Part shown: piece by piece, positions 1-64,000 of the stretch | How the letters are laid out: every line of letters starts with the position of its first letter | Numbering within the stretch: the stretch's first letter is position 1 | Assembly: GCA_951406725.2 (NCBI GenBank) | Contig: OX597824.1 | Span: 84,196,001-84,260,000, forward strand | Source of the DNA: Octopus vulgaris | Taxonomy: Eukaryota | DNA: 64,000 bases | Direction of reading: 5' to 3' | Notes under the pieces: generated by a model | What the model saw: only the letters and a program-made list of their open reading frames with translations | What the model was told of the DNA's origin: nothing | The model's database searches: none | Program-made: the position numbers and the translations under genes

Positions 1-151
1 AAATTCCTAACATCAGGCTGCACGAAGTAATCTTAAATGCACAGAACCTTCCTAAGTATCCTTATTATTACTATGGAGTGAGAAGGAAAAATAATCGCCA
101 ACGGTACACACACGGTCACATTTTGATACATACATACATACATACGTATAC

Positions 152-189
<38 letters not shown>

Positions 190-455
190 TGTGGTATATC
201 TGTTATATACAGTATAGAGTATAGCTAATATATATCTAATAAATAACACCGTATCAACATTTTCTTTAACTTTTCTTAACCACTGAACATAACCTTTAAT
301 TCTGTGACCCAAAATATTTTATATTCATAGCTACAACATAGTATTTTTAGCTTTCATTCACCTTTTCTCACACATATTTTCATGAGAAAGGACACGCACT
401 GAGTATTTTATTAAAATTTGTAATGTACTGGTTCAGCATAAATTTTCTTGCTAAT

Positions 456-1050
456 TAATTCTTTCCAATGTAAAACACCTGAAACCACCTCTGGCTCAAT
501 AACTCCAATGTCCCGTTGTATAGTGATCTAAATTAGAAAATTTCATCAAAATTCTAATTTAATTTTTGTTCCAAATATCAATTTAATAATAACAATGTTG
601 TTTCACTGAATTCTTCAAAATTATTCGCAACAAACGCAATGTATTTCAACAAAAATATAGCAATGAAACAGTTTAAAATTTTTATGCCAATAGTACAATT
701 TTTTTTAAAAAAACAATACAACCTGAAAAAACTTAATTAGTTCACTATTCTGCATAGTACAGGCTAACGGAATTTATATCTGTCAGGGTGATCAATTAGA
801 ACATTTTAAGCGAGAAAATTCCATCAAAATTCTATGATAATTTTTGTTCCAGACATCAGTTTGATAATAACAAAGTTCTTCCACTGAATTCTTCAAAATT
901 ACTTGTAACAAAGGCAGTATATTTCCACAGAATTATAGCAATGAAAGAGTTGAAAATTTTATACCAATTGTATATTTTTTTTTTTTTTCACAAAACAACT
1001 TGGAAACTTAATTTGCTCACTATTCTGGGTTATAGAGGCTGACAGCATTT
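456..1050 (+). repeat. Decayed tandem duplication (~280-bp period) containing an old relative of the piggyBac-like MITE at 51009-51412
   Basis: Block 'gaaaattt(c)catcaaaattct...actgaattcttcaaaattat...atagcaatgaaa' occurs at ~535-675 and ~812-955; similar to the internal unit and ends of the 51-kb MITE. Confidence 0.6.
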
Positions 1051-1439
1051 ATGTTCATCTGGTTTGCCAGTCCTCAGTCAAAAAGTCCAACCCATGCTAG
1101 CATGGAAAGCGGACGTTAAACAAATGAACCAACTCAGAAAAATATTAAAGGCGGTGCTCCAGCATGGCCGCGGTCGGATAACTGAAACAAGTAAAAGAAT
1201 AAAAGAATATTTGGTTAAGTGTCGATTAATTTTTCCTGAAGTATTTATTTTAACTGTTAAAATGATATTATCAATAGGACTTTAACCTTATCAACAGTAA
1301 ACTTCCTCCAGGGTTGGGCCTCTTGTTCTACTCTGGATTTTTGCTCAAGTGGAGTTGCTTTCAACATTCTCAAAATAATAACCTTCCTTCAGGTTTTGTG
1401 ATTTGGCTATAACTTCAGAATGACCGTATTAGATGAGAT

Positions 1440-1832
1440 GTGGAGGTGCAATGGCCCAGTGGTTAGGGCAGCGGACTCACGGTCATAAGATCGTGGTTTC
1501 GATTCCCAGACTGGGCGTTGTGAGTGTTTATTGAGCGAAAAACACCTAAAGCTCCACGAGGCTCCGGCAGGGGATGGTGGTGATCCCTGCTGTACTCTTT
1601 CACCACAACTTTCTCTCACTCTTACTTCCTGTTTCTGTTGTACCTGTATTTCAAAGGGCCGGCCTTGTCACTCTCTGTGTCACGCTGAATATCCCCGAGA
1701 ACTACGTTAAGGGTACACGTGTCTGTGGAGTGCTCAGCCACTTACACGTTAATTTCACGAGCAGGCTGTTCCGTTGGTTCGGATCAACCGGAACCCTCGT
1801 CGTCGTAACCGATGGAGTGCTCTCTCTCTCTA
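1440..1832 (+). mobile_element. tRNA-derived SINE (family C), full length with 12-bp TSD
   Basis: tRNA-like head (TGGCCCAGTGG A-box-like, GTTTCGATTCC B-box-like); TSD attagatgagat at 1428-1439 and 1833-1844. Confidence 0.9.
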
Positions 1833-2125
1833 ATTAGATGAGATATTGTTTTAAATAATCAAGCTTCCATTCTTGCCATTTGTTTTCTCTGGTAAACTCA
1901 TTTTTGAACTTTTGCATAGACGCAAATGGTAGAGAGACAGTGTCACTAGTGTATTGATATTTGAAAGCAACTCCCATTGTTATCTTTTGTATTTTTCTTA
2001 CAAAGATGATAATTCAGCTTTTACAAGATATGAAGGCTATCACTTCTTAAAATTGAAGCGAATTGTCTTTACACTTTCTCAGTGACATGACATAATTTTT
2101 ATTTTAATATCTAGAAGTGCTGTTT

Positions 2126-2538
2126 AAGGTGGTGAGCTGGCAGAATTGTTAGCACACCAGGCAAAATGCTTAGCGGTATTTTGTCTGCTGTTACGTTCTG
2201 AGTTCAAATTCCGCTGAGGTCGACTTTGCCTTTCATCCTTTCAGGGTCGATTAAATAAGTACCAGTTATGCACTGGGGTCGATGTAATCGACTTAATACC
2301 TATGTCTGTCCTTGTTTGTCCCCTCTGTGTTTAGCCCTTTGTGGGTAATAAAGAAATAGGTATTTTGTCTGCTGTTACGTTCTGAGTTCAAATTCCGCCG
2401 AGGTCGACTTTGCCTTTCAGGGTCGATTAAATAAGTACCAGTTATGCACTGGGGTCGATATAATCGACTTAATCCGTTTGTCTGTCCTTGTCTATCCCCT
2501 CAGTGTGTAGCCCCATGTTGGCAGTAAAGAAATAAGAA
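2126..2538 (+). mobile_element. tRNA-derived SINE family B, one full copy plus a tandem 5'-truncated copy
   Basis: Head 'ggtggtgagctggcagaa...gagttcaaattcc'; core 'gtcgactttgcctttcatcctttc.gggtcgat.aaataagtaccag'; the body repeats from 2359. Confidence 0.9.
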
Positions 2539-3327
2539 ACTGAAAAAAGTCCATCAAATCTGTGTGTGTGTATGTCCGTGTCTTGACATCATATGATAGT
2601 TGCAAATGAATGTCACTATCCAATACTCTGCAAAAACATGTCTGGCCATGAGGAAATATTACCTTGCTTGGAAACAGGTAAAAGTTGGCAGCCTCCATAA
2701 ATTCTGTCTGTTCTATGCAAGCATGGGAAAATGGACGCTAAAATGATGACAATGATATAGCCTAATGTAAATACAGCTTTTAAAAAAGTATATATAAATA
2801 AGTTATCACAGTTGTACATTGCTGGCATTTTGATATCATCATCATCATCACCATCATCACCATCATCATTATCATCGTTATTGTTGTTGTTGTTGTTGTT
2901 GTCATTTCAATGTCCACTCTTCCATGCTTGCAAAGTGAACCTGAAACCATTTGGTTGCAAAGTGAACTTCTTGACCACACTGTTATGCTTCCCAGAAGTA
3001 GATGTGCCGTCCAGTGGAAATACACGTGATATCATCCTTTTGAGATAGACCTATCCTTAGTTTTGTTTTGTAAATGCATTTTGTGAATTAAAACTAATGG
3101 CAACATTTTGATGCGTGCAACATCAATGCAGTGAATGCATGACTGCACACCTGCACAGCTTAGTGGACATGCTGTGCAATAAATGTGTAATATAATATAA
3201 ACTACGTGCAAGCTTGTTTGCAATGCTTTGCTGGAGAAACATTTGAAGAATTGAATTACTTCTTGCAAGATGTTGCACAAAAATAACTAATGACAATTAA
3301 TCAGCAAATTTTATTAACTCTCTTACA

Positions 3328-3731
3328 TCTCTTCTCTCTATATATAAAGCTGAAGTTGTCTGTGTATGGCAGGTTTGGTAGCCTTCAACTAACACTATCT
3401 TCTCCGAGACCCTGCAGTGCAAGTTGACCAAAATTGAGAGTATGATAGAAGAAGGCTTGCTCTTCCTTCCATACAAGAAATAATTCAAATCGGACCATGT
3501 TAACACCAAAAATTATTTACATCAAAAAGGTGCTTTTTTTCTATGAAAATCCCTATTTTTTTACGATTTTTTTACTGCTGTGTCGCCATTTTTCGGTGCA
3601 TTTCAAACAGAAAAATGTTCACTTAAAGAGAATAACAAGCTTCATTATGCAAAATTTTTACTTTTCAAAAATTCCAATTCTAAAGGGTCGAAAAGAAAAC
3701 AAACCCAAGCAACGCTGGGCTATACTGCTAG
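3328..3731 (+). mobile_element. Non-autonomous Helitron (subfamily 1)
   Basis: Starts A|TC, ends CTAG|T, sub-terminal hairpin cccaagcaacgctggg, no TSD; closely similar copies at 57.7, 60.2 and 61.6 kb. Confidence 0.85.
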
Positions 3732-3861
3732 TATATAATATAGAACTTTGTTTAACTTCAGTCCTTTGTTATTTCGAAAGCGTGCAAACTTAAATCATAG
3801 ATTATATAATCAGGCAACTGACCCTCAATCTCTAAAGTTACTGGTCTTGTTCCCAAATTTG

Positions 3862-3899
<38 letters not shown>

Positions 3900-3909
3900 G
3901 TCATTTATG

Positions 3910-4560
3910 AGTTGTTGAGCTGGCAGAATCGTTAGCACGCCGGGCGAAATGCTTAGCAGTATTTTGTCTGCCGCTACGTTCTGGGTTCAAATTTCGCTGA
4001 GGTCGACTTTGCCTTTCATCCTTTTGGGGTCGATAAATTAAGTACCAGTTACGCACTGGGGTTGATATAATCGACTTAATCCGTCTGTCTGTCCTTGTTT
4101 GTCCTCTCTGTGTTTAGCCCCTTGTGGGCAATAAAGAAATAGGTAAAATGCTTTGTGGCATTTCACCTGTCTTTATGTTCTGAGTTCAAATTCTGCTGAA
4201 GTTGACTTTACCCCATCATCCCTTTTGGGATTGATAAAATATATACCAATTGAACACTGGGGTCAGATTAATCAACTTACCCCCATCCTCCAAAATTACT
4301 GGCCTTGTGCCTTAATTTAATATTATCATCATTATTTATTGCATTTAAGGTGGCGAGCTGGCAGAAATGTTAGCACATTGGACAAAATGCTTAGCGATAT
4401 TTCACCTGTCGCTACGTTCTGAGTTCAAATTCCACCAAGGTCGACTTTGCTTTTTATCCTTTCGGGGTCAATAAATTAAGTACCAGTGAAACACTGGGGT
4501 CATTGTAATTGGCTAGTCCCCTCCCCAACAATTTAAGGCCTTCTGCCTATAGTAGAAAAG
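3910..4560 (+). mobile_element. Cluster of three SINE family B copies (young and older variants)
   Basis: Family B head and core at ~3910-4142, ~4143-4320 and ~4346-4560. Confidence 0.85.
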
Positions 4561-4828
4561 ATTATTATTATAGTTGTTGTTGTTGTTATCTTAATACGAT
4601 TTATTGTGATATTATTAACAGGCCTGTAAAGAAGGCACAGATGGTAACACACTGGCCAGTAATTAATTTTGTTGATTAATGACCAATTGCACATCCTGCC
4701 AGGCAGCATCTGCATTGCTTTTTATCCAACTATTTGTCTGCAGGAAATATTTACTACATTCAGTTCAATGGACTACAGCTGCTCCAACACATCATCATCT
4801 GTGTGTGTGCGTGTGCGTGTGTGTTTGT

Positions 4829-5313
4829 ATCATCATCATTGTTTAACGTCCGCTTTCCATGCTAGCATGGGTTGGACGATTTGACTGAGGACTGGCGAAC
4901 CAGAAGGCTGCACCAGGCTCCAATCTGATCTGGCAGAGTTTCTACAGCTGGATGAAACTGCCTTGAAGTATTTCAGTTGAATGCATCAAACCCAGTACTC
5001 GAACTTTTTAAGCCTGGTGTTTATTCTATCGGTTACTTTTACCAAACTGCTAAGTCACAGGGATGTAAATACATCAACACTTGTTGTCAAGGAGGGGTTT
5101 GGACAAACACAGACACAAAGACAAACAGACAGACAGGCACACACACACACGATAGGTTTCTTTCAGTTTCTTTCTACCAAATCCACACACAAGGCTTTGG
5201 TTGGCCCAAGGCTATAGCAGAAGGCACTTGCCTAAGGTGCCATGCAGTGGGACTGAACCTAGATCCATGTGGTTGGGAAGCAAGCTTCCTACCTCAAAGC
5301 CACACCTGTGCCT
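4829..5313 (-). mobile_element. Family D tail fragment (4829-4955) adjoining a SINE family A copy (~4960-5313)
   Basis: 'gtttaacgtccgctttccatgctagcatgggttggac' tail, then the reverse complement of family A. Confidence 0.8.
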
Positions 5314-6294
5314 TTGTATGTATATATATATATATATATATTTCTCAAACACACAGCCATGCCTATCTATGATTAAAGATGTTCCAAATCATGACCATCC
5401 TGTCTTAGAATTAGACATAGTGTATATAAGTGTATCTAAATTACAATAGCATCTAACAAGAGAGAGAGAGAGAGAGAGAGATGACTGCTATCTCTAGCAG
5501 TAGATTGGCTTGCTATTCTACTCGCTCAGACACAAGGTGTGGTGGTCAATGTTTTATATATTTTTCGATAGTTAATTAGGTGAGTGGAGACGGAGACTCG
5601 CTCTCCTCTTCATGTTGTAGTACTTTTATGCAGGTAATCATACACCTGAGACACATCAAAGGATTTCACTGACATCGGCATTAAAATTTCTGCTAATTCC
5701 AGGAGCAACAAAGAGATGAAAGTATGAGTGAATGTGTGTGTCTGTTTGTGTGTATGTTCAGTTCTCTGTATGCAACTCTGTGTGTGTGTGTGTGTATGTA
5801 TACCTGTTTGTGTGTGGGTACACAGTCGTACCCGTATGTGTGTGACTTTGTATATGTTTGTGTTTGTAAAGGTGCTAGTTTGTATACATGTACGTCTGTG
5901 TGTGTACATGTGTGTACCTGCATGCATGTGTAAGTACATACATGTATGTGTGTGTGTATGCATATATGTATATATATATGTGTGTGTGTGTGTGTGGGTA
6001 TGTATGTATGTATGTATGTGTGTATGTATAAACATACATGTGAGTTTATTAGTAAAATTATATAGATCTGTAAATGTGCAACAGGGTATATGTTGATATA
6101 ATGATAGTTGTATACATCTATACACTTCCCTGCATCTGATATGTTTATGCCTGCACATGCAAACATATTAGCTAGCACAAGTATTTGTGTGTGTATGTGT
6201 GTGTGTGTTTTCATTTGTTTCTGCATGTTTTTCTCTGTGTGTATCTGTTCTGTGTGTGTGTGTGTGTATGTGTATGTTTCTACATGTGCAGGTT

Positions 6295-6443
6295 CATCAT
6301 CATCATCATCGTTTAACGTCCGTTCTCCATGCTAGCATGGGTTGGACGGTTTGACCGGGGATCTGGGAAGCCAGAAGGCTGCACCAGGCTCCGGTCTTAT
6401 CTGGCAATGTTTCTACAGCTGGATGCCCTTCCTAATGCCAATG
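6295..6443 (-). mobile_element. Family D (RTE-tail) retroposon fragment
   Basis: (CAT)n-gtttaacgtccgttctccatgctagcatgggttggac...gctggatgcccttcctaatgccaa; more than 10 copies in the window. Confidence 0.85.
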
Positions 6444-6714
6444 CCGTTCCTAACGCTATTTAGTTGAAAGTATCCGACAATGAAACCAAATCGACAATCC
6501 AGAGTAGTGTGCGTCATTTAATGTCAAATTACCATGTCCGATAGCTGGAAACAATGAATATCATCATCATCATCACCACCACCATCACCACCACCTCTAT
6601 CACCATCACCACTGCAGCATCTTCATCACCACCACCACCACCACACCCATCATCATCACAACCATCATCACTATCACAATTACCATCATCATCATCATCA
6701 GGAGCAACATCAGG

Positions 6715-7020
6715 TCATTTGTTTTTTGCTATGCCAGGTTGGGTTGGACAAGTCTTCTCTAACAACACAACATTTTGCCGCTTGTTGTGGCCCATCATCT
6801 TCATCATCATCATCATCATCATCATCCTCATCACCACCACCACCACCACCATCACCATCTTATTCATGTTCCTGAAGGTCAGCATCCTGAGGTCAATCTT
6901 CACTATTTTCTCCCCATGTCTTCCTCTCCCAGAAGTTTCTTCCCTTTTGGATTGCTTGCCACTCCTTTATCCAATCATCATCCTTCACAAGTATCACATG
7001 TCCCATCCTGGGACAGCCTT
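6715..7020 (-). pseudogene. Decayed 3' end of an RTE-clade LINE (ORF C-terminus and 3' UTR) with internal (CAT/CAC)n expansion
   Basis: Minus-strand frames read MGHVILVKDDDWIKEWQAI..RKTWGE..VKIDLRML, resembling the RTE C-terminal GHVxRM...RPRKTW...DL; followed by 'gagaagacttgtccaaccca', similar to the family D tail. Confidence 0.55.
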
Positions 7021-7129
7021 CCTTTCTTAGTTCAATAAGCAATCGATCCAGTTATCAACATAATTACCAGGTGTAGTAACTAACAATCTCTTTTGATCTG
7101 TGTAAGTAACAGTGTTTACTCCCTTTTAA

Positions 7130-8060
7130 GTTTGACTTACAGTTGCACTCAGCCTGAGTCTTAACTTCACTCCCAACCTCAACTCCAACATAGACTTCAC
7201 TCCTGACTCTCGCCTTCATCCTCAAAGACAGCTTCATTTTCAACTTGATTCTCAGTCTCAATCTTCCACTTGACCCAAGTATCAACTTCAGTCTCAAGGT
7301 TTATCTTAACTCTCAGGTTCAACTCCAACCTTTACATTTCACCCTCAATACTCACCTCCCACCATCATCCCTCATCACTCTCCACCCACTCTTCACCACT
7401 CATTCTCAACCCTCATCACCTATCATTTACCACTTACCCTCATCACTCACCATCCACACCTCACAACTCAGAATCATCCTTCATCACTCATTCACTACTC
7501 ATCACTCACCCTCATCACTCACCAGCCACTATTTACCACTCATCCTCAATTCTCCCTAATCACCATTCATTGCTCACCACTCAATCTCAACCTCACTATC
7601 CACTTCTCATCTTTCACTACTCATCACTCCATTGTTCACTCACCCTCCATCTTTCACAACCCACCACTCACCCTCACCACTCACTCACTTCTAACTATTC
7701 ACCCTCACCTTTCACCACTCATCCTTAACCTTCATCACTCACCATTCACTCTTCACCATTCATCCTTTAACCTTCATCACTCACCATTCACCATCCACTC
7801 CTCATCACTCACCCTCACCACTCACCAGTCACATCTCATCACTCACCCTCACCACTTGTCACTCACTTCTCCCTATTCACCCTCACCTTTCACCACTCAT
7901 CCTTAACCTTCATCACTCACCATTTGCTCTTCACCATTCCCCATCCATTCCTCATCACTCACCCTCACCCTCACTACTCATCCTCACCACTCACTCCCAC
8001 CATTCACCCCCACCACTCACCCATCATTGCTCATGACCCACCACTCGCTCTCAAACTCCA
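7130..8060. repeat. Degenerate C/A/T-rich minisatellite (tcactcaccctcacca-like)
   Basis: Near absence of G; recurrent ctcacca / tcatcactca units. Confidence 0.85.
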
Positions 8061-8424
8061 TGTTTGAGAAATCCTGCAGAAGCATCATAGATCTTCTTCA
8101 TATTTGACAAGTCATTTCCTAATCACTGCTCTTTACTCTAATAGTTAGCAACAATTTTCACAGAATTTCATTTTGGAACTGGCCAGTAACTATGGAAACA
8201 CTATGAGATAACCATATAACCTAGTGGCACACACATCAAATTATTAATCAGACATCATATTCATTGCAGACACTTTTTCTCTTTTTTTTTTTACAATGAC
8301 TATGGCAAATAATAGTAATAATGATGATGGCGGCGGTGGTGGTGGTGGTGGTGGTGGTATTGTTTCAATAACAACAACAGCAACAACAATAATAATGATG
8401 ATAATACTAATAATAATAATAATA

Positions 8425-8483
<59 letters not shown>

Positions 8484-8953
8484 CATAAATATAATAATGA
8501 TAATGATAATAATAATCCTTTCTCCTAAAGGCACAAGGCCTGAAATTTTTGTGGGGAGGAGTCAAGTCAATTACATTCACCCCAGTACTCTACTGGTACT
8601 AAATTTGTTGACCCTCAAAGGATGAAAGGCAAAGTTGACCTCGGTGAAATAATAATACTTAATGTTATTTGCCAAAAGGGGTGATAGATGAAGAGACATT
8701 AAGAGGACAGTGGTGGGGCTTTTAGCATAGATACTTTCTAATTTTGTCACAAAGCCATCAGTTTTGAGGGGATGGGACTAGTTGATTTCATCAGTGCCAG
8801 TGCTTTATTCTATCAAATCCGATAGGAAAGAATGAAAAGGCAAAACTGATCTCAGTGGAATTTGAACTCAGAATGCAGAGAACCAGAAGAAATGTTGCTA
8901 AGTGTTTGACCAATACACTAACGATCTTGTTTCAATAATAATAATAATAATAA

Positions 8954-9473
8954 ATGCCCTGATGTAGTACCAGACAGTGGCTCTCATGGCTTCTGATCTT
9001 AACTGATAGGGAAGTGTTATCATGTACATTGTTTTGTCTTGGTATAAAAGGTGGGCTACAGCAAATATTCTGCTGAATACCAGAGGTTTGCTTGTCAGTT
9101 GTTTGACCATAACCAGTTGAGCATGTCCCTTAGTGGCTGACGATATGTGCATTTCTGATCATGAGCAGAAGTAGTGGGGGAGCATCATAGCCATGTGTTG
9201 AAAGGAATTCTTAGAGGTTTGAATACTTCACCTTTGGAAACATGGGTGGTTCGTTCAACATCCTTAAACAATCCTTATTCAGGGACCTCTTGAGCGGGAT
9301 GGGCTACTCGATCAGAAGAAACTTCTAACTGGGCCCCACCTGCAAGGTCATGCACTGTTTATCTTCATATGAGATCACCATATTGCACGCATATGGTTGT
9401 GATGCATGTGCCTGGTATATCCTTAGATGAGTAGTCATGATGGGTATACAGGTATGCACTGTTCTCTCACTCA
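8954..9473 (+). mobile_element. ~520-bp interspersed repeat flanked by (TAA)n; second, 5'-truncated copy at 31950-32300
   Basis: Near-identical sequence 'atgtgcat.tctgatca..agcagaagtagtgggggagcatcatagcc...' at both loci, each immediately after a (TAA)n run. Confidence 0.8.
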
Positions 9474-9485
9474 ATAATAATAATA

Positions 9486-9622
9486 AAGGTTTACTTCCTT
9501 GGTATGGCCAGAATAATCAGGAAAATGTTAGTTGAAAAGGAAAGATAACAAGGTACTGTAGGCTGCAGGCAGCCAGTCCACTACACATCCAAGACTCCAG
9601 AAGTCACAGCAAAATCTGAGTT
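9486..9622 (+). mobile_element. 3'-terminal fragment of an R4/Dong-like non-LTR element between (TAA)n runs
   Basis: Reads KVYFLGMARIIRKMLVEKER*, resembling the KxxLLGTARIxRKxL C-terminus of RLE-encoding elements; short 3' UTR then taataataa. Confidence 0.5.
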
Positions 9623-9629
9623 AATAATA

Positions 9630-9845
9630 ATCTTTTCTACTCAAACTACAGAGCCCGAAATTTTGGGGCAGGAGGCCAGTCAATTAGATCGACCTCAGTA
9701 CGCAACTGGTACTTAATTTATCGACCCTGAAGGGATGAAAGGCAAAGTCGACCTCAGCGGAATTTGAACTCAGAACGTAGCGGCAGACGAAATACTGCTA
9801 AGCATTTTGCCCGGTATGCTAACATTTCTGCCAGCTCACCACCTT
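9630..9845 (-). mobile_element. SINE family B
   Basis: Reverse complement of family B head and core. Confidence 0.85.
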
Positions 9846-10122
9846 ATTACTAATAATGATAATAATAATGATAACGTTTCTGATTTAGGCACAAAGCTAG
9901 CTATTTTGATGGGAGGGGATAATCTGATACCATAAATCTCAATACTTCACTGATAATACTTGACAGATTTACTGTCTTAGTGAGATCTTAATTTTGCTTT
10001 TCAGTCTGGTCTGAAACACGTCAGTAATTTTTATTTAACATTTCAGCTGATATATATAAAACAAGTCTAGAATCTGTTAATGATTAAAATTATGTTAAAT
10101 ATGCTGTATGTATGTGTGTGTG

Positions 10123-10224
<102 letters not shown>

Positions 10225-10260
10225 TATATATATACATACATATATATACATATATATACA

Positions 10261-10925
10261 GGCGCAGTAGTGGCTGTGTGGTAAGTAGCTTGCTTACCAA
10301 CCACATGGTTCCGGGTTCAGTCCCACTGCGTGGCACTTTGGGCAGGTGTCTTCTACTATAGCCTTGGGCTGACCAAAGCCTTGTGAGTGGATTTGGTAGA
10401 TGGAAACTGAAAGAGGCCCGTCGTATATATATGCATGCGTATATATATGTGATCGCTTGACGCTTGACAACCGATGGTGGTGTGGTTACATCCCCGTAAC
10501 TTAGCGGTTTGGCAAAAGAGACCGATAGAATAAGTACTACATCATCATCATCATCATTTAGCGTCCGCTTTCCATGCTAGCATGGGTTGGACGGTTCAAC
10601 TGGGGTCTGTGAAGCTGGAAGGCTTCGTCAGGCCCAGTCAGATCTGGCAGTGTTTCTACGGCTGGATGCCCTTCCTAACGCCAACCACTCCGTGAGTGTA
10701 GTGGGTGCTTTTTACGTGCCACCTGCACAGGTGCCAGACAGAGCTGGCAAACGGCCACGAACGGACGGTGCTTTTACGTGTCACCGGCACGGGGCCAGGC
10801 GATGCTGGCAACAGACACGAACGGATGGTTTACAAAAATAAGTCCTGGGTTCGATTGGCTCGACTAAAGGCAGTGCTCCAGCATGGCCACAGTCAAATGA
10901 CTGAAACAAGTAAAAGAGAAAAAGA
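10261..10925 (+). mobile_element. SINE family A interrupted by a family D element (~10540-10828, minus strand)
   Basis: Family A reads ...gaataagtacta | insertion | ggtttacaaaaataagtcctggg... Confidence 0.88.
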
Positions 10926-11711
10926 GTGTATATATATATGTAAGGGTGTGTGTGTGTTGAGTTTTACATTATAATTTCCATGCGCATTTTTTGTTAGTTT
11001 TTTTTTTGTAGTTTTGCTTTGCTTTTGTTTTTTTCTTTATTTATTTGTGTGTGATGTGTCTGTCTTTTGCATATCTTGAAGGCTAAACTTAAAAGTACAT
11101 GGCTGACATGTAATTTTTGACATCTGTGTGACAGGAGACTCCAGCATGGGCTTGGTCATGTTGGCCTCACCCTAACTGAAGAATTAGATAACAGGATTGT
11201 GGTTCTTGTTCTTTGTGATACTTGCTACCTTCGCTGCCATCTCCACCAACTACCACAATCAACATCACCACCACCACCACCACCACCACCACCTCCACCA
11301 CCACAACCATCAACACCACTATCAGCATTACTGTCATCACCATCAATGCCAATTCTACCATTTTCTACATCACCGTCAACATTATCACATGCACTCAGCA
11401 CTAACACCACCACCACCACCACCATCACCACCACCACCACCTTCATCCATTACTATTACCAGCAGTGGTAACTTCATCACAGATTAAAATACTGAGTCAC
11501 AATTGTTGAAAATCAGGCAATATAAGCATTTTTTCAAAAGAAAACAGTGAAATAATTCTAGGGACAGAATTTCACCCCCCCCCCTTCAATACAACAACCA
11601 CTGTGACTACCACCACGACCACCACCACCACCACCACCATCAACGCTGACACCACCACCAACACCGATACCACTACAAACTCCACTCTCCATAACCGCAA
11701 CCTACCAAAAA

Positions 11712-13175
<1,464 letters not shown>

Positions 13176-14156
13176 GATACACACGCACACAAACTTATCC
13201 ATTCTTCCCATACATTAACCTAATACACCTGCTTGTTGTTCCTTCACCTGTCTTCGTCATTTGTTTTCTGTAAATCTTAACTATACGTATGATGAAATGA
13301 ATGTATGTTTATTTGTAAGTATGTATAATTTATATTCTGAAGCTGAAACTTCATAAATTACAGTTACTAAATTCATATTCTGAATCCTCTGTTTATAACT
13401 GACTGGAATAAGCCATGTTCATAGACTCACTGGTTTCAACATTGTGCTTCCACAGCATGAAACTATTTGTAGCTAGTATTTAAATACTGTGTATATTAAA
13501 TGATATTTATCTCTCACTAGATGGAGTATTTTCTTTTTGCCAGTCTTGCCTATAACAAAACAGTAAACTATATATGTATATCATCGTCATCAGCATCCTC
13601 ATCGTTTAATGCCGGCTTTCCATGCTTGCATGGGTTGGACGGTTTGACTGAGGACTGGCAATTAAGGGATGAAAATATGTTAGGACACAGGCAAGACACT
13701 TGTTTCTCTATCAGATTTCGACCCCTTTAATCAGTGCTAGATTAACCATTGATCAAAATAAGCACGTACTTAAGGCATCAAAAAAGTGGGAGCACCACAG
13801 AAATGGTAAATAGTTTATGGCACAAAATAAATCACTTTAAGCTTGTTACAACAATATTCAAAGTGATTTATATAATCAGAAATATATAATTTGAAAGTGT
13901 TCATGTTGTCATGGCGAGGATCTGATCGAAGGCTTTCCAATTAGAAAACAGTGGAAGAAAACGTTTGAAATATAAAGCGGAAACATAAAAAGATAAAATA
14001 AATATTTTTTTCCCATCTTACTCTTAGTTTTCTTTCATTTTGAAAAAGAAAAAAAAATCATTTTATTTCTTATTATTGTTTAAATTTGAGTTACATGTAT
14101 ATGGTGGCACCAAAATCGTTTAAGTGCTTGGCCTCAATGGATCTATTAAGATCCAT

Positions 14157-14202
<46 letters not shown>

Positions 14203-14205
<3 letters not shown>

Positions 14206-14500
14206 AATGTGAGGATAAAATTCTTTTCGTAAAAAAATATTTTCTCGAAAAGAATTTTATCAATGGCCAGCATATTAAAAAATACCTTTAATGGTTAAAT
14301 TTATAAACAATTCATAAATGAGGGCAAAGGAAAAAATTTCTAATGCCAAATATGCCGAAAAATTGGACATGTTGTCTATTAACCATATAATTTTTTCACA
14401 ATACGCACGCTTCTCGAATAAAGGTCGACAGAAATTTCTAAAAAATTCCATTATTACCATATCGGACCGATTTCAGAGTTAGCTACTAAGAGCCCTCTCT
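14203..14500 (-). mobile_element. Possible Penelope-like terminal-repeat fragment between (TA)n runs
   Basis: Minus strand begins 'agagagggctcttagtagctaactct-GAAA-tcg-GTC', like the 3' half of a minimal hammerhead whose CTGATGA half is absent at the (TA)n junction; CpG-retaining sequence. Confidence 0.35.
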
Positions 14501-14572
14501 TATATATATATATATATCATACTTTCAACTTATTCTTCAATGCTGTACCCTACTTACTTGAGGGTTTAGTGT

Positions 14573-14888
14573 TGCAAGTATTTGGTGATCCCATGAGTGT
14601 TAGTGACATGGAACAAGCATTTACAATAGACATTTGCTAAAGTGATAGAAATCATGCCAAGGTGGACATTGGAGTTTGACACACTTTTCTGGTTTGTTGG
14701 TTTCTGTCAAACTGTTAAATCTTCGCTAGCTGCAAGTATTTGGTGAGCCCATGAGTGTTAGTGACATGGAACAAGCATTTACAATAGACATTTGCTCAAG
14801 TGATAGAAATCATGCCAAGGTGGACATTGGAGCTTGACACACTTTTCTGGTTTGTTGGTTTCTGTCAAACTGTTAAATCTTCGCTAGC
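14573..14888. repeat. Near-perfect 158-bp tandem duplication
   Basis: 14573-14730 vs 14731-14888, about 3 substitutions seen. Confidence 0.95.
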
Positions 14889-15407
14889 TATCGGTTAACC
14901 GAATTATCCATACTAGGATAATTCATTCACCTACATATATATATATATATGTATATATGTATAAGTATATATATATGTATGTATATATATATGTATATAT
15001 GTATATATATATGTATGTATATACATATATATATGTGTGTGTGTGTGTATATATATGTATGTGTGTGTCTGTGTATGTATATATATATATATAGATACAT
15101 TGTCATGGAACCTCACCCAAAAAACAAAAACAATGTTCTCTTCTAAACAAAACCCCTAAAAAACACCTGTTTTATATAAATGAACAAGCTGTTTGTACAT
15201 TCACACAAAATTTTATTTGACAAGTTTGAGAAAGGAAGAAAAGCACTAATAATGAAGAAATAAAAAGATTTTTTTCCAAAATTCTGTCAACTTCTTACTC
15301 AAAATGCAATTTCTGTACATCACACTTAACACTCTATACATACATACATGTGTGTGTGTCTGTGTGTGCCTGTGTGTGTATGTATATGTGTATATATGTA
15401 TATGTGT

Positions 15408-15442
<35 letters not shown>

Positions 15443-15528
15443 CACGCATATATATATATATGTATATGTATATATTTGTATATATATATATATGTGTATA
15501 TATATATGTATATAGATGTATATGTATT

Positions 15529-15578
<50 letters not shown>

Positions 15579-16265
15579 CACATATGCACATTCATACATA
15601 TATACACACACATACATGCACATATACTGAACATTGATATTCATATAAATGCCCGCACACACACCCACACACACAAACACACTCGCACACAAATATGTTT
15701 TTCCTTTTTATTGATTTTTTAAAAATTTTAAACAATTCATGTATTTATTTGTCATTTTGTGATATTCCTGATAAATGGCAGCAGAATCCAAAATATCTTT
15801 TATTATCACTCTAAGCATTTTTGCCGAAGCAATCTAGAACATTCATTGAAGAATCAGAGCATCACCATTTTAATGTACAGCCTTCGGCTTAGCATCTGCC
15901 TAATCATTCTGTGCACATTCCATTTCATGATAAATAAAATATCACCTCATACTGTATTAATTATTGCAATAATCCATTGGCCTCTCTTGAAATTGTCTGA
16001 TATCGATTAGATACAAATTTATTCCGGTTCTATTACATAAAATGCTACTGCCATATCGTGCTGAGTTGTTTAGGCCATCATCATTCTATCCAAATCAATG
16101 CTGGTTCATATTGCTTGAATGATGTTGTAATATGCTCCTGTAAGAAGGGGTTGAATAAAATGACAGCTTATCATATGGTGACTTCACGTAGCTGGATATA
16201 GGTCCCTGCATAAAAGCTCCTTTTTTTGCTACAGTAAGAAGCAGAGTCACTGTAGCATTTATTTC

Positions 16266-16690
16266 ATCATCGTCGTCATCGTTTAACGTCCACTCTCCAT
16301 GCTAGCATGGGTTGGACAATTCGACTGAGGGCTGGCGAACCAGATGGCTACACCAGGCTCCAGTCTTGATCTGGCAGAGTTTCTACAGCTGGATGCCCTT
16401 CCTAATGCCAACCACTTTACAGAGTATAGTGGGTGCTTTCACGTGCCACCGGCATGGGGGCCTGTCAGGTGGTACTCGCAACAACCTCGCTCGAATCATT
16501 TTATACATGCCAACGGCACAGGTGCCAGTAAGGCGATGCTGATAACGACCTCGCTCGAATGGTGCTTCCTACATGCCACCGGCACAGAAGCCAGTTAGCA
16601 GCTCTGGCAACGATCACGCTCGGATGGTGCTCTTAGCACCCTACTAGCACGGGGCACAAGTGCCAGTAAAGCAAAGCTGGTAACGAGTGT
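16266..16690 (-). mobile_element. Family D element with internal tandem units
   Basis: D tail plus several '(a/g)tgccaccggcac' units. Confidence 0.85.
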
Positions 16691-16905
16691 AAATATTTCA
16701 TAAACTCACACATGCATGACATACATACACATATACACAATAAATTGTCCGGTAATGAAAGAAATGGTAAGCTGTGATAATTCTTTTCTGCTAGGTTTTC
16801 CTTTTGGCATTAGTGACATCAGACAAGTAAAATGCTAATTTTCTGGGATAAATTATCTGCTATACTTCTGCACTTCAGTAAAAAACAATTATTATGAATT
16901 CTTAA

Positions 16906-17170
16906 GTGGAGGCACGTGGCTTAGTGGTTAGGGTGTCAGCATCATGATTGTAAGATTGTAGTTTCGATTCCTGGACCGGCGACGCGTTGTGTTCTTGAGC
17001 AAAACACTTCATCTCACGTTGCTCCAGTCCCCTCAGCTGGCAAAAATAAGTTACGTTGCGATGGACTGGCGTCCTGTCCAGCTGGGGCACACATAGACCA
17101 TAGAAACCGAGAAACTGGGCCCATGAACCCGGCAAGGCTTTAAAAGGGCACATTTATTTTTTTTTATTTT
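16906..17170 (+). mobile_element. tRNA-derived SINE family E with 14-bp TSD
   Basis: Head gtggaggcacgtggcttagtggttaggg...gtttcgattcc; TSD ttatgaattcttaa at 16892-16905 and 17171-17184. Confidence 0.9.
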
Positions 17171-17384
17171 TTATGAATTCTTAAAAGATAACGGTGTTTT
17201 ATTCCTGTAGAATTCAGCAAATAAATGAGCCTTTATTACAGTGAAAATATATTACTTTCACCACTGACACCATCTTATATTCTCTTGTTGCTCAAAAGCT
17301 AGTTCATTTATCAATCTAGAAATAGCAGCCAAATCTCTCTAAAATCAGCTTCAAACATTTTAAAAATGTAAGAACTGATTAGCT

Positions 17385-17486
17385 CAGTGTTTCTCAACCA
17401 ATTTTTTTACCAATGGACCTCCTTGGTTCCCATTATATATATATGTGGTTATTATATTTTTTTGATAACATAATAGGTTAGATAGG

Positions 17487-17521
<35 letters not shown>

Positions 17522-17678
17522 CACCAAGCTCTTCTGTCTGCTTTGGGATATTACAATAACGAATCATATGATGTGCATTTATAGTAATATTACAGTCATG
17601 AAATTAGCATTTGTTTATCTCACTCTTTCTCATAGAACCCCTAGGTATCTTTTGCAGAACCCTGGTTGAGAAACACTG
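17385..17678. mobile_element. hAT/Charlie-like MITE
   Basis: Perfect 16-bp TIR cagtgtttctcaacca / tggttgagaaacactg; flanking 8-mers (gattagct, ccctagac) share only a central TAG. Confidence 0.8.
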
Positions 17679-18023
17679 CCCTAGACCAACCAATACCTTG
17701 GAAGTGAATTCAGTAGACAGAAATTGTGTAGAAACCCACTGCTTGTGTGTGTGTGTGTGTGTGCTCACCAAGCTCTACTATCTGCTTTGGGGTGGTTTCT
17801 ACACTTGGATGCCCTTCCTAGTGCCACTTGCTTCACAGAGTGCCGTGGGTGCATTTTATGTGGCACCGGCACCAGTGAGGTCACTAAGTAACTTGTAAGG
17901 CAAGACCCCTTCAACAGAGTGGAAATAGAATGAAAGGATAAGAAACTAGAATAGACGGACAGGAGCAGGTGTCTTGCTGAAGAGGTGAACACAATGGCTT
18001 GCCCACCTGGTAAGAAGAGTCTG

Positions 18024-18177
18024 GGACATTTACCCACCATGGACAATAACCCACCAATGGCAATTACCCCTAAGGACAACAAATGATGAGTTAAACTTCT
18101 TAATATATTGGAGAAGGAGTAATTGTCCTAGTGGGTAGTTATCATCAGGGGAATTGTCCTATGGTGGGTAATTGTCC
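18024..18177. mobile_element. Small foldback-type element with internally repetitive inverted arms
   Basis: Three to four ggacaattaccc-like units on the left, inverted gggtaattgtcc-like units on the right. Confidence 0.65.
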
Positions 18178-18355
18178 TGATACGGGAAAGAAACAGAGTA
18201 AGAGGTAGATATATAGATAGAAAGAGAGGGGGAGGGGGGAATGGATGTAAGTTCAATGTGCAAGGTGAATATGAGAGAGAGAACAGACCAGAGGAGCGGA
18301 AAAGGTGGATGTATAGATAAGTGTGTTGAGTGAGGTGAGCATACTGTGACAGATG

Positions 18356-18663
18356 TTTGTTGTTTGTTCCTTCTCGAGCCATGCCTGGCTCATAAGGGCC
18401 AGTTTCCCGGTTTCTTTGGCATATAGGTTCCCCACCTGGATGGGACACCGGTCCATCACAGATGAGCTGCTAGATGCAGGAGGAAAGAGTGAGAGAAAGT
18501 GGTGGCAAAAGAGTCAGCAGCGGTTCGCCATTACCTTCTGCCGGAGCCGTGTGGAGCTTAGGTATTTCGCTCATAAACACACACATCACCCGGTCTGGGA
18601 TTCAAACCCGCGATCCCTCGATCTCAAGTCCGCTGCTCTAACCACTAGGTCATGTGCCTCCAC
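18356..18663 (-). mobile_element. tRNA-derived SINE family C' with 14-bp TSD
   Basis: TSD tactgtgacagatg at 18342-18355 and 18664-18677; same family at 28491-28780 and 40001-40296. Confidence 0.9.
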
Positions 18664-19262
18664 TACTGTGACAGATGGTTGGAGACAGGGAATGAGTTGG
18701 ACCCAGAAAATATCAGTTTTGTAGAAGAGAAGCGAAATGACTGAAGCAGGGTAGCATAGAAGATTGATGGAAGAGTGGGTGTTTGAAGATGAGTTGCAGA
18801 GGGGGTGTGAAGGCTTGTCTGAATGTCTATTCTACAGAGATGAGCAGACAGACAGACAGACACACCATATTTTAGTGAAAGCTTGTTCCTCATAAAGTGA
18901 TAAACTTGAAACAATAGAACGCTGTTAAAGCCTGTCTCATCAGCATCACAAATAGTTTAAAATATTCAAATGTAACTATGGAAACAGCCAGACATTAAAC
19001 TTTTCTATCTATTCTAAAATAAACATTTTTATTTCTTTGTTTTGTTTTGTTTTTTATTTGTTGTTTTTTTTTTCTGTTTCATTTCATTTCATTCATTTCA
19101 ATAATTCAAAATAGTTTATCGTGTTTGAATAAATTTTTTCTTTTTTTCTTTTTTTTTTTTTTTTGCTTTGTTTTCAATACCAAGCTAATATCATTTAGGT
19201 AATTACCAGAGGAAAAAAACTTGAGATCATTAGATGAAATGTGACATTACTTTCTGGTGCCC

Positions 19263-19318
<56 letters not shown>

Positions 19319-19388
19319 ATATATAGATATATATATACATATATATATACATATATATATACATATATATATACATATATATATATAC

Positions 19389-19428
<40 letters not shown>

Positions 19429-19589
19429 ACATATATATACATACATATACATACATATATATATACATACATATACATACATATATATACATATATGTAT
19501 ATATATATATACATATATGTATACATATATGATAGATTGATAGATAGATAATTAGTCTGTCGAAAAATATTTATATCTACATATATGTA

Positions 19590-19669
<80 letters not shown>

Positions 19670-19672
<3 letters not shown>

Positions 19673-19783
19673 CGTGGTAAGAAGTTTTGCTTCCCAACCA
19701 CATGGCTATGGGTTCAGTCCCACTCCATGCCTACTTGCACAAGTATCTACTATAGCCTTGGGCCAACCAAAGCATATGTATAG

Positions 19784-19826
<43 letters not shown>

Positions 19827-20216
19827 GTGTATTTGTGTGTGTGTATGTGTGTTTATGTCTGTTTATTTGCCACCACAACTTGACAACCGGTGTTGGTGTA
19901 TTTACATCCCTGTAACTTAGTGGTTCAACAAAAAGTAAATGATAGAGTAAATATCAGGTTTAAAAAAAAATGCAGCAAGACCAATTAGTTTAATTAAAAT
20001 TCATCAAGGCAGTGCCCCATCATGACCTCAGTCTAATGACTGAAACAAGTAAAAGATAGGTGTAGAAATGGCTGTGTGGTAAGTAGCTTGCTTATGAACC
20101 ACATGGTTCCAGGTTCAGTTCCACTGCGTGGCACCTTGGGAAAGTGTCTTCTACTATAGCCTCGGGCTGACCAAAGCCTTGTGAGTGGATTTGGTAGCTA
20201 GAAACTGAAAGCCCGT

Positions 20217-20251
<35 letters not shown>

Positions 20252-20470
20252 GTGTGTATATGTTTGTGTTTCTGTGTTTGTCCCCCCAACATCACTTGAC
20301 AACCGATGCTGGTGTGTTTACGTCCCCGTAACTTAACAGTTCGGCAAAAGTGACCGATAGAATAAGTACTAGGCTTACAAAGAATAAGTCCTGGAGTCGA
20401 TTTGCTTGACTAAAGGCGGTGCTCCAGCATGGCCACAGTCACATGACTGAAACAAGTAAAAGAGAAAAGA
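19670..20470 (+). mobile_element. Two adjacent SINE family A copies (older ~19670-20060, younger ~20066-20470)
   Basis: Head tggctgtgtggtaag...ggttcagtcccact, internal (TA)/(TG) tract, tail actgaaacaagtaaaaga. Confidence 0.88.
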
Positions 20471-20703
20471 TAGACATACATATATATATGATGATGGACT
20501 CTCCTGTCAAAGACAATGTATGACCATTCAGCTTTTGCTGACTGACCTGCACAAATGATTCATTTATAGTGATCAAATGTATGTGCCGTAAATTAGCTCC
20601 TTCTTTCCATCAAATCAATGTTGCCTGGACAAGTGTATGGTGTACCATGTGTCGGGTGTCAAAGTGATCGCAGAGCAACATAAGAAGTGCTCTTATTCAG
20701 ACT

Positions 20704-21043
20704 GTGCCGGTGACACGTAAAAAGCACCATACAAGCATTGTTGATGCCAGTACCGCTTGACTGGTGCCGTGCCAGTGGCACATACAAAGCACCATATGAG
20801 CATGGTCATTACCAGTGCCGCCTGACTGACTCCTGTGCCAGTGACATGTAAAAAGCACCATTTGAGCATGGTCGATGCCAGTCCCACCGGACAGGCTCCT
20901 GTGCCTGTTACACGTAAAAAGCACCATTGGAGCTTGGTTGTTGCCAGTGTCACTTGACTGGCTCCTGTACCTGTGGAATATAAAAAGAAACATTCAAGCG
21001 TGGTCGTTGCCAGTGCCACCTGACTGGCCCCTGTGCCAGTGGA

Positions 21044-21045
<2 letters not shown>
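20704..21045 (+). repeat. Array of five ~66-bp units belonging to family D
   Basis: Units gtgccagtggcacgtaaaaagcaccattcgagcgtggtcgttgccagtgccgcctgactggctcct (approximate consensus) start at ~20704, 20769, 20835, 20901 and 20967. Confidence 0.9.
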
Positions 21046-21078
<33 letters not shown>

Positions 21079-21189
21079 CTCACACACACACAAATTCACA
21101 CACAAACTCACACACACATGCAAACTCACATACACACATACAAAATAACCCCACACACTCTCTCACACACACATGCACATACAAACACA

Positions 21190-21235
<46 letters not shown>

Positions 21236-21974
21236 ACTACAACAGGTACCTACACAATTTCCATGTACCAAATTCACTCACAAGACACTGTTCGGCCCAG
21301 GGCTATAGTAGAAGACATTTGCAGTGGAATTGATTGAACCCAAAACCATGTGGTTCCAAATTGAGCTTCTTAACCACACACCTATTACTTTTCTTTTTTT
21401 TTATTTTGTATTTGCTGACAATAACAGAATTCTAGATAAGCAATTATCCTACCAATGTCTCTTCTTTCCTTTTATTTTACGTCCAAAACATGGAAACCTA
21501 TTAAATAGCTTAAAATACTAAACAATGGCATCTAAGAAATTTGGTAATGGAATCTCTCGGCAAACCAATTTATTTTACATTTAAATTAAATAGTTAAAAC
21601 CGTTTTAGATTTGTGCTTTTTTATCTGCTCTAAATTACATGTGTGTGTGTGTGTGTGTGTGTATTTCTTATCAGCTCCCAATTATGTGTGTGTGTATGTT
21701 GTAATATATAATTATATATTTATTATGTATACATATGTACATGTGTGGATATATGTAAAGGTATATATAGGTATAGGTATGTATATATACATATATATGT
21801 GTGTGTGTGTGCATGTATGCGTGTATATATATGTATATATTTATTTATGTGTGTATGTATATATATATGTATGCATATATATGTGTGTGTGTTTATAAAT
21901 ATAAGCAAAAATACTAGTTCTAAAATCTCTCTAAGAAATCAAGGCAGTAATTGTATATTATGAATATATATATA

Positions 21975-22032
<58 letters not shown>

Positions 22033-22485
22033 CTTAGAACTGTTTTGCAGGGCAAATTTAATTGTTCCCTTCTGTGAAAATATAAATCTTACAAATGAAC
22101 TCATACACTTTTAAATCACTGAGCAATGCATTGATACATCTGACTGTCTGCCGTCTGTCTGTCTGTCTGTGTGTCTCCCTTTCTCTCTCTCTCTCTCTCC
22201 TCTTATACTTATATGGTAGTGGTAGCTGTGCGCAGCTTGTGCGAAAAACAGTTCTCAGTACCAAGTCAACTGTGATTTGATCCATGTGACCAATTTTCCA
22301 CAGCGCGGCTTACCCTGGTGCCAGATATATGTTGTTTGCTAATAAACTAAATTACTTAAATTAGATCAAGATTTAATGTAGAACTTTCCGTATGTAATCA
22401 CATTTGCATATGAGTCTCTGTGCATGCGTATTCATTTCAAACACTTCAAAAATTAATTTTCTGATTCATAGGGTATATCATCATT

Positions 22486-22567
22486 CTCATCATCATCATC
22501 ATCACCACCACCACCACCACCACCACCATCATCATCACTACCACCACCACCATCATCATCACTACCG

Positions 22568-22600
<33 letters not shown>

Positions 22601-22713
22601 TCATCATCACTATCACCACCATCATCATCATCACCACCACCACCACCATCATCATAACTATCACCACCACCATCATCATCACTACCGCCACCACCATCAT
22701 CATCATCATCACC

Positions 22714-22747
<34 letters not shown>

Positions 22748-22900
22748 CACCACCACCAGCACACCACCATCATCATCACTACCACCACCACCATCATCAT
22801 CATCACCACCACCACCATCATCATCATCATCACCACCACCACCACCATCATCACTACCACCACCACCATCATCATCACTACCGCCACCACCATCATCATC

Positions 22901-22934
<34 letters not shown>

Positions 22935-23029
22935 TCACTACCACCACCACCACTACCATCATCATCATCATCATCATCATCATTATCACCACCACCATCA
23001 TCATCATCATCATCATCATCATCACTACC

Positions 23030-23063
<34 letters not shown>

Positions 23064-23094
23064 CTACCACTACCATCATCATCATCATCATCAT

Positions 23095-23165
<71 letters not shown>

Positions 23166-23215
23166 CATACCACCACCACCACCACCATCATCACCATCAA
23201 TGATATCATCATCAT
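22486..23215. repeat. Compound (CAT)n/(CAC)n trinucleotide array
   Basis: Direct reading; source of the poly-His/Pro/Ser ORFs. Confidence 0.95.
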
Positions 23216-23583
23216 TTTAATGCCAGGGTTTATTGAGGCACCTTTTCTCTGGATGGAGGGGATTTATAAAGGCAGATTTTCTACTGCTGGATGCCCTTTC
23301 TGTTGCCAACCTTTGCCTGTTTCCAAGTAAGGTAATATTTCTTCATGACCAGACATGTTTTCATGGAAGTTTGGGAATGAAAAACACTGCTTGTATGACA
23401 GTGACACTCACTTACAACTGCAACGCAATGTCAAGACAAGGTGGCCCAAACATAGACATACACTCACACAGAGATACTCATACATATACACATAATAGGC
23501 TTCTTTCAGTTTCCATCTAGCAAAATATACTCACAAAGCTTCGGTCTCGCTTAAATGGAAGACACTTCAGGAGAAGAGGATTA

Positions 23584-24020
23584 TGTGTGTGTATGTGAGA
23601 GAGAGAGAGAGAGTGTGTGTGTGTGTGTGTCTGAGAGAGAGAATGAGAGGGAAAGTGTGTGTGTGCGTGTGTGTATGAGAGAGAGAGAGAGTGTGTGTCT
23701 GAGAGAGAGAATGAGAGAGACAATGTGTGTGAGTGTGTGCGCGTGTGTCTGAGAGAGAGAATGAAAGAGAGAGAGAGAGAGTGTGTGTGTGTGTATGAGA
23801 GAGAGAGTGTGTGTGTATATCTGAAAGAGAGAGAGAGTGTGTGTGCATGTGTGTGTCTGTGAGAGAGAGAGAGAGAGTGTATGTCTGAGAGAGAGAGAGA
23901 GAGAGAGTGTGTGTCTGAGAGAGAGAATGAGAGAGAGAGTGTGTGTGTGTATGTGTGTGTGTCTGAAAGAGAGTGAGAGAGAGTGTATGAGTGTGTGTGG
24001 GAGAGAGAAAGAGAGAGAGG
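23584..24020. repeat. Compound (GA)n/(GT)n array
   Basis: Direct reading. Confidence 0.95.
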
Positions 24021-24289
24021 AACTTTCCCAAATAGACTTAAAAGAGAGAATAGCCGTTGAAAGTAGCAGCTGTGTGGTCAAAATAATCATTAAGAACCAG
24101 AAAGAAGGCCGAGTAAACAGCTGCCTCCCGATGGACAGTGACCGCCAGAAAAGGAAATTACACATTGCATAACACATTCCTAAATACCCTGCCTGAAATA
24201 AACGACAGGACAGTCATGGCTGGAATATCAGTGATTACGGGTCTGCTAGATCAGAAGTGACACCCAGAAATTACTCCAAACGAAATTAT

Positions 24290-24452
24290 GCTCTCAATGC
24301 TCATTACAAGTGAAAGGTTGAAAGGTTGCTTGTGTAACACTTGTTTACAAAATGTAATTTTATATGGCAGTGAAACATGGGCTTTGAATGTGAAGAATGT
24401 GCAAACAGCGGAAAGAAATAAAGCAGGCATGCTCCACTGGATGTGTAATATA
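24290..24452 (+). pseudogene. RTE-clade LINE ORF fragment (post-RT region)
   Basis: RLKGCLCNTCLQNVILYGSETWALNVKNVQTAERNKAGMLHWMCNI contains the LYGSETW motif. Confidence 0.75.
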
Positions 24453-24794
24453 GTGTTTATGGGCAACAGAACACAAGCGGTTCTGTTCTTCTCTGTTCTT
24501 TTTCTTTTTTTTTTTCCTTCGGATTTTCTCCCTCCGTGTAACCGTAAATCAAACAGTGTTGGAACGATCTTGCTATTAGTACTGTTGTCATCACACGTTT
24601 CCAAACGTAACATTTAATATAGAATCAAGTGGTTGCTAACAATGGCACTGTGATTCTGTTTAGCCTCGTTAATTGGATTTCCAGAGAATGTTCCATCGCT
24701 GGAATGTTCTCTTTATGAAAGATTTTGCAGAAAAAGAAAAAGAAAAAGAAAATGAAAAGGAACAACAACAACAACAACAAGAGCAAAAGAAGTA

Positions 24795-25485
24795 ATACAC
24801 ATTCACACACATGCTCACACATACACACACACATGTACACATGCATACACACATGCATACATATACATGTGCACGCATGTACACTTCCCCATATGGTGTG
24901 TATTTTATTAATAAAAATTAATCTCATAATGCGCAATGTGTACATACACACACATGCAGACACATACACACAATACACACGCACACATACACACATGCAT
25001 AACACACATACAACAAAGAACACACACGCAACACATGCATACAACACATAAAGCACACATACACACATTAATACATGCACACACTCACACACACACACAC
25101 ACAACAAACACTCACACATGTGCACAATGCACACATACAATAAACACATACACACAACACATGCACAAAACACATGCATATAACACAAAGTACACACAAC
25201 AAACACAGCACACAACATACTCAATGCACACACACACACACACATATGTGCGCGCACACACACACACATATGTGCGTGCACAGACACACACACATATGTG
25301 CGTGCACACACACACACACATATGTGCGTGCACAGACACACACATATGTGCGTGCACAGACACACACACATATGTGCGCGCACACACACACACACAGCAC
25401 ATACAGAGTTTCCAAAATCTGCATCACCCACACAACACACTGCACACATACAAACATACAATTAGCGCACACACACACACACAGA
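24795..25485. repeat. (CA)n-derived array with a ~26-28-bp higher-order unit (cacacatatgtgcgtgcacaga)
   Basis: Direct reading of 25235-25395. Confidence 0.9.
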
Positions 25486-25823
25486 TTGAGTCGGATAGTG
25501 AACCTCTATGCCTTCACTTAATCTTTAAGATTTACAAGCCAAATTCCTTCAGAACACACACTACTATCTTAAAATAAATGGAAGACTTTCATGATGACGA
25601 TGTCATTGATATGATGATCGTTTACACATCCACTTTTCTATGCTTGCATGGGTCAGACAGAGTTTGTAATGGCCTATTTTCTATAGCTGGATGCCTTTCT
25701 TGTCTCTAACCTTAACCTGTTTCCAAGCAAGGTAATATCTCCTCAGGCCAAGGTGGTGAACTGGTAGAAACGTCAGCATGCCGGGCAAAATTCTTAGTGG
25801 TATTTTATCTGTCTTTACAGTCA

Positions 25824-26248
25824 AATGTTACTGTTATTTAGCCCCAGGAAACATCATCTCCAGTTGGCTATATGACACACTATCTGTGTCTTTATATTTT
25901 TGAATAACGGAGTTTAGCATCCTCACTCACCACAAAACAATATCTGTGTACCGCAATTTCTGTATTATTTCTCTTCATCAGCACAGTGTAACTGTTCAGC
26001 AAGAGATGGCGCTGCTAAATTCTTGTTCAAAATATATAGTTTTTAAAGTGACACACAGTCACTGATTTAATAAAATAGAAAATTTCTATTTGTAAATCTC
26101 TCAATGAGAGGCATTCAGTACCAGTAATCTAAAGTAAAAATTATTTGCCAACATAACACGGCAGTTGAATGTTACTGTTATTTAACCCCCAGGAAATATC
26201 ATTTCCAGTTGGCTATATGACACACTATCTGTGTCCTTATATTTTTGA
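25824..26248 (-). mobile_element. Hammerhead-bearing element with 80-bp terminal direct repeat (344-bp period), Penelope/retrozyme-like
   Basis: Direct repeats 25824-25903 and 26168-26248; hammerhead-like motif between them. Confidence 0.6.
25944..25986 (-). ncRNA. Degenerate minimal type I hammerhead ribozyme motif
   Basis: ctgtg-CTGATGA-agagaaataataca-GAAA-ttgcg-GTA-cacag; stem I ctgtg/cacag is intact, stem II is poor. Confidence 0.55.
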
Positions 26249-27360
26249 TGATTATGATGTATTATAGAATAACTGGCTGAATATTCCTGAGATACATGTA
26301 CCCTTAATGTAAGCCTCAAGTAGAATCAGTGCAATGCATTGTGTGAGAAAAGTTGGCTTGTTTGAAATAACAACTATAGTCCATCTCACAGGCTTCCACA
26401 TAGTTTCCATCTGTGCCCCAATTTCACTCAAAAGACCACACACAGTAAAATATGCCCTGTGCTGGGATTGAAACCAAAGACGTCATGATTGTGAAGCAAT
26501 CTTCTTAACCACTCAGCCACGTTTGCATTTCTGGCCATGCTTGTATCTATGGATATACTTGTGTCTATGGCCATTCCTGCAGCCAGATTGCTCATAGTGC
26601 TCCGAAACATTTAGTAAACAGTATTTCAATGTTTCACTAAGGTTGCCGTGACATTATTCCACATCATTTTGCTCCCAACTATTTATTGCTCCTCTGAGAA
26701 CCACTTCAATCAATGTTTGCCAATTCAGGTTTTGCCTGAAAAAGCTCCTTGTTTCAGCTCTGGATTGATTATGGAACAACACTCTCTCTCTCTTTCTTTC
26801 TCTCTTCTTTTTTCTCTTTCTCTCCCTCTATCTCTCTTCTTTTCTCTTCTCCCTTTTCTCTCTCTTTCCTTTTCTATCTCTACCTTTATCTTCATCTTTC
26901 TCCATTTCCAGCCTTCTTTTACTCACTGCCTAATTTCTTGTAGCTATTTCTAGTATTTATTTTTGTCTTCCAACAACACAGATCCCTTTAACATAAATAA
27001 CTTCACTGCTACATCTAACCTAATATACAATCTTTACATTCTGAGTTCAAATTCTGCTGAGGCTGGATTTTCCTTTCATCCATTTGGGGGTCAATAAAAT
27101 AAGTACCTGCTAAGCATTGGAGCCAATGAAATTGACTAGCCCCTCCCCCAAAATTTCAAGCCTGGTGCCTATAATAGAAAGTATTATTATTATTATGATT
27201 ATTATTATGATTATTATTATAAGTAGTAGTAGTAATAAGGTGGTGAGCTAGCAGGACTGTTAGCATGCTGGACGAAATGCTGCTAAGCATTTCGTCCATC
27301 CTTATATTCTGAGTTTAAATTTTGCCATGGTCAATTTTGTCTTTCATATATATATATATA

Positions 27361-27759
27361 TCTTTATATATAAAAGTAAGGTTGTATGCCGTCTGTCTCC
27401 TACGATTTAGATTCCTAACTACTCCCACATTTTGCAGTGCAGTTTAACCAAAACCGGGTATCTTATAGTCGTGATTCATATCAAGCCCTTCTGGGTATTA
27501 GCGCACGTCTACGATGAGTCTACGATTTTTAAAATAATTTACCATCATTTTTTTCCATTTTAATGCATATTTTTTAAATATAAGGGAAGTAACTCTCTAA
27601 AAATGTCTACGATGAGTCAACGATTTTTAAAAAAATTTACCATAATTTTTTTTTTCCATTTTTAATGCATTTTTTTGCTATTTTTGGCTATAACTCTCTA
27701 AAAATGCTTATATAGTTATTTCCCTTACAAACCCGAGCAACGCCGGGCGATACTGCTAG
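27361..27759 (+). mobile_element. Non-autonomous Helitron (subfamily 2)
   Basis: A|TCtttatatataaa...cccgagcaacgccgggcgatactgCTAG|T; same termini as subfamily 1, different interior with an internal duplication (gtctacgatgagtc). Confidence 0.85.
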
Positions 27760-28110
27760 TATATATATATATATATATACATATAAAACTTACTTGGAAA
27801 AGGATGCGTAGCATTCAATCATATAATAATAATATAAATAATAAAATTTGAACCATCTGTCTTTACATTCTGAGTTTTAAATCTTCTGAAGTTGACTTTA
27901 CCTTTCATCCTTCTGGGATTGATGAAATAAGTACCAGTTAAGCACTGAGGTCAATGTTAATCCACTAGTCCCCTCCTCAAAAATTTCAGGCTTTGTGCCT
28001 ATAGTAGAAAGGGTTACTATTATTATTATTATTATTATTATTGTTATTATTATTATTGCATTACCAAAAGCATGTTCTGGCATCATTTAGATTGCATTCT
28101 TAACATCCAA

Positions 28111-28817
28111 GTATGGCTCTGTGGTAAGAAGCTTGCTTCCCAACCACATGGTTCCAGGTTCAGTCCTACTGTATGGCACCTTGGGCAAGTGTCTTCTACT
28201 ATAGTCCTGGGTCAACCAAAGCCTTGTGAGTGAATTTTTAGTAGATGGACACTGAAAGAAGCTCATCGTCTATGTTTATATATACATGTGTGTGTGTGTG
28301 TGTCTTTGTGTCTGTGTTTGTCCTGCCACCATGGCTTGACAACTGGTTCTTGTGTGTTTACATCCCCTTAGCAGTTCAGCAAAAAGCGACTGATAGAATA
28401 ATTACCGGGCTTTAAAAATTAAGCACTGGGGTTAATACATTCGACTACAAATTCCTCAAGGTGGTGCTCCAGCATGGCCACAGTCTAATGTTCCTTCTCG
28501 AGCCATGCCTGGCTCATAAGGGTCGGTTTCTTGGCATATAGGTTCCCCACCTGGATAGGACGCCAGTCCATCGCAGGTGAGCTGCAAGATGCAGGAGGAA
28601 AGAGTAAAAGAAAGTTGCGGTGAAAGAGTCAGCAGAAATTTGGCCAATGCCTTCTGCCAGAGCCGCGTGGAGCTTAGGTGTTTCGCTCATAAACACACAC
28701 ATCGTCCGGTCTGAGATTCGAACCCGCGATCCCTCGACCGCGAGTCCGCTGCTCTAACCACTAGGCCATGTGCCTCCACTACAGTCTAATGACTGAAGCA
28801 AGTAAAAGATAAAAGAT
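28111..28817 (+). mobile_element. SINE family A with a nested family C' copy (28491-28780, minus strand)
   Basis: 11-bp TSD acagtctaatg at 28480-28490 and 28781-28791 inside the family A tail. Confidence 0.9.
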
Positions 28818-29399
28818 CTGTTTACTCAACATTCCACCCCATCACCCACCACCACCACCACCACCGCCATCACTCCCCCACACCACACCTGATCCTTATT
28901 TCTTGAGCCTTCCTGAAATGCATGTAAGTCTTGCAGGTTCCTTATTTGCCTTCCATACCATTGTAAGTGAGAGGTGCCATCTGTCATCTTACTTGACTTG
29001 AATCTATAATTCCATTAGCATTGATAAATTTTCTTGCTTTATGTTATTCGTAAATGGAAATTTCTAATTCTTTAATTTAATGTATGATTATATCCTATTT
29101 CTTTCCTATCTTCGTTGTTTACGTATCCTAACTTAATTATAATTTCATTTCCATATCTGATGTTGCAGTCAGTGAATAATTTGCATGATATTCTATGTGA
29201 TATCACAAGCACGAAATTATCGTAACCTCACTGCATGTGATATCATTACAAGCCACGAACAATATTCTTTTGACCATATGTATCACAGATGTTGAAATCT
29301 CTGCATGTAAGGGCTTCGTATCAGGAAAGGGATCCAGCCAGCGAAAAGTCTTGCCCAACACATGACAGCATGGAAAAACTGGATGTAAAAGTATAATGG

Positions 29400-29705
29400 G
29401 GATGATGGTGGTGATGGTGGTAGTGATGGTAGTCATCATCATTGTCATCATCAGTGGTGTCTTTGTCATCATCATCGTCATCACCATTGTCATCGATAAT
29501 CATCATCATCATCATATTCATCATCAATGTCATATTCATCATCATCATCACTGCAATCGTTGTCTTCATCATCATCATCATTATCATCCTCATCATCATC
29601 CTCATTATCACGCTCATCTTCATCATCATTGTTATCATCATTATCTCCATTATCATCATCATCTTCTTCATCAGTATCATCATCACAAGCACCAAATTAT
29701 CATCA
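29400..29705. repeat. Degenerate (CAT)n array
   Basis: Direct reading. Confidence 0.9.
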
Positions 29706-30526
29706 CTTTACTGTGAGTGATAATATGAGCACAGAGGAATATCTTCCCTTTATTCAATATGTGTATTTGATATCACATAAGATAATCTTCATTTCACTCT
29801 TTACGATATTATAATACAAAAACCAAATTTACCTCATCCTAGTGTATGAGATATTACAAGAACTAAATTATCGTTTTCTCATTTATCAACATGTGAAATT
29901 TTACATGTTCTCAGATGTACAGATTATCATCACTTCTACCAAATGTAATATCACATGGAGAAAATATTTAAAATTTATCGGGATTGCATAACTGGGTCGT
30001 TCAAAAGCACACTTTATAACCATGTTGGCACAGGTTCAGTTCCACTGACTAGCACTTTAAGCTAGTCTCTCCTACTACAGTCCTGGACTAACCAATACTT
30101 GTGCATGAATTTGGTAGGTGGAAACTGTATGGAAGCCTGTTGCATGTATACATATATGTACGTTTGTGCGTAAGTTTGTGTTTGTTCTGTCCTACTTGAC
30201 AACTGGTGTTGGTTTGTTTACAGCCCAGTACCATTTGAAGATTCTGAGACCAAGGAAGCAAGTTCTTCAATAATACGTAGAACATCTTTGACAAGCCAAA
30301 CCCCACCACCACCATCACCTGCCTTTATTCATCTGGAACACATAATTGCCAACTCTGCCTTTCTGAGAAGCTACATATATATTGCAGCATCCTGTAATAT
30401 TCATCATCTGTCTTATCATCATTTTCTTATCATAAATCAAACACTTGCTAATTAATTTCAAACCATCGGTTGCTATGACACCAGAAAGACCACCATAACT
30501 CTATCTATCCAGTATAGGGGAGGTAT

Positions 30527-30834
30527 GAAGTGGTGAGCTGGCAGAACAGTTAGCACACCAGGCAAAATGCTTTGCAGCATTTCATCCATCATTAACGTCC
30601 TGAGTTCAAATTCTTCCGAGGTCAACTTTGCCTTTAATTCTTTTGGGGGTTAATAAAATAAGTACCAGTAGGAGTGGCTGTGTGGTAAGTAGCTGATTAC
30701 CAACCACATGGTTCCGGGTTCAGTCCCACTGTGTAGCACCATGGGCAAGTGTCTTCTACTATAGCCTCGGGCTGACCAAAGCCTTGTGAGTGGATTTGGT
30801 AGACAGAAACTCAAAGAAGCCCGTCGTATATATG

Positions 30835-30903
<69 letters not shown>

Positions 30904-31185
30904 ATGTATGTTTGTGTCTGTGTTTGCCCTCACCCCCCAACATCGCTTGACAACCGATGCTGGTGTGTTTGCGTCCCTGTAACTTAGCGGTTCGACAAAA
31001 GTGACTGATAGAATAAGTACTAGGCTTACAAAGAATAAGTCCTGGGGGCGATTTGCTTGACTAAAGGTGGTGCTCCAGCATGGCCACAGTCAAATGACTG
31101 AAGCAAGTAAAAGCGGAAAAAGGAAAAAGAGTAACTGGGGTTGAACCTGATCTCACAATGTTACTGGCCTTGTGCCAAAGTTTGA
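30527..31185 (+). mobile_element. SINE family B interrupted by a full family A copy (~30669-31130)
   Basis: B core ends 'aataagtaccagt' and resumes 'actggggttga...ttactggccttgtgccaaa' after the A tail. Confidence 0.8.
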
Positions 31186-31903
31186 AACCAATATAGGAAA
31201 GGTAAAGAAACTCAGCTTGCTCTTTATAAGAATGTTCCTCTTCCACTGACCATCAGTTCTGCTTATCACTATTAAAACCTTGCAACAAATGCCACCACAC
31301 AATATGCAACACATCAGCGAGTAACCTCGATTGTTCTTGATTATTAACATTGCCGTTGGAAAAGAAGTGACAGGGATAATCTTTCTGTCTGATGTCGATG
31401 ACCTGTCAACTTCAACGTGTGATAGAATCAGCTGGGGGTTAGCTAGGTTGTTTCCTCCATCAGGTGAAATGACAAACAAGAATGTCATTGGCTTGTCATC
31501 TTTAACCCATGACCTGAACTGACAAATGGAGGTTCACAACCATTCTCACCTGGAAGCATAAGTGCAGGAACTAAATTTTCTTACTTGCAAAACTCAGGCC
31601 CAAAATTTTTTACAAAGTCAGATTTTTTGCAATTTTAATTTCAAAACAAACACAGATATAATAATCCTTCCTACTATAGGCACAAGGCCTGAGATTTTGG
31701 GGGCAGGTGACTAGTCAATTACATTGCTTAATTTATCAACTCGAAAGGATGAAAGGCAGAATTTGAACTCAGAACGTAGCAATGGGCAAAATACTGCTAA
31801 GCATCTCGTCCAGCATGCTAACAATTCTGCCAGCTTGCAGCCTTAAAAAAATTGTTCTCATGCTAGGAATAGAACCCGAAGCACAAGTATAATAATGATA
31901 ATA

Positions 31904-31951
<48 letters not shown>

Positions 31952-32373
31952 TGTGCATCTCTGATCACCAAGCAGAAGTAGTGGGGGAGCATCATAGCCG
32001 TGTGTTGAAAGGAATTTCTGGAGGTTTGGATAATTCACCTTTGGAAACATGGGTGGTTCATTCAACATCCTTAAACAATCCTTATTCAGGGACCTTTTGA
32101 GCGAGATGGGCAACTCGACCAGAAGAAAATTCTAACTGGGCCCCACCTCCAATGTCATGCGCTGTTTATCTTGATATGAGATCACCATGTCGTGCAGATA
32201 TGGTTGTGATGCATGTGCCTGGTGTACCCTTATCAGACAGGTAATCATGATTGGTATACTGGGCTTCATATATTTTACCCCAGTAAAATATGCATTCAGT
32301 GTTTTTCTTCATTCATTTTTACACCTACATCTGTGTGCGAGCACATGCAAAAATATGTGTTCTTTTGTGGGTG

Positions 32374-32405
<32 letters not shown>

Positions 32406-32419
32406 AAATGTAGCCATAT

Positions 32420-32587
32420 GTGAATCGTTGCCGATTTTTTTCCTCCGTCTCCTGTTTCTGATGAAGAGCTTTGCTGGAAACATAAAACCTACCTTTCTTT
32501 CTTTCTCTGAGAGTTTGCTAATACTTTCTATGTACTATGTCCTCACGTTGTTGTTTTTTCTTGTGTTTATTTCTCGTTTTGGGGGGG

Positions 32588-32590
<3 letters not shown>
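32420..32590 (+). mobile_element. Penelope-like terminal-repeat fragment with minimal hammerhead motif (32454-32488)
   Basis: gttt-CTGATGA-agagctttgctg-GAAAC-ata-aaac, followed by (TA)n. Confidence 0.55.
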
Positions 32591-32642
<52 letters not shown>

Positions 32643-32713
32643 TGTATATATATGTATATATATGTATATGTATATGTATATATATATATATATGTATATA
32701 TGTATATATATAT

Positions 32714-32787
<74 letters not shown>

Positions 32788-32969
32788 GTATATATATATA
32801 TACACGCATACATACATTCATGTGTGTCTGCACACATACATATATGTACATATATTATGATATATAGATATATATAATAAATATGCACAAACACACACAC
32901 ACGTGTGTGTGTGTATCCGCATGATGATGACATATATATTATATATATATATGGATGTATGTATGTATG

Positions 32970-33003
<34 letters not shown>

Positions 33004-33382
33004 CACACACACACATACAGGTGTGTGTGCGTGTGTGTGTGTGTGTGTATCTTCTGACATATATGTTTATATCATATGGTTTAGCTAACGAATTAGGAAT
33101 TGAATTACATTTTATAATTTCCAGCACAATCTATATTAAAGTTCACCGAATGACTACAACAGTGAGATGTGTGTGAATGTTAGTGTGTATGCACATATGT
33201 ATGTGCTGTATACATATTCATATATGTGTTAGCATATGCCTGCTTCAATCATCAGCGTACTTAAAGCAATTTCCTGTGACGACAGTGAAGAATTCCGTTG
33301 CAAAATAGAAAAGGGAAAAGAAAACAGAATTAAAATTCCAAATTAAAAAAATTTTATTACCTTAGAGTAAAATATATGTATG

Positions 33383-34352
33383 TCATTATTCAGTTTATTT
33401 CAAGATAACTTGCCAAAGGAGAAAGAGCCAGTTTCTCACCTAGATCCAAGGCTCTTTCATTGGAATTTCAACATCGACAACATGGTGTGTATGTATGTAT
33501 GTATGTATGTATGTATGTATGTATGTATGTATGTCATTATTCAGTTTATTTCAAGATTTATTGCCAATAGAAGAACCTAGGTCCAAGGCTCTTTCATTGG
33601 AATTTCAACATCGACAACATGGTATGTATGTATGTATGTATGTATGTATGTATGTATGTATGTATGTATGTATGTATGTATGTATGTATGTCATTATTCA
33701 GTTTATTTCAAGATTTATTGCCAATAGAGAAAGAACTAGTTCCTAACCTAGATCCAAAGCTTCTTCATTGGAATTTCAACACCAACAACAGGGTATTTTT
33801 GTTTGTTTGTTTGTATGTATGTATGTATATATGTATGCAAAAATGTATGTATTCTCATGCATATAGTTGCATATATAGACAAGCTCATATATATTTAAAT
33901 GATAAACTTCTGGAAAGTTTTACAGATTTTTGCAGTTCCAGTGATGGATTGGATCTGTATTCTTTGATTTAACTTTCTCCTTTTTGGTTTTGAGAAGCCT
34001 AAATTCTCAAGCTTGGTGTTTAGGCAGTGTGTTACATATCCTAGGGCCCCAATAATTACAGGTACCAACCTGAACTTGTAATCTGGTTAGAGTAAGTGCA
34101 GATTTCTCAATAGTTCAGCATAGGTGCTCTCTCTTTCACTGATCTTCAGCTTTATGTTAACATCCTCTGGGCAGCTAATTTCCACAACTGTACACAGTTT
34201 CTCTTCTCTATCCCAAATCATTATATCAGGTCTGTTGTGCTTACATTTTATTAGGGTCTTCAATGTATTCAGTTTATTTCAAGATTTCCTGCCACTAGAA
34301 GAACCTAGATCCTAGGCTCATTCATTGGAATTTCAACATCATCAACAGGGTT
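33383..34352 (-). mobile_element. Four head-to-tail 5'-truncated copies of an RLE (R4/Dong-like) non-LTR retrotransposon, family 1
   Basis: Shared 3' end (plus strand tattcagtttatttcaagat...cattggaatttcaaca) at ~33383, 33533, 33691 and 34266; the first three are separated by (TATG)n, the fourth abuts the truncation point of the third. Confidence 0.85.
33895..34260 (-). pseudogene. Restriction-like endonuclease (PD-(D/E)xK-type) domain of non-LTR retrotransposon, family 1
   Basis: KTLIKCKHNRPDIMIWDREEKLCTVVEISCPEDVNIKLKISERESTYAELLRNLHLL*PDYKFRLVPVIIGALGYV...SITGTAKICKTFQKFII*; one internal stop. Confidence 0.88.
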
Positions 34353-34364
34353 TTTGTATGTATG

Positions 34365-34762
34365 TCTCTTGAATCTTTTTAATTCTTATAAATCTTCCAC
34401 TGAGGAGGGAGCCAGTTTCCAACAAAGATACATGGCTCCATCTTTGGGATGTAGTTAGCACACAGAAGAATTTACATTTGGAACTTGAGAAAAGTCTTGC
34501 ATATTTTTACTGTTCCACTCACAGATTGCACTTGTAATGTGTGAATATGCCGGTTAATTTCTCTTTCTGAAAATCCCAGTTTGTCCAGATTCTCCTTTAA
34601 GCATTTACTAACAAAACTTAGTACTCCAATTACTATTGGTATGAATATGAATTCATAGCCTGGATATAGAAGCCGGAGATTTCAAAGCAGTTATCCATAG
34701 ATGTCCTCTTTTTCTTTGATTTTCAAAGAGATATTTATATCTGCAGGGTCGCTGACCTCTAT
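34365..34762 (-). pseudogene. Second, divergent RLE retrotransposon 3' fragment (family 2); ORF remnant 34472-34759
   Basis: EVSDPADINISLKIKEKEDIYG*LL*NLRLLYPGYEFIFIPIVIGVLSFVSKCLKENLDKLGFSEREINRHIHTLQVQSVSGTVKICKTFLKFQM*; collinear with family 1; (TATG)n on both sides. Confidence 0.85.
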
Positions 34763-34869
34763 GATCTATGTATGTATGTATGTATCTGTGTATGAGGGGT
34801 TAGAGTGTGTGTATGTGTGTTCATATGTCTGCATGTTTGTATGTGCACCTGATTGTTACCAGCATCGCC

Positions 34870-35073
34870 TGACTGGCCCCCATGCCGGTTGCACGTAAAA
34901 AGCACCCACTACACTCTGAGCGTAGTTGGCATTAGGAAAGGCATTCAGCTGTAGAAACTCTGCCAGATCAAGATTGGAGCCTGGTGCAGCTATCTGGTTC
35001 GCCAGTCCTCAGTCAAATTGTCCAACCCATGCTAGCATGGAAAGTGGACGTTAAACGATGATTATGATGATGA
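34870..35073 (+). mobile_element. Family D element
   Basis: tgccggttgcacgtaaaaagcacc...gtccaacccatgctagcatggaaagtggacgttaaacgatga. Confidence 0.85.
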
Positions 35074-35847
35074 TCTTTGTGTGTGTGAAGGTGTGTTATC
35101 TAGTAATTAATGTGTTACACTCACAATTGCCAGATTATGGGTTCAATTCCCAAACCAAGGAATGTATTGAGCAAAACCCTTCAATTCTGTAAATGGATAA
35201 TCCTGCAATGGATTAGCTTTCCAATCTGATAGAATGTTGGCCTGCTTCTCAAGCCAGCAGAGTGACATCATTCAAAAGCGAAAAAATATGATGCATTGTA
35301 TAACAGCATCTGATAGTCAGGAAGATTCTGTGAACCCATGATCCATACACACACACACACACACACATTTAAAAATTTGACAAAACACAACAAATGGAAA
35401 ATTTAACAAAACCATAACGAATGAAAGATTAGTAGCTAATTCCTCATTAGTCAACGTCTAAAAGCTCCTTACAATTTTGCACCTTTAATATTAATATTGT
35501 TGATTTTTGGTGGCGCCAGTGATGAAAAGCCGCTGGGAATAGCTAATGAACATACAGGACAATGACAAAAAGAAACACGATGACCCCCCATCACCAGTTG
35601 TCAAACGGTGATGGGGGAACAAACACAGACACAAAGACACACACACATAGAATATATGAATATATATATACACAATGGGTTTCTTTCAGCTTCTGTGTAC
35701 CATATCCAAAGCTATAATAGAAGACACTTGCCCAAGGTGCCATGCAGTGGGACTGAACCCAAAACCATGTGATTGGGTTGGGAAACAAACTTCTTACCAC
35801 ACAGTCATACCTGCCCTTACATACATACATACATACATGACATTTAT

Positions 35848-37400
35848 TTAGCTGTGAATAAGTTGAATAACAATAATCCTCCAGGGACTGATAGAATCTG
35901 TGCTGAGGTCTTGAAATATGGGGGTGACAAAATATTTGAACTCTTAAATATCTAAATTTATCACTGTTGGAGAACTGAGGAAGTGCCTCAAGACTGGATT
36001 GATGCCATTTTAGTCTCCTTGTATAAATTGGGGCCAAAGGATCTATGTGGTAATTTTCATGGGATTTCGCTTTTGTCTGTAGTTGGAAAGGTACTTGCCT
36101 GCATTCTGTTAGAACCTTTAATTACCTTCATGGTTCCAAATATAGTGTCTGAGTCTTAATATGATTTTCACTCCTCCAGGGGCACAGTTGATTGTATATT
36201 TAGTATCAAGCAATTGTAAGAAAAGTGTATTGAACAGAATTTTGCCCTATACCATTGCTTTGTTGATTTAAGCATTGCATTTGGCATGCTCTGTGGCTAA
36301 TCTTAAAGAAAATAGGTTATCCAGAAGAATTTACAAACATGATCAGGGCTTTGCATCAAGATACGAAGGCTAGAGTTAATTTTAGTGGTAGGCTCTCTGA
36401 ATCTTTTGCCATGGAAAATGGAGTAAAGCAGATGCCTTGATGCACCCACCCTCTCTTTGCAATATATTTTGCTGTTGTGCTGTTACACACTTTTCAAAAC
36501 TCCAAGTAGGATGTTTACATAAAATACCGAACAACAGGGAATGTTTTTAATCTGACCAAACTGAAATTCAAAACAAAGGTTTCTATTTCACTCATTAGAG
36601 GACTCTTAAATGCTTGACGATTACGATCTAGTTGGTCACTCAGAAATGGGCCTGCAATCTCTTGTATCTGCATTTGACACAGCTTGTGATGATTTGGGAT
36701 TGACCATCAACCTGAAAAAAAAAAAACAGTTGCAATGTTTCAACTTGCACATGATGCTGTTTGCAACCCCACTAGAATTTTTGTTAAGGGTTAGTTACTT
36801 GACTCTTTCATTTACCTTGGAAGCTCTGTACAAAATGATGAAAATCTGGACACAGAAATACATCTGCAAATTCAAAGAGCAGCACAAACATTTGGTGATT
36901 TGGAGTCACATGTTTGGCGTCAATGACATAAATAATAGCACAAAATTGGCTCTTTGCAAATTGTTTGTCTTACCATCCCTGCTTTATTCTTCTGGAATAT
37001 GGATGTGTTATGAAAGAAATTTTAAACATTAAATGAGGCTTTTTACTCCAGACACAGATGTCTTTGCGTCTTCAGGCATCACTTCAATTAAATCAATGAT
37101 TCTGTAAAACCAAAGGAAATGTGCAAATGGCAGGTGAACGTACACCCAAACAGCTGCTTTATGGTGAGCTTACAGAGGGAAAATGCAATCAGTGTAAACC
37201 TAAAATGAGGTTTAAGGACGACATAAGGACTACCATGAAGTCACTGGAATGGATCCAAAGGCCATAGAAACCCTGGCTTCTGACTGAGCTGGGTGGTAAA
37301 CAAAAGTGTGGCGTTGAGTGAAAGTGTTTGAGGAGGCCAGGAAACTGCTTAACCAAAAACTTCTTAACCAAACACCCATACCTGGCTTGAGCAAGACTTT
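35848..37400 (+). pseudogene. Decayed RTE/BovB-like LINE reverse transcriptase region
   Basis: PGTDRICAEVLKYGG; EVPQDWIDAILVSLYK; GNFHGISLLSVVGKVLACIL; RGTVDCIF; CFVDLSIAF; NGVKQ; frameshifted ADD; GLTINLKK; ERTPKQLLYGEL..GK..KPKMRFKD. Many stops and frameshifts. Confidence 0.92.
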
Positions 37401-38175
37401 TTTTTAGAAAAACTAGCAGTTGCCTATATGTGCAAATGTCTCCTCTCCATATCATAAACTTGGCCGATGTAGCTTGGCACCTGTCTTGTTGCCAGTACCT
37501 AACCTGACCTTGTGTGTGCTTTGGTGTTTGTCCCCCACTCCCACTTGACAGCTGGAGTTGGTTTGTTTACATCCCTGTAGCTTAGTGGTTCAGCAGAAGA
37601 GTCTGATAGAATTAAGTACCAGGCTTACAAAAATAAAAAAAAAATTACCACTGGGGTTGTTTCATTCGACTAAAACCCTTCAAGGTGATGCACCAGCATG
37701 GCTGTAACCCAAAGACTTTTAAAAAAAAGTAATAAAAGAATGAAGATGACCTTGGTGGAATTTGAACTTACAACATCGAGAGTTAGAAGTAATATTCTGA
37801 GACATTGTATCCAACACTCTAATAACAGTTCTGCTAATTCACTTGCCTTTGGTAGTTCTTTTGATTGAATAACTGAACGCTCATTGGAAAAATCTATAAA
37901 GGATCAATTTAGTTTCCCCACCCCCCGTATAATTAGCTCATAACTTTGTAGGTGGTGGTGGTGGTGCTGGTGGTGGGTGAAGGATATTAAGTTTTCTTTC
38001 ATTTGATTGTTATCTGTGATGAAATATTTTAGAAACTAGATTATGCATCTGGGTTGAATAAAAAGGTTTTTGTTATCATTAGCGCACATGCACATGTGCA
38101 GATATGCACATTTGCATTCAGACACATGCCCATACATACAGATGCATACATATTTACACATCGACAAATACATAC

Positions 38176-38303
<128 letters not shown>

Positions 38304-38487
38304 GTGTATTTATATATATATATATATATCATCATCATCGTTTAACGTCCGCTTTCCATGCTAGCATGGGTTGGATATATATATGTATATGTATATATAT
38401 TTATATGTGTTATATATATATTATACATACATGCATACATATATATATGTACATATATACATACATATATATATGCACATATGCATG

Positions 38488-38575
<88 letters not shown>

Positions 38576-38915
38576 CACATATGCATACATACATACATAC
38601 ATACAAATGTGTACATACAAACACATACACACGGAGATGCAAAGGGAGTGAGAGACAGACAAAGTGCACGATACCTTCAGTTGTCAGTAGTTTCGAAGAG
38701 AGAACATTTTCATAAAATGTTTAGTTTTATTCCTTAGATTCTTGAACAATTTTCTCTTTCTTTTCTTCTTTATTTTGAGTAACTAAATTGTGTAAAGAAA
38801 TATTTTTCTGTTTTGAAATTTCTTATGTAAAATATTTACAATGTTTTAGAAAGCTTTTCTGTATTTAGAATGTAAGAATATAAAAATATAAAATATTAAA
38901 AATTTTATAGATATA

Positions 38916-39322
38916 GGCGCAGGAGTGGCTGTGTGGTAAGTAGCTTGCTTACCAACCACATGGTTCCGGGTTCAATCCCACTGCATGGCACCATGGGCAA
39001 GCGTATTCTACTATAGCCTCGGGCCGACCAAAGCCTTGTGAGTGGATTTGGTAGACAGAAACTGAAAGAAGCCCGTCGTATATATGTATATGTATATATA
39101 TATGTGTGTATGTGTTTGCCCCCCCCCCCTCCCCCAACATTGCTTTACAACTGATGCTGGTGTATTTACATCTCTGTAACTTAGCAGTTCGGTAAAAGAG
39201 ACCGATAGAATAAGTACTAGGCTTCCAAAGAATAAGTCCTGGGGTCGATTTGCTCGACTAAAGGTGGTGCTCCAGCATGGCCACAGTCAAATAACTGAAA
39301 CAAGTAAAAGAGAAAAAGAGAA
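38916..39322 (+). mobile_element. SINE family A, full length
   Basis: ggcgcaggagtggctgtgtggtaag...actgaaacaagtaaaagagaaaaagag. Confidence 0.92.
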
Positions 39323-39602
39323 ATACATATGTGTGTGTGTGTGTAGATATTTTCTGAGATCCCATGAAATTCCTTGACCCTAGTGTAATGTACCTCTGCT
39401 TCCTCTGCTCCCATTAGTCCTGTCTTGAAGTTCCAGTTATTTAAATGATGAAAAAGATCATGTCATCTCTTGTTAGCATATATGATTCTATCCCATTGCT
39501 GGTTGGGTTAAAATCTTGTTTGGAGTTGCTACTATAGTTGTTATCATTATTCTGTTGACTCTATTAAATATCATAAGATCTCTGGTGTTGTACTGTTTGT
39601 CA

Positions 39603-40296
<694 letters not shown>

Positions 40297-41707
40297 TATT
40301 TCATCATATTGCTGTTATTCAAGCTCAAATTTGCCTTGACCAAGCAGGTTTATAATTAAAGACATTCAAGCTATGACCATTCAGTCCTGGTTTTAGGAAA
40401 GATAAATTTTGAAAATGTGTGGAAGTTTTTGAAAACAAATTCATGATTTTTTTAAAAAGATAGTTGAGAAATTTTCGCTTACATTGCTGCTTATTTTATT
40501 AGATTTTCTAAATTATAGCATCTTTCTGCCATTGGTCATCTATTATGTAAATTCTGTTACAATGCTCTGTACTGTCTTCTGGAATCAGTTACATTTCATT
40601 TCTATAGAAATCTTAAAACCATATCATCACAACTACTGTTACCATCTCCTTTTTCTCTACCACCATCACCAAACCAGCTTAGGGGTTTTCCCTTTCAGAA
40701 TATTACATTATTTCATAAGGATTTCTTTACTGGTCTTTCTTTATTGGACTTTCTTCAAGCCCTGCTGCTGTTGCTGCTGGGGTGGAGTGGGTGTTGGATT
40801 TTTACTATTATTTTGTTGTTGTTGTTGTTATAATTGAATTCTTCTTCCACTATTATGTTTAACCAATGCCTGTTGTTTTCAGTTCCATTTTCCAAGACAT
40901 GAGCTGAAACTCTGAAACTTAATTCTTCCTTCTTCCTCTACATTAAATATCTTTCTCACTCCCACTATCTCCCTTTCCCCTCTCTCATTCCTTCTCTTCT
41001 CCCCTTTACTCTTCCTTTTTCTCTCTCTCTCTCCCTTCCCCTCTTACTCCTACTCTCTTTCTCTTTCGCTTCCTCTTTTTCCCCTCCTTCCTTTCCTTCC
41101 CGCTCTCTCTCTCCCTTCCCCTATTATTCTATTCCTCTTACTCTTACTCTCTCTTTCGCTTCCTCTTTTTCCCCTCTTTCCTTTTCTTCCTTTCCTTCCC
41201 GCTCTCCCTCCCTCCTCCCCTCTCTCTCCCATCTATTCACTTCTTTACAGAATCCTTTTTGTTCATTTACAACCCTCCCCCTCCTTTATCTTTTTATTTT
41301 TATTCGTCTTAACCACTTTAGCTAAGGCCATTCTGGAGTACTGCCTTTCAAATTTTTGTTCCTTTCTTTCTTTTCTTTAATTTAAATCACAACGGCTGAG
41401 GTCATACTAGAGCACTGCCTTTAGCTAATTTTTAGCTTGTCTCAGCCATTGCAGTGAAGCCCCCACTGGAGCAACATCTTTAGATTTGTTTTCCATTCAT
41501 TTTAGACAACCACGGTACTCTGAGTCCAAATTCCACCTAGAACTTCAAATCCCACTGGTTATCATGTTATTGACCCTCACACATTAAAAAGACTGTGACA
41601 CCAGCATCTCTCATCAATTGGAGAGGTTTCCCATTGTCTCAAAACAGTTGGACCTTAGATACAGAGACCTTTTGAGCCCAAACACTGATGAGATTGAACT
41701 CAGTACC

Positions 41708-41938
41708 TATTTCTTTACTACCCACAAGGGCCTAAACACAGAGGGGACAAACAAGGAGAGACAAATGGATTAAGTCGATTACATCGACCCCAGTGTGTAA
41801 CTGGTACTTAATTTATCGACCCCGAAAGGATGAAAGGTAAAGTCGACCTCGGCGGAATTTGAACTCGGAACATAACGGCAGACGAAATATACGGCTATGC
41901 ATTTCACCCAGCGTGCTAACGTTTCTGCCAGCTCGCCG
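41708..41938 (-). mobile_element. SINE family B, full length
   Basis: Reverse complement of family B. Confidence 0.9.
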
Positions 41939-42539
41939 TCTTCACCTCTACACTGATTGAGCTCATTATCAAATGGCCCCAGGATTTCAGAAACCTTGAA
42001 AATTACCCTTGACAATGAGGGAATTCTGATGATGATTTAGTGTCGTTGATTGTTTATTTGTTATGGAATAGTTTTGGGACACGAGAAACAAGTTTACCTC
42101 AGTGCTGTTTGAATTGAGCATCGACCATATCTGGTATCAATTTCCTCAGCAGAGCATCATACAACACTTTGGAATATTCGTCCTGTCCGTCGTCTTCTGC
42201 ACTCTGAGTTCAAATCCTACTATGGTTTATTTTCCCAATCATTCTTTCTGTAGCAGTCAGAAGCAATACTTATTTATTTAGGGTCTTTTTACTCCCTCTG
42301 TCTGAGCTATGCAAGCATGGCAAAATGGACATTAAGATGATGATGATGGTGGTAGTGGTTGTGGTGGTGGTGGTGGTGATGATACATAAATATGTTGTAT
42401 GTGAACAGTGGTAAAAAAATTTGAAAACAATTCTTTGATCTCTCTCCCTGCTCTTTGGTCTTCCTTTCCTCTGTCACATTGCACCTCACTACTTCTTATT
42501 CTCATTCCCTCTCTCTCTCTCTCTCTCTCTCTCCATATA

Positions 42540-42571
<32 letters not shown>

Positions 42572-42814
42572 AAACAATAATTCATTCAATCCTGAGTCAT
42601 AGATGTGCTCATACTATCACATAATATATATATTTATACACACACATTTGTATATATATATATATATATATATATCAACAGACACAAATTTATATTTATG
42701 TATATACATAGACAGATATATCATACATAATATGTCTTTGTCTGTGTGTGTGTACATATCAATTTTATATACAAAACAGATATATAATACATAATGTAGT
42801 GTGTATGTGTGCGG

Positions 42815-42944
42815 ATTCATATTTTTATCTATGTATAAACATAAATATAGATGTATAATACATACATGTGTGTGTGTGTATTCATATTTTTATCTATGTA
42901 TAAACATAAATATAGATGTATAATACATACATGTGTGTGTGTGT
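42815..42944. repeat. 65-bp tandem duplication
   Basis: attcatatttttatctatgtataaac...gtgtgt occurs twice. Confidence 0.9.
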
Positions 42945-43319
42945 GTGCATGCGTGTCTGTTCACAAACACTCATATACGTATCTACATACATACAGCTCT
43001 CAATAATCTGTTGGCGTCAGGGATATTTTTAATCTCAGTCCTGAGTAGAAAATGATATATTTCTCTTTTGAAATTGACTTACCAAAGATTGTGTCATTCA
43101 ACAGTATTATCGAGCGAAGCAGGAAAGAATGGTGCACATCACCTGTTCTTCACATTTCAATATGTCTGGAAATTAATCAATCTAATCTAATCTGTTCTCC
43201 TTTCTCCTGGTAATAATTCATTGAGAACTGTCACAATTCTTGTTACATAACACAGCAAAATCCATCATAAAAGGACTGGGAATGATTATCAAATTATCGC
43301 CACTATGGAATCAAACTGT

Positions 43320-45000
43320 TAACTATTCTGATAGTCAGGCTATCACCAATCTGACGGTCAAGCAATCTATTGCTATACTGCAAGTCAGGCTATTGACATT
43401 CTGGTACACAGGCTATTTATTGTCTTTCTTCTAGCTAAGATGTCACCAGTGTGGTTGACAAGCCACATCTAATGTTAGTCTGGTTATCACTATTTTGATA
43501 ATCAAGCTATTTATCACCATTACGGTAGTCAAGCTATCACCATGCAAATAGTCAAGCTCTCTATCACCCTCCTGAGAGTCAAGTTTTCTATCACACCACT
43601 GGTTGTCAAGCTATCACCATGCTTATAGCCAAGATCTCTCTCTCACCTTTCTGGTAATCAAGCTCTCTATCATGCTTCTGATAGTTAAGCTATTACCATG
43701 TTAATAGTCAAGCTCTCTATCACCCTTCTGGTAGTCAAGCTCTCTCTCTCTCTCACCCTTCTGGAAGCCAAGCTCTCTCTCACCCTTCTTGTAGTCAAAC
43801 TCTCTATCATCCTTCTAGTAGTCAAGCTCTCTAACACCATTTTGGTAGTTAAGCTCTCCATCACACTTCTTGTAGTAAGCTATCTTCATGCTAATAGTCA
43901 AGCTCTTTATCACCCTTCTGGTAGTCAAGCTCTCTCTCTCTCTCACCCTTCTGGAAGCCAAGCTCTCTCTCACCCTTCTTGTAGTCAAATTCTCTATCAA
44001 CCTTCTAGTAGTCAAGCTCTCTAACACCATTTTGGTAGTTAAGCTCTCCATCACACTTCTTGTAGTAAGCTATCTTCATGCTAATAGTCAAGCTCTTTAT
44101 CACCCTTCTGGTAGTCAAGCTATCACCTTTCTGGTAGTTAAGCCCTCTATCATCCTTCTGGTAGTCAGGCTCTCTATTACTGTTCTGGTAGTTAAGCTAT
44201 TACTATGCTAATAGTCAAGCTTTCTATCACCCTCTGGTAGTTAAGCTCTCTATTACCCTTCTGGTAGTTAAGTTATCATTCTGGCAGTCAAGCTCTCTAT
44301 CACCCTTCTGGTAGTCAAGCTATCACCATGCTAATAGTCAAGCTCTCTATTACCCTTCTGGTAGTCAAGCTATCACCCTACTGGTAGCTAAGCCCTCTAT
44401 CACCCTTCTGGTAGTCAAGCTCTCCATCACCGTTCTGGTAGTCAAGCTCTCTATCATCCTTCTGGTAGTCAAGCTATCACCCTTCTGGTAGTCAAGCTCT
44501 CTATCACCGTTCTGGTAGTCAAGCTCTCTATCACCGTTCTGGTAGTCAAGCTCTTTATCATCCTTCTGGTAGTTAAGCTATCACCATGCTAATAGTCAAG
44601 CTCTCTATTACCCTTCTGGTAGTCAAGCTATCACCCTACTGGTAGCTAAGCCCTCTATCACCCTTCTGGTAGTCAAGCTCTCTATCACCGTTCTGGTAGT
44701 CAAGCTCTTTATCATCCTTCTGGTAGTTAAGCTCTCTATCACTCTTATGGTAGTCAAGCTATCACCATGCTAATAGTCAAGCTATCTATCACCCCTCTGG
44801 TAGTCAAGCTGCCTATTACCCTTCTGGCAGTCAAGCTCTCTATCACCCCTCTGGTAGTCAAGCTATCACCATGCTAATAGTCAAGCTATCTATCACCCCT
44901 CTGGTTGTTTAGCTCTCTATCCCCCTTCTGGTAGTCGAGTTATCTGTCAGCAATCTGGTAATTAAGCTATTTATCACCATTCTGCTTAACAAGCTATCTA
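43320..45000. repeat. Minisatellite of 27-bp and 23-bp units with higher-order blocks
   Basis: tcaagctctctatcacccttctggtag (27) and tcaagctatcaccatgctaatag (23); 190-bp block repeats at 43698 and 43888; decayed edges. Confidence 0.95.
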
Positions 45001-45862
45001 TCTTCTGACAACACCTTCATATTTTATGTTCTGATACACGAGCCAGTTGCTGTGTTGTTAAATATATCAGTGTCAGTCACTTGGGTGACTGTCTTTTGGA
45101 AGTGGTCTAGAATGCTTGTATATGTGCGTGTGCATATATCCATTGATGCATGCATGTGTGTGTGTGCAAGCAAGATTGCAGAAGATATTTGTATCCATGG
45201 TTATAATGTATCAGTGATTCAATTTTTGTGATTCAACTCAGTGGCCTACTTTTAGTTGTAGTATAGAATTACTGCAGTGTGTTGTTTCTTCTTGTTGTTG
45301 TTGTTATTGTTTGTTGAAGGTGGTGATGGTGGTGGTGGAAGTGGTGATAGTGGTAGTGGTGGTGATGGTGGGGACCCATGTTAATCAGTGCAATGGCTCT
45401 TTTATGGGTGGGAATTAGATCAAGGATGTTTTAGGCAGGTGTAGTAACGGGCAACATTGTCCCAGGTGGTAAAAATCAGTAATTGCTGTGCTTTAGTGAT
45501 TGAACCTTTATCAATCAATCAGAGGCCTTCTCTTGTCTACAGCCTTGGATCTTCAGGTGTGCACGTATATGTGTGTGTGTGCATGCACATATGTGTGTGT
45601 GTGTGTGTGTGTGTGTGATAGTAGCAATCACAGTGGTAGTAACAGCAGCAGCAGCAGCAGATGTTGTAACAACAGCAACAGCAATAAGCAGCATAAAAAC
45701 CTAATACAATGTAAATAATTTGCTAGTGTAATGATTACAATAATATATATATATGTGTGTGTGTGTGTATATATATATGTGTGTGTGTGTGTATATATAT
45801 ATATGTATGTGTATATATATATATATATGTATGTATGTATGTATATGTATGTATATATATGT

Positions 45863-45908
<46 letters not shown>

Positions 45909-45923
45909 GTATGTATGTATGTA

Positions 45924-45956
<33 letters not shown>

Positions 45957-46463
45957 GAAATGAAGAAATACACAAATAAGGAAATAATTACATAAAATAA
46001 ATTAGCAAATAAAGAAAAAAAGATATAAAATCAAAATCAAAAAGAGAAAATAAATTTTCAAAAATTCAAAGGAAAAATGTTTTTAAAAAAGCAAAAAAAA
46101 TAATGGTTGGTTAAAAAAAAAAAAACAGAAAAAAAACCACTGATGACTACAGAATGAAGAAGATAAACAATGACTGTTAGGAATGTTAGAGATACGTGGA
46201 ATAAGAAAGGGAAGTGAGTGACGGTGAGTGGTGAGTGGTGGTGAGTAATGGTGAGTGGTGGCGGCATGAAGCGAGAGAAAGAGCTGCTGCTAGGTTCTCA
46301 ATTAATGATACGAAGGCAACGGATATAATATGGAATTTAATACGAAAATACACAAACAAAAGAAAGAAATAAACCAAACTTCTTGGTTCAGCTCTGGCAG
46401 ATTAAATGTGATAATACTTGCTTACACACATACATATAGACACACATGTACACACAGATCTGC

Positions 46464-46501
<38 letters not shown>

Positions 46502-46541
46502 TTGTGTTTTATATATATATTTATATGTATGTGTGTGTGTG

Positions 46542-46572
<31 letters not shown>

Positions 46573-46693
46573 ATGTATATATATATATATGTGTATGTGT
46601 GTGTATGTATATATATATATGTGTATGTGTGTGTATGTATATATATATATGTGTATGTGTGTGTATGTATATATATATATGTGTATGTGTGTG

Positions 46694-46733
<40 letters not shown>

Positions 46734-46922
46734 TATATATACACACACACAGATGTACATATACATATGAGTGTAATATATTCATACATATATATATACA
46801 CACTAATATACATTTACATGTACACACACACAGATGTACTCACATATATACTCAGACATATATTTACACACAAACATACTCCCTTACATACATGTACACA
46901 CAGACATACTTACATATACACA

Positions 46923-46971
<49 letters not shown>

Positions 46972-47047
46972 ATACATAAATATATATGTATATATATATG
47001 TGTGTGTGTGTATGTATATATGTATGTATTCATACAGAAACACACAA

Positions 47048-47099
<52 letters not shown>

Positions 47100-47566
47100 A
47101 CAAACTCACATGCTAATGGATCCGTTGTGGGTTTTCAACACTGAGTATTTCTGTTACTTGATTAATTGAACAATTCATTCATTGTGTCAGCAACATACAT
47201 GTGGCTGAGTTAACCTTAGACATTTGTGTGCTTAATATAAATCTTCAAGCAGAATCAGTGTGACTCAGTACAATCTGTCTGCTAGGCTTCTGCACAGTTT
47301 CCATACACTCAATTTTAAATGCATGAATCAATGAAGGGGCTTTCTTGACCTGTTGAAATAACAGTCAATTCTCTTTCAAACCTCACCTAATCATCATAAA
47401 AGAGAAGGTTACTCCCTCAGTCGCACCCTATTGTTATAAAAATAAAGGGCCCAAAACCATATTGGATGATGTGGCCTTAGATTACCTGCATTTTGGGAAA
47501 AATGGGATGGCCACAGTTAGAATGTCTTTGATAATAGGTTTGCTTGATCAAGGCTGGCATGGATTT

Positions 47567-47800
47567 AAGGCAGCGAGCTGGCAGAATCGTTAGCACGCCG
47601 GGCAAAATGCTTAGCGGTATTTTGTCTGCCACTACGTTCTGAATTCAAATTCCACCGAGGTCGACTTTGCCTTTCATCCTTTCGGGGTCGATAAATTAAG
47701 TACCAGTTACACACTGGAGTCGATGTAATCGACTTAATCCGTTTGTCTGTCCTTGTTTGTCTCCTCTATGTTTAGCCCCTTGTGGCCAATAAAGAAATAA
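47567..47800 (+). mobile_element. SINE family B, full length
   Basis: Family B sequence; imperfect TSD ctggcatgg.tt.aa. Confidence 0.9.
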
Positions 47801-48379
47801 TCCTGGCATGGGTTAAATTGTTAAACAATGACCACAAAAATCCAGTTTCTCTCAAAAGACCTGGGTCAATGATGCATGCACAAGATGCCACACTGTAGGA
47901 TTGAACCCAAAACATAGCTATTACAAGGTAAACTTCTTAACCACATGTTCATGACTGTGCACACACAGATTTACCTACACACACACACACACACAACCAG
48001 CATATTGTGCTTGTCAAATATGTATGTATAGACATTAGAGGTTTTGCCACAGCTGTTTTAGCACTGCATATTTGCATGTTGCTTCAAGTCTATTATATAA
48101 GAAAAAGATTTTAGTGTATAGATTTTTGAGTGTTGCAGTATAGGAAAAAAGTCATATTTAGCTGAGCTGGTTTTACTGACTTCAGCCTCCCACAGTTTTG
48201 TGTAATTTTTTTTTTATATATTTAAAACTATGTGCAGATTAATGAATAAATAGGCATGACGCTTGGTCTAAATTTAACAGTTTGCATAAAAGGGAAAGAA
48301 AATGATATCCAATCCAAGAATAAAAGTATTAAAAATTTTTTTTTTTAAATATCAGTTAGATTATGGCTGGGAGATAACA

Positions 48380-49454
48380 ATTTAATAAAAGTAGCCACCC
48401 TCAGCTTTTACCATGGACTCAAAGTAGCTCTGAAACCTGATGTATGCATTCTCACTGTGTTCTTGGAAAGATGTTTGAGCACTTCCTTGACCCTGGTCAC
48501 CAACTCAGCCTTGGTGTTGCAGGCAGAGCAGTTGGTATCTTTCTCAACCACGCTCCAGATATAGTAATGCAAAGGATTAAAATAGAAAGAATTTGGAGGC
48601 TGGAAACTGGGGCTGGTGGAGTCATAGAAATTATCTGACAATTACTTCTGACTCTTTCTGGTGGTTTGGCAAGGAGTCTAATCCTGCTACCACACATATG
48701 GCCTTCCAGCAGCAACTCTCTCCAGTTGCTTCATACAGTTGTCTGAATTGATCTTAAGACCATCACAGTTTGGGGGGAACTTGATTTTTGTGATATATGT
48801 GAAATCACATGGATTGTAGGCAAGCCACCTTGTTGTTCTGGGTGTTGTCCAACTGGTCCTAGCAGTCCTTTTCATCTGAGAAGAACCAGATTATCCCCAT
48901 CTCAACAGGATGCCTCAGTTTATTCAGGAGCTTCTTTGCTTTCATTAAGCAATTGTCTTTGACCTCGGATGTCAGAATTTGTCTCTTGTACAAGTGGTAG
49001 CAAAAGTCCTCATTCAGAGCCCACTTCATGGTGGCAAGTCCAACACCCATGGATTCCCTTACTCAGATCTTTCATCACTTTGTCCTGCAGTAGTCGGATG
49101 AATCCCCGTGTGCAGATGCAGTCAGAATGCTTATTGTGTCCCTTCTTGCTGGCCACAGCCTTGTAGTCTCCTTTGCATCTGTCCATGTCACATTTTACAG
49201 CCTATATAGTGTTCACAGAGCATTGAGCCACAATCATGATTTCAGCACTTTGACACCCAGAACAAATCATCATGATACAGGTAAACTCTTTTCCAATATT
49301 CAGATGGCTTCCTGTCCTCTGTGTCAGCTAACCTTTTCTCACCTACCACTTCAATCTTTATGCTCTCCAACGCCATTGACTATTCACTAATAGATCAAGC
49401 TGTTCTGGAGAAAAGACATAAAAGATCATGAAATTTAGCCTGAACAACCTGTAT
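48380..49454 (-). pseudogene. Decayed Tc1/mariner-superfamily transposon of DD37D (maT-like) type
   Basis: WFFSDEK (D1); RPYVW*QD*TPC (D2); PPNSFYFNPLHYYIWSVVEK (D3 site now CAT); 37 codons between D2 and D3; 5' end TA-CAGGTTGTTCAGGCTAAATT. Confidence 0.85.
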
Positions 49455-50014
49455 AATATAATTTCCTCTCATCTGAGAATACATTGAAAATAAAAATTAT
49501 CTCAACCAAATGTTTAGTTCCATACTTTGTATGACATTTTCTTGTTAGCATGTATCATAGTGCTATCGGTAGTGGTGGTGGTGGTGGTGGTGATGACGGT
49601 CGGAGAGCTAGTGGGAGTGGATTTTTTTTTCTTGGATCCTGATCAACATTTAATCCTAATCTTCGGCAGAAATAGATTATGTAAACATCCGTTAACATCT
49701 GCTACAGCATTCTTTAATCCTGATTTCTGATCTCCACCCAACTCCAGTCCAAGTCCTTCCAACAGAGGAATCTTTACTTGGTTTGCTTGACTTGCTAGAA
49801 ATAGCAGCCAAATCTCCCTCTAGTCACTAGATAGATACCCTGTCGTTTGATTTGTGTAGCCCTGGATTCCTTATACTTAATAAAAAAAAGGACAGGATGG
49901 TCATGGCTGGAATATCTGAGCTAGAAAAGTTCCATGAGAGTTTTTGATAACCCTCACTGCATTGATGAAATTTTTGCTTCCTAATATTGAGAGACTGAAT
50001 TCTTGCAACCTCTT

Positions 50015-50383
50015 TCTATTCTTTTACTCTTTTACTTGTTCCAGTCATTTGACTGTGGCCATGCTGGAGCATCGCCTTCAGTCAAGCAAATCGACCCCAG
50101 GAGTTGTTCTTTGTAAGCCTAGTACTTATTATATCAGTCTCATTTGCTGAACTGATAAATGACGGGGACATAAACACACCAGCATCGGATATCGAGCGAT
50201 GTTGGGGGGGACAAACACATACACACACACACACATACATATATATATACATATATATAACGGGCTTCTTTCAGTTTCCATCTACCAAATTCACTCACAA
50301 GGCTTTGGTCGGCCCGAGGCTATAGTAGAAGACACTTGCCCAAGTTGCCACACAGTGGGACTGAACCCAGAACCATGTGGTTC
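50015..50383 (-). mobile_element. SINE family A, 5' end missing
   Basis: Reverse complement of family A. Confidence 0.88.
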
Positions 50384-50529
50384 AGTAAAAATATAATGTA
50401 TGCATGATATTATATGAAATATGGAAAATTCCAGAAAGTACTCTACTATCAAAAATGAGTAACTCAGTAACCATGTCTCAAGTGCACATGCCTGGAACCA
50501 AGTATACTCAGCTCCCACACAGTAAGGAT

Positions 50530-50870
50530 TAAACCAAGCCACATCTGAAGTCTGCCACCCAAAGGAAACTGACTAAAGGCTTTCAATAGTTAGATGGTGG
50601 TATTAAATCAGATTACAGATTACTCTACCACCCATGAGTACCCTCCTCAAAGCTTTCAAGAATTAGATTGAAGTATTAAACTGAGCCATAAATTCAGTCT
50701 ACTATCTTAGGATATCTTTGGCTTCCAAGAGTTAAATTGTGGCATTAGGAAAGGCCACAGATTAAGTCTACTGCTCAAAGGTACCCCACTTAAGGCTTCC
50801 AAGAGTTAGAAAGTGATATTAAACTGGGTTACAGTTTAAGTCTACCACCCAAGGTCTCCAAGAGATAAAA
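50530..50870. repeat. Old ~73-bp tandem repeat, about 4.5 copies
   Basis: gtctaccacccaa...ggcttccaagagttaga...gtattaaa recurs at ~50550, 50622, 50697, 50766 and 50840. Confidence 0.75.
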
Positions 50871-51008
50871 GAAACAGTCCCTGACTAAAAGAAACAGTCC
50901 CTCCACTGTTTTAGTTTGCCAGCCTCATTCGTAAGGCTACAACAGAAGACCCTTGCCCAGTGAGATTGAACCAGGAGCTATCTAGTTGTGTGAAGTGGAA
51001 CTTGTTAA

Positions 51009-51412
51009 CCCTTTCGAGACCACCAACCCAGATGAAATTGCCTTTGGCTCAGTAGTACAAATGTCTTGTTTTCATAAGTTTTGAATTAAAATCTTCCACC
51101 AAACCTTAGTCACAATTTATGTTCCTAAAACTAGCTTAATGATAACTATGTTATTTTACTAAATTCTTTGTAATATTTAAAGTAACTGAAACACAGAGCA
51201 TCTCTAATTGCTGAAACCGGCTCTGGCTCTGTAGTACAAATGTCCTGTTTTCATAAGTTTTGAATTAAAATCTTCCACCAAACCTTAGTCACAATTTATG
51301 TTCCTAACACTAGATTAATGATAACTATGTTATTTTACTAAATTCTTTGTTATATTTAAAATCAATTGAAAGAAACACAGAGCATCTCAAAATAAATACA
51401 GAAATGAAAGGG
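51009..51412. mobile_element. piggyBac-like MITE with TTAA TSD and internal ~179-bp duplication
   Basis: TTAA|CCCTTTC ... GAAAGGG|TTAA; removing it restores an old SINE end (aacttgTTAAgcacagaaccatgcc). Confidence 0.88.
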
Positions 51413-51997
51413 TTAAGCACAGAACCATGCCTTCTGTCAAGTACACAACGTGGTGTGGGTTAATACATTTGAGCTCAAAAGCTAAAACTCAGTTAGCCAA
51501 CACACTAAAGTAGGACTTATTAATCACTGAAAAAGCCATGCATTTAGTTAACAAAAAAAAAACCGTATTGGTTGATAGATTTGAACTCAAGATCTAGTAG
51601 TCAGTTGGCCAACACTCTACCAACTAAGCCACCTGCACCTGTCTCATTAAAACACCAATACATCTTATGACTGTTTCATAACTATTTCAGATAAAGTTAT
51701 CTTGTCTCTCAACAAATAATAAATATATATGGGTTTTTACACAAACACACACACACACACCACCAAATACTCATACACACATTATACACACAACACTTAC
51801 ACACACTGTATTTACACATTTACTGTCTTACACACTGACAGACACTATCTGAATTTTTATTGGTTCCATTTAAATAGAAAGTGAGTGCGATGGGAATTTC
51901 AATACCTGCGTGTGTATGTGTGAGTGTATGTTTGTTTGGGTGTGTATGGTGCATGTGTGCGTGTGTGTGTGTGTATTTTGTTTGGGTGTATGTGGTG

Positions 51998-52035
<38 letters not shown>

Positions 52036-52104
52036 TGTGCACTTATATATGCATACCTTGTTGTTAGGAGAAAATTTTTGATAGCTCTTGGTGTGTTGAT
52101 GTGG

Positions 52105-52167
<63 letters not shown>

Positions 52168-52384
52168 CATGTGAGTGTTTGCATATGTGCGCATAGTTGT
52201 TCAGGAAGAGAATATCGATATCTGTGTGTGAGTGTACATGTATATATGTGTTCATATATAATGTGCATCTGTGTGTGATGGTGTGTGTATATATATGTGT
52301 GTGTGTGTGTGTTTATATATGTATATTTGTATGTATGCATATATGTATATACACACATACATATATATATAAATACATATACAC

Positions 52385-52457
<73 letters not shown>

Positions 52458-52958
52458 TAGTTGTACGGAGACAAGAGAGTATTGATGTGTGTTTACACAT
52501 ACTAAAGTAGTTAAGATAGTGAGAGGTAAACAGACACAGACAGACAGACAGACAGAGCAAGAGAGGGAGAGAGGTGAGCTATGTCAGTGTAGTGTACATT
52601 ATATGTGTGCGTATATGTGATTCAGAGAGAAAGAGAGAGAGGAAGAGAAAGAAAGAGAGGGAGAGAGATTAATGATATTTCCTAGATGAGAAATATAGTT
52701 TATATTACCTGGATGTATCTCAGTCACTTCCTACCTGAGTATTAAAACAGATAAAGTCATTAATAGAAACCTTGTGTATGTGGGGGAACGTGGGGTGGGT
52801 GAGGAACACCATCCATCTTAACTTGCTTCTGTCTCTGTTTACCTGTGTATCTTCAAGGTTTGTTTGCAATTTAGGTTTAGAATTATATTCCCATATCACT
52901 CTATGGTGAAGTATCTATTGCAATAAAAATGATATATACACATACACAGCTCCTACAT

Positions 52959-53133
52959 GCATTTTTTTCTCTCCTTGTTTTTCTCCTTGTTTTTTTCTGT
53001 GTATCTTTCTGTCAAAGAGCGTAGGCTCGAAACGTAAAAGACTTTTTTCTATTCCTGAGCACTATACTAATACATTTGTTTGTTTGTACTCCATCTGCCT
53101 TCGTCTTTTGTTTATTTTTGTAAACTTTCCCTT

Positions 53134-53199
<66 letters not shown>

Positions 53200-53705
53200 T
53201 GTATGTATCAGTGGTTAGAGTGTTGGGCTCACTGTCGTGAAGCTGCATGTTCGATTCCCAGGCCAGACTGTGTGCTGTGTTCTTGAGCAAGACACTTTAT
53301 TTCATGTTGCTCCAGTTCACTCAGCTGCAGAAATGAGTTGTGACATCACTGGTGCCAAGTTGTATCAGCCTTTGCTTTTCCCTTGGATAACATCAGTGGC
53401 ATGGAGAGAGGAGGTTGGTATCCATGGACAATTGCTGGTCTTCCATATACAACCTTGCTCGGACTTGTGCCTTGGAGGGGAACTTTGTAGGTGCAATCCT
53501 ATGGTGATTCATGATAGAAGGGGGTAGATCGGTAACCACTACACACATTTTTTTCTCTCCTTGTTTTTTTCTGTGTCGCTTTCTGTAAAAGAGCGTAGGC
53601 TCGAAACGTAAAACACTTTATCATTTCCTGAGCGTTATACTAATACATCTGTTTGTTTTCTACACCACCTGTCTTCGTCTTTTGTTTTTTTTGTGAATTC
53701 TCCCC
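52959..53705 (+). mobile_element. Two Penelope-like terminal-repeat copies (52959-53133, 53546-53705) with variant minimal hammerheads, separated by microsatellite and a SINE (53209-53527)
   Basis: cttt-CTGTCAA-agagcgtaggctc-GAAAC-GTA-aaag (53005-53040) and cttt-CTGTAAA-agagcgtaggctc-GAAAC-GTA-aaac (53579-53614). Confidence 0.6.
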
Positions 53706-53706
53706 G

Positions 53707-53745
53707 TCAAACTGTTTAGAATAATACATGTAACTCCCAATAAAC

Positions 53746-53786
<41 letters not shown>

Positions 53787-53855
53787 TGGACAAATGAAAG
53801 AAAGGGCACTCAGCATGTTTATTGGGAGTTACATGTATTATTCTAAACGGTTTGA
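53707..53855. repeat. 41-bp inverted repeat with a (TA)n-containing spacer
   Basis: 53707-53747 vs reverse complement of 53815-53855, one mismatch. Confidence 0.92.
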
Positions 53856-54010
53856 TTCTAATTCTGTGCTACTTCAAGTTATGAAGTCCCTGATGGATTC
53901 TCACCAGTCTGGGGGACATGCCCCATTACGAGCTTCAAAACTTGAAGTAGCATGGAAACTGAATCAAGCTGTTTGGAATAATACAATATATATATATATA
54001 TATATATATA

Positions 54011-54041
<31 letters not shown>

Positions 54042-54092
54042 GACACACAAGGATGGCACATAAATTCATGAAATGTTCCATATTTTTAGGAT

Positions 54093-54192
54093 GCCTTGGT
54101 AGCACAGTAGAATGCCTTAGTAGTCAGTCTCATAATCAAACAAAACATGTTGAGGAATCTGAAGGTCGTGAGTTCGATCCTCACTTGGGACA
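54093..54192 (+). tRNA. Intron-containing elongator tRNA-Met(CAU), probably a pseudogene
   Basis: tcagt-ct-CAT-a | 22-nt insert 54135-54156 | atctgaaggtcgtgagttcgatcctcac matches eukaryotic eMet; D-arm disrupted, acceptor stem mostly G-T pairs; TTTT shortly downstream. Confidence 0.8.
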
Positions 54193-54966
54193 CATCATTT
54201 TAAGGTGCAGGTGTGACTGTGTGGTAAGTAGCTTGCTTACCAACCAGTGTTCCAGGTTCAGGTACTAATCATTTTTGCCAGCTGAGTGGACTGGAGCAAC
54301 ATGAAATAAAGTGTCTTGTTTAAGGACACAATGTGTTGGCAGGAATTGAACTCATGACCTTACAATTGTGAGCTGATTATCCTAACCACCAAGCCACGTG
54401 CCTTCACATGTATGTATGTGTATGTATATATTTAATATAGTTTACTGTGTATTGAAGAAACTTATCTCCTGATTACATCAAGTAATTTGATTGTTTTTGT
54501 TTGGGTTTTTGTTTTTTTCCCCCTCTTTCCTGATTATTTGTAATAAATAATTAAATGATAAAAAAACAGAAAATTATGGAATTTTCATATTTTTCACAAA
54601 AGCTACAGATATGATGATTATTCTGTCATTTTGTTTCAGGCTAAATTTATTGAGAATCTAATTTGAAAAAAATTACATTTCAATTTTTAATTTAACTAAA
54701 AATTTGCATTTAACAGCTTCAGTATTCTTTTATTGGTTTCATTCTGTTTGCTTTGCGGCCATACTGGGGCTTTGCCTTTTAGGGTTTTTGACACTAATTT
54801 ATATAATATCAACCCTCAGTACATGTCTGGTAATTGCTTTATTAATGGAATAATTTTTCCATTGCAATTCATGCAAAATAAATGATGCAAGATATTTTTT
54901 GTATGATGTGCCAGTTTTTCTGCAATCTCTTAGCAATATACGTATGTGTGTATGTATGTATGTATG

Positions 54967-55022
<56 letters not shown>

Positions 55023-55023
<1 letters not shown>

Positions 55024-55331
55024 CATCATTTAACGTCTGCTTTCCATACTAACATGGGTTGGACGATTTGACTGAGGGATGGTGAACCAGATGACTGCAC
55101 CAGGCTCCAATCTTGATCTGGCAGAGTTTCTACAGCTGGATGCCCTTCCTAATGCCAACCGAGATTGTAGTGGGTGCTTTTACGTGCCACCGGCCAGTCA
55201 GGCGGTACTGGCAACGACCTCACTCGAATGTTTTTACACGTGCCTTTTACGTGCCACCGGCACAGAAGCCAGTTAGCCGCTCTGGCAACGATCATGCTTG
55301 GATAGTGCACTTAGCACCCTACTAGCACAAG

Positions 55332-55336
<5 letters not shown>
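55023..55336 (-). mobile_element. Family D element
   Basis: D tail and internal units, between (TATC)n and (TA)n. Confidence 0.85.
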
Positions 55337-55361
<25 letters not shown>

Positions 55362-55366
<5 letters not shown>

Positions 55367-56525
55367 GTCATCCCATAAATAATAGTCTTTTTATACTTCT
55401 TTTATTTTTCAAAATTAAGATAAAGTTGTTTTTTTAAACTAAAAAATACTCTCCTTCATTGTCTACAATGCTCTTCCATCTATCTGGTTGACTTGCAAGG
55501 CCCATCTTCCAAAATCCCCTTGTCCGTGATCAAAAATATTCCTCCAGAACTGTTCTGACCTTGTCTACAGAATTCATATTTTTTCCATCCAAATGATTTT
55601 GAAGACTGCGGAATAAATGATAATCAGATGGGGCAATGTCCAGTGCATATGGTCAGTGGAGCATCGTTTCCCATTGAAACTGCTCCAGTGTTTGGAATGT
55701 CATCCTTGCTGTATGGTCATTATCCTTCTTGTGTTGACTTGGGCTGCTGAAGCTGCTCACAGTAGATCTTTGTTATCGCTTGGTTTGGGTTTAAAAGTTC
55801 AAAGTGGACTAAACTTTTCATATCACATCAAACAGATAACAACAGTTAACGTGCATGAGGACTTTCTTTAGCCTGGGGTGCCAGAGTGTTTGCCTTTCCC
55901 TCCCCACTGTCTTTGGCTCTTGACATTTTTATAGAGAACCTATTTCTTATCACCAGTCACTATTCAGTCCAAAAAGGGTGATTTGAAATGTGACAGCAAA
56001 GAAGAACACACATTCACTCTCTGTGTACGATTACACTCGGAAAGTTTGTGAGGAACCCATTGGCCCAATTTGCTGACTTTTTTTATGGCACGTAGGTGTT
56101 GGTGAATGAGCAAATCCAAGCTTTTCTGCTAGTTCTTCAACAGTTATGATGGGATTTTGTTCCACCAGAGTTTGCAGGATGTCCTTGTTGAGCTCTTTAG
56201 ATCTTCCAGGACAAGGCTCGTCTTCTAGGCTGCAGTTTGCAGCTTGGAATTTCTGAAACCACCATTGACACTGGCTTATGATTATTGTCTGATCCCCATA
56301 TACTGCATTAATATTCCTTGCCCTTTCCATTGTGTTGTTGCTTTTATTGAACTCATAAAGCAAAATATGCCGAATATGCTCCTTTGTCACTTCCATTGTT
56401 AAAATCAAACTACACTCTTCAAAACTTGCACTAAGAATAAGTACAAGGTAAAATTACTACCTACTGTTATAGCAAGTTGATGCACATAGTTTATCCCATC
56501 TCTCTCTGACTTTTAGTTCATACAT
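55362..56525 (-). pseudogene. Decayed mariner (DD34D-type) transposon; transposase remnant ~55434-56396
   Basis: MEVTKEHIRHILLYEFNK...LEDEPCPGR (HTH); WVPHKL; IVTGD; PYALDIAPSDYHLFRSLQNHL; one TIR-like end at ~55362, the other not found. Confidence 0.92.
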
Positions 56526-57096
56526 TATATATATAAACATCACAATATATAAACATCACCTCCATCATTGATTTTTCCAAGTAAGGTAATATTTCTCATG
56601 ACCAGACACGTTTTCACAGATGATTGAAAACAAATGACACTGCTTGCACATCAGTGATACTTGTTTAAAACTATCATGTGATGTCAAACAAGGAATCACT
56701 GACACACATCCTCCCTTCTATAGATATGATATACGACGGGCTTCTTTCAGTTTCCGTCTACCAAATCCACTCACAAGGCTTTGGTCGGCCCGAGGCTATA
56801 GAAGAAGACACTTGCCCAAGGTGCCACGTAGTGGGACTGAACCCGGAACCATGTGGTTGGTAAGCAAGCTACTTACCACACAGCCACACATATATGGTTG
56901 TACTGCATTATTACTTGATATCCTGTATATCCTGTGCAGATAATACCGGACTGACTTGGTGCTTCAACTTAAGTACCTAATTCAACTGATTCTCAGTTAT
57001 ATATATACGTATATATACTATGTATATACACCTATATATACAAATATATACATCTGTATGTTTGTATATATATATGTATACATATAAATATATACG

Positions 57097-57410
57097 ACTG
57101 GCCTCGTGCCGGTGGCACGTAAAAAGCACCATCCGTCCGTGGCCATTGCCAGCCTCGCCTGGCCCCCATGCCGGTGGCACATAAAAAGCACCATCCGATC
57201 GTGGCCGTTTGCCAGACTTGTCTGGCACGTAAAAAAAGCACCCACTACACTCATGGAGTGGTTGGTGTTAGGAAGGGCATCCAGCCATAGATACATTGCC
57301 AGATCAAACTGGGCCTGGTGCAGCCTTCTGGCTTCCCAGACCCCAGTTGAACCGTCCAACCCATGCTAGCATGGAAAGCGGATGCTAAACGATGATGATG
57401 ATGATGATGA
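57097..57410 (+). mobile_element. Family D element with three internal units
   Basis: gtgccggtggcacgtaaaaagcacc repeats, then aagggcatccagc...gtccaacccatgctagcatggaaagcgg...(GAT)n. Confidence 0.88.
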
Positions 57411-57415
57411 TACAT

Positions 57416-57462
<47 letters not shown>

Positions 57463-57730
57463 GCTGATGGATTACCAGTTTCATTGGAGTAAAGAACAAA
57501 ATGCTTTGCTCAAATCCCATCAATGTTGACTTGCCCTTTCACCCTTCCATCAGCAATAGGATAAATAGCGATCAGGTTCGGCAATCAATATAATTGACTT
57601 TGCTATGCGTAATCAATAAAGCTGATTACTTATTGATGGATACGTCTGAATAGTGACTAAAAGGTCAGCCGGCGCACTTATCCATGTAGGATATGTAAAA
57701 ATAGGGAACACATACATATATATATATATA

Positions 57731-58125
57731 TCAGCAGTATAGCTCAGCGTTGCTTGGGTTTGTTTTCTTTTCGACCCTTTAGAATTGGAATTTTTGAAAA
57801 GTAAAAATTTTGCATTATGTAGCTTGTTATTCTCTTTAAGTGAACATTTTTCTGGTTGAAACACATCGAAAAATGGTGACACAGCAGTCAAAAAATCATA
57901 AAAAATAGGGATTTTCATAGAAAAAAAGCACCTTTTAGATGTAAATAATTTTTGGTGTTAACATGGTCCGATTTGAATTTTTTCTTCTATGGAATGAAGA
58001 GCAAGCCTTCTATCATACTCTCAATTTTGGACAACTTGTGCCACAGGGTCTTGGAGGAGATAATGTTAGTTGAAGGCTACCAAACCTACCACACACACAC
58101 ACAGACAACTTCAGGTTTATATATA
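57731..58125 (-). mobile_element. Non-autonomous Helitron (subfamily 1), 3' CTAG degraded
   Basis: Reverse complement of 3328-3731; both ends lie in (TA)n. Confidence 0.85.
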
Positions 58126-58148
58126 TATATATATATATTGCTGTAACA

Positions 58149-58320
58149 CAGTGGTTTCCAACCTGTGGTCAACAGACCACTGGTGGTCCTCAAAGGTAGT
58201 AATGTGGGGGGGGGGTCTGTGAACATGTTAAGCTGACAGCCCTTTCAATATCCTTAGGTTCGTGGGAAATCTCATTTAAATAAAAGGGTTCCTTGGTTGT
58301 GAAAAAGTTGAGAACAACTG
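58149..58320. mobile_element. hAT/Charlie-like MITE
   Basis: Imperfect TIR cagtggtttccaac / gttgagaacaactg; 8-bp TSD ctgtaaca / ttgtaaca. Confidence 0.8.
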
Positions 58321-58593
58321 TTGTAACATGATACTAGGAAATTATCAGAAATTTGGTCAATCAATATGTATCTTCATCATTTAACGTCCAGTATTCCAGT
58401 CTTGCATGGATTGGAGGCAGATTTTCTACACCCTGATGCCTTTTCTTTAGCCAGCCCTCACCTGTCTCCAAGCAAGTTGGTATTTCCAAAGTCCAGAGAG
58501 TTATTTTTTTATTTTTCCAAAGAAGACTTAAAACGAATAACATTGCTTGTACGACGATGATGGTTATTTACAACCATCACATGATGTCAAAAC

Positions 58594-59350
58594 TAGGGTC
58601 CTCATGCATACACACATACACACACACACATTTATATACGATTTCTGCCTGTTAAATCCACTCATGAGGTATTGGTCGGCCTGGGGCTATAGCAGAAGAC
58701 ACTTATCAAAAGTTCTGTACACTGGGACTGAACGGAAGGCCATATGTTAGGGTCCTCACGCATACACACGTACGCGCGCAAACACACACCACACATTTAT
58801 ATACGGTTTCTTTATTTCTTTATTGCCCACAAGGGGCTAAACACAGAGGGGACAAACAAGGACAAAGAAACGGATTAAGTCAATTATATCGACCCTAGTG
58901 CATCATCATCGTTTAACGTCCGTTCTCCATGCTAGCATGGGTTGGACGGTTCGACCGGGGATCTGGGAAGCCAGAAGGCTGCACCAGGCCCAGTCTTATC
59001 TGGCAATGTTTCTACAGCTGGATGCCCTTCCTAACGCCAACCACTCCGTGAGTGTAGTGGGTGCATAACTGGTACTTATTTAATCGACCCCGAAAGGATT
59101 ATAGGCAAAGTCGACCTCGGTGGAATTTGAACTCAGAACGTAGCGGCAGACGAAATACTACTAAGCATATCGCCCGGCGTGCTAACATCTCTGCCAGCTC
59201 GCCTTATATACAGTTTCTGCCTGTTAAATCCACTCATGACGCATTGGTTGGCCTGGGGCTATAGCAGAAGACACTTGTCTGAAGTGCTGTAGATTGGGAC
59301 GGAACGGAAGGCCATATGTTTGGGAAGCAAGTTTCTGGATCACAGTCATA
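58594..59350 (-). mobile_element. Nested stack: duplicated old SINE segment > SINE B (58812-59203) > family D (~58903-59060)
   Basis: 154-bp tandem duplication; 15-bp TSD ttatatac(g/a)gtttct; gtgcat duplicated around the D insert. Confidence 0.85.
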
Positions 59351-60216
59351 TTATAATGTTAAATATAAATTACAGTTATTGTGAATATAATTTAGGTGGG
59401 TGTCGGGTTCATGTCTTCTGGTATCTATAAATATGTGTTTAGTTTTTAATGTTTTAACTTCGAAAATATTGTAAATAATTCATTACAATACGTACCTCAC
59501 ATCAGACATAAATACTTGTAAGTACAGAGTTAAATAACAAAACTATGTCAAGCACTCTTTAAGTGTTCACAATTGTATGTGTGTGCACGTACGTACATAC
59601 GTGTGTGTGTGAATGTGTGCAATGGCTGGGATAATTTGGAGTTGATTTGGCGTTGTCATTGTTGTGCAACCACTAAACTGCAATGATGTGATATAATGTT
59701 AGTGATGTGGCAGATTTTTACAAGATAATTTGTATAGTGAATGCAGATGGAAAAGCAGATGGAAATATCTCCAACTGTGTGGCAGCTTCTCGAAGCATGA
59801 ATTCCGTTGATGTCGTCGTCAACACAATGTCAGCCATTAATAGATTGTTTCGTTTTATTCCTTTGATAATTTCATCAATTAAAACATTATGCCGCTTGAA
59901 ATATTGTGACAATTAAAATGTTTTGACAATTACGATATGGCGATAATTAAAACACTGTGTGACACTTAAAATATTGGAACACTCATAATTTTGAAACAAA
60001 ATGTTAGAGCAGTTAAAATAGTATCGTTGTCTAAAATGCTTATCACAACAATCAAATGTAGACGACCCTTTCTTGCTCCGTTCACGTAGCTGAATCTTGA
60101 GAGTGAGAAGGGAAATCAATCTTAGTATTTGACTGGTACAGATACAACACCAACATTCCAAACAGTTCTTGATCCGATTAACATGCAGTTTACTGTAGTA
60201 AAAACGTAAAAGTAAA

Positions 60217-60607
60217 TCTCTCTATATAAAGCTGAAGTTGTCTGTGTATAGCAGGTTTGGTAGCCTTCAACTAACACTATCTCCTCCGAGACCCTGCGGT
60301 GCAAGTTGACCAAAATTGAGAGTATGATAGAAGAAGGCTTGCTCTTCCTTCCGTAGAAGAAAAAATTCAAATCAGACCATGTTAACACCAAAAATTATTT
60401 ACATCAAAAAGGTGCTTTTTTTTCTAAGAAAATCCCTATTTTTTACGATTTTTTTACTGCTGTGCTGCCATTTTTCAGTGTATTTCAACCAGAAAAATGT
60501 TCACTTGAAGAGAATAACAAGCTACATAATGCAAAATTTTTACTTTTCAAAAATTCCAATTCTAAAGGGTAGAAACAAACCAGAGCAACGCCGGGCAATA
60601 CTGCTAG
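60217..60607 (+). mobile_element. Non-autonomous Helitron (subfamily 1)
   Basis: A|TC ... gcaacgccgggcaatactgCTAG|T. Confidence 0.88.
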
Positions 60608-60649
60608 TATAACATTAAAACCATACATATATTTTATAGGATAAAGATC

Positions 60650-60892
60650 CTTCCTGAGTCATACAGATTCATAGAGTTGGTTTCTCAGTTTCCATGGCGT
60701 ATATATTACTCATCTTGATGCAATGCGTGTCCATCGTAGGAATCCTCATTTTCACCAGTTGAGTGGACTGGAGCAACATGAAATGAAGTGTTTTGGTTAA
60801 GAACACAACACGCTTCCCAGTCCAGGAATCGAAACCACAATCTTATGGTCATGAGTCTAGCACCCTAACCAGCAAGCCACGTTCTTCCACTC
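60650..60892 (-). mobile_element. SINE family E
   Basis: Reverse complement of the 16906-17170 family. Confidence 0.8.
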
Positions 60893-61608
60893 ATATTTTA
60901 TGTAATATGAAAACAGTCACATTTACAGGAAAACTTAACAGTCATTGATGCACGAAATGAGATTCGCAAATACTTTGCACCACACATACTCATGAAGATA
61001 TGGTGTAACAAGTGGAGGCTCGTAGATCAAATTAGTGAGGGTGCTGCTTCAGAAAAATTTTAGCCATTGTTTTAATATTGTGTAAAAGGAAACAAACATA
61101 TGAAAAGAAAACTATACAGAAATTAGATTGGTTCATGTTTTAGCCACTACAAGGTAGTGCGTTTAATTTGTTCACTGAACATCACTGCGAATTCCCTCTT
61201 GATTTTCAAAACTCCTCTCTAAATTACAAAATAAGTGGGGAAAATCTGTCCTATTTTTCAAATCCTGGCAGCAACACTGTAGCTGGAAGCAGGATAATAA
61301 TCTAATTCTATACTTTATCACATTCGAGAATATAAACAAGTTTTTAAGCAGAATACATGCGGAGTCAAAAAGAAACACTACCTTTCACCAGCACACCAGG
61401 GTCAGCACTGCGTGAACCACAGTGCTCTCTCTCCCTCGCATGTGGCTTCCTATCTTGGACCTGAGTATGCACACTACAACCAAACACCACATCGCTGGAA
61501 CTGTGAAGCATACAGTTCTATACAAGGATTTTTGTACTTTTTTTCATAAACTAGGGAATGGCTACTGACATTAAGTTTAAGGATTATATAATATACAAGT
61601 ATAAAGTT

Positions 61609-62000
61609 CTAGCAGTATCGCCCGGCGTTGCTCAGGTATGTTTCGACCCTTTAGAATTGGAATTTTTGAAAAGTAAAAATTTTGCATTATGTAGCTTGTT
61701 ATTCTCTTTAAGTGAACATTTTTCTGGCTGAAATACACCGAAAAATGGCGACACAGCAGTCAAAAAAATTGTAAAAAATAGGGATTTTCGTAGAAAAAAA
61801 GCACCTTTTTGATGTAAATAATTTTTGGTGTTAACATGGTCCAATTTGAATTTTTTTCTTCTACGGAATGAAGAGCAAGCCTTCTTCTTTCATACTCTCA
61901 ATTTTGGTCAACTTGTGCTACAGGGTCTCGGAGGAGATAGTGTTAGTTGAAGGGTACCAAACCTGCCATACACAGACAACTTCAGCTTTATATATAAAGA
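61609..62000 (-). mobile_element. Non-autonomous Helitron (subfamily 1)
   Basis: Plus strand CTAGcagtatcgcccggcgttgctc ... gctttatatataaaGA|T. Confidence 0.88.
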
Positions 62001-62355
62001 TTTAATATTTGTTTAACTTAGAGTTGACCACTTTGTGGTCAGAAAAGTCAATATTCCAGAATGGTTTTGGAGTCAAAGGTTCCAGAAAATTAATGTTGTT
62101 CTTGTGTTATATTTATAAACCCCCAAAAGCTGAAAAGCAAAGTTAGCCATAGTGAAATCTGAAATGAAAATGTAGGCGGTTGGAAGACATCACAAGTATT
62201 TTATCTGACATTTTAACAAACCTATCAATTTGCCAACTTAATTAAAATACTGTGACAATTAATTGTTGCAACAATTAAAATTACCACGACTATAAAAATT
62301 AAAATATAGAATTCAAATTATATTTTATGTATGATTACAATGTAAAATACACATA

Positions 62356-62518
62356 GGCGCGGGAGTGGCTGTGTGGTAAGTAGCTTGCTAACCAACCACA
62401 TGGTTCCGGGTTCAGTCCCACTGCATGGCATCTTGGGCAAGTGTCTTCTGCTATAGCCTCGGGCCGACCAATGCCTTGTGAGTGGATTTGGTTGACGGAA
62501 ACTGAAAGAAGCCTATCG

Positions 62519-62555
<37 letters not shown>

Positions 62556-62750
62556 CTGTGTTTGTCCCCCTAGCATTGCTTGACAACCGGTGCTGATGTG
62601 TTTGCGTCCCCGTCACTTAGCGGTTCGGCAAAGGGAGACCGATGGAGTGACTACTGGGCTTACAAAGAGTGAGTCCCGGGGTCGATTTGCTTGACTAAAG
62701 GCGGTGCTCCAGCATGGCCGCAGTCAAATGACTGAAACAAGTAAAAGAGT
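62356..62750 (+). mobile_element. SINE family A, full length
   Basis: ggcgcgggagtggctgtgtggtaag...actgaaacaagtaaaagag. Confidence 0.92.
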
Positions 62751-63071
62751 ATAGATTTAGCTGTAAAAATATATATGAGGCAAACTATTTCTCTTAATTA
62801 TTTACAATTTGTAATGCAGCAAGAAATTGTCAGGATGTTAAAATTTATGGCTGTGGATTTGTATTCCCCAATTTGTATCTTTAATCTTTTATCTTTAACT
62901 TGTTTCAGTCATTAGACTGTGGCCATGCTGGGGCACCACCTTGAAATATTTTAGTTGAACAAATTGACTCCAGTACTTACATTCTTAAGCCTAGTACTTA
63001 GTTATTCTATCAGTCTCTTTTGCCATCACACACATGCACACACACACACACATAAATACATATATATATAC

Positions 63072-63377
63072 AATTATAATTTCTGAGACCCTGAAGCGTG
63101 CCCACTTGACCAGGCATGTATGATAAACTTCATTGTATATGAAGCAGAAGTAACAGCGACACTTCAAAATAACCTCACCTAAAAGAAAAATTACACTGGG
63201 TTATGCGAAGGGGATTTCAAAAACTGTTATGCAAACCGCCTGTTTTCTTTCTCTAACACATCAACAAAAGTAAGGCCACTAAGTTGGCTAGCCACATATG
63301 GAGTTTGAAGACCAACTGAAAACGACATGGAGAAGTGTAGAGAAATCCATGCTATATGTTAATGGATCTAAGAAATG
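63072..63377 (+). pseudogene. Penelope-like GIY-YIG endonuclease fragment
   Basis: DPEACPLDQACMINFIVYEAEVT...KKNYTGLCEGDFKNCYANRLFSF / KATKLASHIWSLK / WRSVEKSMLYVNGSKK; stops and frameshifts. Confidence 0.82.
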
Positions 63378-64000
63378 GTGGTGATGATGATGATGATTCA
63401 TGTTATGGATGAATTCTATCCTCTATTTCCCCCTATTTTCCATATTCTGTTGCTGTTTAGCTTCAGGCCAGGCATAGTTCAACAAAGCTGTGATGAAAGA
63501 CATCTTCAGAGCTTTAGTCTGCCTGTTATCAACAGACTTGCCTGTTGGCATAGGAGGAATACAGACTACAGAACTGAAATAAACAGCAAAGAGTCAAACA
63601 TTTCAGTTTGGTGGGAACCAAAGATAGCTTTGACTTGAGAGTCTTCTTTGTCACTTCTTGTGAAACTATTCACATAAAAAGCTGCTGTGTCATTGACCTA
63701 AATGGCTTAGCAGAATGTGTCATTTATGGGCCAACAAAGTAATCTTTATCTCAGTTGTTCCTAACGTCTAGGGTCTGCAGATCTTTGAGGATTTCACGTG
63801 GGTTGTACTGAGAATCTAGGAAATGAGTTGCATATTTGTTGAGTTGATAGACCTTTCAAAAGCCTGAAGTCTATTTTGTTTTCTTTCATTATTTTACTGG
63901 TTTCAGTCATTTGACTGTGCCCATGCTGGAGCACTGCCTTGAGAGGTTTTTGTTGAATAAATCGACCCCAGGACTTGTTTTAAGGCCTAGTACTTGTTCT

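What the first reader, a model, noticed from the sequence alone, without database searches (positions are those of the whole stretch)
33376..34790. Five stacked insertions of two RLE retrotransposon families in a (TATG/CATA)n microsatellite
Seen: four same-orientation copies sharing one 3' end (element strand ...cttgaaataaactgaata, mostly followed by catacatac...), 5'-truncated at different points. One copy retains an RPD...VEISCP...VPVIIGALG endonuclease domain. A fifth, clearly divergent paralog (EVSDPAD...IPIVIG...SVSGTVKICKTF) is also bounded by (TATG)n. Established: RLE-bearing non-LTR elements (R2/R4/NeSL clades) are often site-specific, and Dong-type R4 elements insert in microsatellites such as (TAA)n. 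Inference: two families share a (CATA)n target and repeatedly re-hit the same locus, each insertion regenerating the target. I do not know whether this specificity is already catalogued for this lineage. The ORF track misses both remnants.
Basis: partly seen in the sequence, partly recalled or inferred. Interest (0 to 1): 0.72.

Follow-up and report, generated by a model that had tools for sequence, protein, structure and literature searches.

The report
Sister retrotransposons target CATA microsatellites
Two old, high-copy sister families of jumping genes sit inside (CATA)n repeats in one fixed orientation across this genome, likely because they insert there on purpose, but the five pieces stacked in this window come from at most four insertions, since one piece is a local recombinant of its neighbours.

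Summary
The five pieces exist: one remnant of family B and four 3' ends of family A, all on the minus strand. Both families are RLE-type non-LTR retrotransposons, likely R4/Dong-like (clade not tree-tested against named elements).

The shared target holds genome-wide. (CATA)n lies at the 5' junction of 45 of 69 A copies and 39 of 63 B copies, opposite-strand repeat at 2 and 3, background 2.9%; 24 of 30 intact A 5' ends.

Two claims fail. A1, A2 and A4 all start at a (CATA)n inside family A's own 3' UTR, not at different points. A2 is a local mosaic: its 5' half is shared only with A1, its 14-bp deletion only with A4, each pattern twice in 2.8 Gb, both here. So at most four insertions.

Stacking is common (22 of 114 loci). 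Copies are decayed. Microsatellite-targeting Dong (TAA) and ACAY-targeting Waldo are known; I found no CATA-targeting RLE element in eight paper searches. This scan noted R4/Dong-like elements at (TATG)n before, in another genome (e1-9551269).

The parts
34366..34765 (-). Family B remnant: last ~97 codons of the RLE domain (two internal stops; stop codon 34472-34474) plus 3' UTR; 5'-truncated
   Evidence: tblastn to full-length relative P0010, 54% identity; 86-87% identity to long B copies; 2283 first-look candidates for its 3' end in G000
34766..34790 (-). (CATA)n tract at B's 5' junction
   Evidence: sequence
34356..34365 (-). Short (CATA)n between B's 3' end and A4
   Evidence: sequence
34267..34355 (-). 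A4: family-A terminal unit only, with a 14-bp deletion; followed by ACAT (34263-34266)
   Evidence: alignments; deletion pattern twice in the genome, here and in A2
33895..34262 (-). A3 ORF remnant: RLE domain (RPD...VEISCP...), one internal stop; terminal stop 33895-33897
   Evidence: 52% identity to P0010 aa 1036-1157; 86-89% to full-length A copies
33801..33894 (-). A3 3' UTR, first part (33843-33894), and the family's internal (CATA)n/(CAAA)n (33801-33842)
   Evidence: same layout in 41 of 57 sampled loci that keep ORF or UTR upstream of the unit
33692..33800 (-). A3 terminal unit, the true 3' end of family A, homologous to B's whole 3' UTR
   Evidence: 1734 first-look candidates in G000
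33624..33691 (-). (CATA)17 tract
33535..33623 (-). A2: local recombinant unit, 5' half as in A1, 14-bp deletion as in A4
33487..33534 (-). (CATA)11 tract
33384..33486 (-). A1: family-A terminal unit only; short decayed repeat follows (33370-33383)
   Evidence: contigs of two other runs join the unique flank to A1's 3' end (table 8)

Best explanation
Two sister RLE-type retrotransposon families (A and B, likely R4/Dong-like) sit in (CATA)n repeats in one orientation genome-wide, likely because their endonuclease nicks the TATG strand to prime reverse transcription, and this stack is likely four such insertions plus one local recombinant. Shown: the protein anatomy, the oriented repeat at 5' and 3' junctions, A's internal (CATA)n about 110 bp from its 3' end, and A2's mosaic make-up. 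Inferred: each insertion leaves repeat on both sides and A brings a third, so an occupied site stays a target. Inferred: the cDNA end anneals to the upstream half of the target by short homology, which makes A's internal repeat a favoured truncation point and yields 110-bp unit-only copies (A1, A4). Inferred order: B, A4 and A1 first (order among them unknown), A3 into A4's tail, A2 by unequal exchange or duplication plus conversion between A1 and an A4-type unit.
For: Target: (CATA)n score >=13/16 at 5' junctions in 29/40 and 16/29 A loci, 25/36 and 14/27 B loci; opposite strand 2/69 and 3/63; background 147/5000; intact A 5' ends 24/30, opposite 0/30; truncation points spread along the ORF, so the repeat is not an element-encoded 5' piece; 3' flanks 98/141, opposite 4/141. 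Protein: Pfam RVT_1 above cut-off in two B copies; CCHC knuckle and RLE in A copies; full-length A copies cover relative P0010 from aa 7 to 1157; P0010's five PDB matches are four named R2 or R2-type proteins, best E 3e-28; A and B group together, FastTree support 0.97. Stacking: 22/114 loci against 3.4% expected (upper bound 7%), p=1e-5; 27/29 same strand; 20 adjacent unit pairs 85% identical against 87% for random pairs. Junction homology: mean 1.6 bases at 48 clean junctions against 0.78 simulated, p=3e-7. Unit-only copies 16/57 against 10/57 cut in the much longer first UTR part, with no diagnostic variants (best p=0.017 of 112 columns). A2.
Against: About a third of 5' junctions (24/69 A, 24/63 B) lack the repeat at the threshold; later insertions, deletions and decay would explain many, but I did not show this one by one. 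A first run with SINE-interrupted references gave lower counts (37/67, 36/61). No empty pre-insertion site was seen. Flanks cannot separate a sequence-specific nick from priming by tail homology. Loci were the best-scoring hits of each search, not a random draw. No named R4 or Dong protein turned up. Pfam RT was scored on B copies only; for A the RT rests on motifs and tblastn.
Confidence: 0.8

Rival explanations
1. Homology-selected priming: the endonuclease is not sequence-specific; the element RNA ends in (CAUA)n and only nicks inside (TATG)n give a primer that pairs with it. The same oriented pattern would result.
For: 3' ends of both families run into the repeat in a fixed phase; 5' junctions show excess microhomology, so base pairing with the target matters.
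Against: Most 5' flanks are long arrays, not the far more numerous 4-6 base matches. Four of five RLE clades, R4 included, are described as mostly target-specific (PMC4640811, passages).
Confidence: 0.25
2. Five independent insertions at this locus: A2 came from a source element that already carried both sets of variants.
For: Genome-wide, adjacent units usually look independent (15 of 20 pairs share no rare variant).
Against: Both diagnostic patterns occur only in this locus, twice each, in 2.8 Gb; A4's best genomic match is A2.
Confidence: 0.03
3. All short units (A1, A2, A4) arose after insertion, by recombination between an element's internal (CATA)n and flanking (CATA)n (loss of the body, or tandem gain of the unit), so the stack holds only two or three true insertions.
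For: A2 proves local recombination here; L082 shows a local duplication of ORF end plus UTR; direct repeats flank each segment.
Against: A1, A3 and A4 share no rare variants with each other and are 83-85% identical, like random pairs, so they descend from separate copies even if bodies were lost later.
Confidence: 0.15
4. The 110-bp unit is a separate short non-autonomous element (SINE-like) mobilised by the A/B proteins.
For: 16 of 57 sampled units have no upstream family-A sequence; L101 holds six units in a row.
Against: No variant separates unit-only from linked units after 112 tests; the unit is homologous to B's 3' UTR directly behind B's stop codon; no common 5' head precedes it.
Confidence: 0.07

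Closest known systems
Dong (Bombyx mori), DongAg, DongBg; R4 clade
   Same: RLE-type non-LTR elements inserted in microsatellites (PMC3636483 and PMC3812793, passages). Dong-R4 is annotated as abundant in octopus genomes: 51 families, 92.7 Mb in O. vulgaris (PMC13282606, passages and one supplementary table).
   Different: Dong targets TAA; these two target CATA. Family A has a copy of its target inside its 3' UTR. Clade membership not tested against named sequences. PMC3812793 lists Dong among APE-type elements; PMC3636483 and PMC5678591 treat it as R2-group/RLE, which I follow.
Waldo (WaldoAg1, WaldoAg2, earwig Waldo)
   Same: Targets ACAY microsatellites, which include ACAT = (CATA)n (PMC3812793, passages).
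   Different: APE-type elements (R1 clade by the cited title); A and B carry a C-terminal RLE and their full-length relatives show no APE domain. Same target reached with a different nuclease.
R2 (R2Bm, R2Tg)
   Same: RT, CCHC knuckle, RLE order; the only solved structures matched by relative P0010.
   Different: No N-terminal CCHH zinc finger in P0010, P0018, P0065; not in 28S rDNA; thousands of dispersed copies.
Togen (NeSL-related) and some HERO families
   Same: RLE elements specific for microsatellites, Togen for (TG)n (PMC4640811, passages).
   Different: Different repeat; relationship to A and B not tested.

Membership tests
RLE-encoding non-LTR retrotransposons (R2 group) | Reverse transcriptase in one long ORF | tested here: met
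   RVT_1 above cut-off in L208 and L210; full-length A copies L173 and L183 align along P0010, L173 from aa 7 to 1157, in frameshifted pieces
RLE-encoding non-LTR retrotransposons (R2 group) | CCHC knuckle CX2-3CX7-8HX4C behind the RT (spacing from PMC5678591, passages) | tested here: met
   CRLC-X8-H-X4-C in A and B copies
RLE-encoding non-LTR retrotransposons (R2 group) | C-terminal restriction-like endonuclease (PD..D/E motif, recalled), no APE domain | tested here: met
   RPD...VEISCP in A3, aligned to the C-terminus of P0010; no APE family hit in P0010, P0018, P0065. No Pfam RLE model scored; the call rests on motif and position.
R4/Dong clade | RT phylogeny with named R4 and Dong elements | not testable with these tools
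   No named R4 or Dong sequence among 87 hits or the 120 listed of 1412; the tree of 109 sequences has unnamed relatives only
R4/Dong clade | N-terminus without CCHH zinc fingers (recalled; the paper that would state it was not held) | tested here: inconclusive
   No zinc-finger hit at the N-terminus of three full-length relatives; fits, but the criterion is from memory
Dong (sensu stricto) | TAA microsatellite target | tested here: not met
   Junctions are in (CATA)n
R2 clade | N-terminal zinc fingers and 28S rDNA target (PMC7650587, passages) | tested here: not met
Waldo | APE endonuclease | tested here: not met
   C-terminal RLE instead
Waldo | ACAY target | tested here: met
   (CATA)n = (ACAT)n at 84 of 132 5' junctions
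SINE (for the 110-bp units) | Own lineage with a distinct 5' head | tested here: not met
   No diagnostic variants, no shared head
Sequence-specific RLE elements | Endonuclease cuts the target specifically | not testable with these tools
   Needs a cleavage assay

The most novel reading that the evidence does not exclude
An undescribed lineage of R4/Dong-like RLE retrotransposons has switched its nuclease specificity from TAA to CATA, converging on the target of the unrelated APE-type Waldo. One family carries its own target in its 3' UTR, so it seeds expanding microsatellites, sheds 110-bp mini-copies and builds recombining stacks. CATA- and TAA-targeting relatives in one genome would make the rules of RLE target choice directly testable.
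Probability: 0.45. Interest if true: 0.55.

Novelty: new variant of a known kind. Interest (0 to 1): 0.4.

Why it matters
RLE retrotransposons are studied as tools for site-specific gene insertion, and each natural target adds to what is known of how they choose DNA. A tetranucleotide target for a Dong-like lineage, shared by two families about 30-35% apart in DNA, is a usable comparison with TAA-targeting Dong. The internal target in family A explains a class of short repeats that could be misfiled as SINEs. Limits: the copies are decayed, microsatellite targeting is a known habit of this clade, and these families touch only 2 of 55 (CATA)n arrays in a 600-kb sample, so they are not the main source of the repeat.

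Tried and rejected
Polymorphism of A2 in other individuals: contigs of five public runs laid in two calls. The first skipped the repeat stretch that holds A2. In the second no listed piece bridged the deletion, but pieces are filtered and cut, so this is inconclusive either way. Depth figures were not used as copy numbers.

Named R4/Dong references: none, so no clade tree. Two key papers were not held.

A4 as the stranded end of an A copy split by B: no family-A body upstream of B in the window; not supported.

5' ribozyme: Rfam on six intact 5' ends gave only repeat-driven hits below gathering scores.

3' hairpin common to A and B: weak consensus fold, -1.72 kcal/mol, 2 of 14 pairs with two-sided change, on 8 A and 8 B ends; suggestive only.

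PDB search with the A C-terminal piece alone found nothing relevant.

The junction count (87/153) held duplicates and B leak-ins and was discarded. One search was misled by SINEs in three references. One search is the count used; it dropped 5 of 68 B loci (L214, L034 duplicates; L220, L238, L046 edge) and 0 of 69 A loci, and one A locus (L065) duplicates a locus outside that count.

Target-site duplications: not tested; they cannot be read inside a perfect repeat.

A and B as the main source of CATA arrays: rejected.

Full report
WHAT IS THERE. On the minus strand the region reads: (CATA)n, family-B remnant (34765-34366), short (CATA)n, A4 (34355-34267), ACAT, A3 (34262-33692), (CATA)17, A2 (33623-33535), (CATA)11, A1 (33486-33384), short decayed repeat. 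A3 encodes an endonuclease domain with one stop, B its last 97 codons with two stops; they are 52% and 54% identical to the C-terminus of a full-length unnamed relative, P0010. The window lies at G000:C11:84196001-84260000 in a 2.8-Gb genome. From its composition I take the animal to be likely an octopod; this is inference, not established.

THE FAMILIES. First-look candidates number 1734 for A's 3' unit, 2283 for B's 3' end and 18,813 for a protein piece; these are not copy numbers. Sixty evenly spaced 10-kb stretches held 5 A units and about 2 B-like ends, i.e. roughly 23,000 A ends (95% range 7,600-54,000). Family A is about 4 kb long: L173, L183 and L167 share one 5' end with different unique flanks. 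RT scores above the Pfam cut-off in two B copies; the CCHC knuckle and RLE follow. P0010 matches only five PDB sequences, R2 or R2-type proteins. In a tree of 109 RT-region sequences A and B group together (support 0.97) inside a cluster of unnamed relatives. No named R4 or Dong sequence was available, so 'R4/Dong-like' rests on anatomy and recall. Copies are decayed: units differ 7% from the column majority, and nearest neighbours among 40 long A copies were 85-91% identical. I saw no young copy in these samples.

THE TARGET. I mapped 5' junctions against long copies and scored the best 16-base match to (CATA)4 at the junction. At 13/16 or better: A 29 of 40 and 16 of 29; B 25 of 36 and 14 of 27; opposite-strand repeat 2 of 69 and 3 of 63 (5 B loci dropped as duplicates or edges). 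Background was 147 of 5000 positions. Intact A 5' ends: 24 of 30, opposite 0. Truncation points are spread along the ORF, so the 5' repeat belongs to the site, not the element. 3' flanks match in 98 of 141 units. About a third of junctions lack the repeat, and the loci were best hits rather than a random draw.

THE INTERNAL REPEAT. Family A has ORF, about 55-75 bases of UTR, a (CATA)n of about three units in its shortest form, then a 110-bp terminal unit homologous to B's whole 3' UTR. The internal repeat often grows past 100 bases and takes later insertions. Of 57 loci chosen by the unit alone, 31 reach the ORF, 10 stop in the first UTR part and 16 are unit-only (one or two of the 16 have decayed upstream pieces). 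Unit-only copies carry no diagnostic variant, so they are not a separate SINE. At 48 clean junctions the overlap between repeat and element averages 1.6 bases against 0.78 simulated (p=3e-7). I infer that the cDNA end anneals to the upstream target, and that the internal repeat is the best such annealing site. Later recombination between repeats could give the same product.

THE STACK. Stacking is general: 22 of 114 loci hold two or more 3' ends within 1.5 kb each side, against 3.4% expected (7% at the upper bound), and 27 of 29 extra ends lie on the same strand. Twenty adjacent pairs are no more alike than random pairs (85% against 87%; 15 share no rare variant), so most stacks are separate insertions. 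This window is partly an exception. A1 and A2 share three uncommon variants in their 5' halves (7, 0 and 5 of 101 other units). A2 and A4 share a 14-bp deletion; three other units have a shorter 11-bp deletion at the same GGTT repeat and one a 15-bp deletion. Exact patterns for both features occur twice in the genome, both here. A2 is thus a recombinant of A1 and an A4-type unit. One unequal crossover with a haplotype lacking A3, or an old duplication followed by conversion, would each give it; I cannot choose. A1, A3 and A4 share no rare variant. At most four insertions remain. Reads from other runs did not settle whether A2 is polymorphic, and an assembly artefact is unlikely but not excluded. 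With about 92 arrays per Mb and about 12 elements per Mb, and each element leaving two or three arrays around it, a neighbour rate near 20-30% is what random choice among targets would give (rough estimate), so no special hotspot is needed.

MECHANISM. Shown: anatomy, oriented repeat at both junctions, internal repeat, microhomology, stacking, A2 mosaic. Inferred from established target-primed reverse transcription: the RLE nicks the TATG strand, the 3'-OH primes on the RNA 3' end, and the second junction forms on the upstream repeat. Not separable here: specific nicking against selection by tail homology.

WHAT IS KNOWN. PMC3812793 (passages): Dong, DongAg and DongBg target TAA; Waldo targets ACAY. 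PMC3636483 (passages): DongAg and DongBg are R2-group elements in microsatellites. PMC4640811 (passages): CRE, R2, R4 and NeSL are mostly target-specific; Togen targets (TG)n. PMC5678591 (passages) and PMC7650587 (passages): domain layout. PMC13282606 (passages and one supplementary file): Dong-R4 is abundant and partly recent in O. vulgaris; the word 'target' is absent from its main text. PMC8967140 and PMC9115989 (passages): Dong-R4 in cephalopods, no target stated in the passages shown. PMC13586686 (passages): nothing relevant. Kojima and Fujiwara 2004 and the original Dong paper were not read. Eight searches (listings only, apart from the papers named) showed no CATA-targeting RLE element. 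Repbase, Dfam, subscription journals and preprint supplements could not be searched and may hold it. This scan has an unchecked note of R4/Dong-like elements at (TATG)n in another genome (e1-9551269); it is a lead, not support.

VERDICT. A real, well-supported target preference shared by two sister families; a new variant of a known habit. The headline of five independent insertions is wrong by at least one. Interest 0.4.

Noticed in passing
L101 (G000:C4:149268520-149271619), also L141: Six family-A terminal units in a row, 69-85% identical between neighbours; an older, longer stack of unit-only copies.
   Followed up: partly
L082, around 1436-1800: Tandem pair of ORF end plus first UTR part sharing private-looking variants; likely a second case of local duplication.
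   Followed up: no
L038, L041, L055, L179 5' junctions: A few copies have the repeat in the opposite orientation (TATG) at the 5' junction, possibly head-to-head with another element.
   Followed up: no
window:34850-35070: A very abundant short repeat (SINE-like, ATG-repeat tail) lies just beyond B on the opposite strand; the same repeat sits inside the internal repeat of the A copy in L063.
   Followed up: no
window:38535-38617: 72% match to family A's first UTR part on the plus strand, next to a (CATA)5; perhaps a further decayed fragment.
   Followed up: no
L232:128-2413 (+): Uninterrupted 761-aa open frame of a different RT-type element upstream of a B copy.
   Followed up: no
L213 and L214 (G000:C5, about 660 kb apart, opposite strands): Two B copies with the same 5' junction and flank; likely a segmental duplication.
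   Followed up: no
A and B 3' UTRs (alignment A2): Weak shared stem around GAGCC...GGYTC; the 14-bp deletion of A2 and A4 removes its 3' arm.
   Followed up: partly
window:20702-21041, 16504-16631, 10704-10829: Tandem arrays of 60-66 bp units with related consensus words, apparently pieces of a SINE-like repeat.
   Followed up: no
L271-L330: (CATA)n and (GATA)n were far commoner than eight other tetranucleotide arrays tested (73 and 65 runs against 0-9 in 600 kb).
   Followed up: no
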